Shown in pieces: positions 1 through 64,000 of a stretch of 64,000 bases of DNA (within the stretch, counting starts at the first letter, position 1; the number at the start of each line of letters is the position of its first letter). The notes below the pieces were generated by a model. The model did no database searches and was not told the origin of the DNA. It was given only the letters and a program-made list of their open reading frames with translations. A program made the translations under genes and the position numbers. Location of the stretch: IMG/VR virus record IMGVR_UViG_3300037418_002651, positions 5,299 through 69,298 of that record; one strand, 5' to 3'. Source of the DNA: a virus. Its lineage: Duplodnaviria; Caudoviricetes.

Positions 1-1058
1 TTGGCCATGTCATTGACCATCTGGGTGGCGGCCTTCTCGTGCTTGGCGTAGGCGTCCGGGTAGGCGGAGCGCTGGACGGCCTGGCACTGCTGGGCCTTGG
101 TCATTTTGTTGCGGTTGTGGATGTTGAACAGGGCGGAGAAGAACTTCTTGGCCGCGTGCGTCGGGTCGGTGACCTGCTCGTAGGTTCCCCAGCCCTGGGA
201 GGGCCTCTGCTGGAAGAGGCCTGCCGAGTCGGCGTCTCCGCCCTTGAGGTTGACGAGGCCGGACTCCTGCATGGCCGTCATGATGGCCACGATCTGGTCG
301 CTCTGGGTGGCACCCATGGACCGGCCCGCGTTGTAGATCAGGACGCCGTTCTTCTTCTGCTCAGCGGAGTTGTAGCCGCCGTACTGCCCATTAAGGCCGG
401 AGGTGTCGGCCTCTCCCCCGGATGTGCCGACGGTCCCGGCGCCGCCCAGAGACTGGAAGAACTGCTGGGCCAGGTCGTCCGATTCCTGTGCGCTCTTGTC
501 GACGGCTTCGGCGATCTTGTAGGCCGTCTTGAACCAGTCGTCGGGGATCTTGGCGATGTGGACCTTGGACTCGGGCCAACCCACGACCTCCTTCAGCACG
601 GACAGCACCACGTTGGTCATGCCGCCGTCGGAGTTCATACCCGTTCCCTGGGCCGCCGACAGGGCGTTCATGATCATCTGCTGGGTGTAGGCCGACTCCG
701 GGTCCCAGTACCAGTACTGGAGCCGCTTGAGGGAGCACGAGGCCGTCAGCTCCACGTCCCTGGGCCAGCCCGTCATGAGCGGGACGGAGTTCAGGTATCC
801 GGTGAACACCCGCAGCCACGTCACGCGCTTCATGAGCACGGTGATGCGGTCGTTGGGCGTGAAGACCTGGTCGTACTTCCTGCGCTGGTTGGTCAGCGTG
901 AGCTGGAGGTCGGACACGCCGTCGACCCGGCGGGTGAGCCGTCCCCGGACAATGTCGTCGGAGACGTCCAGCGTCTGCGGCCGGACGTTCTTGTTCAGGA
1001 TGTTGCCGCCGGTCTCCACGAAGACCTTGATCTGCGGCGCGTAGATGAACGATGGCAT
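1..1058 (-). CDS. Baseplate hub-like protein with lysozyme-like (peptidoglycan hydrolase) domain; runs off the window edge
   Basis: Read by hand: ATG at 1058 overlaps the upstream TGA (MPSFIYAPQIKVFVETGG...). Contains AIMTAMQESGL...SAGLFQQRPSQGWG...QAVQRSAYP, typical of actinobacterial lysozyme-like domains. Missing from the ORF track because there is no stop in the window. Confidence 0.7.
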   Translation of the reverse strand, partial: MPSFIYAPQIKVFVETGGNILNKNVRPQTLDVSDDIVRGRLTRRVDGVSDLQLTLTNQRRKYDQVFTPNDRITVLMKRVTWLRVFTGYLNSVPLMTGWPRDVELTASCSLKRLQYWYWDPESAYTQQMIMNALSAAQGTGMNSDGGMTNVVLSVLKEVVGWPESKVHIAKIPDDWFKTAYKIAEAVDKSAQESDDLAQQFFQSLGGAGTVGTSGGEADTSGLNGQYGGYNSAEQKKNGVLIYNAGRSMGATQSDQIVAIMTAMQESGLVNLKGGDADSAGLFQQRPSQGWGTYEQVTDPTHAAKKFFSALFNIHNRNKMTKAQQCQAVQRSAYPDAYAKHEKAATQMVNDMA

Positions 1059-1774
1059 CAGTGACCTATCGGGCCGGGCGGAAGGGTCTGGGTGGGGCCC
1101 TTACCGGGCTGATACGGCACGCCACCCCAGGAGGGGTCGCCTCCGGCGTCGGAGCCGCCCTGGGTACCGCCGTTGATGATGTCCTGGATGTCCTGGATCG
1201 TCGTGACCTTGTCGTAGCTCCCCTCGGCCGGGACCTGCGAGCCGGAGAGCTGGATGCCGGAGGGGTAGAAGTACGCGATCTGAGGAGACCGGTCCAGGGC
1301 CCCGGCCGGGTAGATGAAGTACGAGATCCAGTTGTAGGTGCCCGGGGTGTCCCCGAGCGACTGGTCCACATGGGTCTCGAAGATGACCCGGGGCGTCCAG
1401 ACCATCGAGCCGACGTGGTCTCCCCACTCGATCCCGGCGACCGGCACGCCGTACCGTTCGAAGCTCCGGGCCGAGCAGGTGACGCGCATGGTCGGGAACT
1501 TGCTGACGCTCAGACCCGGATCCTGGACGCGCTTGACGTAGTCCACGAGATAGTTCGAGAACTGCACACGCTCCTGGTAGCCCTTGATGACCGGAACCAG
1601 CGAGAAGGGCACCGAGGACACCTGGTGCGGGTAGTAGGCCCGCCGGGTCCGCGCCTGGGACTCGTCGGCGACCATCCGGGAGCCGTGGGCGATCTCCTGC
1701 ACCCGCAGGGAGAAGGTGTACCTCTTCCCGTTGTAGCTGTACGACAGCGTGGTGTTCAGTCCCTGTCGGCCCAT
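1058..1774 (-). CDS. Putative baseplate/tail protein
   Basis: 238-aa ORF, translationally coupled within the tail operon. Confidence 0.55.
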   Translation of the reverse strand: MGRQGLNTTLSYSYNGKRYTFSLRVQEIAHGSRMVADESQARTRRAYYPHQVSSVPFSLVPVIKGYQERVQFSNYLVDYVKRVQDPGLSVSKFPTMRVTCSARSFERYGVPVAGIEWGDHVGSMVWTPRVIFETHVDQSLGDTPGTYNWISYFIYPAGALDRSPQIAYFYPSGIQLSGSQVPAEGSYDKVTTIQDIQDIINGGTQGGSDAGGDPSWGGVPYQPGKGPTQTLPPGPIGH

Positions 1775-1775
1775 A

Positions 1776-1994
1776 TCACAGCCCCTCGTCGTAGCGGATG
1801 ACCTGCTGCTGCGGGTCCTCCGGGGCGAACGTGGGGGTCGAGATGCGCGCGAAGTCGGCCTGGGAGAGGTCGTAGGCCAGGCCGTTGGCCGTGAAGCAGA
1901 ACCCGTCCATCGGGATGATGCCGGGGTTGTCCTCGGCCAGCGGCTGAGGGAGGGACACGGGGACGTCCGATCCCCAGTGGATGGGCTCCGTCAT
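1776..1994 (-). CDS. Small hypothetical tail/baseplate protein
   Basis: 72-aa ORF abutting both neighbours. Confidence 0.5.
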   Translation of the reverse strand: MTEPIHWGSDVPVSLPQPLAEDNPGIIPMDGFCFTANGLAYDLSQADFARISTPTFAPEDPQQQVIRYDEGL

Positions 1995-2707
1995 TGGTCC
2001 TGCCGATCAAGGGTCGTGTCCGGCGTGACATCCGGATGGCTCTTTTTAAATTCCTTCTCCCATTGGGCACTTGGGGTCGATCCGCCGTTGTAGGCCGTGA
2101 ACTTCCAGCCGATGCCCTGCGAGATGCGGGCAATGTAGGCGTCCACGGCCTTCGCTCGGGCCTGGTCCAGGACGCCGTTGGACATACCGGCCTTGGTCAG
2201 CTCCGTGGACCCCTCCTGGATCGGGAAGAGGGTGAGCACGTACCGGTAGTTCGCCCGGCCGACCCGGTGGACCACTCCGGCCGTACCGTCTCCGTCGGGG
2301 TCCACGATGGACTTGATGTAGCACTGGAATCGCAGGCCCTTGGGCGAGTACACGAAGGTCGCGGGCTCCAGGAAGAAGTTGTCCCCCTTCCCGGCGGACC
2401 CCGGCGTGTTCGCCCCGGCGCTCTGGAGCTGCTGGAGGGCCTGGATCTGAAGGAAGAACTGGGAGGCCAGCTTCCAGGAGACGCCCGGGTGTTCTCCCCC
2501 GTTCGACCCCCGGCCCATGTTGTGGGCCTCGCCGATGGACCCCTGGACCACGACGTCGGACACCGTGGTGCCGAGGACCTGGATCACCCGGCCGCCCACG
2601 GTGTTGATCACCGACGTGTGGACCTTGATGTTGTAGTCGAACGACTCGGGGTCCACTCGGAACGTGATGGAGGGACCGTTGGCGAAGCCCAGTTTGGCCA
2701 GTCCCAT
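1991..2707 (-). CDS. Putative baseplate/tube-initiator protein
   Basis: 238 aa, immediately downstream of the tape measure gene, beta-rich. Confidence 0.5.
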   Translation of the reverse strand: MGLAKLGFANGPSITFRVDPESFDYNIKVHTSVINTVGGRVIQVLGTTVSDVVVQGSIGEAHNMGRGSNGGEHPGVSWKLASQFFLQIQALQQLQSAGANTPGSAGKGDNFFLEPATFVYSPKGLRFQCYIKSIVDPDGDGTAGVVHRVGRANYRYVLTLFPIQEGSTELTKAGMSNGVLDQARAKAVDAYIARISQGIGWKFTAYNGGSTPSAQWEKEFKKSHPDVTPDTTLDRQDQ

Positions 2708-2708
2708 G

Positions 2709-5264
2709 TCACCTACTCGCGTTCCAGTTGTAGGGGTTCAGCGGCGGGGCGCCCTCTCCGTTCGCCCCCGCGATGCCGGTCGCGGAGGAGATCTTCAAGA
2801 GCTGCTTCGCCGTGTCCGAAAGATCCACTACGACCTTACCGTTTGCAGCGGTCCCGCCGCTGTTGGCCGACGTCTTCCGGCTCGGGTGCTTCTTCTCCCA
2901 CTCCTTGATGGAGGTCCCCTCGTTGCCCTTGGACTTGGACGCCTCCGAGGTCCAGTTGGCCGTGCTGTCGGTCGCACCGGTGCCCAGGAGGTCCTGGACC
3001 GACTTGCCCGATTCCGAGCCGTCCACGAACCGCACGGAGCCTGCGGACAGCTCCTCGGAGTGGTTCTTGATGGCGTCCTTCAGGGACACCACCCGCTGGC
3101 CCTTGGAGGTGTGGACGACCACCTTGGCCGAGTCCTGGTCCTTGACGTGCTGGAGCAGGTTCTCGATCACCGGGTTGCGCTGACCGGACTTCTTGACCTG
3201 GTTCTTGTACTGAACCATGGCGGACGAGTCGCCCTTGTCGGTGCCGATGTCGTCCACGATCCCGGCCGTGACCGTCTCCACGAAGGCGCCACCGATCTTG
3301 GCAGCGGTGCTGGAGCCGTGGTCGATCTTGGTGGAGAAGCCCTTGATGAAGCCGGAGTCCTTGCCCTGCTTCGCCGCCTGCTTGGTCGACATGGGTTTGT
3401 TGGCCTTGGCGTTCTTCTCCGCATTGGCCAAGTCGCCGTTCTGCCCGGCGATCAGGGTGAACGCGTACGCCACGGCCTTCTGCGGGTCACTGGTCTGGAC
3501 GATGCCGAACGCCGCGAGCTGCTGCTGGATGACCGAGATGTTGTGGTTCGGGAAGGCCTGCATGAACGCGGGCACGATGCTCAGGGCCGCGTCCGAGTCG
3601 AGCTGGCCGCCGAGCCCGTTCGCCTGCTGCTTGACCCAGTTGATCTCGTCCTGGGTGAAGATCTGCGACAGCAGCGAGAGATTCTCCCCGGCTCGTGCCT
3701 GAGCCGCCGCGAGCGGGTTGGTGGTCTGCAACGCGGTGTACTGGTTGTACGTCATCCCGGCGTTCGAGGACGCCATGTAGGCGTACTGCTGGCCCATCTG
3801 GCCGGACAGGTCGATGTCCTCGTACGACCGGCCCAGGGACGTCTTGCCCATCTGGATGTTCTGGGCCGTCGGGATGGCACCGGCACCGTAGCCCGCCTGC
3901 ACCCCCGTACTCACCATGTCCATGAGCTGCTTGCGGGCCATCTGGGCGTTGACGCCCGCCCGACCGGCGGTGTCCGAGACGTCCTTGAGGGCCTTCTGGA
4001 GGCCGTTCAGGGACAGGGTGGAGTTCTTGGACACCACTTCGAGCTGCTGGAGGCTCTCGGACACGGAGGCGCCGTACGAGGACTTCCCGTGGTAGATGAA
4101 GTCCAGCGCGTTCTGGCGTCCGCCCTGACGCGAGTACTGATCCCGGACGCGGCCGTTGTACCCCAGGCGGGTCACGCCCTTGAAGGCCTGCCGGGCCTCC
4201 TCGTCGGTGAAGAAGCCCGTCGTGGAGGCGACATACGCCTCCTCGTGGAGCCGCTCACCGAAGCCGGAGAAGTTTCCGCCGCCCTCGACGTTCTGGTAGT
4301 ACTCGTTCTTGTTCCGCTGGCTCTTGACCTCGCCGAAGGCGCTGTCGACCAGTCCTACGAGGGGGATGTTCCGCCGGGCCCAGCCGCCGATGCCGGAGTT
4401 CATGCCCCACAGATGGCCAGGGTTGCCCGGGGTGTGGTTGGCGCCGTAGGCACCGGAACCCCCGCCAGCACCGCCGTGACCTCCGCCGCCACTGGCGGGA
4501 CCGTACGGGCCATAGGGGCCGTAGGGGCCGTGTGGGGAGCCGGGACCGCCGAAGTAGATGGGGTTCGGGGGCAGGCCGGAGGGTCCCATGCCGTACGGGC
4601 CGGGGCCGAAGCCTCCACCGCCGAAGCCCCCTCCCGAGCCCCCAGAGCCGCCGCCAGAGCCTCCCGAGCCGCCGCTGCCACCACTTCCCCCGGAGCCTCC
4701 CGGAGGACGCCAGTAGGGCGACCAGACACCGAAGGCGGACCGGCTCCAGTTCTGCCGGGTCTGCTGGATGGTCCGGTCCCTCAGATCGGAGAGGGTGGCT
4801 CCCCAGTCGCCCGCGTTGGTGGGCATCCGGGTGTGGTCCTGGAGGAACTGCGCGGTGACCTGGCCGACCGGCGGAAGGCTCCACCGAGGCCCTCGGGGAG
4901 CCGGAGACGGTCCTGCCGGGGCGCCGGAAGCCGAGGGCGCGCTCGAAGCGGATCCTCCGGACGCGGATCCCGGGGTGGGCGGCAGAGACGTGATCGTGTA
5001 GACGGGTCCGCTGGGTGCCGATGTCGTGTGTCCGGCCAGAGGGTTGTGGGCGCCCATGCCGACACGGAAGCTGGCCGCCGCAGCGGATCCGGTTCCCGTC
5101 ATGAAGGACTGGGCCATGTGCAGTGATCGCGCCATGGAGTCCCGCATCTCCCCCATGACGCGGGCAGTGTTCTCCTGGCCGCGCACGAGCAGGGAGAACA
5201 GGCGGCCCAGGTCCAGGTTGTCGTTGACGCCGCTGTCCGGCTCGCCGTCTGCCATCAGACCCAC
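2709..5264 (-). CDS. Tape measure protein (putative)
   Basis: 851 aa, directly after the frameshifted chaperone; Ala/Gly/Gln-rich helical character with a Gly/Pro-rich N-terminal linker. Confidence 0.65.
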   Translation of the reverse strand: MGLMADGEPDSGVNDNLDLGRLFSLLVRGQENTARVMGEMRDSMARSLHMAQSFMTGTGSAAAASFRVGMGAHNPLAGHTTSAPSGPVYTITSLPPTPGSASGGSASSAPSASGAPAGPSPAPRGPRWSLPPVGQVTAQFLQDHTRMPTNAGDWGATLSDLRDRTIQQTRQNWSRSAFGVWSPYWRPPGGSGGSGGSGGSGGSGGGSGGSGGGFGGGGFGPGPYGMGPSGLPPNPIYFGGPGSPHGPYGPYGPYGPASGGGGHGGAGGGSGAYGANHTPGNPGHLWGMNSGIGGWARRNIPLVGLVDSAFGEVKSQRNKNEYYQNVEGGGNFSGFGERLHEEAYVASTTGFFTDEEARQAFKGVTRLGYNGRVRDQYSRQGGRQNALDFIYHGKSSYGASVSESLQQLEVVSKNSTLSLNGLQKALKDVSDTAGRAGVNAQMARKQLMDMVSTGVQAGYGAGAIPTAQNIQMGKTSLGRSYEDIDLSGQMGQQYAYMASSNAGMTYNQYTALQTTNPLAAAQARAGENLSLLSQIFTQDEINWVKQQANGLGGQLDSDAALSIVPAFMQAFPNHNISVIQQQLAAFGIVQTSDPQKAVAYAFTLIAGQNGDLANAEKNAKANKPMSTKQAAKQGKDSGFIKGFSTKIDHGSSTAAKIGGAFVETVTAGIVDDIGTDKGDSSAMVQYKNQVKKSGQRNPVIENLLQHVKDQDSAKVVVHTSKGQRVVSLKDAIKNHSEELSAGSVRFVDGSESGKSVQDLLGTGATDSTANWTSEASKSKGNEGTSIKEWEKKHPSRKTSANSGGTAANGKVVVDLSDTAKQLLKISSATGIAGANGEGAPPLNPYNWNASR

Positions 5265-6258
5265 TCCGTATCTTGCTCAACCTGCGTCGGATCGAAGTCT
5301 CGGGGCGGAGGCAGCGAGGGGGTGCTGTCCTCCGGCGGGGAGGGCTGTTCGGCGTCCGGCCCCTCCAGCGGGGCCCCGTCGACCGTGACCGTGTTGTCGG
5401 CCAGCATCCGGGCGAGGACCTCCAGTTCGTCCTCGGACGGCGCCTCGTAGTCCACACCGCTGTTGTCGGTGTAGTCGATCCCGTCGGACTCCGGAGTCTC
5501 GGAGGGGAAGTACTCCTCGAAGAGAACCTCCTCCTTGTACTGGCCGGAGGCCACCAGGCCCGCCTTGGCCACGTTCAGCAGGAGCTTGCGCCGGAACTCC
5601 TCCTCCCGCTCCTCCCGTTCGGCCTCCTTCAGGCCGTCGGCGAAGCGGAGGTACTCCAGACCGAGGATCTGCACCTCGGAGAGGTTGTCCCCCTGGAGAA
5701 GCCCCCGGGCCTGAGCCTGCCTCAGGATCCGCTCTACGAAGGGTTCGAGCCCTCGGGGGCCGATGCTTTTCCCATGGCCGCCACGACCCGGGCCGCGAGG
5801 TCCTCCAGTGCCACGTACTCGTTGAAGACTGCGTCCACCGTGAAGGGGAACCAGGTGTCCTTGACGTAGTTGAAGCGCTGGAGGCCCCACTCGTACGACC
5901 GGCGGCTCTCGCCGATCGGGACCGGAAGCTCCTCGCCGTCCACGCTCATCGTGCACATGGCCGCGATGGCGCATCCGTAGGCCCGGTCGGCACCCATGGT
6001 GTCGGCGAACTCCTTGATGATCTGGGCCACCGCGAGCTTTTCGCCGTCGCGGAGCGTCCGGATCACGAAGTCGTGGCCGAGCCACGTGAAGGGCTTGGAC
6101 AGGGCCCCCACGAACGCGAGGCCCTTCAGGCCTTCCGCGTACCGGGAGTCGAACGAGGGCAGCAGGTTGCCCTCCTCGTCACGGAGGGTCCCCGGCTCGT
6201 CCTCGGGCTCCTGCGCCAAAGCCGTCGGGTCGTAGGCCTTCGCCTGCTGCTCGCTCAT
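5255..6258 (-). CDS. Tail assembly chaperone, -1 frameshift-extended form (GT-like)
   Basis: G GGA AAA at 5773-5767; the -1 frame continues SIGPRGLEPFVERILRQ... to the stop at 5255. Confidence 0.75.
5734..6258 (-). CDS. Tail assembly chaperone (G-like, short form)
   Basis: 174 aa between tube and tape measure; contains in-frame ATG GGA AAA slippery heptamer near its end. Confidence 0.8.
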   Translation of the reverse strand: MSEQQAKAYDPTALAQEPEDEPGTLRDEEGNLLPSFDSRYAEGLKGLAFVGALSKPFTWLGHDFVIRTLRDGEKLAVAQIIKEFADTMGADRAYGCAIAAMCTMSVDGEELPVPIGESRRSYEWGLQRFNYVKDTWFPFTVDAVFNEYVALEDLAARVVAAMGKASAPEGSNPS

Positions 6259-6268
6259 GTCGTCCGCC

Positions 6269-6775
6269 CTACTTGTTCAGGGCCGAGGTGTGCGTGTAGG
6301 CCACCGTGATGCCCTTGGTTACGGCCAGGGAGCCGACCGTGATGGTGTCGCCGTCGTTGATGTCCACCACGGTGCAGTTGTGGTAGTTCTTGCCGCGCCA
6401 GGCGCCCGGGTTGTTCTGGGTGCCGGGCGGTTTGATGACCGTTTGGCACGTGACGTAATTCGGGTCGTTGGCCAGCAGCCGGAAGATGTCCACGATGTTC
6501 TTCGAGCCCGCGAGGCCGGAGAGCTGCTCCCACACGTAGCCGTTCCACAGCTCGCGGATGGTGAGGATCAGCGTGCCGCCCTGGAGGACTCGCGAGGTGG
6601 CGATCTCCACGGGGTGCGAGGCACCCAGGGGCTGGATGAACTGGTACGGCTGTCCGAGGTCGCTAAATGCTCGTTGACCACTATCCTCAACTCCTTCGCA
6701 GAACGCGATCCCCTTACCCTTGTAAAAGAAGGTAGTGAACCCGCTTCCTACGACCCTGACCTTAGTCTGGGGCAT
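6269..6775 (-). CDS. Tail tube protein
   Basis: 168 aa, beta-rich, positioned between sheath and chaperone; RBS GGAGGAGG. Confidence 0.7.
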   Translation of the reverse strand: MPQTKVRVVGSGFTTFFYKGKGIAFCEGVEDSGQRAFSDLGQPYQFIQPLGASHPVEIATSRVLQGGTLILTIRELWNGYVWEQLSGLAGSKNIVDIFRLLANDPNYVTCQTVIKPPGTQNNPGAWRGKNYHNCTVVDINDGDTITVGSLAVTKGITVAYTHTSALNK

Positions 6776-6854
6776 TTTGGAGGCCTCCTCCGAGAGAAAT
6801 GTACGCCAGGAGAGGCGTAGGAATCTGCGTAGGAAAACTGCTACGATTTCCTAC

Positions 6855-7739
6855 ATGGATACAGCGCGGGCCTACGAGGCCGTACTGCGAAGTGGAAGTC
6901 GTGACGGCCTCTCCGATCTGGAGAGGCGTCTGTGGGAGAAGGTCGACGTCGTTGACGACGACACTTCGTGCTGGGAGTGGACCCGTTCCCGACGGAAGGG
7001 GGAGAACGAGAACTACGGGAACTTCAGCTTCCGAGACCCGAACACGGGACGACGTGGCGGAACTCCGTCCCACCGAGTGGTCTTCTACGTCGTCCACGGG
7101 CGACTGCCGCAGACCAGCCGCCACACCTGCGATAACCCTCCCTGCAACCGTCCGAGTCACATCATCGACGGGACCCAGGTCGACAACATCGCCGACATGG
7201 ACTCCCGAGGCCGACGCGGAGTCCGAGATCAGCACGGCACCCTCAATGCTCAGGCCGTTCTGACCGAGGACATGGTTCGTACGGCCCGCAAGCTCTACCG
7301 GGGCGGGACGTCCATGGAGACCATCGCTATGAGCATGGATCGAGACGTCTCCGCGATCCGCTTCGCCATCATCGGCGACACCTGGGCCCACATCACCGAC
7401 GTACCGCCCGTGACGGCCGACGAGAGGCGCTCCCCCGGGGGCAAGCTGACCCAGGGCCAGATCGAGCAGGCGAGAGTCCGCAGGGCCGCCGGAGACTCCT
7501 GCGCGGACATCGCCCGGGACCTCGGTGTCACCCCGTCGAACATCAGTTACCTGACCCGGGACAACACCAAGCCCAAGAAGCCCCGCGTTCGGGTCAACCT
7601 CACGGATGAACAGGTCCGCGAGATCCGGCTGCTCCGGGTTCAGGAGGTGCCGTACCAGGGCATCGCCGACCGCTTCGGCATCAGCCGTGGACTCGTGAAC
7701 CACATCGTCAACGGTCGCGCCTACACCCATGTGAAGTAG
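6855..7739 (+). CDS. Free-standing HNH homing endonuclease with C-terminal HTH repeats
   Basis: CWEW...YG...SHRVVFY...RHTCDNPPCNRPSHIIDGTQVDNIADM HNH motif followed by three HTH-like segments; antisense to the tail operon; likely start ATG 6855. Confidence 0.85.
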   Translation: MDTARAYEAVLRSGSRDGLSDLERRLWEKVDVVDDDTSCWEWTRSRRKGENENYGNFSFRDPNTGRRGGTPSHRVVFYVVHGRLPQTSRHTCDNPPCNRPSHIIDGTQVDNIADMDSRGRRGVRDQHGTLNAQAVLTEDMVRTARKLYRGGTSMETIAMSMDRDVSAIRFAIIGDTWAHITDVPPVTADERRSPGGKLTQGQIEQARVRRAAGDSCADIARDLGVTPSNISYLTRDNTKPKKPRVRVNLTDEQVREIRLLRVQEVPYQGIADRFGISRGLVNHIVNGRAYTHVK

Positions 7740-7825
7740 CACCTCCTCTCCATCCCTTCGCAGTTCATCCGGCCGGGCCCACAGCAACTGGGCCCGGCCG
7801 AGTCCGTCAGCCCGTGGTCGGGGTC

Positions 7826-9394
7826 TTACGGGGTCGTGGTCTCTTCGGTGTTGTCCGTCGCGGTGATGTCACCGGAGGACAGGTCGATCGCGAAGGTGAC
7901 CGTGATGTAGTTCAGCGGCACCAGCGGCGAGTAGGCGAACTGCGCCTCGATCACCGACGGGTCGCCGGAGGGCAGGGACTGCTGCCGGACCGCGACGTCC
8001 GTGTAGGCACGGATCACGCTGTCCGTGACGGCGCGCTCCAGGATGCCGGTCAGGGCGCCCTTGACCCGGGTGGTCATGTCGACGTCGATCGGCTCGCCGA
8101 TCAGGCCCGCCGCGTCCATGCCGGTCTGCACCAGCTCGAAGAGGACGTCCCCGGTGCGCACGAGCGAGATCTCCCGGGTGGTGAGGCTGCTCATGTCGGT
8201 GGTGAGGCCGTGGCGGACCGCGAGGGTGCCCGTACGGGTCTGCTCCACGACCGACACACCGGCCTTGGACAGGTTGTCCTTGAAGGACTTCGTCTGGAGC
8301 TGTGCGAGGGCCGGAGGGATGCTGTTGAAGCCCGTGACGGAGACGCTCGTCAGGCCTCGGGCTACGTCGCCTCCCGCGAGGGCTCCCGCCATGGCCGCCG
8401 CGAGGTAGTAGCCCGCCACCACGGTGGTCTGTGCCAGCCGGGTGTTGTAGAAGCTCATCTGGTTCGGGTAGGCCAGTACGGTCCGCTTCGAGGCGATCTG
8501 ACGGGCCACGGCGTCGTAGTTCCGGGTGGCCGAGTCGTAGTTGGGCTCGAAGCCGACGAAGGCGATCCGGCCGAAGCCGTCGTCCGAGGCGGTGACGCAG
8601 TGGGTGTTGACGTCCTGGATGAGCGCCAGGACGGCATCCGCCGTGTGAGCGTCACCCGGAGTCCCGGTGCTGTCCGGGGTGCCGTCCACGAACAGCGGGA
8701 CGATCAACTGGGCGGTGTAGTTCGCGACGATCTTGGCGTAGGCCGCTACGAACTGCTCCTTGAGGGTGCCGTCGGCCGGGTTGGTCGGCAGCGCCAGAAT
8801 GTTGCTCGCGCCGTTGGCCATGGCGATCTGGGCGGCCAGGGTGAGCGGGCAGACGACCTGGGTCGCGTTCGGGTTCGCCGGAACGGTGCCGGAGACCGCA
8901 GCACCGTAGGTGGCGGCGATCTGGCTCGGGTCCGTGAACTCCTGCGGCGTGTAGTACGTGGTGTCGGCGTAGTTGTACGTGACGTAGACCGAGGCGCCGT
9001 CCGCCAGACCGCTGGTCGGCGACGGGCCGGACGGGGTGCCGACGGGGCCGAGGCGCTTGATGTAGGTCACCGCGTTGGCCGCACCGCCGGTGCCGGAAGC
9101 GTCGACCACGAAGGTGTAGTCGACCCCGTAGACCTGGGTGACGCCGTTGACGTCCTTGACGACGGGGGCGCCGATGGGCGGGGGGCCGGTGACGGCGGTG
9201 ACGAAGATGCCGCGCTTGGTCAGGGCGGTGTTGCTGTTCCAGTAGACGGGGACCAGCTCAGTGTTGGTCTGGTAGCCGATCGACGGGCCGATGATCGTCA
9301 CCGTGTTCGTGGTGACGGTGGTGGGCGTGACGACCGGCTGCGACGTGTCCTGGACGTATACGCCCGGGGGCACATACGAAGTGAAATCCGGCAT
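7826..9394 (-). CDS. Tail sheath protein
   Basis: Starts MPDFTSYVPPGVYVQD (sheath PGVY motif) and ends with YSPLVPLNYITVTF (sheath C-terminal motif); about 522 aa; start chosen by RBS spacing. Confidence 0.85.
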   Translation of the reverse strand: MPDFTSYVPPGVYVQDTSQPVVTPTTVTTNTVTIIGPSIGYQTNTELVPVYWNSNTALTKRGIFVTAVTGPPPIGAPVVKDVNGVTQVYGVDYTFVVDASGTGGAANAVTYIKRLGPVGTPSGPSPTSGLADGASVYVTYNYADTTYYTPQEFTDPSQIAATYGAAVSGTVPANPNATQVVCPLTLAAQIAMANGASNILALPTNPADGTLKEQFVAAYAKIVANYTAQLIVPLFVDGTPDSTGTPGDAHTADAVLALIQDVNTHCVTASDDGFGRIAFVGFEPNYDSATRNYDAVARQIASKRTVLAYPNQMSFYNTRLAQTTVVAGYYLAAAMAGALAGGDVARGLTSVSVTGFNSIPPALAQLQTKSFKDNLSKAGVSVVEQTRTGTLAVRHGLTTDMSSLTTREISLVRTGDVLFELVQTGMDAAGLIGEPIDVDMTTRVKGALTGILERAVTDSVIRAYTDVAVRQQSLPSGDPSVIEAQFAYSPLVPLNYITVTFAIDLSSGDITATDNTEETTTP

Positions 9395-9469
9395 CTGCAT
9401 ACCCTCCGGGACCGGCTAGATCGGGCTTCCACCCCTTCGCAGGAGAGGGGCCCCGGAGGACAGGAGACA

Positions 9470-10120
9470 TCAGTGCCAGTCGGTGCTTCCGCCTCCGACG
9501 ACATCCGGCGGGAACGGGCTGTTCGGATCGCCGGGCAGGTATGCGGTGGGGAGGACCAGGATCTTGGACAGCGGGACCAGGGTCCCGGTGGCGGGGTCGG
9601 GAACGAACTCGCCGATGATCTCCAGGTTCAGCGAGCGCTCGTACATCAGCTCGTCGGTCCCCCAGGGGGTGCCCGGGGCCGCCGCACTGCCGCGCACGTC
9701 GATCTTGTCGGTCTGGAGGTTGGCCCCGATCAGATCGTTGTTGGCGATCATGTCCTTGAAGCGCCCGATGACGGTGTCCTCGTTGCCGAAGGCCACCACG
9801 CGGACCACCTCATCGAACAGCTCATCCCGCTCCAGGGAGGTCAGGGCCACTGCCGTGATCGAGACGTACCCCTGGAAGCGCCATCGGGTAAAGGGGGCCA
9901 CCGTGGTGCCGCTGTCGGTCAAGTCCTCCAGGTGGGCGATACCGGCCCGCAGGAGGGGCTGGGTGTCGTCGTAGTCGATCCAGAGCGACGGGTAGTCCTG
10001 GGGGTCAACCGGGTACTCCAGGCTGGCGTGCACGTTCCGGAACTTGGTCACCGGATACACGCTGTCGAACGTCCCCTGGAGGGCCTCGACCAGCAGCGTC
10101 TTCAGCGGGGCGATGTACAT
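9470..10120 (-). CDS. Putative tail terminator/neck protein
   Basis: 216 aa upstream of sheath; position and composition only. Confidence 0.45.
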   Translation of the reverse strand: MYIAPLKTLLVEALQGTFDSVYPVTKFRNVHASLEYPVDPQDYPSLWIDYDDTQPLLRAGIAHLEDLTDSGTTVAPFTRWRFQGYVSITAVALTSLERDELFDEVVRVVAFGNEDTVIGRFKDMIANNDLIGANLQTDKIDVRGSAAAPGTPWGTDELMYERSLNLEIIGEFVPDPATGTLVPLSKILVLPTAYLPGDPNSPFPPDVVGGGSTDWH

Positions 10121-10827
10121 CAGCGGGTCTCCAGGATCTGCCGCCAGTTGCGGTCACAGAGGTACACACGGGTCGGGAGGATGCCGTTCCACTGTGCGGC
10201 CAGCGTCACCGAGTTGTTCAGGAAGAGCCGGGGCTGGATGCCCGGGTGGCGCCACCGTACGCCGACGTTCCCCGGAGCGATCTGGCCGCCCTTCCCGCCG
10301 GGCCGCGTCCAGGGCTGACCGACCTCCCGGCGGGAGATCCGGCCCGGGGCGCCGGGGTAGCTCGCGGGCTTGTCGGAGACGACGATCCGGTTGCCGTTGC
10401 GGTCCTTGCCGTACTTGGTGATCCTCTGGCCGATGTTGGCAGCACGCCGGAAGATCAGGACCTGGGTTTTGCCGGAGGCCGTGGTGCGGACCTTCGCCTT
10501 AGGATTGCGGGACCGCTCAATGCCCGTGGGGTCATCGATCCACATCGGGATCGTCTTGCCCGCCAGATTGCGCATGGTGAACGGCCGGATGCCGTGGTCC
10601 TGGAACCAGACGTACGAGTCGGCCCACCACAGGCCGAAGTAGCCCTTGCCGTACAGGGGCTGGATCCGGGCGGCTGAGGCGCCGGACATCTTCGGCATCT
10701 TGCGGCGGCACTCCCTCACGGCCGCCAGAGCCGCCGCGCGGGCCCGACCGGGGCTCAGGCCCTTGACGATCATGATGATCCGGTCAGGCTCCTCGGCGAT
10801 CTTGAACTCGGCGGTTTCGAGGAGCAT
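10120..10827 (-). CDS. Putative neck/head-tail protein
   Basis: 235-aa basic ORF coupled to the next gene. Confidence 0.4.
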   Translation of the reverse strand: MLLETAEFKIAEEPDRIIMIVKGLSPGRARAAALAAVRECRRKMPKMSGASAARIQPLYGKGYFGLWWADSYVWFQDHGIRPFTMRNLAGKTIPMWIDDPTGIERSRNPKAKVRTTASGKTQVLIFRRAANIGQRITKYGKDRNGNRIVVSDKPASYPGAPGRISRREVGQPWTRPGGKGGQIAPGNVGVRWRHPGIQPRLFLNNSVTLAAQWNGILPTRVYLCDRNWRQILETR

Positions 10828-10830
10828 GGG

Positions 10831-11592
10831 TCACCAGTCGTCCGGGTCTTCGTAGTCGGGGTGATCGGGCATCCGGCCCTCGTCGTCCGGGAAGCCGTGC
10901 TCGTCCGCGTCGTAGTGCCAACCCATGATGTGGCTGTCCCCGCGCTGAAGGGCTGCGGCAGTCCGGTGGTGGCCCTCGGTGGCGTGCAGGCGGCCCTCGT
11001 GGGTGACGAACATCGGGGCGCCGTCGCCCAGGTAGTTGCTGTTGCCCGTCGTCTCGCCGTACTTCTCCCTGTGGTGGCTCGTGGCGCCCGGGTCGGCCAG
11101 GTACTTGTCGATGTGCGCCTGGGAGACGTGGCTCTGGGTGGCGTAGACCGGCTGCTTGAGGTTCACCGCGCCGTAGGTGGCGTGCTGCTGCCAGTGGTGA
11201 GTGTTGGTCCCGTGTTCGCTGACGAAGCGGTGGAGTTGACCATCTTCGAGGTCGGGCTCGTTCTCCTGCTGCCTCTTGGTCAGGGCGTCCTGGTACGCCT
11301 GGTCGCGGCGATCCTCGTAAGACTCTGGGTATTCGTCGTGCTCGTCGTAGTGCCGCTGCTCGTGCGAGGTCGGATCGACTTCGAGATTGTCCCAGAGGTC
11401 CTCGTCAAAGCCGCCGTGACTCTGCCCCCCGTCCTCGTCGTAATCGTCATCAGAATCTCGGCCGACGTACCCGGCGAAGCCCGCGTGGCGCACGGACTTT
11501 GCGTGCTGGGCGTAGTGCTCTTCGCCCGGCTCGACATACCAAGCCATGCCCTCCCGCTGAAAGGCAGCGGCCCTCTTCCACAAGAGGCTCAT
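10831..11592 (-). CDS. Acidic His/Asp-rich protein with ParB/Srx-like domain
   Basis: PMFVTHEGRLHATEGHHRTAAALQRG matches the ParB-N (D/E)GHHR motif. Confidence 0.6.
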   Translation of the reverse strand: MSLLWKRAAAFQREGMAWYVEPGEEHYAQHAKSVRHAGFAGYVGRDSDDDYDEDGGQSHGGFDEDLWDNLEVDPTSHEQRHYDEHDEYPESYEDRRDQAYQDALTKRQQENEPDLEDGQLHRFVSEHGTNTHHWQQHATYGAVNLKQPVYATQSHVSQAHIDKYLADPGATSHHREKYGETTGNSNYLGDGAPMFVTHEGRLHATEGHHRTAAALQRGDSHIMGWHYDADEHGFPDDEGRMPDHPDYEDPDDW

Positions 11593-11603
11593 ATTTAAAT
11601 TCC

Positions 11604-12311
11604 TTAGGCCAGGTCATCGATCGGGATCAGCGGCGAACGGATGATCTCGTACGCGCTGAAGTCCAGGGGCTGGGTGGAGGAGACGTTCAGGATGTCCACC
11701 AGGTCCTTCTCGACCGGCGGAATCGTGTACGCCACCGTGCTGCGGTCTTCCAGGGCGGCCCTGGCGTGGTTGTAGCCGACGGCCATGGAGCGCTGGTAGG
11801 GGGTCGCGAAGCCCGTGCGGAGGGTGATGCGGTCCGGCACCCGGAGGTAGAACCGGTGGCCGGTGGAGCGGAAGCAGTAGTCACCCGTACGGACACGGAA
11901 GTCCGGGGTGGACTCCATGTCGAGCTGGTCCGCGTCGACCACACCGCGCGCCTGGAACTGCTGGTTCTCGTCGGAGTCCGAGAAGACCGCCGGACGCACG
12001 ATGAGGGCCTTGAAGCCGTTCTCGAACGTCGTGCCGTAGCAGTCCGGGCACTTGTTCCGGTCGGACTGCTTGTAGGCCGAGGCGTACCGGCTCGCGATGT
12101 AGCAGGTGGGGCACCGGCCGACCAGACCGTTCTCGTAGTCGTCCAGGTGCCACATGAGACAGAACATGGTCCATTCGCCGATCTGGTACAGCGCCTGGTA
12201 GTGCCGCTGCCTCTCCTGGTCGACGGCCCAACGCTGGGGCTGGCGGACGTAGTAGGGCTGGAACGGCTGGGGGACGTTCGGCGGGGTGGGGCGCGCGGTG
12301 AACTGCGGCAT
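11604..12311 (-). CDS. Putative head-tail adaptor with Zn-ribbon
   Basis: 235 aa, CPTC...CPDC pair, neck-region position. Confidence 0.4.
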   Translation of the reverse strand: MPQFTARPTPPNVPQPFQPYYVRQPQRWAVDQERQRHYQALYQIGEWTMFCLMWHLDDYENGLVGRCPTCYIASRYASAYKQSDRNKCPDCYGTTFENGFKALIVRPAVFSDSDENQQFQARGVVDADQLDMESTPDFRVRTGDYCFRSTGHRFYLRVPDRITLRTGFATPYQRSMAVGYNHARAALEDRSTVAYTIPPVEKDLVDILNVSSTQPLDFSAYEIIRSPLIPIDDLA

Positions 12312-12320
12312 GGCGGCCTC

Positions 12321-14087
12321 TCAGACCTTGATCCAGTTGCCGGTCGGCGTGGGGACCACCGTGATGGAGGACCACTGCGTCGACAGAGTCTGTGCCGTCG
12401 CCGATCCGTCGATCGTCTGGCCGGACGTGGTGCCCACCGTGACGTTGTTGGTGGCGTTGATGCGCTTGACGGTGATCCGGCGCGTCCGGCCGACGGCCGT
12501 GGGCAGGGTGACCTGGAAGGCCGCGCTGGAGGCGTCCGCCATGATCACCTCATCGAAGGCCGTCACGGTGTAGGCAGACGTCACGGTCTTCACGGGGAAG
12601 GCGTCCTGGATGTTGCGGATGGTGAAGCCCACCGGGCCGTCCAGGGTGAGGCCGGAAGGGGTGAAGAGACCGCCGAGAACCACCTCTCCACGCGCCGCCG
12701 CAAGGGCCGCCCCGCTGTTGCGGTCGCCGAACTTCGGCGTGGAGGTCTCGGTGTCGATCTTCAGGTAGATCACCGGTCCGATGCCCGAGGAGCCCACCCC
12801 CACGAAGTGGAGCAGGTACGTGCACTGCTCGATGCTGATCAGGGAGCCGGTGATCGAGTGAGCCGCCCCGACGGAGCCGAAGTAGTTGCCGACCGGGCAC
12901 AGGGCCGCCCAGCAGTACAGGATGCGCAGACCGACGATGTCCGTGTGCTCGGTGGCCAGCAGGCCGTAGGTGTAGCCGCCGCCGCAGATCACGTTATCGA
13001 TCACGCAGAGGTCGTTGTTCCCGTTGGCGGGCATGAGCAGACCCGCACTGGCGCCGGAGCCGAACACGTTGGGGTTGCCGTAGCTGCCGCCCGCCACAAC
13101 GCCCGTCGTGGAGTAGGCGAAGTCCCGGATTCGGGCGCAGGCCACACCGGAGAGGTCCAGTGCGGTGTAGGTGTAGCCGCTCGGGCTGTGAGCCGTGAGG
13201 ATCGACAGGTTGGCGATGTCGACGTACATGTTGCTGAACACGCCGGGGCTGATGCCGTACCCGCCGGGCTGCGACGGACCGCCGATCACGCTGGGGTTGC
13301 CGCTGTTGTTGATCGAGGTGGACTGGGCCGAGGCGTTGGCGAAGACCCCGAAGGAGACGATGGTCGCCCCGGTGGTGTTCGGCCAGTTCTGCTGCCAGTG
13401 CTGCACTCCGGCGCCGGAGCTGGGACCGGTGATGGTCAGCGTGACCTTCGGGCCAGTGGCCGGAACGATCGGGAGGGTGATCTGAGCGTTGCCCTTGGTC
13501 GCAGTGCCGGTCTGGAGAGTCCCGAAGACCCCGTAGAACTTCCCTGCGGCCGAGGGGACATAGACCGTGGCCGAGCCGCTGTGGGCCAGAGCGTAGGCTA
13601 CGGCGGCGTTGACGGCCCCCTGGAAGGCTGCCGTGTCGTCCGAGGCCAGCATGACCACCTTGGCGCTCACGGAGGCGCTCGCGGCCACCGAGAGGGTCAC
13701 GGATCCGGCGTTCGTGAAGGAGCTGATCACGCCGACGAGAGGCGCCCCTCCAGGACCGGCCCCATCGATCAGAACGGTCTTGGTGACGTCGTCGGAGGTG
13801 AAGGGGTTCGAGGCGCTCGTCAGGACTCCGGAACCCGAGTTCATGACGGCGTCGATGACGATCTTCCCGTCACCCTTGGCGCCGTAGTCGGCGACGTTGA
13901 AGACGGAGGAGTCCGTACCGGCGTCCGACTTCGCGGTGGAGCCGGAGAAGAGGGCGGACGCCGCCGTGGGGCTGAGCATCGCGTATTCGGCATCGGAGAG
14001 GGTGACGATGTTGCCGCCCTGGTATCGGTTGCCGTCCGGGAGGACGACGTCCACCAGCCCGCTCTTGATGGTGACGGTGTACGACAA
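12321..14087 (-). CDS. Beta-helix (pectate-lyase-like) fibre/appendage protein
   Basis: FNVADYGAKGDG...DDTAAFQGAV motif; C-terminal TVTSAYTV...VTLPTA...ITVKR module. Confidence 0.65.
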   Translation of the reverse strand: MSYTVTIKSGLVDVVLPDGNRYQGGNIVTLSDAEYAMLSPTAASALFSGSTAKSDAGTDSSVFNVADYGAKGDGKIVIDAVMNSGSGVLTSASNPFTSDDVTKTVLIDGAGPGGAPLVGVISSFTNAGSVTLSVAASASVSAKVVMLASDDTAAFQGAVNAAVAYALAHSGSATVYVPSAAGKFYGVFGTLQTGTATKGNAQITLPIVPATGPKVTLTITGPSSGAGVQHWQQNWPNTTGATIVSFGVFANASAQSTSINNSGNPSVIGGPSQPGGYGISPGVFSNMYVDIANLSILTAHSPSGYTYTALDLSGVACARIRDFAYSTTGVVAGGSYGNPNVFGSGASAGLLMPANGNNDLCVIDNVICGGGYTYGLLATEHTDIVGLRILYCWAALCPVGNYFGSVGAAHSITGSLISIEQCTYLLHFVGVGSSGIGPVIYLKIDTETSTPKFGDRNSGAALAAARGEVVLGGLFTPSGLTLDGPVGFTIRNIQDAFPVKTVTSAYTVTAFDEVIMADASSAAFQVTLPTAVGRTRRITVKRINATNNVTVGTTSGQTIDGSATAQTLSTQWSSITVVPTPTGNWIKV

Positions 14088-14166
14088 GAGATCCTCCCGG
14101 GAGCCAGTTCCTCAACCTTTCTCAGGACCTGCGGCTCCCCTGACACGACGTGCCCCGGAAACGCAA

Positions 14167-14196
14167 AAGGCCCCACACCGTGGACGGTGGGGCCTT
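14167..14196 (-). terminator. Intrinsic terminator after the DUF397 pair
   Basis: AAGGCCCCAC...GTGGGGCCTT stem followed by TTTT on the minus strand. Confidence 0.6.
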
Positions 14197-14263
14197 CTGC
14201 GGAGAACACGCTACATCCGCACTGGACCTGACGATATCAGGTTCGCACGGAAGAGTGAAACGG

Positions 14264-14464
14264 CTACGCCGCGTTGAACTCCCCGTTGCCGACGCCCGCG
14301 AGGAACGCCGCCCACTCGTCCTTGTCGAAGCTGACCATCGGGCCCTCGGGGTCCTTGGAGTTGCGGATGTCCACCGAGCCGTCCGTGTGGAACCGGGCCT
14401 GGACACAGTTGTTCGTGCCGCAGGAGGCGGAGGACTTGAACCAGTCCTTGGCGATGGGGGCCAT
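14264..14464 (-). CDS. DUF397 family protein
   Basis: WFKSSASCGTNNCVQA...VDIRNSKDPEGP.VSF...EWAAFL.GV.NGEF; ATG at 14464. Confidence 0.85.
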   Translation of the reverse strand: MAPIAKDWFKSSASCGTNNCVQARFHTDGSVDIRNSKDPEGPMVSFDKDEWAAFLAGVGNGEFNAA

Positions 14465-14652
14465 CAGACGTCGAACTCGCCGTTGCGGGCGCCGCCGATG
14501 AACGCGGCCCACTCCTCCTTGGTGAAGCTGACGGACGGGCCGTCCTGCTTCTTGGAGTTGCGGACGTCCACGGCGCCGGTCCCGTGCACGCGGATCTCCA
14601 CGCACGCGTTCTGCACGGACAGCGAGGACTTGTACCAGTCACGGACGATCAT
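14464..14652 (-). CDS. DUF397 family protein
   Basis: WYKSSLS.QNACVEI...VDVRNSK...SFT.EEWAAFI.GARNGEF. Confidence 0.85.
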   Translation of the reverse strand: MIVRDWYKSSLSVQNACVEIRVHGTGAVDVRNSKKQDGPSVSFTKEEWAAFIGGARNGEFDV

Positions 14653-14757
14653 GGGCTCTCCTTTTGTTACGGAGGGTCAGGAGCCCATCACAGTACAGGA
14701 TTTGGCATATGACAGAGGCGTCATCCACGAAAGGATGACGCCTCGGGGCAGGCTGAC

Positions 14758-15627
14758 TCAGTAGTACCTCGTCCAATACCTGGGCCGGGCGGCGACACTG
14801 CCTGCCATACGAGTCGGGCCGTACCTGCCATACACGCCGCCGGAGATGAGAACGGCCGGTCGTCCCAGACCCATGGACGCGATCTTGAAGACGTCCAACT
14901 GGGACTTGATGAGCTGCTCCTCCTCCATGAGGACGTCCCGCCACCGCTGTACGTAGTCCCGCCGGTCGAGCCGGGAGACGTTGCCGCTCCCCATGAACTG
15001 CGGCTGCTCGGTGTAGATCCGGATCAAGTGTTTGATCGTCTCGGCCCAGGTCATCGACTCCAGCAGCGAGCCCCACTGCGCGTAGGGGAACTGCGCTCCC
15101 CCGTTGCCGTCCAGGGTGTAGGTCTGGAAGGGCTGGGCCATGGTGTTCATGCGGCCCAGGGCGATCCTGAGCAGCTCCGCCACCCGGCCCCGGCCGAACT
15201 TGCTCTGGACGTACGTCAGGGCGTTCGGACCGCCACCCGGAGAGTCGAGCAGATCTGCCATGCGGACCCAGACCGACTCGATGATGCCCTTCATTGGGTC
15301 GGGCAGATTGTCGTACGCCGGGGAGGCCGGACCGATCTCGATGCCGCCCTCGAAGTACTGCGGCTCCGTGGCGATCTCGTAGTCCCACCGGATGGTGTAC
15401 ATGCCGGGGATCGAGGTGTCGGAGCTGTTGAAGGTGGTCGCGTAGTCGCCGACCCCGAGGTGATTGGCCGTCCGAGTGAAGATGACCGCGCCGGTGTTCT
15501 CATTCGTCATCGAAACGGATACCGTGCCGTCCGCGTCCAGGGGGACCTGGTTCTGGACGATGCTCAGCCCCACCGTGTCGATGGCGTACTGCGAGACGTA
15601 CTGCCGGTCGTTCCAGTAGAGCGTCAT
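14758..15627 (-). CDS. Putative head-tail connector/virion protein
   Basis: Likely start MTLYWND at 15627 with RBS GGAG; N-terminal Ig-like and C-terminal helical parts. Confidence 0.5.
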   Translation of the reverse strand: MTLYWNDRQYVSQYAIDTVGLSIVQNQVPLDADGTVSVSMTNENTGAVIFTRTANHLGVGDYATTFNSSDTSIPGMYTIRWDYEIATEPQYFEGGIEIGPASPAYDNLPDPMKGIIESVWVRMADLLDSPGGGPNALTYVQSKFGRGRVAELLRIALGRMNTMAQPFQTYTLDGNGGAQFPYAQWGSLLESMTWAETIKHLIRIYTEQPQFMGSGNVSRLDRRDYVQRWRDVLMEEEQLIKSQLDVFKIASMGLGRPAVLISGGVYGRYGPTRMAGSVAARPRYWTRYY

Positions 15628-15635
15628 GAGGACTC

Positions 15636-16298
15636 CTAGCGGTCCGTCGCGTTGACGAACATCGCCATCGCACGGACCGAGGTCACCTTGATCTGGCCCT
15701 CCATGTTCGGCTGGGTCGACACCCGGATGCCGACGGAGTGCGTTCCGGCGGAGATGTTGCGGACGCCCAGGGAGCAGACCGTCTGATACCAACGGTCGGT
15801 GCCGAAGGTGGAGGTGTTCGGGAAGTTCGACTCCACGTACTCACCGTGCTGGTTGGGGCCGTCGAAGTTCGCGTCCGCCCCGTCGATCATCACTCGGGTG
15901 GTCGCTCCGGTGTAGCCCCGGCACGGCAGGGCGTGCTCGGTGGTGGTGATACCGAGCAGGGAGCCGGGCCGGTTCACGGTGAAGGTGCCGACCACGTAGG
16001 TCACGAAGGTGCCGGATCCGACCATCACCTGAGGACGCATCGAGCCGTACCAGACGGCCGGGCCGGTCAGCATCTCCCGCCACGTGGTGCCAGTCCAGAG
16101 CATGTTCCGGCGGGTATCGGTCTCCATGATCATCATGCCCGTCTGGGCGGAACCCCAGGAGGGCCGGGTGGTCGACGTGCAGATCCAGACGCCCGGGTAC
16201 TTGTCCTGGGTGTTGTAGTTCTGAACGAAGTCGGTCCGCAGGAACGGGTCCGACCCGTCGGGGATCTTCAGTCCCATGTGCTGGCTGAGTGTGGACAT
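15636..16298 (-). CDS. Minor virion/fibre-like protein
   Basis: 220 aa; MSTLSQHMGLKIPDGSD...TSTTRPS...GMMIMETDT resembles actinophage minor tail proteins. Confidence 0.5.
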   Translation of the reverse strand: MSTLSQHMGLKIPDGSDPFLRTDFVQNYNTQDKYPGVWICTSTTRPSWGSAQTGMMIMETDTRRNMLWTGTTWREMLTGPAVWYGSMRPQVMVGSGTFVTYVVGTFTVNRPGSLLGITTTEHALPCRGYTGATTRVMIDGADANFDGPNQHGEYVESNFPNTSTFGTDRWYQTVCSLGVRNISAGTHSVGIRVSTQPNMEGQIKVTSVRAMAMFVNATDR

Positions 16299-16437
16299 CC
16301 GCTCCAGTTCCTCTCGTGGTTCCCTCGCCCCTTCCGGGGAGAACCCAGCCGATCGACAGGACCAACCGGCCGACTACCAACAGAAGTACGAGGAGCCCCG
16401 GGTGTCAGGTCACCACGGGGCTCCTCGTGTCCAGGGA

Positions 16438-17577
16438 CTACGGCACGTTGACCGAGTTGGACACGGCGGACTGGGTGCTGCCCAGCGGGCCCACGGCGGT
16501 CACGCGGGCCGTGGTCGCGGTGCCGGTGGTCAGTCCGGTGAACTGGGTCGTCAGGGTGCCGGGGGCGATACCGGTCTTGGTCTGCCCGCTGGACAGGGTG
16601 ACCGTGTAGCTCCGGACGTCCTGAGCGTCCGCAGGAGCGGTCCAGGTGACGTTCAGCTTCGTGGCACCCGCTCCCGCCACCACAGGGGTACCAGGAGCCC
16701 CCGGGATGCCCGCGAGGCCGGATCCCGCCTTGAAGGTGCCGTCCGGGTTGTAGATGGCGTTCTGGGCCCAGTACGGGTCCAGGCCGCCCGGCTTGAGCAC
16801 GTCCGGCACGTCCGGGTTGTACGGCCGGACGGCGGCCGACAGGGACCCGTAGGGGCCCTCGCCGTTCTTGTTCCGGGCCAGCACGCGGAACTGGTACGTC
16901 TGCGCCGGGTCCAGGTTGGTCACCACGGCCGAGGTGACGTTGCGGCCCACGTAGGTCGTGCCGCCGGTGGAGCCCAGGATGATGTAGCCGGTGACCGGGG
17001 CGGTGGGGTCCGGGTCGGCCACGGCGGCCCACGTGACGGTCACCTGACGGGGACCGGTGGTCACCGTGGGGGTTCCGGCCGGGGCGACCGGCACCAGGGT
17101 GCTGGTGGGGCCCGTGGAGCCGATGAGGGCCGACTCCAGGGTGCCGGTCATGTTCTGGACGTAGTCGCTGCGGACCGAGCCGTCCGAGATCGGCCGGTCG
17201 GTCCAGGTGGTGTCGGCCGAACCGGCGGCGCCCATGTAGCCGATGGTGGTGTCCGGGGCCCGGTAGGCCTTGGTGACGCCCGGCGTCTCGGGCCAGCCGA
17301 TCTTCTGGGTCTCGACCGTGCCGGTCACATAGTTGGTGGACGGCGTCCAGGGACCGGCGTTGGAGCTGTTCGTACCGGTGGTGTCGGTGGTCCCACCGGT
17401 CACCTGCTGATTGGGGTCCGGGGCCTGTCCGGTCTGAGACCAGCCGCCTCCGGCGGCCGTGGTGGAGGTCTCGGTGTTGGCGGCTCGGTCCTGGGTCCCG
17501 CGAGAGGCAGCACCGGTGTTTCCGGACACGCCCTCGGTGTCGGTCTGGTTGCCCACGTATCCGGGCGGTGTCGTCAT
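16438..17577 (-). CDS. Fibronectin type III domain virion protein
   Basis: Two FN3 repeats (VTVTWAA...VTGYII...VTNLDPAQTYQFRVLARNKNGEG; LNVTWTAP...SYTV...GLTTG...VTAV). Confidence 0.75.
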   Translation of the reverse strand: MTTPPGYVGNQTDTEGVSGNTGAASRGTQDRAANTETSTTAAGGGWSQTGQAPDPNQQVTGGTTDTTGTNSSNAGPWTPSTNYVTGTVETQKIGWPETPGVTKAYRAPDTTIGYMGAAGSADTTWTDRPISDGSVRSDYVQNMTGTLESALIGSTGPTSTLVPVAPAGTPTVTTGPRQVTVTWAAVADPDPTAPVTGYIILGSTGGTTYVGRNVTSAVVTNLDPAQTYQFRVLARNKNGEGPYGSLSAAVRPYNPDVPDVLKPGGLDPYWAQNAIYNPDGTFKAGSGLAGIPGAPGTPVVAGAGATKLNVTWTAPADAQDVRSYTVTLSSGQTKTGIAPGTLTTQFTGLTTGTATTARVTAVGPLGSTQSAVSNSVNVP

Positions 17578-17603
17578 GGTGCTGCTCCCTTACGGGCTCT
17601 CGG

Positions 17604-18344
17604 CTACTTCTTGTCCTGCTGCTTGCTGGTCGCCTGCCGACGCGCGGCGGTCTTCTTGGCAGCAGCGGCGATGTTCTTGCCCAGCGTGGACTGCTGGCCC
17701 TTGTCGTCCTCCGACTCCTTGGGCTCGCTGGCCCCTTCGGCCTCGGCCTGTTCGGCCTTCCTCACCGGCTCCTGGGGGTCCCCGGCTCCGGCGATGGTGG
17801 TCTGCTGGTAGGAGTCCTGCGCGGGCTCCTCCACGGGGGTGATGCCCGCGCTGACGTCCTCCGGGGATCCGGCGACGTTGGCCGAACGCGGGGCGTCCTG
17901 AGCCGCCCCGGTGTCGTTGTGCGGCGCGACGATGTTGCCCTGATGGGTCGCCAGGCCGTGGTGCTCCACCGACTGCTGCGGGATCTGCGCCGCCTGGGCG
18001 GAGGCCTCGTGCTGGATGAGCATCCCCCGGACCTCTTCCTTCAGGGCCTGGGTGTGCTCGTGGATGAGCGTGTCCAGCCGCTGGGCGATGTGCTCCACGT
18101 CGCCGAAGATCCGGGTGGTGCCGGTCAGGCGCTCGTGCACGCCGCCACCGGTGCCGGAGGTCTCCAGGGTGCCGGTGATGGCCGTCGGATCCGGAACGTG
18201 GCCCTCCGACTCGCGGTAGGCCCCGACCTGACCGGCGGTGGCGGAGTCCTGCGCGGGACCGGTCTCGGTCCGGCTCTGCTCGGTCTCCGGCGTCTCCACG
18301 TCCTGGCCGGACTTGCTGGCCTCGGCCTCAGACTTCTCTGCCAT
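17604..18344 (-). CDS. Hypothetical acidic low-complexity protein
   Basis: 246-aa ORF with RBS AAGGAG and normal codon bias. Confidence 0.55.
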   Translation of the reverse strand: MAEKSEAEASKSGQDVETPETEQSRTETGPAQDSATAGQVGAYRESEGHVPDPTAITGTLETSGTGGGVHERLTGTTRIFGDVEHIAQRLDTLIHEHTQALKEEVRGMLIQHEASAQAAQIPQQSVEHHGLATHQGNIVAPHNDTGAAQDAPRSANVAGSPEDVSAGITPVEEPAQDSYQQTTIAGAGDPQEPVRKAEQAEAEGASEPKESEDDKGQQSTLGKNIAAAAKKTAARRQATSKQQDKK

Positions 18345-18364
18345 GTCCTCGCTTCTCCTTGGTA

Positions 18365-18895
18365 CTAGCCCTCACGGGTGCCGAGCGTGACCCGCACCCA
18401 CTCCATGCGGTCCTCGTTCCCCTTGACGGCCTCAGGCACGTACTGGGACGCCAGGTTCTTGTGCAGGTTGCACAGCGGCGGGGTGTCCTTGAGCTTCTTC
18501 TCGGAGATGGCCACCGGGGTGCCGCACTTGCCGGTGCCCCGGGTGTCCGGGCCGACGCAGAAGGCGCTCACCTGGTCGCGGCTGGTGGGTCGGTCGATCG
18601 TCACCTCGACCTGCTCCTGCGCGCCTTCCTGGCGGCGCTTGAACGCCTCCACCTGGCGCGAGAGGGCCTCGGTCACCTCGGGGTCGGACTGGTCGTCCAT
18701 CACCTCGATGACGCCCCGGGCGAGGGCGCGACGGAAGGCGACGGATTCCACGACCTCGCCGGGGACGAACTGGATGTCGTCTCCGGAGGGGTCGTTCTTG
18801 GCGCCCCACTCGACCGAGTGGGTGCCCTTCACGTCCGAGGCGAGGACGGTGATCCCGTCCATGAGGTTGCGGGCGACGACCGTTCCGACAGGCAT
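18365..18895 (-). CDS. Hypothetical virion-region protein with C-terminal Zn motif
   Basis: 176 aa; C-x9-C...C-x2-H; RBS GAGGAG. Confidence 0.55.
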   Translation of the reverse strand: MPVGTVVARNLMDGITVLASDVKGTHSVEWGAKNDPSGDDIQFVPGEVVESVAFRRALARGVIEVMDDQSDPEVTEALSRQVEAFKRRQEGAQEQVEVTIDRPTSRDQVSAFCVGPDTRGTGKCGTPVAISEKKLKDTPPLCNLHKNLASQYVPEAVKGNEDRMEWVRVTLGTREG

Positions 18896-19145
18896 GGTGA
18901 CTCCTCGAAGAGTGCTGTTCTTTCACCCCTTACGCGGAGTCACAGGAGGTCGAACAGGAAGAGGGGCCCGACCTGCCCAATGGCCGGGCCCCTCTTCTCG
19001 CGCTGTGCTCGACCAGGACCGGGGGGAATGGGAGCCCTGGGAGCTTGAGTGGGGGTAGCGCGTTACCCAGAGCATGACAGTAAGCCCTGACAGTGTCAAC
19101 CCCTCTCCAGTTGACGTCGTCAACGCCAGGCCGGATGCTTGATCC

Positions 19146-19391
19146 ATGGCAGAGAAGCACGCAGAGGACCAGGAGCCCCAGCTCTACGACCTCCGTAAGG
19201 TCCAGGTCCTGGGCCTCTCGGAGCTGTCGAAGCGCTGGAAGGTCTCCAAGCAGAGGGTCATGGAGATCACCGCCACGCGGTGCCCGCACTGGCGGAAACT
19301 CGACTGTGGACGGGTGTGGCTCCTGCACGAGGTGCAGGCGTTCGAGAAGACCTGGGCCCGCAGAACCGGGGTCCACATAGACCAGGAGTAG
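19146..19391 (+). CDS. Small HTH DNA-binding protein (excisionase/AlpA-like)
   Basis: VLGLSELSKRWKVSKQRVMEI...GRVWLLHEVQAF winged-HTH pattern. Confidence 0.65.
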   Translation: MAEKHAEDQEPQLYDLRKVQVLGLSELSKRWKVSKQRVMEITATRCPHWRKLDCGRVWLLHEVQAFEKTWARRTGVHIDQE

Positions 19392-19424
19392 TCGACAGGA
19401 CAGATAAGGCCCTGATAGTGTCAG
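19392..19424 (+). promoter_or_regulatory. Sigma70/HrdB-like promoter plus palindromic box upstream of array 1
   Basis: TCGACA-N18-TAGTGT; overlaps CTGATAGTGTCAG. Confidence 0.55.
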
Positions 19425-19432
19425 GGTCTCGC

Positions 19433-19530
19433 GGCACGGCACGGCTCGGCCAGGCAAGGTTGGGCTAGGCAGGGCACGGCGTGGCAGGGAGAAGGACCCT
19501 CGATTTTTAAAATCGGGGGTCCTTCGTTTT
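19433..19530 (+). ncRNA. GGY-NN pentamer array 1 plus 3' hairpin (candidate guide RNA)
   Basis: 11 in-phase units GGCAC GGCAC GGCTC GGCCA GGCAA GGTTG GGCTA GGCAG GGCAC GGCGT GGCAG, then GGA-GAAGGACCC...GGGTCCTTC-GTTTT. Confidence 0.75.
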
Positions 19531-19535
19531 GAGGG

Positions 19536-19565
19536 TTGACGCTCCAAGATTTCCTGTAGTACGGT
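19536..19565 (+). promoter_or_regulatory. Promoter of the Cas7-like gene with operator in the spacer
   Basis: TTGACG-ctccaagatttcctgtag-TACGGT. Confidence 0.7.
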
Positions 19566-19601
19566 CGTCCCCGCCAGAGACCGCAACCCAGGAGGATGCC
19601 C

Positions 19602-20177
19602 ATGAAGGTCCGCCTCAGCATGACCGGAACCAGTGCCCTGCTCATGCACAACGCCCGTCTGTCCGACCCGCTCGACCCCGTCACCAAGCAGCTCAAGGCC
19701 GTGTCCTCGAAGCGCACGAAGACGGATGACGACCAGGAGGAGATGGCCCGGATCGAGTTCCTGGGCGGTCTGTACTTCGATGAGGTCGCCGGTCCGTACG
19801 TCCCCGCCGTCAACGTCCACCGGTGCCTGGTGGAGGGGGCGAAGCTGAACAAGCTCGGCCGTCACGTGGAGCGTGGCGTCGTCCAGGTGGACGAGATCTG
19901 CCCGCTCGGCTACAAGGGCCCCAGGACCATCGAAGAGCTGTGGGCCGACAAGAACTTCGTCTCCCGGCTGTCCGTCGGCGTGACGACCTCTCGGGTCATG
20001 CGTACGCGCCCGCAGTTCCGCCAGTGGGTCCTGGAGGCCGACTTCATGGTGGACACCGGCCAGCTCGACCTGGGCACCTTCGCCGAGGTCGCCGAGAAGG
20101 CGGGCGCGATGATCGGGATCGGCGACTACCGCCCCCGCTTCGGCCGCTTCGAAGCCTCCGTCCAGCAGATCGACTAG
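19602..20177 (+). CDS. Stand-alone Cas7/RAMP-like protein
   Basis: RAMP hallmarks: N-terminal strand plus ALLMHN, PYVPAVNVHRCLVEGAK (compare Cas7/Csm3 YIPGSSLKG), C-terminal Gly-rich loop GIGDYRPRFGRF; RBS GGAGG before ATG 19602. Confidence 0.7.
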   Translation: MKVRLSMTGTSALLMHNARLSDPLDPVTKQLKAVSSKRTKTDDDQEEMARIEFLGGLYFDEVAGPYVPAVNVHRCLVEGAKLNKLGRHVERGVVQVDEICPLGYKGPRTIEELWADKNFVSRLSVGVTTSRVMRTRPQFRQWVLEADFMVDTGQLDLGTFAEVAEKAGAMIGIGDYRPRFGRFEASVQQID

Positions 20178-20187
20178 GAGGACACGC

Positions 20188-20724
20188 GTGAACCCCTTCG
20201 AGCCCAAGGGCCCCGTGGCCAAGTGGGAGCTGATCTACGAGCACCTCGCCGACCTGGGCGTGGGCCAGACGGTCACCTATGAGGACCTGTCCTCGTGGGT
20301 CGGCCACGACATCCGCGAGAACCGCAGCCCGTATTACCAGGCGGTGAAGAAGCTCCGCGAGAAGGAGCACCGGACCCTGGTGAACGTCCAGGGTGTCGGC
20401 TACAAGGTGGTGGACGCGACTCAGCACGGCGAGATCGCCCGGCACCACACCCAGAAGGCGAACCGTCAGGTCACTAAGGCCCGGCACGTCCTGAGCAACA
20501 CCGACTACAACGATCTGCCGCCGGAGATTGCCCAGCGCTTCCAGGCGCAGGAGCAGAAGCTCGGCAACCTCCAGACCCTGACGCGCTCTCTCGCACGCCG
20601 TCAGGACAAGCTGGAGAGCACCCTGAAGGCCGTCCGCCGTGAATCCAAGGAGAACGTGGCGGAGCTGAACGAGCGGCTGGCGCGGCTGGAGCGTATGGTC
20701 CAGCCGGAGGCCAAGTCCGCCTGA
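20188..20724 (+). CDS. Putative winged-helix plus coiled-coil protein, co-transcribed with the Cas7-like gene
   Basis: 178 aa, RBS AGGAGG; N-terminal wHTH-like (VTYEDLS...NVQGVGYKVV), C-terminal heptads. Confidence 0.55.
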   Translation: MNPFEPKGPVAKWELIYEHLADLGVGQTVTYEDLSSWVGHDIRENRSPYYQAVKKLREKEHRTLVNVQGVGYKVVDATQHGEIARHHTQKANRQVTKARHVLSNTDYNDLPPEIAQRFQAQEQKLGNLQTLTRSLARRQDKLESTLKAVRRESKENVAELNERLARLERMVQPEAKSA

Positions 20725-20732
20725 TCTTTCAG

Positions 20733-20815
20733 GGCTCGGCACGGCTGAGGCACGGCTGGGCTAGGCCGGGCACGGCGTGGCAAGGCAGGGAGAAGGGGTC
20801 CTTCGGGACCCCTTC
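20733..20815 (+). ncRNA. GGY-NN pentamer array 2 plus hairpin
   Basis: 11 GGC-NN units (one extra A at 20748), then GGA-GAAGGGGTCC-TTCG-GGACCCCTTC. Confidence 0.75.
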
Positions 20816-20832
20816 GTCATGAGGAGGTTTCT

Positions 20833-21009
20833 ATGGCGCGACGTGAGTTGAGCGCGGAGAAGAAGGCGGAGAGGGACCGCCTGGATGACGAGTGGGTACA
20901 GCGGCAGTTGGAGAAGGCTCCTCTGCTGACCGTGCGGCAGATCCAGATGCTCCGGCGGCTGAAGACGGATCTGACCCGGAAAGCGCTGGACTCCCGGGAT
21001 AGGCCTTGA
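20833..21009 (+). CDS. 58-aa hypothetical protein between arrays 2 and 3
   Basis: Read by hand: RBS GAGGAGG, MARRELSAEKKAERDRLDDEWVQRQLEKAPLLT...DRP stop. Confidence 0.6.
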   Translation: MARRELSAEKKAERDRLDDEWVQRQLEKAPLLTVRQIQMLRRLKTDLTRKALDSRDRP

Positions 21010-21029
21010 TAGAGTTAAGGCCTGGTCAT

Positions 21030-21154
21030 GGCTGGGCAGGGCTCCGCGTGGCAAGGTCTGGCGAGGAATGGCATGGCTAGGCGCGGTTGGGTCCGGTAGG
21101 GCTCGGCAAGGCATGGGGAAGGCCCCCTCTCGAATTCTCGGGAGGGGGCCTTCC
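21030..21154 (+). ncRNA. GGY-NN pentamer array 3 plus hairpin
   Basis: 17 in-phase pentamers (two degenerate: CGCGT, GGAAT), then GGAAGGCCCCCTC...GAGGGGGCCTTCC; upstream -10 TAGAGT. Confidence 0.75.
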
Positions 21155-21172
21155 AGCGTCCGTATGGCCGGA

Positions 21173-22162
21173 CTACGCCTTGGTGATGGTGGCGATGCCC
21201 CTCGGGTTCAAAATGGACATATTGACCATTTCGTCGAAAACCCAACCCTTCCAGAAGGCTTCGACCATGTGGTTCTCTTCCACGTCCAAGCTGTACAGAA
21301 CGGGGAAAACGCCCAGGAAGTTGGGCTCGGGGGTCAGGAAGACCTTGCCCTGAGGCACGATGATCGAGCGCTGGATCTGGAATTCGCCGAACGAGGTGAT
21401 GGTCTCGCCCGCGACGACCCGGTCCTTGAATGCCCAGCCCGTCTGGTTGATGTCCCAGCGGTACATGTCACGGAAGTCGAACGGATTGATGAGAATCCGC
21501 GCCGACTGGAGTTCGTGCATGTCCGTCATGGCGACGGCGCTGTACAGCGAACCCGGCGTCAAATAGCCCGACGCCTCCGTGATGTTGTGGTTCGGGGTGA
21601 CCGTGTGGTCCGGCCGGGTGGCGTAGTCCGTGAGGGCCGCCTGGAGCAGAACGAGAAGGCGGGTGTCCTCCTGCTTGAGGATCGCCTGCTTGGTCTCGTC
21701 CTGGGCCTGCTCGACCGCGTTGATACGCAGGTAGAACAGGTCCTCCTTGCGGATCGCCGGGCGGCTCGCGATGCGGAAGAACCGCACCGGCACGCGCTTG
21801 CCCTCGAACGGGGTCACGCGGACCTCGCCCTCGGTGCCGCTCATGATGTACGCCTGACCCAAATCGTCCCAGACGTCGTATTCGACGGGAGTGCCCGGGG
21901 TGACCGGGTCCTCCACGAGCACGTTTCGGGTGATGCCCTGGTAGCGCAGCTTCAACTGGATGGGGCCCACCATGCCGACGCCGAGACGGCGGATACCGCC
22001 GACCTCGTCGGAGAGGATGAGCGCCATCTTCTGGACCTTCGCCTCGTGAGAGAGCGGGGCGCTCTTCTCGCGGCGGGCGATGATCGCGGAAGCGTAGTCG
22101 TCCGACTTCCGGGCGATGCGGCCACGGAGGGACGAGGTGGTTGCGAGGGTCTGAGTCGTCAT
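21173..22162 (-). CDS. Major capsid protein
   Basis: 329 aa with strong codon bias; follows the scaffold and decoration genes; resembles Bxz1-type capsid proteins from recollection. Confidence 0.75.
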   Translation of the reverse strand: MTTQTLATTSSLRGRIARKSDDYASAIIARREKSAPLSHEAKVQKMALILSDEVGGIRRLGVGMVGPIQLKLRYQGITRNVLVEDPVTPGTPVEYDVWDDLGQAYIMSGTEGEVRVTPFEGKRVPVRFFRIASRPAIRKEDLFYLRINAVEQAQDETKQAILKQEDTRLLVLLQAALTDYATRPDHTVTPNHNITEASGYLTPGSLYSAVAMTDMHELQSARILINPFDFRDMYRWDINQTGWAFKDRVVAGETITSFGEFQIQRSIIVPQGKVFLTPEPNFLGVFPVLYSLDVEENHMVEAFWKGWVFDEMVNMSILNPRGIATITKA

Positions 22163-22171
22163 GGCCAGCTC

Positions 22172-22681
22172 CTAGTACTTCTGGCGGAGACCACCGATGG
22201 TGATCTTCGTAGCGGAGTTGACCTTGAGCAGGCGGGCGACCGGCTGCGCGGACGCGCCGGAGGTACCCGCCGGGACCAGCTTGCCTCGGTTGGCACCGGC
22301 CGTCTGGGCGTAGATCAGGGCCTCGGTGCCGTCACCGGGGTCCGTCCAGGTCGCCGTGGTGTCGAAGGCCGGGGCCAGGATCTCGAACTCCGCGTCGGGC
22401 GCGAGCTTCCAGACGGCGAAGGTGTTGATCCCGGCGTCCAGCGGCTCATCGATGCCGTCGCCGCCGACGTAGAGGCCACCGAGGCCGTACGGCACGCCGG
22501 TGGCGTTGATCAGGGTGACGTTCTCACCGGCGGTCTTCATGAAGACCATGCCAGGCCAGATGGCCACCGAGCGGTCCCACGCGGGGTCCAGGAAGCAGGA
22601 AGCGGGCGTGCTCTGGGTCCAGCCGTACAGAGGACGGATCGTCCGCTTGATGTACGACGTTGCCATACGAGTGCGAAGCAC
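22172..22681 (-). CDS. Capsid decoration/cement protein (putative)
   Basis: GTG 22681 with RBS GGGAGG; immediately upstream of the capsid gene. Confidence 0.5.
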   Translation of the reverse strand: MLRTRMATSYIKRTIRPLYGWTQSTPASCFLDPAWDRSVAIWPGMVFMKTAGENVTLINATGVPYGLGGLYVGGDGIDEPLDAGINTFAVWKLAPDAEFEILAPAFDTTATWTDPGDGTEALIYAQTAGANRGKLVPAGTSGASAQPVARLLKVNSATKITIGGLRQKY

Positions 22682-22815
22682 CTGCTTACCTCCCATCTCG
22701 CTATACGTATCGGACAGTTCCCGAGCCGTCTGCCCGATGTGGGTCGCAAGACGGTCTCCTCACCCTCTCTGTGCTCTCGCACCAAGAAAGACAGGATCAA
22801 GTCCTGAAAACGCCT

Positions 22816-22850
22816 CGGCCCCCTCCCAGAGCGCTGGTTGAGGGGGCCGA
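22816..22850. terminator. Hairpin between scaffold and decoration genes
   Basis: CTCGGCCCCCTC...GAGGGGGCCGAG. Confidence 0.5.
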
Positions 22851-22865
22851 GATCCAGGCGGGACT

Positions 22866-23804
22866 CTAGTCGAAGAGGACCTCCGCGTCCTCGTCCACCA
22901 CGCCGACGGCACCGGCCACCGAGGTGATCGGAGCGGGCTGGGTCACGAGGGACGGCATGGTCCGCTGGACGCCCTGGGTGTTCGCCGCCGCACGCGGAAC
23001 GAGACCGGCCGGACGCTCCTTCTTGGCCGCCGCCTTGGTCACCTGGGACAGGGTGGCGATCTCGCGGCGGATCATCGCGTCGGACAGGGACCGGTCGGCC
23101 TCGATACCGGCCGCCACCGCGAGGTCGTCGCCCCGGGCGATTCCGGCCGCGATCTGGAGCCGGGCCAGGCGGATGGAGGCCATGGTGCGGTGCGAGGAGA
23201 TCTGGCTCATCTCACCGTCGCGGGGCGGCGTGGTGCCCTGCTGCTGCGAGGGGCCGAAGGCCGGGTTCAGCGGGTAGGCCGTCTCCGGGTTCATCGGGTC
23301 GCCCACGCGGACGTCGGTCTCGATGCGGGTCGTCTCCGGCGGGGTGTGGGTCTCGGTACCGGCGACCGGCGCGGAGACGTCCACGAGGTTGTTGTACGGC
23401 TCGGTGGGCAGCGTGACACCCGGGTCCATCGGGGTGGCCGTGGTCTCGGCCGCCACACCCTGGTTGGCGCCCGGGGTCTGGCCGATCTGGTTCGGGTTGT
23501 CGTACGCCTCCGGGGTGGCCGCCTCTTCGGTGGACTCCGTGGCGGGCTGGGAGGCCGGGTTCGGGACCGGCTGGGCCGGGTTGTCCGCGTCGGCCTTCTT
23601 GCGCATCTGGTCGGCCTTCACGCGGATCGCGTTCAGCTCCTCCGAGACACCGGCCAGGCGGGCCACGTAGGCGAGCTGAAGCTGAAGGACGGCGTTGTCG
23701 TGCTCCAGCTTCTCGTTGCGGGCCGCGAGCTTGTTCAGGACGCTCTGCTGAGACGCCATGGCGGCCATGAGCGGTCGGTTACCCGACTGGGTCTTTGCAC
23801 CCAT
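22866..23804 (-). CDS. Scaffolding protein (putative)
   Basis: N-terminal coiled coil, Pro/Thr-rich middle, between protease and capsid genes. Confidence 0.55.
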   Translation of the reverse strand: MGAKTQSGNRPLMAAMASQQSVLNKLAARNEKLEHDNAVLQLQLAYVARLAGVSEELNAIRVKADQMRKKADADNPAQPVPNPASQPATESTEEAATPEAYDNPNQIGQTPGANQGVAAETTATPMDPGVTLPTEPYNNLVDVSAPVAGTETHTPPETTRIETDVRVGDPMNPETAYPLNPAFGPSQQQGTTPPRDGEMSQISSHRTMASIRLARLQIAAGIARGDDLAVAAGIEADRSLSDAMIRREIATLSQVTKAAAKKERPAGLVPRAAANTQGVQRTMPSLVTQPAPITSVAGAVGVVDEDAEVLFD

Positions 23805-23881
23805 GAGATGTACTTCCTCTGGTTCGGGCTCACGGCGGGCCGTGGGCAAGGTCTTCACCCCTTACGGGGCCTGGTGCTGGA

Positions 23882-26209
23882 TCAGACAGGCATCGGAACG
23901 CTCGTCTCGCCCTGGACTTCGGCCGGGCTCAGGAGCTGAGCGGCGCCGCAGTTCGGGCAGACATCTCCCGCCTGGACTCCGTCCATCTCGGCCACGCCCT
24001 CGTTCGGGAGCTGCTGAGTGTCCATGTCGATCGAGGTCGGCTGGGCTGCCTCGGCCGTGAACCCACAGTTGGGGCACATCAGGTCGGGCACTCCGTCCCC
24101 CGGCGTCCCAGGGGCTCCCTGACCCGCGTCCGGGTCCAGGGGCTGACCGTCCTCGTCCATGTCCTCGGGGGTCATGGGACCCTCGGGGCCTTCGGGCTCG
24201 CCGGGACCCTCGGGCATGTTGGGCCCGGGGGTGAACGGCTGACCCATGTTGGTGGTCGCATCCCCGGGGAGGGCCTGCGGACCGATCGGCGTCCCGTCCG
24301 GCAGCGTCATCTGCGCTCCGGGCAGAGGCTGGCCGTCAGGACCGATGAGAGAGGGGTCAACGGGCTCCCCGTCCTCGTCGGGAATCTGGCCGTCCTCCCC
24401 GAGCGCGTTGGGGTCCATGGGGTCGCCGTCCGGCTGCACCTCGGCCTGTACTTCTCCGGGGAGCGTGCCGGGCTGCTGCTCCTGGTCCGCAGCGTCCGGG
24501 TTGATCGGGTTGCCGTTCTCGTCCAGGGCGTCCGGATCCATCGGGTCCCCGACGGGCTGGCCATCGGGGCCGACCTGGTTGGGGTTAGCCGGGTCGTTGA
24601 ACTCTGCGACGTCCTTCCGCAGGTCCATCTGCCGGGCCTTCTCCAGGTCCGGGTCCTGGAAGATCTTGGGTGGTGCGACGTAGCCGCAGACCTCGCAGGT
24701 GTCGCCGTCGAAGGTGTCCCTGTCGCCGCAGACGGGGCAGGCGTCCTCGCGCAGGGTGTCGACGTCCATCGGGGCCTTCTGCTCGCCGTAAGCCGTCTTG
24801 CGGGAGTACTTCGCCTGCAAGTCCTTCTCCCACTGCGGCTGGTTGCCCGGGTGCTCTTCGGCTCCGTGGTACGGAGCCTTCTCGCCGTCGCCGGAAGGCT
24901 CGTTGGGGTAGGGCGAGTAGGCCACGTAGGCGCGCACGGTCTTCTGGTTCGCCAACTTGGCGCCTTCGGCACGGTGGTGACCGTCGGCAACCTGGTAGAC
25001 GCCGTGGCGGTGTACCAGGACCAGCGGCGGCACTTGCTCCGGGTTGCTGCGGTAGCCCTCTGCGGCATACCGCACGCGGCCGTCCCCGCTCCCATGTCGG
25101 GCATGGTCGATGTTGTAGGGGTCGACATGCTCCGAGTGGAATGTCAGGTCCCAGGAGCCATGCTCGTCGGCATCAGGGTCCTCCGGCCGGGAGTGGGCCA
25201 GATGACTCGCCGCCCAGCCGATGCCCTCGCCGTCGCCCTCCACATCTTCACCGTGGATCTCCCGGTCACCGTAAATATCCGGGTGGCGCTCGCCGATCTG
25301 GTCCCAGCTCTGGGACTCCCCCTCGGTCCAGCCGTCGGACGAGGAGGCCGTCTTGCGGGCCGCCTGAGCCCTCTGGCCGAGGTCTGCGAGGTTGATCCGC
25401 TTGGACTCCTTCTTGTCCTCCGTGCGGTGCTTGATCTCACCGCAGTAGGCCTCGGGGTCGTCCTTGTCGGAGTTCTGCTCGGTGCAGTTCTCGAAGTCTT
25501 TGTAGTCCGCGAAGGGGGCGCCCTTGCGCATCGCGGTGTTCTGAAGGCCCCGGGTGTCGACTCCCAGGAAGTACGCCGTGGGGTCGGCTGGGGGCTCCAC
25601 CAGGAGGCTGTTCTCGAAGAACTTCAGGCCGTAGCAGGTCTCGCGGATGATCTCGCCGACCTTCTGGCCGGAGGCCGTCCGGCGGTAGAGCATCATGCCC
25701 TTGGAGGCCGGGATGTGCTGGCAGTACTCGGCCGGGGTGGTTGCCTTGTTGCCGCAGGCGGAGCAGACGCTGAAGGCCACGTCGCACCCCATGGAGGTGC
25801 GCGCGATGTTGCCCGCCAGGATCTCCTTGGCCAGCCGGGGGAAGCGGACCGCGTCCACCTCCATGAGGACTTCGACCCAGTAGTCCTTCGAGCCGTCGCG
25901 GTTGGAGTCCTTGTGGAGGGCCGCGTCGATGATCACGCCACGAGCCCTCTTGTGGTCGTGGTTCACGTGGTTGACGAAGACCGGCTTGCCCTTGAAGGAC
26001 GCGTACGCCTTCTCCAGCTCTTCCGCCGGAAACTCATCGAAGTTGTCGTTGCACCGACTGCTGATGGCCCGCGAGCGGACGTACAGGTATCCCGGCCTCA
26101 CCTCGTAGTTGAAGTGGTGCCGGTGAGCGAACCTCCGCAACTCACGGCGACTCGCGCCCTTCGGGGCGAGGTCCGCTGTCATGATCGCAGCGCTCGCGTA
26201 CTTCAGCAT
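23882..26209 (-). CDS. Capsid maturation protease with inserted ParB-like module and Zn ribbons
   Basis: Start MLKYASA at 26209; FKGKPVFVNH...GVIIDA...SMGCDV.FS.CS.C protease-like region; insert PPLVLV...YQVADGHHRAEG; C-terminal CPVC/CEVC/CPNC motifs. Confidence 0.6.
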   Translation of the reverse strand: MLKYASAAIMTADLAPKGASRRELRRFAHRHHFNYEVRPGYLYVRSRAISSRCNDNFDEFPAEELEKAYASFKGKPVFVNHVNHDHKRARGVIIDAALHKDSNRDGSKDYWVEVLMEVDAVRFPRLAKEILAGNIARTSMGCDVAFSVCSACGNKATTPAEYCQHIPASKGMMLYRRTASGQKVGEIIRETCYGLKFFENSLLVEPPADPTAYFLGVDTRGLQNTAMRKGAPFADYKDFENCTEQNSDKDDPEAYCGEIKHRTEDKKESKRINLADLGQRAQAARKTASSSDGWTEGESQSWDQIGERHPDIYGDREIHGEDVEGDGEGIGWAASHLAHSRPEDPDADEHGSWDLTFHSEHVDPYNIDHARHGSGDGRVRYAAEGYRSNPEQVPPLVLVHRHGVYQVADGHHRAEGAKLANQKTVRAYVAYSPYPNEPSGDGEKAPYHGAEEHPGNQPQWEKDLQAKYSRKTAYGEQKAPMDVDTLREDACPVCGDRDTFDGDTCEVCGYVAPPKIFQDPDLEKARQMDLRKDVAEFNDPANPNQVGPDGQPVGDPMDPDALDENGNPINPDAADQEQQPGTLPGEVQAEVQPDGDPMDPNALGEDGQIPDEDGEPVDPSLIGPDGQPLPGAQMTLPDGTPIGPQALPGDATTNMGQPFTPGPNMPEGPGEPEGPEGPMTPEDMDEDGQPLDPDAGQGAPGTPGDGVPDLMCPNCGFTAEAAQPTSIDMDTQQLPNEGVAEMDGVQAGDVCPNCGAAQLLSPAEVQGETSVPMPV

Positions 26210-26354
26210 CGACGCACCTCCACCCCTTCTTCGGGGACGGTCCAATCAGGACAGCAAGACGCCCTCCCAATAGCGATCCGGGCGAGATCTGGGAGGGCGC
26301 TTGGGGGTCTCCATGGGGACAGAGACCCCGGAGCCCGGTCGGAACGGGGGCGTC

Positions 26355-26612
26355 CTAGAGGCTCCTGGGCCCCACTGTGCCCGTCACGTCCGGCCGAGGC
26401 GTGTGCTTCGCGAAATATCCACTCACGAAGGTGACCAGCGACGGGCCGACCACGATCAGGAAGGACTGGGCCCAGCCGGGGAGCGAGCCCAGGAGCTGCT
26501 CGTTTCCGACGGTGCCGTTCAGGACCGCCACGACCACCGTGGACGCGAAGGTGCCCAGGGTCGCCCAGGAGACCTTCTTCTCTATCGGCCCTCGGGCCGC
26601 GTGCTCTGCCAT
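26355..26612 (-). CDS. Holin
   Basis: 85 aa with two hydrophobic helices, directly after the endolysin. Confidence 0.7.
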   Translation of the reverse strand: MAEHAARGPIEKKVSWATLGTFASTVVVAVLNGTVGNEQLLGSLPGWAQSFLIVVGPSLVTFVSGYFAKHTPRPDVTGTVGPRSL

Positions 26613-27590
26613 TTACTCCACCACCTGGAACTTGCCGGTCTTGGCCGCGAGGGCCTTGAGAGAGGTCATGCCCGGGATGCCATTGACGTCCGAGCCGGAC
26701 CAGTGGAGGTTGTGCGCCGCGCTGTAGGCCTTCTGCCACTTGGCGTACGCCTCGACCGTGAGGGAGCCGAACGAGCCGTCCTTGGCGTACTGGGGCGCCA
26801 GGAGATTCAGCGCGTCCAGGGCGGCCTCGACCGGCTTCACATCGTTCGGATGGGTCGTGTGGCCCTGGGCCGCCTTCGGGTCGGTCATGGCCGCCGCGAC
26901 CAGGTTCTTCAGGGACACCTTCGGCTTGACCGCGCCGCCTCCGCCGGAGGGCGGGTTCGAGGACGTGCCCTGGGAGGCCTTCGCGAGGACCTTGTCCATC
27001 GGGAAGAGGCCCGGGTCGCCGTGGAGGTTCTCCGGGACGTGCTGGTGGCCGCAGTGGCCCCTGTAGCCCTCCCACTTGGAGGAGGACATCCGCACGCCGT
27101 TGGAGGACCCGTACGAAGACGGGTAGGCCTTGAAGGTGACCTGCTCGGTCAGCGGCACGCCGTGGTTGTCGTGGAGCCACCGGCAGAAGTCGGCCAGGCC
27201 GCTGACCGCCCAGTCCGGCAGCTCCGGCATGTAGAGGTGCTGGATGCCCTTCTTGGTCCACGACTCGTGGGTGCCGGGGTCGCAGGTGCCCACGACCTCG
27301 ATCTGCACCACGTTCAGGGTGTTGGTCTCGACCCCGCCGGTGAGGTTCACCAGCGCCCGGGACGAGGTGTCGATGTTGAAGTGCTGGTACCAGACCATCT
27401 TCTGGTCCTTGAAGTCCGGCACCACGGTAAGCGTCGGGGCCATGGAGCCGCCGTCGTAGTCCGAGATGGACGGGCCCTCCGTGGAGTGCCAGACGACGGT
27501 GTTCACCTCCATGGCGTCGCCGTCCCACTTGTTCTGGAACCAGTACGCCGAATGGTTGGCGCCCGGGTAGATCTGCGGCCCAGTGGACAT
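26613..27590 (-). CDS. Endolysin, N-acetylmuramoyl-L-alanine amidase (Amidase_2-like)
   Basis: VVWHSTEG...QIEVVG...GHCGHQHVPENLHGDPG Zn ligands; C-terminal peptidoglycan-binding-like DGSFGSLT...DVNGIPG. Confidence 0.85.
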   Translation of the reverse strand: MSTGPQIYPGANHSAYWFQNKWDGDAMEVNTVVWHSTEGPSISDYDGGSMAPTLTVVPDFKDQKMVWYQHFNIDTSSRALVNLTGGVETNTLNVVQIEVVGTCDPGTHESWTKKGIQHLYMPELPDWAVSGLADFCRWLHDNHGVPLTEQVTFKAYPSSYGSSNGVRMSSSKWEGYRGHCGHQHVPENLHGDPGLFPMDKVLAKASQGTSSNPPSGGGGAVKPKVSLKNLVAAAMTDPKAAQGHTTHPNDVKPVEAALDALNLLAPQYAKDGSFGSLTVEAYAKWQKAYSAAHNLHWSGSDVNGIPGMTSLKALAAKTGKFQVVE

Positions 27591-27663
27591 CGTCCGCTCC
27601 TCTTCATGCCGGAGGCCCTCACCCCTTCAAGGGGCTCGGGCCTCATCGAACAGTACGACGGTC

Positions 27664-27927
27664 CTATCGGCAGACAACCTTCACCTTTGCCACCACCGAC
27701 GGATCGACCTTGGTCGGGTCCCCCACCGACCTCCACAGAGCACAGGTGATGGTCGTCAGGTCCGACCGCTCCGTGGACGCCTTCTGGGAAGCCCTGCTCT
27801 GATTGCTCTTGATGGTGTCGGAGTTCAGGTAGGTCACCGCGAGGAACGCGATGATCACCATGAAGATGCCGACGACGATGACGACAAGACCGGTGTTCTG
27901 ACTGGTGTTGGTGGGCTGGGCGGGCAC
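27664..27927 (-). CDS. Small membrane protein (lysis cassette)
   Basis: GTG 27927; single TM helix LVVIVVGIFMVIIAFLAVTYL. Confidence 0.55.
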   Translation of the reverse strand: MPAQPTNTSQNTGLVVIVVGIFMVIIAFLAVTYLNSDTIKSNQSRASQKASTERSDLTTITCALWRSVGDPTKVDPSVVAKVKVVCR

Positions 27928-27937
27928 GGAGCACCCC

Positions 27938-28687
27938 CTAAGACAATCGCTTCCTATCAGACACGATCGCATAGGGAGCTGACATCGCACTGGGCGAATT
28001 CCCAGGCGGGTCTGACGGGGAATGGGACGGGCTCGGAGGGGTGTCGTAGGAGCAGTCGTACGTGGAGCCGTCGCTCTGGAGCGTGCACGTTTCGGTCGTG
28101 CCATCCGCGTGATGGTAGGTCACGGTGCTGGGCATCGTACCGGGATCCCCCTTGGGCCCCTGCTCGCCCTGCGGACCCTGCGGACCAGCCGGTCCGGCGG
28201 GGCCTGCGGGCCCTGCCTCTCCGTTGGCCCCGGGTGCGCCGGAAGGGCCGGTTGTACCAGCAGCACCCGGGGCCCCGTCCTGCCCGTTCACACCGGTGTT
28301 GCCCTGATCGCCCTTCGGGCCACGGGGTCCCGTAGGACCGGGGCTTCCGGTGGGACCGGGAGGCCCCTGCACACCTTGAGGACCCGGGGCTCCCGTATCA
28401 CCCTTGGCACCCTGGACCTGCTCCACCACGCTCTTGGCCGGTGGAGCGGAAGGTGTAATCCCATGATCCTTGAGCTGCTTGCGAGATGAGTCCAGATTGC
28501 TCGCGAGCTGCGAGACGACCTCGGCCTGTTCCGTGTTCTTCCTGGACATGGAGGCCAGTTGGTGCGTGATGTAGAAACCACTGAGGATCATCATGAGGAA
28601 CAGCGCGATGACGCTGTACCTCAGGGCGGCAGCCTGGTTCCTCTCGAACCATCCCCCCGGCTTCGTCTCGACATGGTGTCCGGCCAC
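27938..28687 (-). CDS. Membrane-anchored collagen-like protein
   Basis: TM helix, coiled coil, about 28 Gly-X-Y triplets, Cys pair near the C-terminus. Confidence 0.75.
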
Positions 28688-29025
28688 TACTGAGCACCCT
28701 TCGCGGAGAAATACGCGCTCACTACAATGCCGAGAAGCGTAAGTCCCAGCCCGGCCAGCGCGATCAGGTAGTTGCGCACATTCGCCGGACGCTGCTCGAC
28801 CTTGTCCAAACGGTCCTTGAGGGGTTGGAGGTCGGCGTCGTCGGCCTTGGCCGCCATGCCGGTCTCCAGGTTCGCCAGGCGTCGTTCGATGGTCCTCTGA
28901 TCCGCCATGTAGAGCGTCAGAGGGACCATGTCCCGGGCCATCCTGGCGTCCAGCTCGGAGTGGACTCGGTCATGTCGGTCGACGTGACGGTTGAAGTCGT
29001 CTTTGTTCAGAGGCTCATTCGCCAC
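28687..29025 (-). CDS. Coiled-coil protein with C-terminal TM helix (lysis-associated)
   Basis: Likely GTG 29025 (MANEPLNK...); C-terminal [21 protein letters not shown]. Confidence 0.55.
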
Positions 29026-29391
29026 GTGGACCCCCCGCATGTAGGACATATGAGGGGGAGGCCCTGACTCGTCATGACGACCCCTCCTCATGGTCTAAAA
29101 CGGTGGCCCTTCAACCTTTCCTGGCGCTAGAGCGCCCGTCGACAGCATGAAGGAGCCCCTCGGTCCGCAAGGTCCAAGGGGCTCCTTCAAATGGTGTCCT
29201 GCCAGAGAGCACCAGGTCTCACGACCACTGTAGGCCCTCCCGGGACCTTTGCAACAGCACCATGGCCTTGACGTGATTAACCCCACAGCGATTTCGTCAC
29301 CCACAGTGAACGGGCATCTGATTACGGGCAGTTCAGAACCTTTTTAAGTAATCAGAACGTATGCGGAACCCCGTACTCGCGGATTCGTTGG

Positions 29392-29601
29392 TCACATGCC
29401 CGAACCGGGCCTGCGCCACCTCTTGCGGGTCAGAGGCTCCACGTATCCATCCTTGTGCACCCGTACGACCCGATCGTCCCTGGCGCGGTTCTTACGGACG
29501 AATCGGCGTGCTTCGTCCTCGGATCCGAACTGCTCGCGGCGTCGCCCCCAGGTGACGACGACCCGGCCGCCGTCCAACTCCTCCAGGGTCCACGTGGTCA
29601 C
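29392..29601 (-). CDS. Hypothetical protein
   Basis: GTG 29601 overlaps the upstream TGA. Confidence 0.5.
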   Translation of the reverse strand: MTTWTLEELDGGRVVVTWGRRREQFGSEDEARRFVRKNRARDDRVVRVHKDGYVEPLTRKRWRRPGSGM

Positions 29602-29825
29602 TTGGGCTTCGCCATGGGGACGTGGGCGTTCCTGTGCCAACCCTCCATGTACTTCACTCCCGCTTCACCATCGGCCCGGCCCCGGCGGAACATCTCGTCG
29701 GTCCAGCCGTGGAATTCGGTCAGGTGTAGCCGAAGCTCGTCAGGCCGCATCCGCTCCTCGTCGTCCCGGTGGGAGTGCGGAGGGCGGGTGCGGCCGTCGG
29801 CGTCCTTTTTAAATTCTTCTGCCAT
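29598..29825 (-). CDS. Small protein with one His-repeat unit
   Basis: MAEEFKK...LRLHLTEFHGW...WHRNAH; RBS GGAGG. Confidence 0.55.
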   Translation of the reverse strand: MAEEFKKDADGRTRPPHSHRDDEERMRPDELRLHLTEFHGWTDEMFRRGRADGEAGVKYMEGWHRNAHVPMAKPK

Positions 29826-29839
29826 AGCGCCTCCATGGG

Positions 29840-30052
29840 CTAGGGGCACGTGTTGCAGTACACCACCCACGCGCCGTCCTTCTTGTCCAGGTAACCCTTC
29901 CCGGCCTTGACCCACGTGTGGCAGTGCGCGCAGCTCTTGCCGAACTTGTTCGTGCGACGGCTCTCAGGAGCCGTCGCGCTCGTCCGCTGCTGCGGGATCC
30001 GGCTGTTCCCGGTCGTCAGGGCTGCCAGCTCCGGGTCCAAGAAATACGCCAT
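29840..30052 (-). CDS. Small Zn-finger protein
   Basis: NKFGKSCAHC...GKGYL...WVVYCNTC; preceded by promoter TTGCCA-N18-TACCAT. Confidence 0.6.
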   Translation of the reverse strand: MAYFLDPELAALTTGNSRIPQQRTSATAPESRRTNKFGKSCAHCHTWVKAGKGYLDKKDGAWVVYCNTCP

Positions 30053-30122
30053 CAGGGCCTCCAGGGGAGTCGGTTGATCTATACCCGATGGTACTCCAAT
30101 GATTGTTGGAGTGGCAAGCCCT

Positions 30123-30554
30123 TCAGAGAAGAGACCTCAGGAGCTGGTTCAGCTCGGCCGCCGGGAGGTCCTTGCCCGACTTGAGCTTCTCCTTCAGCTC
30201 GTTGAGGCTCCGCTCCTCGTCCGTAAGGCCGTAGTCCGGGTTCTTCTCGTGCGACTCCACCACACCTCGGACGGTGCGCATGTCGGCACCGCCGTACACG
30301 TACAGGGTCAGGGGGTTCTTCTCGGAGACCGGCTCGTTGTCGTGCTCCAGGTGCCCAACGACGTGGAACTTGTCCGGGTTACCCAGCCGGGTGTCGATCT
30401 CGTCCATGAGCTGGTGCACGTGGACGTCCTCGGTGACCTTGAGAGTCTTCGCCTCTCCCCCGAAGATGGCGTCTCCGCTCCTCAGCGGCACCAGGTGGCC
30501 GATGGGGGTCTCCAGCTCCTCCGGCGCCTCGTCTTTGTTCGTCTTCACAGCCAT
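30123..30554 (-). CDS. Hypothetical protein
   Basis: 143 aa, coupled to the upstream gene. Confidence 0.55.
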   Translation of the reverse strand: MAVKTNKDEAPEELETPIGHLVPLRSGDAIFGGEAKTLKVTEDVHVHQLMDEIDTRLGNPDKFHVVGHLEHDNEPVSEKNPLTLYVYGGADMRTVRGVVESHEKNPDYGLTDEERSLNELKEKLKSGKDLPAAELNQLLRSLL

Positions 30555-32788
30555 CCGTCGTCCTCCTGGTCATCCAAAAGCGCGTAATGGGTGTCACCGA
30601 TGTCCAGGCGGTCCAGGTTCGAGGCCCTGACGCCGTGAGCACCCTCATTGATGATCGCAGCCTGCTCGGCAGGGCTGTAATCCTTCACGGCCATCTTGGC
30701 CAGCGCGGCCCTGGCGGCGCCCGCGATCTCCGAGGCGTCCCCACGGCCGCTCAGGGGTCCGGAGGGGCTCCCTCCGGGCGCCAGGTGGGCCGCTGTGGCC
30801 TGGAACTGCGCCACGATGTCCTGGGCGCCCAGGGAGGCCGCACGGGGCGGCGTGAGGGCCTCGTCGTCTGAGAGGTCCGGGCCGTCGCCGTCGGTGAACG
30901 GCAGGGCGCCCTCGGGCTCCATGTGGAGGGTGGCCTCGGTCTCCATCTCCGGCATCTCGTGCTCGGGCATGTGGGGGTGTCCCGGAGGCATCCGGCCGCC
31001 CTGGCCACCCTTGGGGCCGGAGGGGCGCTCAGGGCCCAGCTCGGCCGCCGTGACCCCCATCTCCGGCGGAGCGGACTCCAGGTCCGCCTCCTGGGGCGTG
31101 TCCTCGTCCAGGGAGCCCTCGAAGAGGAACTCGTCGTCCGACGGGCCCAGGGACGCCACGCGGTCCCCGATCTCGTTCGGAGTGATCGAGTCCCAGTTGT
31201 CCGGGTCGCCCTGGGTGGCCCAGCCGGACGAGCCGGGGTTCTCCGAAGGGTTGCGCGGCTTGGTCGGGCCCGGGGTGTACATCGGCTTGTCCGGCACCGG
31301 CTCGCCCCAGGGGGAGTTGATGGCCGCCACGACCGGCATCCCCATCGTCCGGAGCAGGAAGGCCAGTTCCTCCGGATCGTCGCCCTGCGCTCGCGCGAGG
31401 GTGACCAGGAGGTCCAGCGGAGTGTCGATCTTCGAGGACGACCGCACCATCTGGTTGGTGCCGGAGTCGATGTCGTATCGGATGACGACCCTCTTCGGCA
31501 CCCACTCGGGCTTGACCGCGTCTTCCTTGACGTCCCGGCCGAACATCCCCCGGCTCTGGGCCTCGTACTGGAGCGCGAGGGCGTGCGAGCACATCCGGCC
31601 CGCGAACCGGCTGAAGTCGTCCGAGGCTCCCCAGTGGTAGGCGCCCCACTTGCAACCGCAGGTGTAGGTGGCCACCGAGTGCCGGGTACCGGGCAGGCGC
31701 TGGACGCCGGTCTCGTAGACGTTGTGGTCGCCCTTGACCTCACCGAAGACCACGCCGTCGGACGCGAGGGTGATCCGCACACCTCCTTCGGACCGGATCC
31801 TCTTCGCCTTGCGCTGGACGTCGGCCCAGGCAGAAACGAAGTGGAATTTAAATTCGCGGTCCTGGGATGCCAGGGTGAGCAGGCTGTACGGGTCGAACGC
31901 GCCGTGCGTCACGATCTCCTCCTCGGGGGCTTCGTCGGCGATGTCCTCGAAGCCGCCGTCCATCTGGTGGGCCGTCTTGCGCCGGATCGCCCTGTGCTGG
32001 ATCGGCGCGCTGAAGGTGTGGTGGAGCCACCCCTCCTCGTCCGCCTCCGGGTGAGGCGCGTCCGGCTTCCAGGAGATGCCCCGGACGGTCACCGGCTTGC
32101 CCCGGCGCATGGGGACTTCAGCGTCGCCGTACTCGTAGTCGTGTGACCAGACCCCGTTGTTCTTCAGCACGCTCGGACGGGTCTCGATGTGCTTCGGGTC
32201 CGGCTTGTCGGCGTGCAGGATGACCGGGATCTCCGTGCGCGGATCTCTGATGTTCCGATGCGCGAAGTTCCGGCTGATCTTCTCGTCCGCAGACCAGTGC
32301 ATGCCGAGAGGAGCACTCGTCAGGTGGTGTCGCAGAGCCTCCGCCTGCTCAGCGGCCGTTCCGTTCCCGCTGCTGACGAAGCCGCTGGACGAATCCAGCT
32401 TGATACTCATGCCCCGATGGATCTGCTCCGGCAGGTTCGGGTGGTGCGTCTCCCAGTCCGTGGCCTTGCCGTAGTCCGGGTGGTCGTAGAACTTCTTCTC
32501 TTTGCTGATCGGCATGTCGTTGGCGTGCTGAACGCGGCTCCCGGGGTGCCGGGACTCCATCTCGTTCATCAACGCCGACGCGGCGCCCGGGTGGAGCCCC
32601 TCCAGCTCGTCCACGGTCACCGGGCCGCCCCGGCGCTTCGGCGGGAAGTACCGCAGGGTCCCCGCGACCTCGCCGGTCTCGGGGTGGTGGGCGGTGAGAT
32701 CGACCCGCCGGGGGTACTTCATGCCGCCCGTCGGCTTCTCGGTGTGCTGGAAGTCGAAGTTCACGACCGAGACCTTCCGGTACGTCAC
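30545..32788 (-). CDS. Polyvalent-type protein: ART-like domain plus SWIM Zn finger
   Basis: IHRG...GMHWSAD...AEVP (R-S-E-like ART motifs); YTCGC...[12 protein letters not shown] motif. Confidence 0.55.
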
Positions 32789-34701
32789 CAGATACCTCCG
32801 ATCGAGTCTTCGAGGCCCAGGCCATCGCTCTGGCGACTGGCGAAGAGCTTCTGCTGCTCGGGGTGCACCGGGGCCGCCGGAGCCTGGTACGGCTCCTTGC
32901 GGTTCAGGTTCCGTACCTCGGGCGACTGGAAGCGCGGGTTCTGGCGCTGGCCGCTGGTGGGCGTACTGACCGTCACGCCCTTGCCGGGGAACTCGTGGTG
33001 GTGCTCGGGAGAGCTGCCGTCGCCCCAGGAAATGCCCTTCAGGCGGAACTGGGTGGGGGCGTTGTCAAAGGTGGTCCGGTCCCCCATCCGGGTGTAGTGC
33101 TGCTCGCCCATCATCTCGCCGGACTCGCGGTCGTTCATCGGGTGCGCGTGCAGCGTGACCACTGTGTGGGCACCCCGGCCGTGGCCCTGCTGGTTCGCCG
33201 GGTGCATGGCCCGCTCTTCGTCGTGGGACCGGCCAGCGGTGTTGACCCAGTCGTCCTCCGGCATGTTGCCCCGCCCGATCATGTTCATCAGGTGATGGGC
33301 CCGCTTATCGGCCGGGATCGAGTGGTCGTGCAGGAAGGTGTGCTGCTCGCGCGAGAGGGGGAGCGTCACCGAGTTGTGGAGGCCGACCTGGGTCGGGTTG
33401 TGCTTCGGGTCATCCTCCTCTGCCTCCTTGTTCTCGGGGTTCTCGTCGCAGTCGTTCTCGTGGTCCTCGATGTCGTCGTGCTTGACATAGCTGCCGCAGT
33501 GCTCGCACTCGTGCTCGCCGTCACGGTCGCAGTCCTCGCACTGCACGGGGCAGTCCTCGTGGTAGTCGCCCTCGTGCTGGTGCCGGTAGTACTGGTCGCA
33601 GTCCGGACACCGATGGTCGCCGTCGGAGTCGCACTGGTCGCAGTGGGAGGAGGGATTCGCCTCCCGGCCTCCCCAGTCGGTGTGGTCCCACTGCCGGTGG
33701 GCGTTGCCATCGTGGCCCAGCTTGGCGTTCGTGTCGGCCAGGGAGTTCATGTCGTCCACCACGTCGTCCACGTCGAAGTGGCTCGTCCAGTGGTTCTTCA
33801 GCCGGGGGTGGTTCTGGTCCGGCGCGACGTTGTGGACGTTCCGGGAGGGGTCCGGCTCGTCGTACCTGTTCCACCACGTGGAGCCGTTGTCGGTCCGGTA
33901 GCCGTGGTTGATCCAGGCGTTCCCGTAGTGGTGGTACAGGGAGTCCATCATGGCCGACGCCACGCCACTACCCCGGGCGTGCTCCTCGGTGTGGAGCATG
34001 TGGACCTTGACGGCTTCGGCGTCCTCGGGGTTCTTGTTGGGGTCGGGGTGGTTGTACTCTCCCGGAGTCCCGTAGGCGGAGTGGCTTATCCGACCCGCGT
34101 AGTGCCCGTTGATGTAGCCCCGCAGCTCGTGCTGGCTGCTGCCCTCGTAGGTGGGCTCGATCTCGTAGTGGTAGTCGCCCCTGACCGGCTTGCCGGACTT
34201 GGCGGGCATCGCCCACTTCGTCAGCGAGGCCGTGTGGTGGCCGTCCTCGCCGAACTCGCACGGGCCCTCGTGCGGGTAGGCACAGTCGGGGTCGTAGTGG
34301 TCGTCGTCCTCGTCGTCCGGCTCGTCCTGGGGCTCGGTGGACGCCTGGACCTGGAGGGAACCCATCCGGACCGGGAGGGCGATGTCCGGCCGCTCCTGGA
34401 GGATCTGGGCCAGCTCCGGGTAGTCGTCCGATGCGAGATGGACCCCGGCGGCCTGATGGGTCGTGGTGGCGTACGGGGAGAGCTGCGAGGCCGCGTAGTT
34501 CCCCTGGCCCGCGCCGTTGTCCAGGATGACGAAGTACTCCTCGCCCATCACCGGCGAGTAGATGACCTCCTCGACCCGACCGGGGATGCCGTCGACCGTC
34601 ATCACGTGCTGACCCACGCTGTATTCGGTCGGATACGGCGCCGCCGCGTGGATCTCCGAGAGCCGTGTCTCGTGCGCGGCCTCACGGCGTCCAAGCCCCA
34701 T
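32785..34701 (-). CDS. Polyvalent-type protein: GNAT acetyltransferase plus CxxC repeats
   Basis: ATG 34701 with RBS GAGGAGG; [24 protein letters not shown] motif A; four CxxC units. Confidence 0.6.
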
Positions 34702-34892
34702 GTGTCCCTCCTCGGTCTTCACCCATTCCTGGCGCTGGACCGAGGGGGGACAGCAGGGGCTCAGATCGCGTGCACCAGAAGCAGGATCAGCAAGATGAGC
34801 ACTACCAGACCGAGCAGACCGCCCCATCCGTACGGATACATGGGGACCTCCCCTTCACGAAGCGGATGTGATTCGTATAAGGGCGAGTACCC

Positions 34893-37800
34893 CTAGAACT
34901 TCTCGACCATGAACCACTCGACGGTGCTCGCGTCCGTGCCGCTGGAGCTGGTGATGGTGAACGAGGTCCCGGCGCTGACGGTGTAGGTCAGGAATCCCGG
35001 CGTTCCGCTGGTCGACTTACGGCTCAGGAAGATCCGCGTGTTCGCGGTCACGGACGTGTTGCTGACGGTCACGGTGCCGGAGGCCAACGTGGACTGCCCC
35101 ATCCGGGCGTTGGTGCCCTCCTTGATCCGCAGGCCCTTACCGGCCAGCCCGATGACGATGTCCGAGTCCGGCGTGCCGACCTGCGCAGTGCCCTGCCGCC
35201 CCCAGGTCGTATCACGGGCGCTGGAACCGATGCCGTACTGCGCGGTGCCGTCACCCAGCAGGCGGAAGTTGTCGTTGACCGCCGTACCACCGACGTTGAA
35301 AGCCAGCGTGTTGTTGCCGGAGGCGTTCGGCCTCAGGGAGAGCCGCTGCCCGGCGGCAAAGATCATGTCCAGGTTTCCGCGCATCTCCATGTTCGTGCCG
35401 TCGACACGAGAGGTGAACTGCGGAGCGATGCCCGGGAACCAGTTGGCGGAGCTGCTGCCCGAGCCCATGAAGTTTGCGTTGATGACCCGGACCACGGCGC
35501 TGGAGATGTTGATGATGCCCTGAACGCCCGCCGTGCCGGTGGCCACGATGTCCGACCCGAAACGGCAGTCGGTGATGAAGCCCTCAGCGGACCCGGTCCA
35601 GTTCACGTCGTAGTTGGTGCCGGTCGCCCCGTCGCCGCCCTGCGAGATGAGGCATTCGTCAAGGTAGATGCCGTAACCACTGCTGGTGATGCTGACGTTG
35701 TGGGTCTGGTTGTGCAGAATCCTGACATTACGGACCCGGATCTGGTTGGATCCGCCGGAGACCAGCAGGCCGATGAGCCCCTGCTGGATGACACCGCCGC
35801 TGATCTGCACATTCTGCGGAGACTTGCCACTGGCGTTGTCTTCGATGACGGCGTTGGCGACACCGGTCTGGGGGCCAAGGGCGTCCAGGTTGTGGATGAA
35901 GATCGCCGCGCAATCTCCGGTGACCCGGAAGGCCGCTCCCGTGCCGCCCGTGGTGGCGTTCATCCACGTCAGGATGTTCTCACCGAGGATGTCCCAACTG
36001 TCCTCGATCCGGAGTCCGTCCAGGTTGGCGTTGGTGCCGCTGGAGACGCCCAGGAAGCGCGTGAAGATGTTGCTGAGCTGGACGTTCGCGGCCGTCGCCG
36101 TGGAGTCGCTCTTGATGTGAATGCCACCGGCGCACGACTGGATCTTGATCATGCTGACCTGAGTGCCGTGCAGCGTGGTGGACGCGGTGCCGAAGAGCCG
36201 CAGGGCATAGCCGTTGATCCACTGGAATGTGGTGTCGAAGATCCGCGTCTCCTGGACCCCCGTGGCCGTCACGCCGTGGCAGGCGGGATTGCTGGTGGTC
36301 GTGGTGGATACACCACGGAGCTGGAGGCCCTGGATCATGCAGTCGTCGCTGCTGATCGTGATCGCGGACGATCCGGTGAACGAGGCCCCGATGCGGATTG
36401 TCGTCGCCCCATGACCGGCACCCTGGAGGGTGACCGGAGCGGCGAGGTTGATCGGGTTGGCCCCGTTCAGGAGGTAGTTGCCCGGCGGCAGGTAGACGAC
36501 TCCGCCCTGCGAGCCGAGTGCCGTGATCGCGGCCTGGATCGCAGCCGTGTCGTCGGCCACCCCGTCGCCGACCGCGCCGTAGTCCTTGACGTTGGTGAAG
36601 ATATTCCTGACGAAGACCACCGTGCCGTCGGGCTGGCGCACCTTCAGCACGCCGCCCTCGGGGTAGACGACGACGCCGCCGGTCGGGTTGGTCGTGGGGA
36701 CAGTGGCCGCGTTCTTCATGCCCAGCACGCCCACGCCGCCACCGAAGTCGGTGGCAGATGAACCGAGCTGGAAGCCAGTGATGGCCTGAAGCGCGTTGTC
36801 GGTGCCGAGGACGCCGACGCTCCGACGCTTCCAGTTGACGTCTCGGGCGGCAGATCCGCCCGGACCCCACGTCATGGAGCCGTCGACCAGCATGCCGAAC
36901 CGGCCGACGGCGTCGGTGGTGGTCTGCGCCTGGAAGGCGGTGTTGCTGGAGTCGGCACCGCGAGCCTGGAAAAGCGCCTGGGTGTTGGTGCCGGAGCCCG
37001 TCTTGGTCGTGGCCCTGACGCCGACGGTGCTGCCGGAGACGATGAAATCGTTACGCGCCAAGCCGCCGATGGCGGTGACGTCCCCGTTGTACACCGTGGC
37101 CGTCACGACGTTCGGGGCGATGACCGTGGCTCGCGAGCCGGTGTCCACCTGGATGGATGCGACGGCCGATCCAGTCGGGGAGTTCTCATCGAAGTTGGTG
37201 ACGGTGTTGTTCACCGAGTTGCCGGTGATCAGCACAGCCTGAATCAAGTTGTCGAAGTTGACGCAGCTCAGTAGGGCGTTCGAGAACCCTCCCGTGATCT
37301 TGTAGGCGATACCCGGGTAGGACGTCGACCGGTTGACGGGTACCTCGCAGCCACATCCGGAAAGGGTCACGCCCTGGGAGGTGTCCAGCAGGTAGCCGAT
37401 GCCGTTGCTGTCCGCCCCGCACCCGGACAGCGAGCAGTAGGCCATGGAGAGGATGTTGTATCCGGCCTGCTGGTTGGACAGCGCGTACGACGCGACCACG
37501 CTCATTGAGGTGCCGTCGTTGATGTCGAACCCGTGACCGCCGTGGCCCTGGCTGACGACCTCCTGGATCAGAGAGACGATGCTGCGCTGGATGCTGATGC
37601 CGTGCCCGCCGAACGTCTGGACGTTCACGTTGCGGAGGGTGATGTAGTTGTTCGGGGCGGCGGACGTTTCAAAGAAGATGCCGATTCCGGTGCCCGAATT
37701 AGGACCGACGATACGCAGATTCTCGATCGTCACATATGAGACATCCACGGCGTGGAAGGCGTGGGCTGTGGTCGAGTTCTGGATGATCCGGGTAGCCCTT

Positions 37801-40619
37801 ACACCGTCGCCCATGACCCGGACATAGCTGGGCAACTCGATGGCGCCGCCGTTGATGGCGTAGGTACCCGCCGGGAAATAGAGAGTCCCGCCCGTCGAAG
37901 GGATCGCCGCGATAGAGGCCTGGATCGCGCTCAGGTCGTTGGCGACACCGTCACCCTTGGCCCCGTAGTCCTTGACGTTAAGGGCGAGATTGGCCTTCAG
38001 CGGATACCGGCTGTCGGCCGGGTCTCCCGCCGTTCCGCCGCCCTTGTTGAGCCGGACGACCGTGTTCGGCGCGTTCAGGTCCAGGGCCCCGACGGACATC
38101 GTGCCCTTGGTGATCAGGGTGTTGCCGAAGATGAAGTTGTTGCCGGAGCCGCCGATGTTCTCTTCGCGGATCAGCGAGCGCGTCTGCCCGTTGGTCGCGG
38201 ACGAGGCCAGCGTGTTGCCGTGGATCGAGTTGTTCTGGGCCGCGTACTCCAGGTGGATGCCGGAGGCGTTCCCGGCCACCCCGGCGATTCCGATCTCGAA
38301 GAAGGTGCAGTCGCTGACGACGCAGTTCGTGGTGGCCAGGAAGACGCAGTCGCCCGCCATGCCGTCGAAGTTGCAGGCGACGATCTTCGTGTTGGCCGCC
38401 GCGTCCTGGCAGCGGATGCCGTACGCGTTGTTGCCGCCGTTGACGAAGTTGCAGGAGACGATCTGCTGAGTGCCCGCCAGGTCCAGGATCGCGGCGGCCG
38501 TACCGGCTCCGGCACCTCCCAGGTACTCGAAGTCGCAGTGCTGGATCTGGTTCTCGTCGTTCGAGGTCAGGTAGATGCCCTGGCCCAGTCCGGAGGAGTT
38601 GATGGACTGGTCGAACAGGCAGCGGGTGATCGAGTTGTTGTGGCCGAAGGCGTTCACCACCGGCTGGGGACCGAGGTAGAGGCCCGCCTGCCAGCAGGAG
38701 GTGAAGTGGATGTACTCGAAGACGCACCACACGGCGCCCACGGCGTAGATGCCGCCGCCCCCGGTGGTCTGGTTCAGGCAGTTGCCGTCGATGGTGAAGT
38801 TGGCGAAGCGGTGTCGGGTGTCGTTGGGCCCGGCGAAGGTCATCGCCCAGATGTTCGTCCCGTTCGCGACCTTCAGGACGGTCCCTGAACCTGAGCCGAT
38901 GAGACTCAACCCTGAGCCGTTGGGGATCGAGATGGTGGCGCCCAGGTTGAAGGTGCCATCCATCAGCCGGACGACACCCTTGCCCGGGGCGGCGTTCACC
39001 AGGTTGATCGCCTGCTGGATGACCGCCTGGTCGTTGGTGCCGGTGCAGACGAAGTCCGCACCCTTCTTCGTCCGGGAGTTGGACGCGGCGACCACGACCT
39101 CGTAGCCGGTCGCGAGCGAACGGGTAGGCGACGCGGTGGTGCCAGTGGCATAGGCGACGTTCGACCCGAGCTGGAGGAGGGCGTTCCCTCCCCCGTCGTT
39201 GATCCCGGCCGTGTTGGCGTGCAGGTAGGCATTGTCGATCTGAACCGAGGTGTTGCCCGTGAACGAGCCGCCGTACATCGGGCTGTTGGTGCCCGAGCCG
39301 TTGTCGTCGGTGCCGGGGTAGTTCGTCCAGTCGCCGATGACCAGGGGAGTCGTGGCGTTCGTGGCCGCCAGGCCCGCATACCCGCCGTTGCCCGTACCGC
39401 CGTTGCGGCCATCGCGCCGGGTCATCAGGTTGGAGATCACGATCGGGCCGTTACCGGTCGCGTCCACGAAGACGCCGTTGTAGCCGTTGCGGTCCGTGGC
39501 GCACCCGGTCATCTGCATGCCGCCGGAGCCTTGGCCGGTGCCCCAGCTTCCGGTGATGTAGTAGCCGTGGTTGCCGTTCCACTCCGCCCGGCAGGTGGAG
39601 AGCTGGGAGTTCGCCGCGTTGTTGAGGACGAAGCCGTTGGACCAGTTGCCGATGGCCTGACAGTCGATCATGGTCAGGTCGGTCATGAGCTGGAACGAGG
39701 CGCCGTGGCCGTGGTTGTTGTCCAGCATCACCTTGAACAGGCGCCACGAGTACGGGTAGGCACCGGCGTTCACCCCGGTGTAGATGCCGTTGCCGGTCAT
39801 CTCCCGGATGGTGACGTAGTTCAGCTCGACGTTCTGGACGTTGCCCTTGGCCTGGATGCCGTCGACCCCGGCCGGAGCGTTGGCGCCATAGATCATCAGG
39901 TTCTCCACCCGCTGCTCGGCGCTGATGGCCGAGTAGCCGCCGGTGGCCTGGTCAAGGAACTGGATCACGGCGGGGCCGGTGAAGGTGGGCAGCGGCTTGA
40001 TCCGGACCGCCGGGTCGTACAGACCAGCCTTCATCAGGTTCCGGCGCGGCCCCCGGAGGGTCTTGCCGGGCGGGACGACGATCGGGGAGCCCACGGCAAC
40101 GTCGCCCTGGGGCAGGTAGACGGTCGCTCCGGCCGGGACGCTGGACAGGAGGGCGTTGATGGCCGGGGCGTCGTCAGTGGTCCCGTCGATGACCGCGCCG
40201 TGGTTCTTGGCGTTGTAGTACAGCGAGTCCTGGAAGGCGTACCGGCTGTCGGCCGTCGCCTGGGATATCGCCCCGAGGTCGGAGGCCGCCAGGGTGACGG
40301 AGGGCCCGGTGTAGCCGTTGACGGTCTGCACGGCGGACGTGGGCAACTTGCTGATCGGGAGGCGGCCGGTGGCGTCCAGCGGCGCCACGCCGTTGGGGTT
40401 ACCCACGGCATTGGCCGCCACGGATCCGACATCGGACGCGGTGAGCAGGACGGTGCCGGTTTTGCCGTTGACCGAGTTGACGGTGCCCGCCCCGACGTCC
40501 GGCAGGAACGTCGCCGGGATCTTCGAGTCGGACCCGAGAGGGGCGACACCGCTCGCCGCCCCGACGGCCGTGGCCGCGACGAAGCTGGCGGAGTCGTTGG
40601 TGGTGAGGTGCTTCGGCAT
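34893..40619 (-). CDS. Giant tail spike/fibre with four beta-helix modules
   Basis: ATG 40619 (MPKHLTT); modules start YNAKNHGAVIDG, GADFVCTGTNDQAVIQ, LNVKDYGAKGDG and TNVKDYGAVGDG. Confidence 0.75.
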   Translation of the reverse strand: MPKHLTTNDSASFVAATAVGAASGVAPLGSDSKIPATFLPDVGAGTVNSVNGKTGTVLLTASDVGSVAANAVGNPNGVAPLDATGRLPISKLPTSAVQTVNGYTGPSVTLAASDLGAISQATADSRYAFQDSLYYNAKNHGAVIDGTTDDAPAINALLSSVPAGATVYLPQGDVAVGSPIVVPPGKTLRGPRRNLMKAGLYDPAVRIKPLPTFTGPAVIQFLDQATGGYSAISAEQRVENLMIYGANAPAGVDGIQAKGNVQNVELNYVTIREMTGNGIYTGVNAGAYPYSWRLFKVMLDNNHGHGASFQLMTDLTMIDCQAIGNWSNGFVLNNAANSQLSTCRAEWNGNHGYYITGSWGTGQGSGGMQMTGCATDRNGYNGVFVDATGNGPIVISNLMTRRDGRNGGTGNGGYAGLAATNATTPLVIGDWTNYPGTDDNGSGTNSPMYGGSFTGNTSVQIDNAYLHANTAGINDGGGNALLQLGSNVAYATGTTASPTRSLATGYEVVVAASNSRTKKGADFVCTGTNDQAVIQQAINLVNAAPGKGVVRLMDGTFNLGATISIPNGSGLSLIGSGSGTVLKVANGTNIWAMTFAGPNDTRHRFANFTIDGNCLNQTTGGGGIYAVGAVWCVFEYIHFTSCWQAGLYLGPQPVVNAFGHNNSITRCLFDQSINSSGLGQGIYLTSNDENQIQHCDFEYLGGAGAGTAAAILDLAGTQQIVSCNFVNGGNNAYGIRCQDAAANTKIVACNFDGMAGDCVFLATTNCVVSDCTFFEIGIAGVAGNASGIHLEYAAQNNSIHGNTLASSATNGQTRSLIREENIGGSGNNFIFGNTLITKGTMSVGALDLNAPNTVVRLNKGGGTAGDPADSRYPLKANLALNVKDYGAKGDGVANDLSAIQASIAAIPSTGGTLYFPAGTYAINGGAIELPSYVRVMGDGVRATRIIQNSTTAHAFHAVDVSYVTIENLRIVGPNSGTGIGIFFETSAAPNNYITLRNVNVQTFGGHGISIQRSIVSLIQEVVSQGHGGHGFDINDGTSMSVVASYALSNQQAGYNILSMAYCSLSGCGADSNGIGYLLDTSQGVTLSGCGCEVPVNRSTSYPGIAYKITGGFSNALLSCVNFDNLIQAVLITGNSVNNTVTNFDENSPTGSAVASIQVDTGSRATVIAPNVVTATVYNGDVTAIGGLARNDFIVSGSTVGVRATTKTGSGTNTQALFQARGADSSNTAFQAQTTTDAVGRFGMLVDGSMTWGPGGSAARDVNWKRRSVGVLGTDNALQAITGFQLGSSATDFGGGVGVLGMKNAATVPTTNPTGGVVVYPEGGVLKVRQPDGTVVFVRNIFTNVKDYGAVGDGVADDTAAIQAAITALGSQGGVVYLPPGNYLLNGANPINLAAPVTLQGAGHGATTIRIGASFTGSSAITISSDDCMIQGLQLRGVSTTTTSNPACHGVTATGVQETRIFDTTFQWINGYALRLFGTASTTLHGTQVSMIKIQSCAGGIHIKSDSTATAANVQLSNIFTRFLGVSSGTNANLDGLRIEDSWDILGENILTWMNATTGGTGAAFRVTGDCAAIFIHNLDALGPQTGVANAVIEDNASGKSPQNVQISGGVIQQGLIGLLVSGGSNQIRVRNVRILHNQTHNVSITSSGYGIYLDECLISQGGDGATGTNYDVNWTGSAEGFITDCRFGSDIVATGTAGVQGIINISSAVVRVINANFMGSGSSSANWFPGIAPQFTSRVDGTNMEMRGNLDMIFAAGQRLSLRPNASGNNTLAFNVGGTAVNDNFRLLGDGTAQYGIGSSARDTTWGRQGTAQVGTPDSDIVIGLAGKGLRIKEGTNARMGQSTLASGTVTVSNTSVTANTRIFLSRKSTSGTPGFLTYTVSAGTSFTITSSSGTDASTVEWFMVEKF

Positions 40620-40627
40620 CGTCTCCC

Positions 40628-41740
40628 CTAGGCGGCCATGTAGGTGATGTTGAACCCGAGCCACGGGGTGGCCGGGACGGGACCGGAACCGGCGAAGAAG
40701 ACCATGGTCCCGTCAGGGTTGATCTGCCAGCGGGAAACACCGGGCTGACTGCTGGCGGTGGTCGACGTGCCCGTGGCGTCGATCGTGTAGCCCGGGGCGA
40801 GCTGGGACGGCAGGGTGATGGTGTAGTTGCTGGCGAAGTTTCCTCCGGCGGTCAGCTCGATCCGCCCCCGGATCCAGACCTGGTCGCCGATCTTCCGGTA
40901 CTTCGGCAGGAAGTCGGCGTTGTTGTTGGAGTAACCCCGGGTGCCGCTCGGCAGGGTCAGCGTCTGCCACGCCTGCTCGGTGGGGACCAGGGCGTTCCAG
41001 CCGTCAGTGGTCCCCTGGTACGTGTACAGCGCGATCAGGTCCGTGCGGACGCACAGGGAGCCCACGGGGACCCCCGTCGGCATGGCCGCCGCGCTGGAGG
41101 CGGTGTACACCAGGGGCTCGGTCCACTGGGCCGAGTTCGAGCCGCCCGCGATGGCCGACAGGAGCATGTTCGGCTTGGCCGGAGTGGCCCCGGGCACCGG
41201 CTGGTACAGGGTCACCAGAGAGGGAATCTGGGCCAGCGGGACCTTGGTGTTGGAGTCCAGGGAGGCCACGCCGTTGACGGCTGCCTTCTGGGACGTCGGG
41301 ATCGCGCTCACGTCGGAGGCCGCCAGGGTGAGCGCACCCGTCTTGCCGTTGACGGACGTAACCGGCGCCAGGGGCACCTGGGCGGCCGTCAGCTTCCCGG
41401 CGGAGTCCAGGGTGGCCACACCGTTCACGGCCCCCAGGGAGGCCGTCTGAACGGCCGTGGTGGGGAGCTGGGCGGCAGGCATCCGGCCGGTGGAGTCGAG
41501 CTGCGGGACGCCGTTGGCGACGCCCTTCTGGGTCGTCGGGATGGCCCCCACGTCGTCGGACGTCAGGGCCACGTTGCCGATCTTGCCGTTGACGGAGTTC
41601 ACCGACCCGGTCAGGACCGTGGGGAGCTGGGCGTTCGGGACCTTGCCGTCGGCCCCGAGCTGGGCCACCCCGTTGGCCGCCCCGATGACTGCGGACGTGA
41701 TGAAGCTCGATTCGTCGGTGGTCGTCAGGTGCTTAGGCAC
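40628..41740 (-). CDS. Short tail fibre, paralogous N-terminus to the giant spike
   Basis: MPKHLTT start; repeated NGVA.LD..G.VP..QLP and SVNGK.G...L..SDV units. Confidence 0.65.
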   Translation of the reverse strand: MPKHLTTTDESSFITSAVIGAANGVAQLGADGKVPNAQLPTVLTGSVNSVNGKIGNVALTSDDVGAIPTTQKGVANGVPQLDSTGRMPAAQLPTTAVQTASLGAVNGVATLDSAGKLTAAQVPLAPVTSVNGKTGALTLAASDVSAIPTSQKAAVNGVASLDSNTKVPLAQIPSLVTLYQPVPGATPAKPNMLLSAIAGGSNSAQWTEPLVYTASSAAAMPTGVPVGSLCVRTDLIALYTYQGTTDGWNALVPTEQAWQTLTLPSGTRGYSNNNADFLPKYRKIGDQVWIRGRIELTAGGNFASNYTITLPSQLAPGYTIDATGTSTTASSQPGVSRWQINPDGTMVFFAGSGPVPATPWLGFNITYMAA

Positions 41741-43841
41741 TTTGGGCCTCCTCGTAGAAGGTCTCCGGGTCCACGGTGACGTGCCGACGGACTCCGACCA
41801 CCTTCGGATCGGCGAACTTGCCCATGGGCTCCTGGTCCTTCAGCGGGACGTCCTCCGGCCGTTCCGGCTCCCGGTAGAGCTTCCGGGCGGCCGTACGGGT
41901 CCTCTCGGTCTGCCGGAACAGGGCGGCGGGCTTCGGCATGCCTCCGCGCTGCTCGTCCGACTCTGCGGGCCGCTGGTCGCCTTCCTGGGGCGCCTCGCCG
42001 CCGATCTCCGTGCCGTCCACCGGGGTGGCGGGCATGCCGGGCATGGCCACGCCTCCGGCGGGCTGGTTGCCCATCAGGTCCATCTGGGTGGGCGCCAGGG
42101 TCGGCGTGGGAACGCCGGGCGTCATGCCCATCTGGGGCGTCTGGATGCCCTGGGTGGCGTCCGGCAGGGCCGGGGCCATGGCCTGCTGGGCCACCGGCTG
42201 GAAGTCGGCCCGCAGGTCCGCCGGGATGGGCAGGCCCTTGTCCTTGAGGGCCTGGAAGGTCTTCTTGCGGGTCTCCTGCTCGGCCACCGCGAGGGCCACG
42301 GACTCGTCCTGGGTCCGCTCGATCTCGTCCTCGAAGTCGATGCCGGAGGCCATCAGGCGGGTCTTCATGGAGATCGGGACACCGGCGGCCCGCAGGGCCT
42401 CGAAGAACTCGCGCTCGGCGGCCTCGTCCGAGAGGGACATGGTCTGCATGGTCAGCTCGGGCACGAGCAGCTTGGGCTGCTCCACGATGCGCTCTTCGCC
42501 CGTTTCCTCGTCAATTTCGAGGATTTCTTCCATTTTGACGTAACGCTTCCCGTTACGTTCGTCGTAGTCGTAATGCTCCTGAGCCTCGGCCACGACCAGG
42601 GCACGCTGGCGGAAGTGCCGCTTGATCATGTCCTGGTAGGTGGTCAGGAGCTGGGAGACCAGGTCGCGGTTCAGGGCATCGGCCGCGTACGTCTCGCCGG
42701 AGGAGGCGCCGGACAGCATGGTCTTGCTCAGACCGAAGGCCTGGAGGATTCGGTCCTCCAGGCGCTCGAAGTCGGCCGTCATGTCGGGCATGTTCTCCCG
42801 GCCGAAGACCGGTTCCATGGTGACCGCGAAGTTGTGGACCAAGGCCCTGAAGTCGGCCGCCAGAGCCGCATCCAGGGACTCCATGAACTCCTCCAGGTCG
42901 TCCTGGGTCGGAATCCACGGCGATTCGGTGCCCAGGTCGCTCGCGGAGGCACCGAGCTTCACCAGGACCAGCGGGGTGTACAGGCGGTCCGCCACGGCGT
43001 CTTGGGCGGCGTTCAGCATCTCCTCCTGCATGACGGCCCGCATGGCTCGCATGAGGAGCGGGATGCCGCGCTTGGCGAAGGTGTCGCCCTTGAACTTCAT
43101 CTGCCTGAGCAGGATGTTCGACACCGGCATGAGGTCGTCGGCCCCCGCGTACCGCGCGAGTTCCGGGTAGACCTTCATGAGCTTCTCGTACTCCCATGCG
43201 GGCTGGCGCCGCTGCATGACCTCGCGGATGGTCTCCGGAAGCCGGATCAGGAAGCGGGGCTCCTTCAGGAACGCGGAGCGCTGCACCGTGACGTCGTCCG
43301 GGTTCAGCAGCTCCTCGTCGTCCCAGATGCCCAGGGACTCGTTGAACGTCCCGAAGGGCCACGCCTCACCGACGGTCCAGTACTCGCGGCCGACGTCCAG
43401 CAGGAACTCGTCGTAGTTCAGGCCGTCCTCGGTGAAGAACAGGTCCTCGTAGAACTGGGTGATCTGCTCGTCCTTGCAGCGCAGCTCCATGCCCAGCAGG
43501 GGGTACTTCGTGTAGATGTCGATGCACGAGGCGATGACCGGGTGGGTCTGGTAGAGCAGGCGGCAGTACTGCCGGAGCTGCCGGAGCTGGGCCTCGTCAT
43601 CGATCTCGTACGGGAGGTTGTTCTGCTTCCAGTAGAACAGCGGGTCCCGGGGGCGGCCGGTCGCAAAAGCGGTCGCCGGGGTGGCCGTCGCCGTCTTGCG
43701 CATGGCCACCCGGCGGTTCTTGCGCATCTGCTCGGCCTCGGGACTGCCGTCGGTCTGAGCGGCTCCGCCGCGACGCATGGCCTTGCCCAAATGCTTGAAC
43801 GCGGCCTCTTGGTAGGCGTCTCGGGCGGAGTTCTCAGGCAT
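41733..43841 (-). CDS. Portal protein
   Basis: 702 aa; CRLLYQTHPVIASCIDIY, EYWTVGEAWP, RGIPLLMRA and acidic C-terminal tail are portal-like. Confidence 0.7.
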   Translation of the reverse strand: MPENSARDAYQEAAFKHLGKAMRRGGAAQTDGSPEAEQMRKNRRVAMRKTATATPATAFATGRPRDPLFYWKQNNLPYEIDDEAQLRQLRQYCRLLYQTHPVIASCIDIYTKYPLLGMELRCKDEQITQFYEDLFFTEDGLNYDEFLLDVGREYWTVGEAWPFGTFNESLGIWDDEELLNPDDVTVQRSAFLKEPRFLIRLPETIREVMQRRQPAWEYEKLMKVYPELARYAGADDLMPVSNILLRQMKFKGDTFAKRGIPLLMRAMRAVMQEEMLNAAQDAVADRLYTPLVLVKLGASASDLGTESPWIPTQDDLEEFMESLDAALAADFRALVHNFAVTMEPVFGRENMPDMTADFERLEDRILQAFGLSKTMLSGASSGETYAADALNRDLVSQLLTTYQDMIKRHFRQRALVVAEAQEHYDYDERNGKRYVKMEEILEIDEETGEERIVEQPKLLVPELTMQTMSLSDEAAEREFFEALRAAGVPISMKTRLMASGIDFEDEIERTQDESVALAVAEQETRKKTFQALKDKGLPIPADLRADFQPVAQQAMAPALPDATQGIQTPQMGMTPGVPTPTLAPTQMDLMGNQPAGGVAMPGMPATPVDGTEIGGEAPQEGDQRPAESDEQRGGMPKPAALFRQTERTRTAARKLYREPERPEDVPLKDQEPMGKFADPKVVGVRRHVTVDPETFYEEAQSA

Positions 43842-44142
43842 CGTTGGTCTCCTTCTTCGCAGCGGCAGCTACCGCACGGACGAGGTTGCCGAAGCACCTC
43901 TTGACGGTCCACGGCACCTCTCCCTGGGCCTCCAGGGAGATCAGAAGCCGGACGTTGTCCGAGCAGGTGCCGCAGAGATAGATCTTCTCCCCCGGAGTGT
44001 GCGGCATCGGGAAGGGGTGGACCACCATCGGCCGGGGCGAGTGGAACTTCGACCCCTGGCACTCGTGTTCGCGGGCGAGGATGCCGGGCAGCTCTGTTCG
44101 GGGGAATGCCTCGATGTGCGCGAGGACCTCCCCGGGGATCAC
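43834..44142 (-). CDS. Hypothetical Zn-binding protein
   Basis: 102 aa; HEC...YLCGTC. Confidence 0.5.
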   Translation of the reverse strand: MIPGEVLAHIEAFPRTELPGILAREHECQGSKFHSPRPMVVHPFPMPHTPGEKIYLCGTCSDNVRLLISLEAQGEVPWTVKRCFGNLVRAVAAAAKKETNDA

Positions 44143-44351
44143 GCCTTCCGACCCCTCTCGCTCCGACCCGAAGACTGGCCCGCCTCACGGCGGACCGGCT
44201 TGGTCGAGAGCACTCCTCGCCGCAGCATCTCCGACCCCTCGCGGTCGTCCACGGCGTACGTCACGGAATCGCCACGCGTGCGCTCGTTACCCTGAGCGTC
44301 GATGTGGTCCACCACGACGTAGAGCGTCCGGTCTTTCGTCTCCTGGGTCAT
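44139..44351 (-). CDS. Small hypothetical protein
   Basis: ATG 44351 in TAATG overlap; MTQETKDRTLYVVVDH... Confidence 0.55.
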   Translation of the reverse strand: MTQETKDRTLYVVVDHIDAQGNERTRGDSVTYAVDDREGSEMLRRGVLSTKPVRREAGQSSGRSERGRKA

Positions 44352-45088
44352 TACCGTCCCTCCCGGACTCGCTCGATCACGTCGTCCTTGTTGTCTGCGA
44401 ACTTGATCGCCAGGTGCCTGAGGTAGTTCTCGTACTCCAGGGATGCGCCGCTGGCGGTACGGAGCATGGAGCCCTTGGCGAACGGCGGGGCGTCGTCGCC
44501 ACCGTCGTCCCCCTCGGGCTCCTCGTCGCCGCCATCGTCGTCCTCGCCGGGCGGGAAACCTCCGTCCTCGCCCGGGTCTCCTCCGCCCATCGGGTTGCCG
44601 CCCATGGGGTCCATCGGGTCCTGCCCGGGGGCAGCCGGAGGGCCGCCGATCTCGCCGGGCATGCCTGGGACCTGCATGGGCATCCCGTTGATGGTCTGCG
44701 GGAAGGCCGGGAACTGCGGCTGGACCTGCACGGTGAAGCAGGTGTGGCAGTACTCGCACTCCGTGGTGCGGTCCGACCGGGCGATCACCTGGCCCGAGCC
44801 GCAGAACGGGCAGTGGAAGATCGTCGCTCCGTCGCCGGAGTCGTGGGCCTGCTTGCGCACTGCGGTCCTCCGCTTGGTCTTCTCCCCCAGGTACTGGTCC
44901 TGGGGCCAGCCCAGGTCCCGCTGCGGGTGGGGGCCGTTGGCCTTGCAGCCCCGGCACTCGCCCTCACCGAACATCACCTTGCCCGGCTCGGCCTTGCCGC
45001 CGAGGTGGCCGATGTAGTCGTGGTAGTGGCCGGGGCACATCTTGACGGGGTTGCCGGTGCGGGCAACGTCCACCAGGGCGACCTTCAC
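44351..45088 (-). CDS. Zn-ribbon protein
   Basis: GTG 45088 with RBS GGAGGTG; CPFCGSGQVI...CEYCH. Confidence 0.55.
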   Translation of the reverse strand: MKVALVDVARTGNPVKMCPGHYHDYIGHLGGKAEPGKVMFGEGECRGCKANGPHPQRDLGWPQDQYLGEKTKRRTAVRKQAHDSGDGATIFHCPFCGSGQVIARSDRTTECEYCHTCFTVQVQPQFPAFPQTINGMPMQVPGMPGEIGGPPAAPGQDPMDPMGGNPMGGGDPGEDGGFPPGEDDDGGDEEPEGDDGGDDAPPFAKGSMLRTASGASLEYENYLRHLAIKFADNKDDVIERVREGR

Positions 45089-48000
45089 GAGGCCACCTCC
45101 TCGAACAGGTCGGTCAGGGTGCGGCGGGACGCTTCCTTCGGGTGCGGATCGCTCTTCTCGGACATGCCCCCGTTGGTGTGGGTCTCCGGGAAGTTCTGCT
45201 GGCCGTTGAGGAGCCCCTCGTGCGTGTGCTTGGGCAGGTCGAGCTTCGGGGCGCCCTGGTGCTCCTGGGCGTGGAAATTGATCAGCTTCTGGACCTTGTT
45301 CTTGTGCCACGCCAGGTCATCATCCGTCGCCCCGTGGTGCTCCTTGAGGTGCTGGATGATCTGGGACGAGGCGCTCGGGGCGTCCTTCATCGTCTCCGCA
45401 GAGTGGCCCGAGGGGTCCTGGTGGGCGGTGCCGCCGAAGTGCTTGTGCTCCGGGTCCGAGAAGCTCTTGATGTACGAGGAGTGCTCCTGGTGGTGGAGCT
45501 TCATCAGGTCCTCGGTCTTGCCGCTCGCCTGCTTGAACGCGTAGGACGTCGGGTCGGCCCCGTGGTCGTTGACCAGGTGGTCGTGGACGGCCTTGTGCTC
45601 CGCGATCTGCTTGTCCAGCTCCGGGCCGTGGACGTGGAACTTCGGTGCGCCCTCGGTCGACGGGCCGAAGCTCTTGTGGCACTGGCTGTGCAGAGCCTCG
45701 GCCACCCCGGGGTGCTTCTCGAAGAGCCCCTTGAGGGAGCCCTTCGCCGCTCCGATGCCGTGGTACTTGGCGTCGGCCATGTGGTCCAGCAGATCCTCGC
45801 CCTTCGGGTAGTGCGCCTCATCGAAGGAGGCCTGCTCCCCCTCCATGTCGTGCGAGTGCTTGATCTTGTGGATGAGGTCGCCGTCGTAGTCCTTGGATCC
45901 CCACTTGACCGCGTTGTCGGCGTCGTGGGCCTTCTTGTGCGCCTCGACAGCCTCCTCCGGGGTCATCTTGGCGATGTCCCCGATGTGGAGCGACCCCACG
46001 CCTCCGGCCGTCCCCGCGTGGGACAGCAGCAGGTGGGCGTGCGTCTCCTCCGGGGTCATCTCCTTTTTAAATTGCCCGAAGACCTGCTTGTGGTCGTGGC
46101 CGACCTCGAACCCCCGGGACGTGGCCTCCTTGGGGTTCAGGTGCAGCCACTGGTGGTGGTTCTTGAGGGCGTTCTCGTCCCAACTGCCGTTGTCATCGAA
46201 CTCCTCACCACCCACATCGGACTTGTGATGGTGGTACAGGTGGGCGGCCAGTTCCGCGCCGTTCTTGTGGTCCTGGAGCTTGGCCTCGCTGCGCAGGCCG
46301 TAGCTGGCGCCGGACGTCTCACCGTTGGAGTCGTAGTCCTGCGGCTTGACCGACTTTCCGAAGGACTGGAGCTTGCCCCACTCCGGCAGCTTCTCCCCGC
46401 AGCTCACGCACTCCTCGGAGTGGGCGTTGTCCTTGTGCTTCTCGTCGCAGTGCGGGCAGTACGCCTCCTTGGACCAGTTGTCCGGGTTCTCCTCGCAGTC
46501 GCCGCTGGAGTGGTCGGCGTAGTCGTCGCAGTGGTCGCAGTAGTCGTGGGTGCCGTCGTCCTTGGTGTGGCTGCCGTACTCCTCGCAGACGTCACACCAC
46601 TTATCCGGGCAATCCTCGGTGGTGTGCGACACCTCCTCTTCGCAGTGGTCGCAGTAGTGCGTTTCGTCATCGTCGTCGCCGCTGAAAGCCTCGCCGTCAG
46701 GGAGGTACCGGTCCTTGTCGCCCCGGCCGACAGCGGTCTTGTTGGACTGCGGCTCGTCACGCTTGGCCCGGTTGGCCTCCTTGACCTCGTCGTCCTCCGG
46801 CAGATGGTCCAGGCGCTTACCGAGGTACTGGTCCGGCGAGTAGTGCTTGGGGTGCTCCCAGCCCCGGGTCAGCCTGCCCTTGTTCGAGTTGAACTCGCTC
46901 ACGTCGTCGTCGCGCTCGTCGCCGTGCTCGCCCCGGCACCCGCCATGGGTGATCTCGATCTGGTCGGCGGACAGCGGAATGGCGTTCCAGTGGCCATGGG
47001 GGTGGTCCGCCTGGTTGCGGACGTGGATGCCGTCGTAGCCGGAGGCCCGCAGGGAGTCCCGGTAGGCCTCCAGGCCGAACTTGCCGTCGTCGCGGTGGTG
47101 GCCCTTGGCGTACTCCAGGAGCGTGTCCGAGCAGCAGTGGTTGTAGCCGGAGTCGTCGGCGTGGTTGTTGTGGTAGTGGCCGCCGTCCTGGAGGTGGCCC
47201 GAGGCGCGCAGGCGCTCGTAAGCGTCGTGCGCCATGTGGTTCAGGGAGTTGTAGGTGATCGGGTTCTTGATGTGCAGCTTGGCGTGGATGACCCGGTTGC
47301 CGCCGTTGTTGAAGTGCCGGGCCATCTGGTGCAGGGACGTCCAGTGGGTGCCGACGTGGTTGTTCCAGTCACCAGCGCCGAAGTTGCCCCAGAACCCCTC
47401 CTCGTCCTTCAGCTCGGTGGCGTTCTTGGGAGGACCGTCGAAGCTCGCACCGGTGCCGTGGTACCACTCCTTGACCGCCGGGTGGGTGTCGTCGTCCCGC
47501 ATCTCGGAGTGGTGGGTGTTGGGCAGGAGGACTCGCGGGTCCCGCATGGGGCCGCCCGGGTGGATGTGGCCGTGGCCGATGTCCAGCTCGGACTTCTTCA
47601 GGTGCAGCTTCTCGTGGTGGGCCTTGAACTCCGCCGGAGTCATGGAGGCCACCTCGGCCTGGGACATGCCGTGCTCGTGCACCAAGTGGCTGCCCACGGA
47701 GATCTGGGTCGGAGGGCCGCTCTCCTCGGCGTGGTCGTGGCCGTCCAGCACCTTGGGCAGCGTGTTGCCCATGGAGGTCTTGGATCCCGGCGTGTGCAGG
47801 GCCTCGTGGTAGGCCACCATCGAGGGCTTCTTGCCGGTGTTGTTGCCCTTGGACCAGTCCATGTAGTCGGACTGGTTGACGTTCGGGTGGTGCTTGATGA
47901 TGTGGGCGAGCGCCTCGTGATCGTTGGTGACCGCCGGGTGCGTGTCGGTCTGGATCTCCGGCTCGGTCCCGTAGTGGGCGTTGACGTCCTCCAGGGGGTT

Positions 48001-50049
48001 CGACTGCTCCACCGGCTCGTGACCGTGCCCGTCGGTCTCCCCGGACCCGTGCATGAGCGCGTGCTGCTGGATCAGCTCGTCGTGGCTCTTGGAGGCGTTC
48101 TCGGCGTGCAGCTTGAACTTGTGCAGCATGGGCAGCTCGCTGTTGGTGCCCTTGCCCACGTGGTGCACCATCAGGTGCGTTTGCAGGTCCTTCTTGGACA
48201 TCGTGGAGCCGTGCTCGTAGTGCTGCGCGTGGCTCGCCGAGGGCAGCGACTGCACAACCGGACCGTCCGGGTCCCCGGAGGCGTGCTCGTGTCCGGGGTG
48301 ACCCTTGTAGCCGTACGACTCCGGGTCATGGGCCTCGGCGTGGGCCATCTGCGGGCTGCCGTAGCCGTCCCAGCCGTGGTGCTCCGTGAGGTGCTGCTTG
48401 AGCTGCTCCTTCTTGAGCTTCTCCGGGCTCATCACACCCGGATGGATCGTCGGCACGTGCTGGTGACCGACGGAGGCCCCGCCGTCCCCGTGAATATTGT
48501 CGTGAACCTGCTCGTAGACCTTGTGGAGGTCTTCGTCCTTGAAGAGGTCGGTGAGCCCCAGCTTCTTCTTGACGGGGTCCATGTGCGTATTGAGGTCGCC
48601 TGCACTCAGGCCGTGGCCACCCTGAGACACCGGGTCGTTGAGGTGGTTGAACATCTTCTGCACATCGGACGGCGGAGCACCCCAGAACGGCGTCCCGTGG
48701 TCCTGGTGGGCCGGAGAGATCTTCGGGCCGCCGGTGTAGTGCTCGTGCTCGTGCGCGAACTCGTGCTGACCCTCGGCGTGGGCCTTGTTGTGGAGCATGG
48801 CCACGACGTGCGAGGGGTCGGTCGCCTCGAACGTGCCATTGATCGCGTTCTCCAGATGGTCCGGGTTGATCCCGTGATCCACCAGGAGGTGGTTGTGCAA
48901 GCCGCTGTTTGAGTACAGGGCCGGGTTCTTGACCTTCTCCGGACCTTCCGGCTCGGACGCCGAGACCGGGCCGCCGTGATCATGGGCAGGGTCACTGGCG
49001 CCGGGGAGACCGCTCTTGTGGTGATTGTTGTGCCACTCCTCCATGTGGCTGGTGGGAGACCCAGTTTCGGTCTCGCCGCTCATGTAACCGCTCTGGATCA
49101 TCTCCAAGCCCTTGGGCTTGATCCCGTGACTGTCCAGGATGTGCTGGGACATCTCCTCGGGCGTCATGGACCCATGGCTGTGCCCGACCGTCTCCTTCTC
49201 CGCCACGCCCTCGGGGTGGGTGTGCTTCGGGGCGTCGGAGCCGGAGTACGCCGAATTCTCGTGGAACTGGTCGTGGGTGTCCTTGAGCGCGTCGTGGTCG
49301 CCCTTGAGGAGATCTACCTCCCAGTCCGCGATCGGATGGTGTTTCGTGAGGTGCTCGGCGATCCCCTCGACGCCCTCGGGGTGGGGCAGCTCCGACTTCT
49401 GGTGCGTGTGATCCAGATAGTCCAGGTACTTGTTGTCGTCGTGGCTCTTCTGGTGGAGGTTCGCCAGGTCCTGGTGGTTGTTCTCGAAGAGGTCGACGTG
49501 ATGCTGATTGAAGCCGTGACCGGCCATCAGGTGCTGCTTGATCTGCTCCGTCGACATGTTGGACGGATGCGGAGGGACCTCCTCGGCCGCCGTCTTGCCC
49601 TGGAGGGAGCTGCGCTTCTTGCGCCGCCACAGCCGCAGTCGGGTCTGGCGGGGCGTCTCCTGCTGGTGGTCGTACGGCTCCGAGTCGCCTGCGGCAGCCT
49701 CTCCGTGCTCCTCGGCCTCGCGCAGGTGGTCCGAGCGGAAGGCCCGCTCGTTGCCCAGCAGGGCCTTGTGCTTGTTGAACTTTTCCCAGACGGAGTTGGG
49801 CAGCGGCTGCTGGAGTGGGTGGACGTCCTCGCGGGGCGCCAGGTCGCCGTCCCAGAAATCGAACAGCTCGTTCGGCTGCGGCTTGCGCTGAGCGCCTCCG
49901 GAGGGGGTGTCGGGCCCCTTCTTGGCCGCCTTACGCCTCAGTTCCACGGCCGCGCACCCCTGGCACAGCAACTTGCCGTCCACCCGCTGCCGGGGGATGT
50001 GCGGGGACGAGAACCCTCCGCACTGCTCGCACGTCCGCTTGTTGGTCAC
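45085..50049 (-). CDS. 1654-aa polyvalent-type protein: His-repeats, ART-PolyVal-like domain, CxxC cluster
   Basis: WYHGT...GTHWTS...HAKLHIKNP...GYDGIHV...DQIEIT ART-like core; 14 His-rich repeats; five CxxC units. Confidence 0.65.
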   Translation of the reverse strand: MTNKRTCEQCGGFSSPHIPRQRVDGKLLCQGCAAVELRRKAAKKGPDTPSGGAQRKPQPNELFDFWDGDLAPREDVHPLQQPLPNSVWEKFNKHKALLGNERAFRSDHLREAEEHGEAAAGDSEPYDHQQETPRQTRLRLWRRKKRSSLQGKTAAEEVPPHPSNMSTEQIKQHLMAGHGFNQHHVDLFENNHQDLANLHQKSHDDNKYLDYLDHTHQKSELPHPEGVEGIAEHLTKHHPIADWEVDLLKGDHDALKDTHDQFHENSAYSGSDAPKHTHPEGVAEKETVGHSHGSMTPEEMSQHILDSHGIKPKGLEMIQSGYMSGETETGSPTSHMEEWHNNHHKSGLPGASDPAHDHGGPVSASEPEGPEKVKNPALYSNSGLHNHLLVDHGINPDHLENAINGTFEATDPSHVVAMLHNKAHAEGQHEFAHEHEHYTGGPKISPAHQDHGTPFWGAPPSDVQKMFNHLNDPVSQGGHGLSAGDLNTHMDPVKKKLGLTDLFKDEDLHKVYEQVHDNIHGDGGASVGHQHVPTIHPGVMSPEKLKKEQLKQHLTEHHGWDGYGSPQMAHAEAHDPESYGYKGHPGHEHASGDPDGPVVQSLPSASHAQHYEHGSTMSKKDLQTHLMVHHVGKGTNSELPMLHKFKLHAENASKSHDELIQQHALMHGSGETDGHGHEPVEQSNPLEDVNAHYGTEPEIQTDTHPAVTNDHEALAHIIKHHPNVNQSDYMDWSKGNNTGKKPSMVAYHEALHTPGSKTSMGNTLPKVLDGHDHAEESGPPTQISVGSHLVHEHGMSQAEVASMTPAEFKAHHEKLHLKKSELDIGHGHIHPGGPMRDPRVLLPNTHHSEMRDDDTHPAVKEWYHGTGASFDGPPKNATELKDEEGFWGNFGAGDWNNHVGTHWTSLHQMARHFNNGGNRVIHAKLHIKNPITYNSLNHMAHDAYERLRASGHLQDGGHYHNNHADDSGYNHCCSDTLLEYAKGHHRDDGKFGLEAYRDSLRASGYDGIHVRNQADHPHGHWNAIPLSADQIEITHGGCRGEHGDERDDDVSEFNSNKGRLTRGWEHPKHYSPDQYLGKRLDHLPEDDEVKEANRAKRDEPQSNKTAVGRGDKDRYLPDGEAFSGDDDDETHYCDHCEEEVSHTTEDCPDKWCDVCEEYGSHTKDDGTHDYCDHCDDYADHSSGDCEENPDNWSKEAYCPHCDEKHKDNAHSEECVSCGEKLPEWGKLQSFGKSVKPQDYDSNGETSGASYGLRSEAKLQDHKNGAELAAHLYHHHKSDVGGEEFDDNGSWDENALKNHHQWLHLNPKEATSRGFEVGHDHKQVFGQFKKEMTPEETHAHLLLSHAGTAGGVGSLHIGDIAKMTPEEAVEAHKKAHDADNAVKWGSKDYDGDLIHKIKHSHDMEGEQASFDEAHYPKGEDLLDHMADAKYHGIGAAKGSLKGLFEKHPGVAEALHSQCHKSFGPSTEGAPKFHVHGPELDKQIAEHKAVHDHLVNDHGADPTSYAFKQASGKTEDLMKLHHQEHSSYIKSFSDPEHKHFGGTAHQDPSGHSAETMKDAPSASSQIIQHLKEHHGATDDDLAWHKNKVQKLINFHAQEHQGAPKLDLPKHTHEGLLNGQQNFPETHTNGGMSEKSDPHPKEASRRTLTDLFEEVAS

Positions 50050-50092
50050 AGCCCACCTCCACCTCTTCGGCGGAGATCCGGCCTGAAGGACA

Positions 50093-50575
50093 TCAGGAGG
50101 TGCCGAAGGCGTCCCTGATCAGTGCGGCGGAGGCCAGGCGGACCATCTCGTCGGACTCGTCGTCGTCCAGGTGGGAGGCCAGTGCGGTGAACGAGGCCGA
50201 GGCCCGGATCCGCCCGGCGACCAGGGCCAAGGCCTCCTCAGCGATCTCCTGGAAGGCGGAGAGCTTCCCGGAGTCGGCCATGGCGTTCAGGAGGGCCTGG
50301 GAGCCGCCCTCGTCGTAGATCTGGCGGGCGGTGAAGGTACCGAGGCCGGATACCTCCAGGGAGTCGTCCAGGGCTTCCTCCACGGATCCCTGGCGGCTCT
50401 GGAGGGGTTCGAGGTCCAGGGTGTCCACGAGGGTCACCTGACCCGACAGGGAACCGGTCTTCCACTGCACGTGGGCGCAATGACCGGACGCAACGAGGAT
50501 GGACCCCTGGTCACCTGGGGACAGGGGTCCCTCGCTCACGCCGGTGTAGACGATCCGGCACCCGTCGTACAGCAC
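50093..50575 (-). CDS. Hypothetical protein
   Basis: 160 aa, coupled to the upstream stop. Confidence 0.5.
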   Translation of the reverse strand: MLYDGCRIVYTGVSEGPLSPGDQGSILVASGHCAHVQWKTGSLSGQVTLVDTLDLEPLQSRQGSVEEALDDSLEVSGLGTFTARQIYDEGGSQALLNAMADSGKLSAFQEIAEEALALVAGRIRASASFTALASHLDDDESDEMVRLASAALIRDAFGTS

Positions 50576-51828
50576 TACAGGGCCAGCAGGGGAAGGAGTT
50601 CGGCGGCCTCCCCGATGGCCGCCCCGGCACCCGCACCCTCCGCAGCAGCTCCGGCACCCTCGGCCGCAGCACCTTCACCGGCTGCCTCTCCGGCCCCACC
50701 GCCTCCACCGAGACCACCGCCGCTCTCGGCCGGGGCGCCCGGCTTCCCGATGGGCCGCATGTCCGGCGGGGACCAGTTCTTGACCTTCTGGGTGGCGGGA
50801 CCGTCCGGGACACCGCCCCGGTCACCGAAGAGGAGCGGGTTCATGTCCTCCGCGTGCTTGGACAGGTACTGGTCGTAGACGCGGACGGCCACCTTGTGGC
50901 ACTGGTCGTTGGACAGGGTGGGGTTGTAGCGCTTGACCTCCCGCATGATGGCGGAGATCTTGTTGCCCTTGGGCGAGAACGAGGACTCCGCCGGTGGGAG
51001 GTCGTTGGCGCCCTGCTCGATGTCCCCGCCGTTCATGGCCGGATCGGTCGGGGCATCCATCGTTCCGTCCGGGATGCCGTCCATGCCCATGCCAGGCGGC
51101 ATGGAGGCGGGGTCCATGCCGCCTCCCTCCGGCATCTGGCGGGGCTTGGTGGTCTCCGCGATCCCGCCCTGCATGCCGGGAGCGTTCGGGAACCCCGGCT
51201 GCGGCGTGTTCACGTCCGAGACGACCGGGGCAGCTCCGTCCGCCGCAACCTTGCGGGCGGAGCTACGAACGAAAGGGGCACTCCCCCACGTCAGCGGGTT
51301 CTCACCCGCCTCGATGGCCTGGGCCAGAGACGCGTAGCGGAAGGCCGCGAAGGGCGAGAAGCCCTGCTGCGACTTGCCCTTGTCGTCGTCGCTGTCCGAG
51401 TCGTCGTCGTCGTCGGAATCCGAGTCGTCGTCCGAGCTGTCGTCGTCATCGGAGTCGCCATCGTCATCGGAGTCGTCCGAGTCGTCGTCGTCCTGACCGT
51501 TGTCCGGAGAGTCGTCGGCGCCGTCGTCGTCCGAGTCGCTGGTGTCGTCGTCGTCGGAGTCGTTGAACGGGTTGTCCTTCGCCTCCATCAGGAGGGCGAA
51601 GCGCTGGGTGAAGACGTCGGTCAGCTCACGCATGTCCACGCCGTGCTGGGCGGCCGTGGCCATGATCTGATCCGAGGCCAGCGCCACCCGGTCCCCGAAC
51701 TCCTCCGGGGACTGGGCCAGCGCCAGGAATGCCCAGGTCCCCTGAGACGCCGCCTTGGCCATCTCCAGGTTCCGGGCCTTCTGCTCGGCGTCGTAGTCGT
51801 ACGACGCCTCGCTCCAAAGGTCCGTCAT
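50575..51828 (-). CDS. Putative internal virion protein with Asp/Ser-rich tract
   Basis: True start likely MTDLWSE at 51828 (RBS GAGGA plus AATTTAAA); the track ORF is over-extended. Confidence 0.55.
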   Translation of the reverse strand: MTDLWSEASYDYDAEQKARNLEMAKAASQGTWAFLALAQSPEEFGDRVALASDQIMATAAQHGVDMRELTDVFTQRFALLMEAKDNPFNDSDDDDTSDSDDDGADDSPDNGQDDDDSDDSDDDGDSDDDDSSDDDSDSDDDDDSDSDDDKGKSQQGFSPFAAFRYASLAQAIEAGENPLTWGSAPFVRSSARKVAADGAAPVVSDVNTPQPGFPNAPGMQGGIAETTKPRQMPEGGGMDPASMPPGMGMDGIPDGTMDAPTDPAMNGGDIEQGANDLPPAESSFSPKGNKISAIMREVKRYNPTLSNDQCHKVAVRVYDQYLSKHAEDMNPLLFGDRGGVPDGPATQKVKNWSPPDMRPIGKPGAPAESGGGLGGGGGAGEAAGEGAAAEGAGAAAEGAGAGAAIGEAAELLPLLAL

Positions 51829-51839
51829 TTTTAAATTCC

Positions 51840-54122
51840 TCACTTCCCCTGGCGCTCGGCCAGCAGACCAGCCTGCACGCGCTTGCGGAAGGCCAGGGAC
51901 TGCTTGCCCATGACCTGGTTGGGGGTGGACATGCCACCACCTCCGATCAGCGCATCCGCCGGGCTGGGCTCGGCCTGAGCCGCTCCCGGTACGACGGGAG
52001 AACCATACGGAGGAGCACCGTTGTACGGAGCCGGACCGCCCGGAGCCGCCGCATCCTGCTGACCATCCAGGGGGCCAGGGCGGCCAGGGCCGTTGATCGG
52101 CGTAGATCCGTCGGCGGCCGGAGTGGTGTTCGGCGCCGTGGTGTCGAGATCCATGGAGGTCGACGCCATCAGGTACAACCCGTTCGAGGGATGCTCGTTC
52201 TTCGCCGCGACCCGGTGGGTCACCCGGACGTGCTGCTCGACACGGGCGGCCACCTTGGGGAACTTCTTCATCACGGCCCGGTGGGCCGCCACGAACGCCT
52301 TCTGGTGCTCGGGGTTGTCGGAGATGCCCGCGTACACGCCCGCCTCGAACTCCTTGGAGCCGGTGGAGACCAGGCGCGTGCCCGGCTTCCACTTCGAGGC
52401 GTATCCGTAGCCCTTTCGGAAGTCCGCGTTCTCCCGTTCGGCCGCCGTGACGATCAGCGAGGAGACCTTCGAGCCCGCCCGGGTGACGCCGTTGCCGGGG
52501 CCCGCCACGGACGCCGGGACGTCCGGCTCACCGGCGGACTGGGTCATCGACTGGTAGCCCTCGGGGTATTGCTCGGCCGGGGTCGGCACGAAGGACGAGT
52601 CATCGCCGAAGGTGGGCGCGTTGCCCGCCTGCGCGTCGGCACGGCCAGCAGCGGCCCCACCAGCGTTCTGAGCCGTCGGCGGGGTGGTCTCGGGGGTGTT
52701 GGCCACCTCCTGCTGCGGGACCGCGTGCGGGGTGTCGGAGTTGCCGAACATGTCGGCCTTCTTCTGCACCGACGACGTCTTGGACTTCTTGCACTGGGCG
52801 CAGGAGCACTCCTGACCGCACTTCTTGCACTTGCCGCCCGAGATCGTCCCGCCGCAGTCCGAGCAGCCGTGAGAGGCCTGCTTCTTCTTGGCCTGGGCCT
52901 TGCCCGGCGCCGCGTTGCCGGTGCCGTTGGTGGTCCACTCCTCCTGGAACTCGTCGTCCAGGGGGAAGGCGACGTCCGGCGGCAGCGGCGAGGGCGCGTG
53001 CGGCTGGTTGTTCGCGTCTACGGTCTCCTGGATCTGCGGAAGCCCGGACGCGGCCTCCTTACGACCTTTTCCCTGACCACCCGCCTTGCGGGCCGCCTTC
53101 TGGGCTGCCGCCTTAGCGCGGAACTCGTCCATGTTCATCGTGTAGCCGATGGCCATGCCGGGGCCGCCGTACAGCGACGACTGCTTGGTGTAGTCCGGCC
53201 GGTCGCCGCCCTTCTCCGGGGCTCCGGGGTCGCCGTCGCTCCAGCCCGGCGCGGTGTCCTGCTGCATGCCCTGCGGAGGGGCCCAGGACAGCTCGTCGCC
53301 CTCGGAGTGACCGCCGGGCTTCTCCGGGGCGCCGCCGTCAGCACCGGAGCCGCCGTTGACGATCTCCTGGATGAGCGGAGCCCGGTCGGAGGTCTCGGTG
53401 CCGGAGACGCCCGCGTTGATCGGGTCGACCTCGGGGGCGAAGGTGTCGAACACCTCGGTGGGCAGCGGGGTGGTCTTCGGCTGGTTGTTCGGGTCGACCG
53501 TCTGCTGGATCTGGTCCAGGCCGGAGGCCGCCTGCTTGTACAGGAAGCCCACGTAGTTCGTGAAGACCTTCTGGGCGGCCTGGGCCTGGATGCCGAACTG
53601 ACCGGCGACCTGACGGGCCTTGCCGTTGGCCTGGACGACAAACTCCTCGAAGTCCTGCTTGACGAAGTCCGGCACCCGGCCGAACCACATGGCGGCCTCG
53701 GCCACCACCTTGTTCTGCCACTGCGGGTCAACCTCGGCGACGTCACCGAGCCAGTCCGTGGCCGCCGTGTGGTGCTGGAAGGTGCTGACCGGAGTCAGAG
53801 TCTCCCGGACCACCGTGTCGGCGAAGTCCAGCTCGCGCCCCTGGGCCGCCTTGGCCTGGATCCCCTCATCGAGCTTCCGGATCTGGTCGAGCAACGCGAC
53901 CTGCTCCTGGAAGTTCGAGGTTCGGTTCAGGGCGCGGACGAGTTCTGCGCGCTTCTCCACATCTCCTCCTGCGGTGGCCCGGCGTTGACGCCGCCGGACC
54001 TTGCGGTCTTCTTGAGAGGGGTTCGTCCGCACCTTCTGGCGTCCACGCATCGACTCCTGGACGCGCGAGCCCCACAGCCCCTGCTGGAGCTGCCAGTACT
54101 CGTCCTCGTCCGTCTCGTCCAT
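51840..54122 (-). CDS. Putative internal virion protein with internal duplication
   Basis: Start MDETDED 54122; ASGLDQIQQTVDPNNQP and ASGLPQIQETVDANNQP repeats. Confidence 0.55.
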   Translation of the reverse strand: MDETDEDEYWQLQQGLWGSRVQESMRGRQKVRTNPSQEDRKVRRRQRRATAGGDVEKRAELVRALNRTSNFQEQVALLDQIRKLDEGIQAKAAQGRELDFADTVVRETLTPVSTFQHHTAATDWLGDVAEVDPQWQNKVVAEAAMWFGRVPDFVKQDFEEFVVQANGKARQVAGQFGIQAQAAQKVFTNYVGFLYKQAASGLDQIQQTVDPNNQPKTTPLPTEVFDTFAPEVDPINAGVSGTETSDRAPLIQEIVNGGSGADGGAPEKPGGHSEGDELSWAPPQGMQQDTAPGWSDGDPGAPEKGGDRPDYTKQSSLYGGPGMAIGYTMNMDEFRAKAAAQKAARKAGGQGKGRKEAASGLPQIQETVDANNQPHAPSPLPPDVAFPLDDEFQEEWTTNGTGNAAPGKAQAKKKQASHGCSDCGGTISGGKCKKCGQECSCAQCKKSKTSSVQKKADMFGNSDTPHAVPQQEVANTPETTPPTAQNAGGAAAGRADAQAGNAPTFGDDSSFVPTPAEQYPEGYQSMTQSAGEPDVPASVAGPGNGVTRAGSKVSSLIVTAAERENADFRKGYGYASKWKPGTRLVSTGSKEFEAGVYAGISDNPEHQKAFVAAHRAVMKKFPKVAARVEQHVRVTHRVAAKNEHPSNGLYLMASTSMDLDTTAPNTTPAADGSTPINGPGRPGPLDGQQDAAAPGGPAPYNGAPPYGSPVVPGAAQAEPSPADALIGGGGMSTPNQVMGKQSLAFRKRVQAGLLAERQGK

Positions 54123-54214
54123 GCGCCCTCCACCCCTTCCCGGGAATGAGCCCCTGAAGGACAGCATTCTCCTGGGCATAGGTCGCCCAGACCTTGATAT
54201 AGTCAGGACCTCGT

Positions 54215-54303
54215 GGTTTGGCCCGGCTTAGGCAAGGTGGGGCTGGGCAGGGCGCGGTATGGCAGGGAGAAGACCCCCATCATCAGATGGGGGTCTTCGT
54301 TTT
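54215..54303 (+). ncRNA. Orphan GGY-NN pentamer array 4 plus hairpin
   Basis: 10 units (extra A at 54230), then GGA-GAAGACCCCCATC-ATCA-GATGGGGGTCTTC-GTTTT; upstream TTGATATAGTCAG box containing -10 TATAGT. Confidence 0.75.
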
Positions 54304-54326
54304 CCGCACCCTGAGTGAGGACCCTA

Positions 54327-54908
54327 CTACAACCTGTAACGGCTCTCCGTGGGTCCGGTCTGGCCCTGGTACCGGCCCTTCTCGGAGTAGTCGAACTGCG
54401 GGCGATTCACCCGCTCGAAGACGAGCTGGGCGATGGGCATCCCCTCGTGAAGCTCGATGGCCCACGGGGCGAGGTTGGCGATCTCCAGGGTGATCTGGCC
54501 CTCGAAACCGGGGTCGATCACGCCCGCCGTGACGTGGACGGTCATCCCCAGGCGGCCGAGGGACGACTTGCCCTCCACCATGGCCGCGATGGTCGGGGAG
54601 AGCCTCACGTACTCCTCGGTGCAGGCCAAGAGGAACTCTCCCGGCCGGAGGATGTAGCCCTGCGGGCCGATCTCGCGCTCGGTGGTGTGGTTGTGCCAGG
54701 AGGGCACGCCGTGGCCGTAGTACGTGCAGTCGCGGTCGTAGTCGAACCACTCGCGGGTCCGGATGAGCGTGACGTCGTCGCGGGGCACACGGATCTCCCT
54801 GGAGAGCGTCACGTCATAGGAGACGGGCTGGACGCGTACGGGGTTGAACGGCTTGATGCCGATGTCCCCGATGTCCATGGCGATCTCGATCTCTTCGTCG
54901 TTGAGCAA
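54327..54908 (-). CDS. dcd: dCTP deaminase
   Basis: VQPVSYDVTL, ACTEEYV, EGKSSLGRLG, AGVIDPGFEGQITLEI, GMPIAQLVF, YQGQ.GP..S motifs; TTG start. Confidence 0.9.
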   Translation of the reverse strand: MLNDEEIEIAMDIGDIGIKPFNPVRVQPVSYDVTLSREIRVPRDDVTLIRTREWFDYDRDCTYYGHGVPSWHNHTTEREIGPQGYILRPGEFLLACTEEYVRLSPTIAAMVEGKSSLGRLGMTVHVTAGVIDPGFEGQITLEIANLAPWAIELHEGMPIAQLVFERVNRPQFDYSEKGRYQGQTGPTESRYRL

Positions 54909-54935
54909 TTTAAATTCCTCTCTGGCGGGATGGGT

Positions 54936-55136
54936 CTAGCGGGAGGCCCGCTGCGCGATCAGGGCAAGTTTGCCCTTGCGGGAGCCGGAGCCCTTCTTCG
55001 GGTCCTCGCGCTCCGGCAGGGGGTTCCCCGGCCAGGTCAGGCCCGCGATGGCGTTGGCGTGGAAGCCGAAGCAGGGCTGCCCCTTGTCGCACAGGACCTC
55101 GGGGCGCTCAGGGTTCGGAGTCGAACAATGGGACAC
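54936..55136 (-). CDS. Small Cys/His protein
   Basis: 66 aa; C...CDKGQPCFGFH. Confidence 0.45.
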   Translation of the reverse strand: MSHCSTPNPERPEVLCDKGQPCFGFHANAIAGLTWPGNPLPEREDPKKGSGSRKGKLALIAQRASR

Positions 55137-55317
55137 GGGTCTGATCCTCCGGAAGAGTCGTGATGTTCATCCTCTCGCGGACGCCCCAGGCCTCCACATA
55201 CGCGGCGGCCATGAGGAGCTTGTCGTCCTCGGTGATGATGTCGGGGTTCACCCCCTGGTCTATCAGGGTCCGGTCGACGGCTCCGAGGAGCGCGCGGAGA
55301 GAGCTGGTGTCGTCCAT
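55108..55317 (-). CDS. Hypothetical protein
   Basis: 69 aa, RBS GGAGG. Confidence 0.55.
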   Translation of the reverse strand: MDDTSSLRALLGAVDRTLIDQGVNPDIITEDDKLLMAAAYVEAWGVRERMNITTLPEDQTRVPLFDSEP

Positions 55318-55467
55318 GGCGACCTCCTGACGTAGTGAAGGTCGTTACGACGCTACGCGAAGGATTCTTGGAGGACAAGGGTGGGGCATATGCCAGATGT
55401 CCTCGCCACCCGACGATTCCTCAAACCGGGTTGCTCCAACCATGATTGGTAGTGCATAGTGGTGACC

Positions 55468-55541
55468 GCGCCGGTGCGCTGGTGGGGGTTCCTTCGATTC
55501 TGGTTCGACAAAGACACCTCCGTCGACCTTGTTCTCGGCGC
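55468..55541 (+). ncRNA. Y RNA-like element 1 (short, no tRNA arms)
   Basis: GCGCCGG-TGCGC...GGTTCCTT / CCTTGTTCTCGGCGC closing stem; upstream promoter TTGCTC-N18-CATAGT. Confidence 0.55.
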
Positions 55542-55573
55542 CTTGACAACTGAATCGGATTCACTGTGGTGAC

Positions 55574-55714
55574 GGGTGGCCGGTGCGCAGGCATGGGTTA
55601 CTTCACCTGCTAAGTGAGAGTTGCGGGTTCGAGTCCCGTCCGGGGGTCAAGGCCTCCGGTAGCTTAATGGGCAAAGCGCTAACGTTCCCCGCGCCGCCTT
55701 GTTCTCGGACACCC
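55574..55714 (+). ncRNA. Y RNA-like element 2 (YrlA-like, T arm-acceptor hairpin-D arm)
   Basis: GCGGG-TTCGAGT-CCCGT, CCGGGGG/CCTCCGG, TAGCTTAATGGGCAAAGC, 3' CCTTGTTCTCGGACACCC. Confidence 0.7.
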
Positions 55715-55750
55715 TTCATCCCAGTGAATCTCCATCATCGCGATGGTGGT

Positions 55751-55866
55751 GAGTATCCGGTGCGCAGTGCCGGGATACTTCAACCTGAAAAGTTGGCAAT
55801 CTGGGTTCGACTCCCAGCTAGGGCGTGGGCCTAGCTTTTCCTGGGACGCCTTGTCCTCGGATGCTC
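55751..55866 (+). ncRNA. Y RNA-like element 3 (T arm plus acceptor hairpin, no D arm)
   Basis: GAGTATCCG/CGGATGCTC stem, CTGGG-TTCGACT-CCCAG, CTAGG/CCTAG. Confidence 0.65.
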
Positions 55867-55892
55867 TCCAGCGTCGCGATGACGCACACGCG

Positions 55893-55974
55893 CCTTCCCG
55901 GTGCGTAGTCCAGGGTTACTTCCACACGATTCAAACCGTGTCCCAAAGACCTTGGACGCTTTGATCTCGGGAGG
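55893..55974 (+). ncRNA. Y RNA-like element 4 (YrlB-like)
   Basis: CCTTCCCGG-TGCGTAG...GGTTACTT / CTTTGATCTCGGGAGG; no tRNA arms. Confidence 0.55.
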
Positions 55975-55986
55975 GTCTCGACATTC

Positions 55987-56130
55987 ACGGTCGATGCGTA
56001 GGCAGTGGATACTTCACCGGAACCGCCGGTCACAGGTTCAAATCCTGTCCGCCCACCCATTCATGTGGGCGGTAGCTCAGTCTGGCAGAGCAGCGGTATT
56101 AGTCCCACCGCCGTCCTTGTTCTCGACCGT
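55987..56130 (+). ncRNA. Y RNA-like element 5 (YrlA-like)
   Basis: ACGGTCGA/TCGACCGT stem, ACAGG-TTCAAAT-CCTGT, CCGCCCAC/GTGGGCGG, TAGCTCAGTCTGGCAGAGC. Confidence 0.75.
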
Positions 56131-56177
56131 GGTTTGAGCCCCTCCTGGTCCATCACCCGCCAGAGAGGGGCTCATTC

Positions 56178-57839
56178 ATGTCCAAGTTCAACTCCAAGGG
56201 CGCTCAGACCGCCCGCAAGTCGGGGCCGGTCAGCCCGATGACCACGACCGGCACCACCAAGACGTTCGAGGGCGGCGCGGGCTTCTCGCGTGACGCCAAG
56301 TCCGAGCTGTACCTCACCGCCGTGACCAACATGGTCGGCGAGGACACGTTCTACGAGTCGGCCCAGAAGCGGGACGACCGCTTCGTGCGCCTGATCCACC
56401 AGGTCGCCGTCTCGGACCCGGAGTGGCTCTACCGGTTCCTCGGGTGGCTGCGCAACAAGGCCAACATGCGCTCGGCGTCCGTCGTCGTCGCGGCCGAGGC
56501 CATCAAGGCCCGCCTGGACGCCAGGATCACCGAGGGCTTCCGGGTTGCCCTGCCGTGGCAGGGTGATCACGCGATCCTGTTCAACACCAAGGACTTCATC
56601 CCGCAGGGTATGGCCCGTGCGGACGAGCCGGGCGAGTTCCTCGCCTACTGGACCTCGAAGTACGGCAAGAACCTCCCGCAGCCGGTCAAGCGCGGTCTGG
56701 CCCTCGCGGCCAACGACCTGTACGACGAGTACTCGTACTCGAAGTACGGCAAGACCGGTGAGTGGCAGATGGCCGACGTCATCGAGCTGGTCCACGCGGC
56801 CCCGAAGGACGACGCCCAGGGCGCGCTGTACAAGTACGCCATCGACATGCGGCACGGCCGCGAGGAGCTGGTCCCGGCGGCCCTGCCGATGCTCCAGCAC
56901 CGCGAAGCCATCATGGCGATCCCGCAGGAGGAGCGGCGCACGTTCCTCCTGACCAGTTCGGCCAAGGAGGAGCTGAAGCGGGCCGGTGTCACCTGGGAGG
57001 CCCTGTCGGGGTGGCTCGGTGACGCGCTGGACGCCTCGTTCTGGGAGTCGATCATCCCGACCATGGGCTACATGGCCCTGTTGCGGAACCTGCGCAACTT
57101 CGAGAAGGCCGGGATCTCCCGTGCGTCCCGTGCGGCCGTCTGCACGCGCCTGGCGGCCCCGGGAGAGGTCCAGCAGTCCCGTCAGTTCCCCTTCCGCTTC
57201 CTGAGCGCCTACAGGGCCGTGGAGAGCGACTGGTGGAGCCTGGCCCTGTCGGACGCCCTGGACCACTCGATCGGCAACCTGCCGGTCTTCCCGGGCCGCA
57301 CGCTGGTCCTGGTCGACACGTCGGCTTCGATGATGGACCCGATCTCGGCGAAGTCCTCGGTGTCCCACGCGGACATCGGAGCCCTGTTCGGTGTCGCGCT
57401 CGCGCGGGCCGGTCAGGACGTGGACCTCCACGGCTTCGCGGGCGGGAGCACCTGGGGCCGCAGCACCTCTGGCCGGGTCAGCTTCAAGCACGACCTGCCC
57501 AAGGGCGGTTCGGTGCTGAAGGGCATCCAGTCCTTCACGAAGCGGATCGGCGAGGTCGGCCACGGCACGCAGATGGTGGAGGCCATCAAGGAGACGTACG
57601 ACGGCCACGACCGGGTCATCCTGGTCACCGACATGCAGGCCTTCGCGGCCTACGGCGGTGGGCGGGTCACCTCGGCGGTCCCGGCCGACGTGCGGATGTA
57701 CGGCATCAACCCGAGCGGCTACTCCAGCACCGCGCTGGACCTCTCGCAGCGCAACCGCTACGAGATCGGCGGCTTCTCCGACCAGGTCTTCAGGATGATC
57801 TCGCTCCTGGAGGCCGGGGACGCCAACTGGCCGTTCTGA
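56178..57839 (+). CDS. rsr: Ro60/Rsr-like TROVE plus vWA RNA-binding protein
   Basis: EGGAGF.RD.KSEL, DPEW...WLR..ANMR, TWE.LS, MGYMALLRNLRN, SRQFPFRFLSAY, TLVLVDTSASM (MIDAS), RVILVTDMQ. Confidence 0.85.
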   Translation: MSKFNSKGAQTARKSGPVSPMTTTGTTKTFEGGAGFSRDAKSELYLTAVTNMVGEDTFYESAQKRDDRFVRLIHQVAVSDPEWLYRFLGWLRNKANMRSASVVVAAEAIKARLDARITEGFRVALPWQGDHAILFNTKDFIPQGMARADEPGEFLAYWTSKYGKNLPQPVKRGLALAANDLYDEYSYSKYGKTGEWQMADVIELVHAAPKDDAQGALYKYAIDMRHGREELVPAALPMLQHREAIMAIPQEERRTFLLTSSAKEELKRAGVTWEALSGWLGDALDASFWESIIPTMGYMALLRNLRNFEKAGISRASRAAVCTRLAAPGEVQQSRQFPFRFLSAYRAVESDWWSLALSDALDHSIGNLPVFPGRTLVLVDTSASMMDPISAKSSVSHADIGALFGVALARAGQDVDLHGFAGGSTWGRSTSGRVSFKHDLPKGGSVLKGIQSFTKRIGEVGHGTQMVEAIKETYDGHDRVILVTDMQAFAAYGGGRVTSAVPADVRMYGINPSGYSSTALDLSQRNRYEIGGFSDQVFRMISLLEAGDANWPF

Positions 57840-58024
57840 TGTGCCTGCTCTGTGTGGCCGATGAGGTCCCGCAGCCCCTGCAACACTGCGGGGTCTGCGG
57901 GTGCCCCATCGTGATCTACGACGGCGCCTTCTTCTGCACGCCGGACGAGTGCTGGTGCGAGAAGCAGCCCAACATGGGCGAGTGGCACGCCCTTTCGGAG
58001 GAGTACGATCCTCCCCAGACATAG
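57839..58024 (+). CDS. Small Cys-rich protein coupled to the Ro gene
   Basis: TGATG overlap; MCLLC...CGVCGC...C...CWC. Confidence 0.5.
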   Translation: MCLLCVADEVPQPLQHCGVCGCPIVIYDGAFFCTPDECWCEKQPNMGEWHALSEEYDPPQT

Positions 58025-58094
58025 CCGTCGCTCGCGGAGCGGTGGAAGTGCCGCCAGGTGACCCGGGGCAGACCGGGAGCCTGGCGGGGCGCAC

Positions 58095-58128
58095 GAAGAC
58101 CCCCTCGCTGGACTGGAGGGGGTCTTCT
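58095..58128. terminator. Bidirectional terminator at convergent genes
   Basis: GAAGACCCCCTC...GAGGGGGTCTTC. Confidence 0.65.
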
Positions 58129-58139
58129 TGTGTCTGGGC

Positions 58140-58322
58140 TCAGGCGAAGTAGACCATGAACAGCTCGAAGTGCTCGGGGTCATCAGGGTGCCGGTCCGAG
58201 TGGGTGCGGGGATGGTCCGGGAGGTGGGCCGGTCGGGCCCAGGGCCGGTTGCTGGCGGCCTTCACGGCCTTCTCGTACGAGCTGTCGAACTCCCTGACTA
58301 TCTGCTCCAGTTCGAAGTGCAT
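58140..58322 (-). CDS. Hypothetical protein
   Basis: 60 aa, RBS AAGGAG. Confidence 0.5.
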   Translation of the reverse strand: MHFELEQIVREFDSSYEKAVKAASNRPWARPAHLPDHPRTHSDRHPDDPEHFELFMVYFA

Positions 58323-58391
58323 GCGTGCGACTCCTTCTTAAAAACGTCAGCCCCCTCCGAAGAGGGGGCTTCTCCTGCGTTGGCGCGAGTC

Positions 58392-58568
58392 CTACTCGGA
58401 CTGACCCTGCTGGCCGTCGTCTCCCTGCGGGGCCTCCTGGCCCTCCTGGAGCTGGCCGGAGGCCTTCAGGTTCGCCAGGCGCTGACGCTCCAGCTCGTCC
58501 TGCTGGGGCTCGTCCTGGCCCTGCTGCTCGGCCTGCTGGGGCTGCTGGCCCTCGTTCCTCTTGGTCAT
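58392..58568 (-). CDS. Small Gln-rich hypothetical protein
   Basis: ATG 58568 with RBS GGAGGAG. Confidence 0.45.
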   Translation of the reverse strand: MTKRNEGQQPQQAEQQGQDEPQQDELERQRLANLKASGQLQEGQEAPQGDDGQQGQSE

Positions 58569-58643
58569 GTTCTCCTCCAGATCATGCGGATGTGGACCGC
58601 GCCACACCAGACGAATGTCCCGATGTGGGCGGTCCACACTCGC

Positions 58644-59471
58644 TCAGAGGATGACCGTTCCGGCCAAGGCGACGTCCCTGGCCGGTGCATGACCCTTCCT
58701 CAGGTCGTACTCCTGAATGGCCCGCAGGATCCCGTACAGGGACCACAGGAACCACCAGTCGTAGTCCTTGAAGTCCATGTCGGACGGGTCGAAGGTGAAG
58801 GAGTCCTTGCGGGCGATCTCGACCTTGTGGCCGGGCGCGTCCTTACCGTTCGACAGGTGATGGCCGTTGTCCCGGGCCCACCGCTTCGCGTCGTACGCGT
58901 GCTCCTCCCACGCCGACTCACGGCCGCAGGAGCACCGGGCCTTGTGCCAGGGGCCGTACTCGAAGTTGTTCAGGGCCTCCCAGGCGCCCTCCTGGTGGGA
59001 GATGTCGTAGTCGGCGTAGAAGCCGTCCACGGCCGCGTTCCAGGCGTCCGTGAGGCCCGGGTAGGACTCCTCGTACTCCAGGATCATCTGGCCGATGTAC
59101 TTCGTGAAGCCGTCCTGGTCGTACGACTTGGCGCACTCGCGGTTGGAGGTGAGCTTCTCCGCCCAGTACGAGGCGCTGATGTGGAGCGAGCCGTCCTTGT
59201 AGATCCCGGAGCGGAAGAACTCGAACATGTCCTCCACACGGGACCAGGCGAAGGACTCGCCGTCACCCCGGAAGACGAGGTTGTGCGGCCAGGTGATGAT
59301 GTCGTACCAGTACGAGCTGGAGCGGGTCTTGGGCGGCATCATCCGCAGATGCCGGTAGAGGCCGTCGTCGTGGAGGACGGTCAGCTCGTGGTGCTCGGTC
59401 TCGCGGTAGAACCGCTCGGCGATCTGCGGGTGTTCGTAGTCCTTGAGCTTGGACAGGTCGGGGATGACCAT
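58644..59471 (-). CDS. Hypothetical early protein
   Basis: 275 aa; promoter CTGACA-N17-TACAGT at 59529-59501. Confidence 0.6.
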   Translation of the reverse strand: MVIPDLSKLKDYEHPQIAERFYRETEHHELTVLHDDGLYRHLRMMPPKTRSSSYWYDIITWPHNLVFRGDGESFAWSRVEDMFEFFRSGIYKDGSLHISASYWAEKLTSNRECAKSYDQDGFTKYIGQMILEYEESYPGLTDAWNAAVDGFYADYDISHQEGAWEALNNFEYGPWHKARCSCGRESAWEEHAYDAKRWARDNGHHLSNGKDAPGHKVEIARKDSFTFDPSDMDFKDYDWWFLWSLYGILRAIQEYDLRKGHAPARDVALAGTVIL

Positions 59472-59525
59472 CTGACCTCTTCTCTCTGGCGGGATCTGAG
59501 ACTGTACTACAAGGCCCTGACGATG

Positions 59526-59792
59526 TCAGGGCTTCTGGAAGTTGCGGTGGATGCACTCGCCCTCGTCCACGTCGCAGGGCTCGAAGCCCTCCACGTTGTT
59601 CAGGCAGAGGCCGGAGCGGGAGGCGCTGCACTCCCGCCTCCGGATCCTTCTAACGGGCGCTGTGCCGTCCTGGAGGCGCTTGCGGATGTACGCGGCGGCC
59701 TCGGGGCTCGGAGGGGCCATGACGGCCCTGTCGTAGCGTCTGGCGGCCTTCCGGTCCTCGCGGCGCTCCATCCAGCGCCCTATCCAGCTCAT
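59526..59792 (-). CDS. Hypothetical Cys-containing protein
   Basis: 88 aa, coupled to the upstream gene. Confidence 0.45.
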   Translation of the reverse strand: MSWIGRWMERREDRKAARRYDRAVMAPPSPEAAAYIRKRLQDGTAPVRRIRRRECSASRSGLCLNNVEGFEPCDVDEGECIHRNFQKP

Positions 59793-60322
59793 TCGGGCTT
59801 CTCCTTGCGCAGCCTCTCCAGGAGCCGCTCCCGGGTCTCGGGGTCCAGCGGCATGCCGATGGCGGAGTACTCATGCCCCCTCGGCCAGGAGCACCGGCAC
59901 TCAACACAGCCCGCCTCGGGTCCGTGCCTCTCGTCCGCGTGCTCGCACCAGGTGACCGGCCCTCGATTGTCCTGCGCCCAGGCGATCGCGTTGCCCAGGG
60001 CCACCGGACCGCTCTCGGGGCCCTTGCGGACCACCCGGATGCCGGGCGGCGACAGGCGGCCGACCTTGTCCAACTCGCGGACCACCGAGGCGATCATGGC
60101 GTCGTAGAAGGCCCGGAAGGAGCACTCGCCGCCCATCCCGCAGGTCTGGCAGAAGGTCCGGTCCCCGCTCATGGGATGCCCCAGGAGGAGCGCCCAGCCC
60201 TCGTACCAGGTCTCGTACGTGCCGGGGACGACGAAGCCGATGTCCGTCTGGGTGTCGGCTTCGGCAATCGGGAAATTCCTGGGGAGTTCGTCCAGGATCT
60301 CCCAGCGCTGGTCCTCGTTCAT
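59789..60322 (-). CDS. Hypothetical protein with Cys/His motifs
   Basis: 177 aa, ATGA overlap. Confidence 0.5.
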   Translation of the reverse strand: MNEDQRWEILDELPRNFPIAEADTQTDIGFVVPGTYETWYEGWALLLGHPMSGDRTFCQTCGMGGECSFRAFYDAMIASVVRELDKVGRLSPPGIRVVRKGPESGPVALGNAIAWAQDNRGPVTWCEHADERHGPEAGCVECRCSWPRGHEYSAIGMPLDPETRERLLERLRKEKPE

Positions 60323-60780
60323 TCGTCCTCCGGTTCATTGTGGCCGCACCCGCACGTGCAGGCCTTGTCGATGCAGTGGGAATGCAGGCGCCTGAGGCAC
60401 CAGTGCGAGGGGTTGTCCCCCAACCAGGTTGGATTCCCGGCGTGCTGGCCGCAGTTGCCGTCCTGGCAGTTCGAACAGGTGCACCGGCAGTAATTCGGAT
60501 GGGGAGCCGGGCCGGGGCACTCGCCGTCCAGCAGGATCTCCCGCTCGGTGAGGAACCCGAGCTTTATTCCGAGGGCCACCGCGTGCTCGCGGCTGTGGAC
60601 CTGCAAGTCGTTGAAGAGGTAGGCCACATGCGACTGCACGGTGCTCACCCGGATCCCCATGGCCTTGGCCATCTGCCGGTCGGTCTTACCGTTGGCCAGC
60701 CCCACCAGGACGGCCGTGCGCTGCCGGGACAGCCTCTTGCGCCGCATCACGACGAAGGGCTTCTGCCGCTCTCTCACCAT
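60319..60780 (-). CDS. LuxR/GerE-type HTH regulator with Cys/His-rich tail
   Basis: LSRQRTAVLVGLANGKTDRQMAKAMGIRVSTVQSHVAYLFNDLQVHSR. Confidence 0.8.
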   Translation of the reverse strand: MVRERQKPFVVMRRKRLSRQRTAVLVGLANGKTDRQMAKAMGIRVSTVQSHVAYLFNDLQVHSREHAVALGIKLGFLTEREILLDGECPGPAPHPNYCRCTCSNCQDGNCGQHAGNPTWLGDNPSHWCLRRLHSHCIDKACTCGCGHNEPEDE

Positions 60781-60849
60781 TGCGCGTCCTTTCTTAAAAA
60801 GGGACCGGCCCTCACCCGGAGCGGGCGGGGCCGATCGGAGCGGGGTAGG

Positions 60850-61341
60850 TCAGTACCAGCAGTGGGCGACGGACCGGTAGTAGGGCATCTTGTTGACCTT
60901 CGTGCCCTCGGGCCGGTGGGACCACTTGTAGTAGGTCGTGGAGCTGACCTCGTACCACTGGTCATCGTTGTGCTTGTGGCCGCCGACGTTGTCCAGCTCG
61001 ACGCAGTACACCGCGTCCTGGGCGGCCCGCAGGGTCCGGGTGTAGTGCTCGGAGCGGTAGCCGGTCCGGACCTTCTTGCACTCCTGGTAGGTCTTGGTGG
61101 ACGACTTCTTGAGGCCGGAGCCCGCGACCGTCTTGGTCTTGGTCTTGCACTGCTGCGTGTAGACCGGGACCTGGTGGATCGCCGGGACGGTGATGGCCGG
61201 ACGGCTCGGCAAGTAGCGCGTGTCGTCCAGACGGCCGGAGACGGTCGCGGTGCCTCCGCAGGCGGTGAGCAGGAACGCGCCGGTGATGCCGGAGGCGATG
61301 ACGCCGGTCTTGGCGAGGGTGAAGCGGGTCTTGTCGGTCAT
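60850..61341 (-). CDS. Lipoprotein
   Basis: Basic N-terminus, hydrophobic stretch, lipobox LLTA-C. Confidence 0.7.
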   Translation of the reverse strand: MTDKTRFTLAKTGVIASGITGAFLLTACGGTATVSGRLDDTRYLPSRPAITVPAIHQVPVYTQQCKTKTKTVAGSGLKKSSTKTYQECKKVRTGYRSEHYTRTLRAAQDAVYCVELDNVGGHKHNDDQWYEVSSTTYYKWSHRPEGTKVNKMPYYRSVAHCWY

Positions 61342-61405
61342 AAGGCCCTCCCGGGGCTCGGTTTCTGGCGGGACATCAGAAGTCTCTCCAACATTTCTTG
61401 GAGTG

Positions 61406-61879
61406 TCAACCCTGGGGGTCGAACTCCCCCGCCTTCACGGCGTCCACGTACGCCTTCAGGACGTTCGGGTGCAGGCCGGAGCGCAGGATGTCGTGGATCT
61501 CGTTGGGCGTCGCGGAGAAGCGCCGGACGTAGTCCCAGTCGGCGGGCTCATCCATCTCGACCTTGGTCACAACGAGCTTGGTGATCTCGTCCCGGAGGGC
61601 CCACACGTGGGGCTGGTCGAACTCCTCCGCCTGGTCCTCCAGACCACGCAACATGGTCCCGGCCTCCTCCAGGAGGCCCTTCATCTCCCAGACCAGGTCC
61701 AGGAGCGGGCCGACCACGGAGTCCATGACCTCCACGGCCGCCTGGCGGGGCGAGGGGGCCTCGATGCCTGCGCCTGCCGGGTTGGGGTGCACCTTCACCA
61801 TCGGCTGGTCCAGGCCGTCAGTCGTGTACTTCTCCGCCAGGGCCTCCGCCATGGCCTTCAGGACGCTGTCAGGGGTCAT
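61406..61879 (-). CDS. Hypothetical protein
   Basis: ATG 61879 overlaps the upstream TGA. Confidence 0.5.
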   Translation of the reverse strand: MTPDSVLKAMAEALAEKYTTDGLDQPMVKVHPNPAGAGIEAPSPRQAAVEVMDSVVGPLLDLVWEMKGLLEEAGTMLRGLEDQAEEFDQPHVWALRDEITKLVVTKVEMDEPADWDYVRRFSATPNEIHDILRSGLHPNVLKAYVDAVKAGEFDPQG

Positions 61880-62016
61880 CGCGGCACCTTCTCGGAGTAG
61901 GTCTTCAGCCACGGCATGATCACGTTGCACGTGGGCGCCTGGACGGTCTTGTTCCACCAGGGCGCGTGCTCCCGTCCGCAGACACAGCGCCACACGGTCA
62001 TGGTCCAGCCCTTCAT
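61876..62016 (-). CDS. Small Zn-ribbon-like protein
   Basis: MKGWTMTVWRCVCGREH...TCN; ATGA overlaps on both sides. Confidence 0.4.
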   Translation of the reverse strand: MKGWTMTVWRCVCGREHAPWWNKTVQAPTCNVIMPWLKTYSEKVPR

Positions 62017-62546
62017 CGCGGCGTACTCCCCCACGAGAACCGGTGGTCGGCGCCCTCGTGGTGGTCCTCGTCCCGAGAGCAGACGTTGCAGACCCGGGGC
62101 TTGGTGCAACGCCCCTGGGGCTCCTCCTCGCCGTCGAAGGGCTCCGGGATGCCCGGCAGGCCCGCCAGCAGCTCCCGGGCCGTGTTCTGGGCCAGCAGGG
62201 GCCTGAAGCCCTGGCCCTCCAGCATCTCGACCACGCGCTTGACGGCGGTCACGGCCTGCTTCTCCACCACGCGGGAGTCCAGGTACTTCGAGCCCGAGGC
62301 GAAGTGCGCCGGGTGTCCGTAGTCCTTCGTGCAGACCTTGCAGTGGTCGATCCACCGGCGCTGCTCTTCGGAGTACTTCTGCCACCCGTAGGCGAAGTGG
62401 TGCTGAGCACCGTTCATGCGCATGGACTGGATGAGGGCCTTGAGCTGCTCCACCTCGGCCGCGTCCTTGGCCACCAAGCCCCCGCCCTCAGGAACCGCCG
62501 TCGGCTCCTCGTTGGGGTCTTCGCCCCTTTTCTCCAACTCAGTCAT
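62013..62546 (-). CDS. Hypothetical protein with Cys/His motifs
   Basis: ATG 62546. Confidence 0.5.
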   Translation of the reverse strand: MTELEKRGEDPNEEPTAVPEGGGLVAKDAAEVEQLKALIQSMRMNGAQHHFAYGWQKYSEEQRRWIDHCKVCTKDYGHPAHFASGSKYLDSRVVEKQAVTAVKRVVEMLEGQGFRPLLAQNTARELLAGLPGIPEPFDGEEEPQGRCTKPRVCNVCSRDEDHHEGADHRFSWGSTPR

Positions 62547-62952
62547 GATCCATCCCCCACTCTCGATCTTGCTTCTTGTATTCGCTCCAGGTGAGCTGGC
62601 AGCCCGTCTCGGTCCTGACACAGAAGTTCTCATCACCAGTGAAGTCGTGGACGTGGTCCTCGACCGCGCGGACCTCGTCCACCGTGGTCACCTCCACGAT
62701 CGTGCCGTCCGTCCACTGGAGCCCATCCGGGTCCATGTGGGGGCGGTCCGCGTGGCCGGACTCCAGCTCGCAGTACATCCAGCCCTGGCTGCCGTCCTCG
62801 TACGGCAGGGAGGCTCCGCACCGGCGCTTCTTGGGCGAGGGCTTCGGGGCGATGTCCAGAGTGATCTGGACGGCCTGGTCGATCTGCCGCTCGGTAAGAC
62901 CCACGTGGGCCAGGAAGTCCCGGAGCCCCTGCTCCGTGCGCTCACTCGCCAT
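62539..62952 (-). CDS. Hypothetical protein with C..C..GH..H motifs
   Basis: ATG 62952. Confidence 0.5.
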   Translation of the reverse strand: MASERTEQGLRDFLAHVGLTERQIDQAVQITLDIAPKPSPKKRRCGASLPYEDGSQGWMYCELESGHADRPHMDPDGLQWTDGTIVEVTTVDEVRAVEDHVHDFTGDENFCVRTETGCQLTWSEYKKQDREWGMDHD

Positions 62953-63433
62953 GGCGCGGCCCCGGGAAGTCCTTGATCTCCGCAATTTCGTCGCGGATCT
63001 CGACCTGCGGCGTGTAGCCCGGCATGTAGCGGGCCCGGCGGGCGTCCTCGTCCGTCCACGTGTTGCCGGAGCGGCTGCGGTGGACGCCGGTGTGCCCGGT
63101 GGTGAGGTTGCACCAGTGGGGAGGGCAGACAGAGGAGCAGAGCTTGTTGGACTTGCTCACGCGCTTGGGCAGTTCGGGCCGCTCGGCCTCCACGAAGTCG
63201 TCCTCGTTGAAGCCGTCGTCGCGGGTGAGAGCCGCGAGAAGCTCGGGGTCGGCGTGGACCTCGGCCGTGGCCTTCCAGGACGCGAAGAACGGGTCCAGGA
63301 ACTCCACGTACTGGTGCGGGGTCACGGAGATGCCCTTCAGGGGCAGGAACGAGTCCCGCAGCTCCTCGAAGAACTCGCGCTGGGCGTCCTCCGGCAGGTA
63401 CTGGAGCCAGGGGAACGTGGTGCTCTCGGCCAT
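62942..63433 (-). CDS. Orphan antitoxin-like protein (DUF6247-like) with Cys/His tail
   Basis: FPWLQYLPEDAQREFFEEL...SWKATAEVHADPELLAAL; own promoter TTGCTC-N17-TAGCCT. Confidence 0.55.
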   Translation of the reverse strand: MAESTTFPWLQYLPEDAQREFFEELRDSFLPLKGISVTPHQYVEFLDPFFASWKATAEVHADPELLAALTRDDGFNEDDFVEAERPELPKRVSKSNKLCSSVCPPHWCNLTTGHTGVHRSRSGNTWTDEDARRARYMPGYTPQVEIRDEIAEIKDFPGPRHGE

Positions 63434-63566
63434 AGGGCCTCCTCGTGGTTCGGGTCTGACAGGACTTGATGGCATCAAGGCTACTACAGGAATTGTTGGA
63501 GAGCAACGGGATATACGAAGCCCCCTCCGCAGTCGTACACGGAGGGGGCTCATCAGATCGGACGAG

Positions 63567-63737
63567 TCACTCGAACGTGTGCCGGGCCGGGTGCGCGTAC
63601 TGGCCTCCGCACAGACGGCACAGACCGTCCTGGTGGACCCCACGCCGGTGCCCGCACGCCTTGCAGCGCTCCTGGGACGCCGGGGGCTCCTTGCGCCCCC
63701 GGGCCCGCAGAAGGGCCTTGAAGGCCTTGTTCTTCAC
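63567..63737 (-). CDS. Small Zn-finger protein
   Basis: GTG 63737; CKACGH...H...CRLC. Confidence 0.45.
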   Translation of the reverse strand: MKNKAFKALLRARGRKEPPASQERCKACGHRRGVHQDGLCRLCGGQYAHPARHTFE

Positions 63738-63916
63738 TCGGTCGGGATGTCGTCGGCGTTCGGGGTGCAGTCGCTCGCGTGGCCCGTCGTGCCCGCGCAC
63801 TGGGCGCCACCGTCGAAACGAGTCGGGCACTGGGTCACCTGGGCCCGGCAGTACCTGTCGCCGTGGCCCTGCCCCATCTTCCCGTCCGGCCACGTCATGC
63901 CGCAGTCGCACTCCAC
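63734..63916 (-). CDS. Small Cys/His protein
   Basis: 60 aa, GTGA overlap with the next gene. Confidence 0.45.
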   Translation of the reverse strand: MECDCGMTWPDGKMGQGHGDRYCRAQVTQCPTRFDGGAQCAGTTGHASDCTPNADDIPTE

Positions 63917-64000
63917 AGCGGAATCCCGGGATTCCAGGCCCGTTCGCTCACCGAGTTCGCGGGACTTGCGCTCCTTGGCCTTGCGCTTCTCGTCCTCCGT

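Follow-up and report, generated by a model that had tools for sequence, protein, structure and literature searches.

RNA-guided silencing of DNA by phages has been described for VIPR (Viral Interference Programmable Repeat) systems, among them the type II systems of Escherichia phage SUSP1 and of a Pseudomonas fulva prophage (bioRxiv 10.64898/2026.04.26.720920). Cryo-EM structures exist for the SUSP1 system (bioRxiv 10.64898/2026.04.26.720927; PDB 36pp), in which residues H17, R138, D177 and R179 of the Vipr protein bind the constant bases G1, G2 and Y3 (10.64898/2026.04.26.720927). Both systems transcribe their arrays, and the RNA is recovered together with Vipr and visible by cryo-EM (10.64898/2026.04.26.720920; 10.64898/2026.04.26.720927). 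Published VIPR systems show an absence of self-targeting. The solo vrRNAs described in print are directed against vipr, against other vrRNAs, or against satellites or repeats of the host (bioRxiv 10.64898/2026.10.15.759431). Experiments to date have been carried out on the E. coli and Pseudomonas systems only.

The Cas7-like gene and flanking five-base repeat tracts studied here very probably form a genuine type II-like VIPR system, an assignment that rests on homology and gene content, whereas the formal published typing follows a Vipr phylogeny. The locus is a fresh example of an already published class, VIPR being phage RNA-guided DNA silencing, and adds a well-resolved actinobacteriophage case to a class of RNA-guided DNA silencers less than one year old. 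It lies in a window of 64,000 nucleotides, the whole stretch of DNA that was analysed (positions 5,299 to 69,298 of IMG/VR record IMGVR_UViG_3300037418_002651). The viral contig of 69,298 bp represents about 45% of the genome of a large actinobacteriophage of lytic type, a myovirus resembling those of cluster C. When the sequence was re-read, the features of a first-pass annotation were all found at their coordinates (Table 1), including ORFs of 81, 191, 178 and 58 aa and the motifs PYVPAVNVHRC and GIGDYRPRFGRF in the 191-aa protein. That annotation had likened the locus to VIPR-type systems, and a literature check confirmed that these exist and work in the way it proposed; the novelty that it implied does not hold because the class is already in print in preprints of 2026.

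Table 1 Features of the VIPR locus and of the solo vrRNA gene (positions in the window).
Feature	Position	Strand	Basis
Quasi-palindromic box CCCTGACAGTGTCAA ahead of the gene for the 81-aa HTH protein, candidate promoter/operator	19085..19099	+	Same type as the boxes of the vrRNA genes; read from sequence
Small HTH-like protein, 81 aa, candidate accessory/regulator linked to vrRNA arrays	19146..19391	+	ORF
vrRNA1 gene: box TGATAGTGTCA (19413-19423), array, GGAGAAGG-hairpin-GTTTT tail	19413..19531	+	Sequence, fold
vipr: 191-aa Vipr RAMP protein, predicted guide-binding filament subunit	19602..20177	+	Homology, model
vap1-like accessory gene, 178 aa	20188..20724	+	PHROG, synteny, model
vrRNA2 gene: degenerate box TGATCTTTCA overlapping the vap TGA stop, array, GGAGAAGG hairpin tail	20722..20816	+	Sequence, fold
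58-aa ORF, strong RBS GAGGAGG	20833..21009	+	ORF list
vrRNA3 gene: box TGATAGAGTTA overlapping the TGA stop of the 58-aa ORF, leader, array, GGGGAAGG hairpin tail	21007..21155	+	Sequence, fold
vrRNA4, a solo (orphan) gene lying 33 kb away from vipr: box TGATATAGTCA, array, GGAGAAG hairpin-GTTTT tail	54195..54303	+	Sequence, fold

The tail of vrRNA3 abuts the end of the major capsid protein gene (21173-22162, - strand), whose product is 60-62% identical to those of Mycobacterium phages Myrna and Phabba, Gordonia phage Skog and Rhodococcus phage E3. The neighbouring ORFs of the cassette encode the HTH protein, the Vap1-like protein, the capsid and virion proteins. Megablast of a phage collection with 25 kb of the sequence gave no match, and the kinship seen through the capsid is at the family level only. 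An actinobacterium (species unproven) would distinguish the host of this phage from those of the SUSP1 and P. fulva systems.

The 191-aa protein aligns over its full length with PDB 36pp_D, the "SUSP1 Vipr protein" (residues 4-187 on 5-189, about 40% identity, E 2.7e-39), falls in PHROG 4652 (E 4.8e-58) and retrieved 402 homologues, those of Felixounavirus being 40% identical. The residues that contact G1, G2, Y3 and the DNA backbone in SUSP1 Vipr are conserved: SUSP1 H17, R138, D177, W178, R179, K33, R39 and K82 correspond to H16, R136, D175, Y176, R177, K32, R38 and K81, and H16, R136, D175 and R177 are invariant among 35 homologues. Differences from SUSP1 are the replacement of W178 by Y176, which is likewise aromatic, and of the Y3-pocket residues E71/M72, which are not conserved, by V70/N71. 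An AlphaFold2 model of the protein (pLDDT 93.5) folds as a Cas7/Csm3-type RAMP, with Csm3 and Cas7 of types III and VII as its best PDB matches in Foldseek (probability 1.0, TM 0.45-0.51) and with the G-loop GIGDYRPRFGRF aligned to GVGDWRPRFGRF. The RAMP fold proposed earlier for 19602-20177 is thereby upheld.

The RAMP/RRM fold with G-loop and thumb is held in common with the Class 1 CRISPR-Cas backbone (the Cas7 family: Csm3, Cmr4 and type VII Cas7), whose subunits, like Vipr, assemble along guide RNA into a helical filament in which bases are flipped at regular intervals. That the best PDB folds are Csm3/Cas7 subunits could point to a minimal CRISPR-Cas derivative, a Cas7-only remnant of type III, IV or VII with conventional contiguous guides, yet the probability of this is negligible. 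Identity to Cas7 chains is only 10-15% at a TM of about 0.5, as against the sequence homology to Vipr with an E value of 2.7e-39. Instead of a CRISPR-like repeat-spacer array the cassette holds only 5-nt periodic tracts: a period search of 18900-21400 returned 5-nt-based GGYNN arrays (periods 5-20) plus, within the vap gene, one short repeat of 9 nt, and no repeat-spacer array. No other cas genes occur among the neighbouring ORFs, Cas5, Cas6, a large subunit and adaptation genes all being absent, and neither CRISPR arrays nor cas genes were seen with the Vipr family in 140 loci. The registers differ as well, Vipr taking 5 nt, of which 2 are read with one target base skipped, and Cas7 taking 6 nt, of which 5 are read.

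The contig carries four non-coding GGY-NN pentamer arrays, all on the + strand and none on the - strand; three of them flank vipr and the fourth stands alone, far from it and beyond the interval covered by the first-pass annotation. With a vrRNA taken as at least four tandem GGY/NN (YNNGG) units, GGY conserved and NN variable, intergenic beside vipr, the arrays count 11, 8 (+3), 17 (+2) and 7 (+3) units. By chance, as judged from shuffling the full 69,298-bp contig under a first-order Markov model, only 0.03 tracts would reach 6 or more GGY units out of 8, and none 7 or more. Array 1 (19433-19487) consists of 11 perfect GGYNN units, and its NN series, AC AC TC CA AA TG TA AG AC GT AG, reproduces exactly the one listed in the first-pass annotation. 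For arrays 2 and 3 the unit counts of that annotation (11 and 17) stood, but both contain phase breaks that it had left unmentioned. Array 2 (20733-20788) starts with GGCTC GGCAC GGCTG, followed by an extra A at 20748 and eight in-phase units at 20749-20788; it has the block TG TA (A/C)G AC GT in common with vrRNA1. Array 3 (21030-21114) keeps phase over 17 units, of which CGCGT and GGAAT are degenerate, and is preceded by GGCCT GGTCA and an extra T, and in array 4 (54215-54265) GGTTT GGCCC GGCTT and an extra A at 54230 precede seven in-phase units (54231-54265). Single-base phase breaks thus occur in three of the four arrays, unlike in the SUSP1 and P. fulva systems, and the longest vrRNA exceeds the 9-16 units reported for those clades. 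No structural accommodation of such breaks is known, and they were counted against the VIPR reading, as were the degenerate promoter box of vrRNA2, the plain hairpin tail, the altered Y3 pocket and the lack of natural targets in the searches made.

As the first-pass annotation had it, all arrays run into GG(A/G)GAAG and a hairpin: each closes in GGCA(G/T)-GG(A/G)GAAG(G), followed by a strong hairpin of 10-17 bp, in which 10 of 11 pairs show compensatory changes when 16 vrRNAs of the window phage and of a sibling are compared. For vrRNA1 the tail hairpin is present in the minimum-energy fold (whole-RNA z of -6.1), and a promoter-like TCGACA/GATAGT pair was flagged. A constant last unit with a structured 3' tail, and vrRNA genes on both sides of vipr-vap on the same strand, are found in the SUSP1 and P. 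fulva systems too. The tail itself differs, being a plain GC hairpin with a T run, terminator-like and with no pseudoknot, where that of the SUSP1 clade is a pseudoknot; no Rfam family matched it. Also unlike those systems, each vrRNA has its own quasi-palindromic, extended -10-like box, of a family defined from at least 20 copies in the sibling (G001) and three in G000. With a promoter-like box and a terminator-like tail, the vrRNA genes are candidate autonomous transcription units.

The gene directly downstream of vipr encodes a DNA-binding-type protein of PHROG 5926 in the Vap1 position, as in SUSP1 and P. fulva type II. The 178-aa product falls in this family with an E value of 3.7e-10, and the family also takes in the gene directly downstream of vipr in wV8 (E 7e-76), Medea1, LittleE, prophiBWHA-1 and MakoManhole. 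Phage wV8 belongs to the SUSP1 clade (Vipr against SUSP1 Vipr, E 6e-128), and BLASTP of the 178-aa protein against wV8 gp94 gave an E value of 1e-6. By tblastn, a vap1-like gene stands beside vipr in 45 loci. The AlphaFold2 model (pLDDT 84.6) places an N-terminal wHTH before helices 77-103 and 112-171, and the C-terminal part is predicted to be a long coiled coil, about 40 aa more than in the SUSP1 type and common to other actinophage versions; the best Foldseek matches are wHTH regulators, all weak. Two further genes are additions relative to SUSP1 and P. fulva type II. The 81-aa HTH protein had no match in Pfam or PHROG; leads from the ESM Atlas were small actinobacterial "DNA-binding protein" clusters and HTH_17 (score 0.92-0.93), and a 46% identical homologue lies directly upstream of a 5-vrRNA array in the sibling, apart from vipr. 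The 58-aa ORF is not conserved, with no homologue by tblastn across 150 related loci (140 with vipr).

The association of this gene family with adjacent GGY-NN arrays recurs widely, same-strand arrays lying beside vipr in 75 of 80 related IMG/VR loci and in all six named phage loci examined. The sibling is a complete phage with a capsid 95.7% identical to that of the window phage, and the cassette occupies a different gap of the structural module in each. The sibling carries about 21 dispersed vrRNA genes of a build identical to those of the window, solo vrRNAs being common, yet the two phages have no guides in common and the longest common run is 3 units. Guide turnover is therefore complete between phages with 96% identical capsids, and a fixed scaffold with hypervariable NN between siblings is what would be expected of VIPR. 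As a stand-alone gene far from vipr, vrRNA4 resembles the solos of satellites and of vipr-null SUSP1-family phages (10.64898/2026.10.15.759431). The solos of the window and sibling, however, sit in phages with a vipr of their own, and no match of vrRNA4 to the target kinds of published solos was found in the sibling or related loci.

If the locus behaves like the published SUSP1 and P. fulva systems, its arrays would be transcribed, filaments would assemble on the RNA, and DNA read by the 1-nt-skip code would be silenced. Each of the four arrays would give rise to a short vrRNA, starting from its own extended -10-type box and ending at the hairpin tail, on which Vipr protomers may polymerise, one per pentamer, with GGY sequestered and the NN dinucleotides exposed. 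The filament could then bind double-stranded DNA, reading NNxNNx... by the 1-nt-skip rule, and silence transcription there, possibly assisted by the wHTH/coiled-coil Vap1-like protein. During infection the system would probably serve to interfere with competing mobile elements or with functions of the host. As in SUSP1 and P. fulva type II, the context is a phage and the cassette is nuclease-free (no nuclease in the ORF list), so repression rather than cleavage would be expected. This had been anticipated earlier, as had a RAMP protein polymerising on RNA in a 5-nt register with GGY bound by protein; both agree with published VIPR (10.64898/2026.04.26.720920; 10.64898/2026.04.26.720927), and the latter with the homology to the solved Vipr.

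The cassette encodes two proteins of a DNA-binding type and the box upstream of each array is quasi-palindromic and operator-like, which would also suit tracts acting at the DNA level, either as iterons or operator arrays for the HTH and wHTH proteins or as G-rich promoter/terminator padding, with the RAMP-like protein independent of them. Such an explanation is highly improbable, as every array is strand-specific, lying on the strand of vipr, and is bounded, as a transcription unit would be, by a promoter-like box on one side and a terminator-like hairpin with covariation on the other. The GGY-contact residues are moreover conserved, and work on the homologous SUSP1 and P. fulva systems has found array transcripts that purify together with Vipr and show up in cryo-EM. 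A second alternative, a decayed or domesticated VIPR remnant without silencing, in which for instance the vrRNAs serve as decoys only or Vipr is inactive, is likewise very unlikely. It would fit the phase breaks and degenerate units in arrays 2-4, the degenerate box of vrRNA2 and the lack of a target for any guide. However, neither vipr nor vap is disrupted, their ribosome-binding sites are good and the functional residues are invariant; array 1 is flawless, the sibling keeps about 21 well-formed vrRNA genes, and internal vrRNA degeneracy is frequent in functional systems (10.64898/2026.04.26.720920). The negative target result is itself weak, given exact or near-exact searching and an unproven host.

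That the NN pairs spell a discontinuous target code, as proposed in the first-pass annotation, agrees with published VIPR, whereas natural targets were not found for the guides here. Targets were sought as exact or near-exact matches under the 1-nt-skip rule (NNxNNx..., at least 80% of NN positions). Self-targets at this level are absent from the 69-kb contig, the best 1-nt-skip match of any guide being 68-75% and not above the 0- and 2-nt-skip controls, in keeping with published VIPR, and cross-targeting between window phage and sibling gave nothing above controls in either direction. Nor was there 1-nt-skip enrichment for 24 guides across 1.9 Mb of related VIPR and prophage loci (150 loci). 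When the guides were decoded at the peptide level, with NN taken as codon positions 1-2 in either orientation, and compared with G000, G001 and all loci translated in six frames, the phages themselves gave no match of at least 70%. Exact 1-nt-skip searches of IMG/VR gave no match for 10 units of vrRNA2, the 3' 10 units of vrRNA3 or 10 units of vrRNA4; the 5' 10 units of vrRNA1 gave one, with about 0.1 expected, which was judged to be chance. It lies on a contig of 51% GC (L009), with the skip base on codon position 1 of a plausible ORF and the 11th unit mismatched. Seeds of 8 units returned 5 matches for vrRNA2 and 10 for vrRNA1, all in contigs of 30-57% GC and without convergence on a gene family. 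In JGI metagenomes the 3' 10 units of vrRNA1 were not found, and a 3' 9-unit seed of vrRNA3 had 9 matches, the best of which extended to 27/34 in a polyketide synthase gene, at chance level. Among 301 genomes of Streptomyces, the assumed host, vrRNA1 with up to 3 mismatches had only two unrelated matches, and no evidence was found for host promoters, which had earlier been suggested as targets. In five actinobacterial genomes bearing VIPR prophages, one 19/22 match adjoins an IS transposase.

A broader proposal, speculative and rather unlikely, is that VIPR in this actinophage lineage has grown into a genome-wide regulon with dozens of individually promoted solo vrRNA genes. The box CCTGAyAGAGTCA(A/G)G would act as promoter and as operator for the array-linked 81-aa HTH protein, the 5'-end phase breaks would be stops that set filament (guide) length, and the guides might be directed at host defence genes or sibling phages instead of satellites. 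The counts behind it are about 21 solo vrRNA genes in the complete sibling and at least four in the 45% fragment, and such a regulon is not described in the main text of the published VIPR papers. While the understanding of the VIPR mechanism is unchanged by this locus, it and the complete sibling offer features that could guide experiments, namely the putatively autonomous promoter-array-terminator vrRNA units, a cap formed by a plain hairpin where a pseudoknot would stand, the full turnover of guides between the two phages and the differing position of their cassettes.

Cultured actinophages also carry VIPR loci that have so far gone unannotated, their genes being listed merely as hypothetical or DNA-binding proteins: Gordonia phages MakoManhole (gp78/gp77) and Trine (gp41), Mycobacterium phage LittleE (gp34/gp33) and prophiBWHA-1 (gp43/gp42). 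Their Vipr proteins are 45-57% identical to that of the window, all four loci have same-strand GGYNN arrays, and in three of them (MakoManhole, LittleE and prophiBWHA-1) the PHROG 5926 gene lies directly downstream of vipr, as in the window. Their promoters differ from those of the window, and their tails form a GGTTCGAnTCC T-loop-like hairpin in contrast to the plain GAAGG hairpin seen here; a tRNA-like identity of vrRNA tails was rejected, ARAGORN having given a single odd call, in Trine. These SEA-PHAGES isolates make VIPR loci testable at the bench in Mycobacterium smegmatis or Gordonia, and the cassette of LittleE, like that of the window, lies antisense within the structural module.

The cassette next to the capsid gene is a new actinophage member of the VIPR systems, with modest architectural variations. 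These systems, reported in April 2026, comprise seven types of mostly viral distribution and consist of a Vipr RAMP protein, a vap accessory gene and vrRNAs with 9-16 YNNGG units and a structured tail; they address double-stranded DNA through a 1-nt-skip code and act by transcriptional repression (bioRxiv 10.64898/2026.04.26.720920). A filament and triplex mechanism is known from cryo-EM (bioRxiv 10.64898/2026.04.26.720927), satellite competition and hundreds of solo vrRNAs are described in an October 2026 preprint (bioRxiv 10.64898/2026.10.15.759431), and in a fourth preprint a genomic language model recovers VIPR arrays. All features by which VIPR is recognised at the sequence level are found at the window locus, which is best filed as type II-like. 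The first-pass annotation had proposed a candidate RNA-guided system, with a stand-alone Cas7/RAMP-like gene flanked by GGY-NN pentamer arrays. This interpretation is supported by Vipr homology, the RAMP fold and arrays at homologous loci; the novelty it had raised does not hold, as the class was already in print.

The 191-aa protein aligns over residues 4-187 to residues 5-189 of the Vipr protein of Escherichia phage SUSP1 (PDB 36pp_D, E 2.7e-39), matches PHROG 4652 (E 4.8e-58) and has 402 homologues in a large protein collection. Reading this alignment against the roles assigned in the cryo-EM preprint (bioRxiv 10.64898/2026.04.26.720927), the contacts to G1, G2, Y3 and the DNA backbone are retained: H17, K33, R39, K82, R138, D177, W178 and R179 of SUSP1 correspond to H16, K32, R38, K81, R136, D175, Y176 and R177, with H16, R136, D175 and R177 invariant in a 35-sequence alignment. 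The Y3-pocket pair differs, being E71/M72 in SUSP1 and V70/N71 here. An AlphaFold2 model (pLDDT 93.5, pTM 0.85), searched against a PDB copy older than the VIPR structures, gave only CRISPR RAMPs as top fold matches (Csm3, type VII Cas7 and Cmr4; probability ~1.0, TM 0.45-0.51). The suggested RAMP fold is therefore borne out by two routes, homology to SUSP1 Vipr and the modelled fold.

Starting 10 nt past the 191-aa ORF, the 178-aa ORF encodes a protein that matches PHROG 5926. A gene of this family lies directly downstream of vipr in Felixounavirus wV8 (E 7e-76) and likewise in Pseudomonas phage Medea1, Mycobacterium phage LittleE, prophiBWHA-1 and Gordonia phage MakoManhole. As wV8 Vipr is close to the SUSP1 protein (E 6e-128), PHROG 5926 is the gene family that takes the vap1 place in the characterised type II clade. 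Protection is enhanced by vap1, whose product is predicted to be DNA-binding and winged-helix-like (bioRxiv 10.64898/2026.04.26.720920). In the model of the 178-aa protein (pLDDT 84.6), an N-terminal winged helix leads into two long helices, and the best fold matches, although weak, are wHTH regulators. Actinophage versions are extended at the C-terminus by a common coiled coil of ~40 aa, which is missing from the E. coli and Pseudomonas proteins.

The array observation was likewise confirmed. Perfect (GGYNN)n runs were confined to the plus strand in a regular-expression scan and, with degenerate units allowed, the whole contig holds four tracts, all on the plus strand, whereas first-order Markov shuffles gave 0.03 tracts with at least 6/8 units and none with at least 7/8. 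Every array ends in GGCA(G/T) followed by GG(A/G)GAAG, with which a GC hairpin of 10-17 bp begins; in arrays 1 and 4, GTTTT comes after the hairpin. Across 16 aligned tails from the window phage and a sibling, hairpin pairing is kept by compensatory changes at 10 of 11 pairs.

Coordinates of the cassette, its arrays and related features in other loci
Feature	Genome or locus	Position	Strand	Remarks
Virion gene	window	18365-18895	-	
Array 1	window	19433-19487	+	11 perfect GGYNN units
-35/-10-like pair TTGACGCTCCAA...TAGTAC	window	~19536-19562		ahead of vipr
Stop codon of vap-like gene	window	20722-20724		TGA
Array 2	window	20749-20788	+	8 perfect units; one extra A (20748) throws three additional upstream units out of phase
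Stop codon of 58-aa ORF	window	21007-21009		TGA
Array 3, perfect part	window	21070-21114	+	9 perfect units; whole array: two units, extra T, 17 in-phase units (two degenerate)
Major capsid protein gene	window	21173-22162	-	
Array 4	window	54231-54265	+	7 perfect units, preceded by three units and an extra A (54230)
TTGACGCTCCAA...TAGTAGTCTTGACTCTGTCAG motif	G001 (sibling phage)	50379, 49015, 45338, 42504, 29110	-	
Homing endonuclease and array block	L010 (sibling phage)	3041-4528		G001 ~101.0-102.5 kb
vrRNA with T arm-like tail	L004 (Mycobacterium phage LittleE)	2669-2868, 4160-4445		
vrRNA with T arm-like tail	L003 (Gordonia phage Trine)	3634-3760		
gp40 as annotated	L003 (Gordonia phage Trine)	3591-4394		
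13-unit GGYNN array	L003 (Gordonia phage Trine)	3634-3698		
ARAGORN 'tRNA-???'	L003 (Gordonia phage Trine)	3789-3857		
vrRNA with T arm-like tail	L005 (prophiBWHA-1)	2809-2890		
Match to vrRNA1	L009 (IMGVR_UViG_3300050821_015813)	5580-5608		

Linkage of arrays to vipr extends to the relatives. Same-strand GGYNN arrays flank vipr in all six named phage loci examined and lie beside it in 75 of 80 IMG/VR loci, so that the refuting condition named in the first-pass annotation, homologous genes lacking adjacent arrays, did not hold. Genome-borne homologues are found in Streptomyces, Dermatophilaceae, Planomonospora, Mycobacterium, Gordonia and many Bradyrhizobium-type genomes. While the window has plain hairpins, the vrRNA tails of LittleE, Trine and prophiBWHA-1 carry a hairpin resembling a tRNA T arm (GGTTCGAnTCC). 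Since Rfam gave no match on these cultured-phage tails and ARAGORN a single odd call in Trine, a tRNA-like processing signal is only an idea. The annotated gp40 of Trine covers a GGYNN array, and what was annotated as its 5' part probably represents a vrRNA gene.

The contig (69,298 bp, GC 66.7%), of which the window comprises bases 5299-69298, is ~45% complete according to CheckV. Its major capsid protein shares 60-62% identity with the capsid proteins of four large myoviruses, Myrna and Phabba (Mycobacterium), Skog (Gordonia) and E3 (Rhodococcus); a megablast of 25 kb gave no nucleotide-level match in the phage collection. The plus-strand cassette sits between the minus-strand capsid gene and the next minus-strand virion gene, in the order 81-aa HTH-like ORF, array 1, 191-aa ORF, 178-aa ORF, array 2, 58-aa ORF and array 3. 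A homologue of the 58-aa ORF was absent from the 150 related loci searched.

A sibling phage (G001), complete at 159,746 bp with direct terminal repeats and a capsid protein 95.7% identical to that of the window, has one vipr-vap pair and ~21 vrRNA genes dispersed genome-wide. Next to its capsid gene, one gap contains five tandem vrRNA genes, an HNH/NUMOD-type homing endonuclease and, at 46% identity, a homologue of the 81-aa protein, and the vipr-vap pair occupies a different gap ~5 kb away. This indicates a cassette that moves within the structural module, with the small HTH protein following the arrays and not vipr. Its movement may be explained by the endonuclease next to the arrays.

In each vrRNA gene of the sibling, the box (C)CTGAyAGAGTCA(A/G)G and a short leader precede the array, and a GGCAK-GGRGAAGG hairpin follows it. 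In the window the box is present at vrRNA1, 3 and 4, the vrRNA2 copy is degenerate and overlaps the vap stop codon, and a related copy lies upstream of the 81-aa gene. As it resembles an extended -10 element (TGn-TAnnnT) and at the same time forms an inverted repeat (CCTGA-N5-TCAGG), it could possibly serve as promoter, operator or both. The vap-like gene and the 58-aa ORF both stop at a TGA with which a box (TGAT...) begins, so that coding genes and the putative promoter of the next vrRNA overlap exactly. A second, recurring motif class in the sibling, TTGACGCTCCAA...TAGTAGTCTTGACTCTGTCAG, combines a -35/-10-like pair with a subsequent reversed box; ahead of vipr in the window only the pair occurs, the reversed box being absent. 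That pair agrees with the CTCCAA-N6-TTGGAG promoter family described separately in the first-pass annotation.

Guide targets were not found, and matches stayed at chance level, a weak negative because the collection scans used exact patterns, the host is not identified and the contig amounts to half a genome. The sole exact 10-unit (20/20 bases) 1-nt-skip match to vrRNA1 in IMG/VR falls inside a coiled-coil ORF of a 51% GC contig with the skip base at codon position 1, and is probably due to chance. The window phage and its sibling have no guide in common, their longest common run being three units. Within the window, the block TG TA (A/C)G AC GT occurs in both vrRNA1 and vrRNA2; read as codons it gives (C/W)-Y-R-T-V, with arginine represented by AGR as well as CGN codons. 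A pair of guides directed at synonymous versions of a single motif would fit this pattern, but a target of this kind was not seen. NN usage is skewed over all 24 vrRNAs of the window and its sibling (AG 42, AT 31 and AC 19 of 220 units are the most frequent), so that nearly half of the units have A as their first N. The constant last unit GGCA(G/T) explains only part of this skew, which could reflect target composition or scaffold preference.

What the first reader, a model, noticed from the sequence alone, without database searches (positions are those of the whole stretch)
55431..57839. Phage Ro60/TROVE gene preceded by five tandem Y-RNA-like elements, some being permuted tRNA mimics
Seen: five elements share a 5' (C/T)CG(G/A)TGCG(C/T)(A/T)G...GG(A/T)T(A/C)CTT motif and a 3' C(C/T)TTG(T/A)(T/C)CTCG motif inside a closing stem. 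Two carry T arm, closed acceptor hairpin and D arm in that permuted order; one lacks the D arm; two lack tRNA arms. Known: bacterial Rsr binds Y RNAs (YrlA tRNA-like, YrlB not), and YrlA occurs in some phages. Five diverged copies in a phage is unusual. Inference: tRNA-mimic decoys for host anticodon nucleases, or retargeting of host RNA decay such as PNPase.
Basis: partly seen in the sequence, partly recalled or inferred. Interest (0 to 1): 0.8.

Follow-up and report, generated by a model that had tools for sequence, protein, structure and literature searches.

The report
Phage Ro60 gene with five Y RNAs
An uncultured actinobacterial phage carries a gene for the ring-shaped RNA-binding protein Ro60, preceded by five small RNA genes that share one protein-binding "handle". 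Two of them mimic tRNA. This is a real but expected example of the known Ro60/Y-RNA partnership, which turns out to be arranged in such rows in most related bacteria and phages.

Summary
Five co-oriented elements fill the 860-bp gap upstream of a TROVE+vWA (Ro60) gene on an IMG/VR phage contig. A covariance model of the shared handle finds exactly these five in 64 kb.

The same model finds 79 elements beside Ro60 in 27 of 30 related viral loci searched, and 183 beside rsr in 80 actinobacterial genome loci. All are on the gene's strand. Stem covariation in the viral set is strong.

- E2 and E5 are YrlA-type tRNA mimics (T arm, closed acceptor hairpin, D arm, covarying 15:48 pair).
- E3 lacks the D arm.
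- E1 and E4 are handle plus one hairpin.

The element types match published M. smegmatis YrlA and YrlB.

Rows of 2-4 are the norm in Actinomycetota and 1-5 in related phages, so five is the top of a common range, not an oddity. Rfam's YrlA model misses all of them at its threshold.

Function is inferred, not shown: adaptors that couple phage Ro60 to host RNA-decay or tRNA-handling enzymes.

This scan has noted Ro60-like genes with RNA rows on other phage DNA before.

Verdict: new member of a known kind, of moderate interest.

The parts
55466..55543 (+). E1: short Y RNA. Handle stem I is 55468-55474 with 55534-55541. Stem II is 55481-55488 with 55517-55524. One hairpin at 55494-55508 has a 7-nt loop.
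   Evidence: R1 64.8 bits, E = 3e-12. Motifs; coordinates.
55574..55714 (+). E2: YrlA-type tRNA-mimic Y RNA. Handle stems are 55574-55583/55704-55714 and 55590-55597/55688-55695. Anticodon-arm-like hairpin 55602-55618 (5 bp, loop CUGCUAA). T arm 55623-55639. Closed acceptor hairpin 55640-55659. D arm 55662-55677.
   Evidence: R1 47.9 bits, E = 1.5e-8, not in the seed. Rfam YrlA 32.9 bits over 55620-55677. ARAGORN miscalls 55577-55648 as tRNA-Ser(gct). A15:U48 pair.
55751..55866 (+). E3: partial tRNA mimic. Handle, then anticodon-arm-like hairpin 55780-55796 (loop CUGAAAA), T arm 55801-55817 and a 5-bp hairpin 55818-55834. No D arm.
   Evidence: R1 42.0 bits, E = 3e-7, not in the seed. Rfam tRNA 19.9 bits, below its cut-off of 29. 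Coordinates.
55892..55976 (+). E4: short Y RNA. Handle stems are 55893-55901/55966-55975 and 55908-55915/55950-55957. One hairpin at 55924-55941.
   Evidence: R1 62.0 bits. MFE z = -4.95.
55986..56131 (+). E5: YrlA-type tRNA-mimic Y RNA, last before the gene. Handle stems are 55986-55994/56123-56131 and 56001-56008/56105-56112. A 4-bp anticodon-stem-like helix CCGC/GCGG lies within 56023-56031 and 56092-56096. T arm 56032-56048. Acceptor hairpin 56049-56072, whose loop starts with C-CCA right after the 7-nt 3' strand. D arm 56075-56091.
   Evidence: Rfam YrlA 39.5 bits, E = 5e-7, full model length. R1 41.7 bits, not in the seed. G15:C48 pair and CCA. MFE z = -4.07.
56178..57839 (+). Ro60 (Rsr) orthologue, 553 aa. 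TROVE ring domain plus a C-terminal vWA region with MIDAS-type D380-T-S-A-S384 motif.
   Evidence: Pfam TROVE 63 bits. phrog_850 covers residues 8-548. PDB 9KOP/9L5Y E = 2e-24. Translation.
58096..58133 (+). GC-rich hairpin followed by TTGTG. Probable end of the Y RNA-Ro60 transcription unit (inferred).
   Evidence: Read from the sequence. The tool's terminator scan did not list it.

Best explanation
The locus is a phage copy of the actinobacterial rsr/Y-RNA module. It holds five separate small RNA genes, then the Ro60 gene, all on one strand.

The handle. Each RNA carries the same handle. This is a closing stem, an internal loop with conserved 5' CCGGUGCGYAG and 3' CYUUGWUCUCGG strands (close to the metazoan Y RNA stem), and a second stem ending in YUAC-UUC. 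By analogy with solved and probed Ro60-Y RNA complexes, the handle docks on the outer face of the phage Ro60 ring.

The cargo. The part enclosed by the handle differs from RNA to RNA. E2 and E5 carry a full tRNA-like domain, E3 a T-arm half, and E1 and E4 a single hairpin.

Inferred function. Different Y RNAs would couple or gate the one Ro60 ring to different host factors. The most likely partners are PNPase or other 3'-5' exonucleases (a RYPER-type machine) and tRNA-recognising enzymes. E5 may be cut in its acceptor loop by RNase P to leave an encoded CCA end, as M. smegmatis YrlA is.

Shown versus inferred. Shown here: the elements, their conserved covarying structure, their strict linkage and co-orientation with Ro60, and their kinship with YrlA/YrlB. 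Inferred: transcription, processing, binding and every downstream effect.
For: Distribution:
- R1 finds exactly the five elements in the window and no others on the 69-kb contig.
- It finds 79 elements in 27 of 30 related viral loci searched and 183 in 80 actinobacterial loci, all on the Ro60 strand. The viral ones mostly lie within about 1.4 kb upstream of the gene.

Structure:
- Handle pairs: 87% of cells are paired, against 35-48% when the partner is slid. The covariation score is 0.566 against about 0.09-0.12. 15 of 18 pairs show double changes, and 0 of 500 shuffles reach the score.
- G-U pairs fit the + strand only.
- tRNA-like tertiary logic: position 15 of the D loop covaries with the base before the T stem (10 G:C, 7 A:U of 21), as Chen 2014 reported for YrlA.

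Kinship with known RNAs:
- Rfam YrlA hits E5 and E2.
- The probe sequences published for M. smegmatis YrlA and YrlB read as the same element types.

Protein:
- Ro60 identity rests.
- Phage precedent: phiLo Ro60 binds two upstream Yrl RNAs and host PNPase.
Against: - There are no expression, processing or binding data.
- No sigma-70-type promoter was found in the region.
- The Rfam YrlA gathering score (69 bits) is not reached by any element here or in 19 related loci.
- The 5' motif is GNCGGUG or GUCGAUG, not the published GNCGAAN0-1G.
- Folding energies of E1-E3 are not better than shuffles.
- No RtcB and no genuine tRNA gene lies on the contig. It is only about 45% complete, so absence means little.
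- Which host factor each cargo engages is a guess.
Confidence: 0.8

Rival explanations
1. Anti-defence decoys. The tRNA-like cargos, including hairpins with a 5-bp stem and a 7-nt C-U-NNN-A-A loop placed 4-5 nt before the T arm, imitate tRNA anticodon arms. They would soak up or misdirect host tRNA-cleaving defence nucleases. Ro60 would stabilise them or feed the cut products to decay or repair.
For: - The 7-nt loop is the commonest size among hairpins after YUAC-UUC (26 of 55 in viral loci). Loop position 2 is U in 23 of 26 and positions 6-7 are mostly A.
- The triplets vary while the flanks are kept.
- ARAGORN reads these as anticodon arms in the window and in L002, L007, L019 and L030.
- In several phages the locus sits inside tRNA gene clusters.
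- Encoded N73-CCA occurs in 5 of 34 viral elements against 3 of 74 bacterial ones.
Against: - The same hairpin type occurs in chromosomal rsr loci of Actinomycetota (20 of 150 elements) and in M. smegmatis YrlA (probe sequence). It is therefore not a phage invention.
- Chen 2014 reads this hairpin as a variable arm.
- The elements are related by descent, so the counts are not independent.
- No defence nuclease is linked.
Confidence: 0.1
2. Cis-acting leader. The five handles are Ro60-binding sites within one long 5' untranslated region. They would let Ro60 autoregulate its own mRNA, or act as attenuators, rather than being stable separate RNAs.
For: - The elements are tightly packed (3-30 nt apart) on the gene's strand.
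- The last one ends 46 nt before the ATG.
- No internal promoters or terminators were found.
Against: - In L022-L024 the elements lie downstream of Ro60.
- M. smegmatis, Salmonella, Deinococcus and phiLo homologues are discrete RNAs or bind as such.
- The elaborate conserved tRNA-like cargo, with tertiary covariation, is not needed for a binding site.
Confidence: 0.07
3. Decayed tRNA genes. The region is the remnant of a phage tRNA cluster, and the shared motifs are leftovers without present function.
For: - T, D and acceptor-like arms are present.
- Relatives carry tRNA clusters next to Ro60.
Against: - The handle is not part of any tRNA.
- It is conserved with compensatory changes across more than 260 elements, always beside Ro60.
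- The acceptor stems are closed hairpins.
- The Rfam tRNA model scores 19.9 bits at best, below its cut-off.
Confidence: 0.03

Closest known systems
Mycobacterium smegmatis Rsr with YrlA and YrlB (Chen et al. 2014, RNA 20:1715, PMC4201824)
   Same: - Actinobacterial Ro60 with Y RNAs encoded just upstream on the same strand.
- YrlA has a V hairpin, T arm, 7-bp closed acceptor stem and D arm. YrlB has a T arm straight after ACUUC.
- The published probe sequences read UUACCACUUCUAAUGG... and ...GCGACUUCAAGGUUCGACU, the same element types found here and in the actinobacterial loci.
- RNase P cutting in the acceptor loop gives a precedent for E5.
   Different: - The gene is phage-borne.
- There are five RNAs instead of the two characterised.
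- Both strands of the handle are conserved, whereas only the 5' strand was recognised in M. smegmatis.
- In E5 the CCA is encoded rather than added.
- Two members carry no tRNA arm at all.
Thermus phage phiLo Ro60 with Yrl1 and Yrl2 (NAR 2025, PMC12135203; PDB 9KOP, 9L5Y)
   Same: - Phage Ro60 (sequence match E = 2e-24) with Y-RNA-like genes directly upstream.
- Forms RYPER-like complexes with host PNPase in vitro.
   Different: - Two RNAs, not five.
- That paper describes stem-bulge-stem RNAs with a CGAA motif. My term search found 'tRNA-like' and 'YrlA' nowhere in it.
- Different host phylum.
YrlA family, Rfam RF02553 (254 bacteria and 22 phages in Chen 2014)
   Same: - Within 4 kb of Ro60, on the same strand.
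- Permuted order T arm, acceptor hairpin, D arm.
- YUAY before the V hairpin.
- Levitt-pair covariation.
   Different: - Scores of 39.5 and 32.9 bits are below the gathering score of 69.
- No element in 19 related loci reaches it.
- The 5' motif is GNCGGUG or GUCGAUG instead of GNCGAAN0-1G.
Deinococcus radiodurans Rsr with Yrn1/Yrn2 and the RYPER machine (Chen 2000, 2013, as cited in PMC4201824)
   Same: - Several small RNAs (four) are encoded upstream of rsr.
- Both strands of the Ro-binding helix are kept.
- The Y RNA tethers Ro60 to PNPase.
   Different: - The tRNA-like part has another orientation and is held to have evolved separately.
- Chromosomal and stress-induced.

Membership tests
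Ro60 / Rsr (TROVE + vWA ring protein) | TROVE (HEAT-repeat ring) domain above the curated cut-off | tested here: met
   Pfam PF05731, 63.1 bits against a cut-off of 23. phrog_850 spans residues 8-548.
Ro60 / Rsr (TROVE + vWA ring protein) | C-terminal vWA domain with MIDAS motif (DxSxS...T...D) | tested here: met
   D380-T-S-A-S384, then GHGT and VTDMQ, read from the translation. There is no separate Pfam vWA hit.
Ro60 / Rsr (TROVE + vWA ring protein) | Sequence homology to a solved Ro60 | tested here: met
   9KOP/9L5Y (phage phiLo Ro60), E = 2.2e-24.
Ro60 / Rsr (TROVE + vWA ring protein) | Binds Y RNA on its outer surface | not testable with these tools
   Needs pull-down or EMSA.
YrlA (Rfam RF02553; Chen 2014) | Encoded within 4 kb of the Ro60 gene on the same strand | tested here: met
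   All five lie 46-712 nt upstream, on the + strand.
YrlA (Rfam RF02553; Chen 2014) | tRNA-like domain in the order T arm, closed acceptor stem-loop, D arm | tested here: met
   Met by E2 and E5. Not met by E1, E3 and E4, which are therefore not YrlA proper.
YrlA (Rfam RF02553; Chen 2014) | Levitt-type 15:48 pair with compensatory G:C / A:U changes | tested here: met
   E5 has G:C and E2 has A:U. Across 21 elements: 10 G:C, 7 A:U, 4 other.
YrlA (Rfam RF02553; Chen 2014) | 5' motif GNCGAAN0-1G | tested here: not met
   E5 reads GUCGAUG. E1-E4 read (G/C)CCGGUG. The spacing to YUAY matches, so this is a variant of the motif.
YrlA (Rfam RF02553; Chen 2014) | Conserved YUAY at the start of the V hairpin | tested here: met
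   UUAC (E2, E4), AUAC (E3, E5), UUCC (E1). UUAC or AUAC is near-invariant in the family.
YrlA (Rfam RF02553; Chen 2014) | Rfam gathering score (69 bits) | tested here: not met
   39.5 bits (E5) and 32.9 bits (E2).
Short Y RNAs without a full tRNA domain (YrlB class) | Ro-binding handle shared with the neighbouring YrlA, with no T/acceptor/D set | tested here: met
   E1, E4 and (with a T arm only) E3 score 42-65 bits with the handle model.
Genuine tRNA | Open acceptor stem and full cloverleaf above the Rfam tRNA cut-off (29 bits) | tested here: not met
   Best 19.9 bits, partial. No tRNA on the contig. The ARAGORN call at 55577-55648 uses the handle as its 'acceptor'.

The most novel reading that the evidence does not exclude
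The row is a cargo library on one scaffold. A single phage Ro60 ring would be loaded in turn with five RNAs that display tRNA parts, and the phage would use them against the host's tRNA-directed defences or tRNA-processing enzymes.

The parts on display are whole tRNA bodies with anticodon-arm look-alikes, a T-arm half, and bare anticodon-like hairpins. E5 would be cut by RNase P to expose a genome-encoded CCA end.

This would make Ro60/Y RNA a counter-defence device rather than a housekeeping RNA-quality-control module.
Probability: 0.1. Interest if true: 0.75.

Novelty: new member of a known kind. Interest (0 to 1): 0.35.

Why it matters
Ro60 and Y RNAs are conserved from bacteria to humans, yet the job of Y RNAs is understood in only a few species.

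This locus and its relatives show three things.
- In Actinomycetota and their phages, the partner RNAs usually come as rows of two to five with one constant handle and swappable cargo.
- A handle-based model finds the short, non-tRNA-like members that homology searches with YrlB could not find in 2014.
- The Rfam YrlA model misses the whole group at its threshold.

There is also a practical point. tRNA finders call the front half of these RNAs as tRNA genes. At least two GenBank phage records carry such calls, which distorts tRNA counts used in phage-host codon analyses.

For phage biology, the locus adds an uncultured large actinophage to the short list in which hijacking of host RNA decay through Ro60 can be tested.

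Tried and rejected
- Rfam at gathering thresholds: no hit in the window and no YrlA hit in 19 related loci. Only the E-value mode showed YrlA.
- MAFFT plus RNAalifold on short elements recovered stem I only. Stem II needed a hand-set structure and realignment by the model.
- Folding energy as evidence: not significant for E1-E3.
- I looked by eye for a pairing partner of the conserved 3' linker C-U-N-A-C-G-U-Y-A that follows the D arm in E2-type elements. Candidates were the YUAC motif, the first hairpin, and an anticodon-stem-like helix. The sequences showed no consistent covariation, so its role is unexplained.
- I tested whether the window's row is position-by-position orthologous to the bacterial order short-long-mid-long. 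Only the size pattern agrees. E3 differs in build from the bacterial mid-size (YrlB-like) elements. I do not claim synteny of types.
- The 61-aa Cys-rich ORF after Ro60 has no homologue in 118 loci, so I do not count it as part of the system.
- RtcB and genuine tRNA genes on the contig: none.
- Ro60 tree: the window sits on a long branch with no well-supported clade. No donor can be named.
- The weak sixth model hit at 22838-22924(-) has E = 0.33 and lacks stem II. I rejected it as chance.
Full report
**Setting**

The window is part of an IMG/VR virus record of 69,298 bases. CheckV estimates it at about 45% complete. It carries a portal gene and tail genes. G+C is about 66%. The portal resembles those of large mycobacterial, Rhodococcus and Gordonia phages. 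No genuine tRNA gene and no RtcB lie on the contig.

**The gene**

ORF 56178-57839 (+) encodes 553 aa.
- It has a Pfam TROVE domain (3.6e-17).
- It matches PHROG 850 'RNA-binding protein' end to end (8e-46).
- It matches the solved Ro60 of Thermus phage phiLo (9KOP/9L5Y, E = 2e-24).
- The translation shows a MIDAS-type D380-T-S-A-S384 motif, followed by GHGT and VTDMQ.

It is a bona fide Ro60/Rsr orthologue. The gene stands with the five elements as a + strand island between minus-strand genes. A GC-rich hairpin at 58096-58128, followed by TTGTG, probably ends the unit. I read this; the terminator scan did not list it.

**The observation**

The 5' motif occurs five times in 64 kb on both strands, all in the 860-bp gap upstream of the gene. 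Each copy has the middle and 3' motifs in register. Each element closes with a stem whose sequence differs from element to element but stays complementary.

- E2 and E5 have T arm, closed acceptor hairpin, UA, then D arm.
- E3 has a T arm and a 5-bp hairpin only.
- E1 and E4 have one plain hairpin.

**Is it more than chance?**

I built a covariance model (R1) of the shared handle from 15 short elements. Only two of them, E1 and E4, came from this window.

In the window and its contig:
- R1 finds exactly the five elements, with E from 3e-12 to 3.5e-7.
- The three elements that were not in the seed are among them.
- The next hit has E = 0.33.
- No further copy lies on the contig.

In relatives:
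- Of 30 viral loci that encode a Ro60 39-50% identical to this one, 27 hold the 74 matches found outside the window, which with the window's five makes 79. All are on the gene's strand. Almost all lie within 1.4 kb upstream; in L022-L024 they lie downstream.
- On the alignment of these 79, 87% of cells in the 18 handle pairs are standard pairs, against 35-48% when the partner column is slid.
- The covariation score is 0.566 against 0.09-0.12. 15 pairs show changes on both sides. No shuffle of 500 reaches the observed score.
- That alignment was fitted to the model, which favours the structure. The size of the effect and the many pair types per position leave little doubt.

Folding energy alone does not settle it. 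Only E4 and E5 fold better than shuffles.

**What the elements are**

The handle consists of:
- stem I;
- an internal loop with 5' CCGG-UGCG-YAG and 3' CYUUG-WUCU-CGG;
- stem II;
- (A/U)UAC-UUC.

It resembles the metazoan Y RNA stem (5' GGUCCGAGUGCAG..., 3' ...CUUGAC...; that comparison is from my own knowledge). Its YUAC matches the YUAY that Chen et al. place at the start of the V hairpin of YrlA.

Rfam's YrlA model aligns over its whole length to E5 (39.5 bits, E = 5e-7) and over the T/acceptor/D core to E2 (32.9 bits). Both are below the gathering score of 69.

The D-loop base after A14 covaries with the base just before the T stem. Across 21 elements there are 10 G:C, 7 A:U and 4 others. 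This is the Levitt pair that Chen et al. used as evidence for a tRNA-like L shape.

The oligonucleotide probes published for M. smegmatis YrlA and YrlB, reverse-complemented, read:
- UUACCACUUCUAAUGGAAUGGUC. This is YUAY, then a hairpin with loop CUUCUAA.
- ...GGCGACUUCAAGGUUCGACU. Here the T arm follows ACUUC directly.

Both builds occur in the loci studied here. The elements are therefore members of the actinobacterial YrlA/YrlB group.

**How common are rows?**

In 80 actinobacterial genome loci the Ro60 is 42-54% identical to the window's (Streptomyces, Catenulispora, Streptosporangiaceae, Micromonospora, Nocardia and others). There R1 finds 183 elements, again all on the gene's strand.
- Rows of three and four are frequent.
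- In Streptosporangiales the order of sizes recurs: about 85, 148, 120 and 145 nt, then rsr.
- The largest bacterial row is four.

Per-locus counts in viral loci run from 1 to 5. The window, L006 and L031 have five by the model. A motif scan found one more candidate each in L006 and L007.

Cultured phages have rows too:
- GiJojo has three and VanLee has four, counted by reading the sequence.
- The model alone gives two each in BRock, Quantum and Atuin; in Atuin one of the two lies downstream of the gene.

Five is thus at the top of a common range. D. radiodurans was already known to encode four small RNAs upstream of rsr. Chen 2014 reported 355 YrlA candidates in 276 genomes, so more than one per genome is in print.

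On a FastTree of 113 Ro60 sequences, viral and bacterial rows interleave; at least nine changes of label are forced. Three IMG/VR rows are identical to rows from bacterial genomes. The window sits on a long branch near Catenulispora and Streptomycetaceae without a well-supported clade.

*The hairpin after YUAC-UUC.* The conserved UUC forms the outer pairs of its stem.
- Its commonest loop size is 7 nt (26 of 55 hairpins in viral loci).
- The loop has C at position 1 (19 of 26), U at position 2 (23 of 26), a purine at position 6 (21 of 26) and A at position 7 (19 of 26). The middle triplet varies.
- In long elements it most often lies 4-5 nt before the T stem.
- In shape and place it looks like an anticodon arm. 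This is why ARAGORN calls tRNA-Ser(gct) in E2 and similar false tRNAs in L002, L007, L019 and L030.
- Chen et al. read the same hairpin as a variable arm.
- It also occurs in bacterial loci (20 of 150 elements) and in M. smegmatis YrlA. It is a family trait, not a phage novelty.

*The acceptor loop of E5.* It begins with C-CCA directly after the 7-nt 3' strand.
- The same is seen in 5 of 34 viral and 3 of 74 bacterial elements with a 7-bp acceptor.
- M. smegmatis YrlA is cut by RNase P and receives CCA. E5 may be processed likewise.
- The counts are small and the elements are related, so this is a lead only.

**Mechanism**

The shared, covarying handle and its strict linkage to Ro60 make binding to the phage Ro60 the best-supported step. 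It is still an inference, drawn from Xenopus, Deinococcus, Salmonella, M. smegmatis and phiLo.

The variable cargo fits the adaptor model, in which the Y RNA tethers Ro60 to another factor. PNPase in RYPER is the known example, and phiLo forms RYPER-like complexes with host PNPase in vitro. Which factor each of the five cargos meets is unknown.

The rivals:
- *Decoy reading.* It is weakened because bacteria encode the same cargos themselves.
- *Cis-leader reading.* It is weakened by loci where the RNAs lie downstream of the gene, and by the discrete RNAs known from homologues.
- *Decayed-tRNA reading.* It is excluded by the covariation in the handle.

**Verdict**

This is a real, well-supported Ro60/Y RNA locus in an uncultured actinophage. 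It is a new member of a known kind.

Its value lies in three points: rows with one handle and modular cargo are the rule in this clade, Rfam misses them, and tRNA finders mis-call them. Earlier notes of this scan describe rows of handle-sharing RNAs beside Ro60-like genes in other phages. Those concern more divergent proteins, and I did not test them.

Noticed in passing
L034:2269-2343 (Streptomyces phage GiJojo, PP725410.1) and L037:2204-2275 (Gordonia phage VanLee, NC_073474.1): The GenBank features 'tRNA-Arg(cct)' (GiJojo gene 29) and 'tRNA-Arg(tct)' (VanLee gene 125, its only tRNA within the 6.6-kb stretch examined) are the front half of YrlA-type Y RNAs. That half is handle 5' strand, anticodon-like hairpin and T arm. 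Each continues into an acceptor hairpin, D arm and handle 3' strand before the Ro gene.
   Followed up: partly
window 55577-55648: ARAGORN calls a tRNA-Ser(gct) here. It is part of E2, with the handle taken as the acceptor stem. The Rfam tRNA model finds no tRNA on the whole contig.
   Followed up: yes
window 55459-55465, 55566-55572, 55746-55752: GTGGTGA recurs just 5' of stem I of E1, E2 and E3, but not of E4 or E5. It could be a -10-like box or a processing signal. No sigma-70-type promoter was found by the scan.
   Followed up: no
window 57839-58024 (+): A 61-aa Cys-rich ORF overlaps the Ro60 stop codon (TGATG). It has no Pfam or NCBIfam hit and no homologue in any of 118 related loci. It may not be a gene.
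   Followed up: yes
E2-type elements, e.g. window 55678-55687; L006:2336-2486, L007:2632-2781, L008:2589-2734: A conserved single-stranded stretch R-C-Y-U-A-(A)-C-G-U-Y-A lies between the D arm and the 3' strand of stem II. It is seen in elements that carry the anticodon-like hairpin. I found no pairing partner.
   Followed up: partly
L002, L003, L025 versus L044, L069, L083: Three IMG/VR 'viral' loci have Ro60 sequences identical to those of loci in Nonomuraea and Streptomyces genome assemblies; for L002/L044 and L003/L069 the Y-RNA hits also have the same coordinates and bit scores. They are prophage calls or chromosomal rsr loci classed as viral, so the 'viral' counts are slightly inflated.
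   Followed up: partly
L010:32-2484 and L023:5363-7445: In these viral contigs the Ro60/Y-RNA locus adjoins co-oriented clusters of about 22 and 10 tRNA genes. GiJojo, BRock and Atuin show the same. The window's contig has none.
   Followed up: no
window 22838-22924 (-): A weak handle-model hit (14.6 bits, E = 0.33) with stem I and the 3' motif but no stem II. Probably chance.
   Followed up: no
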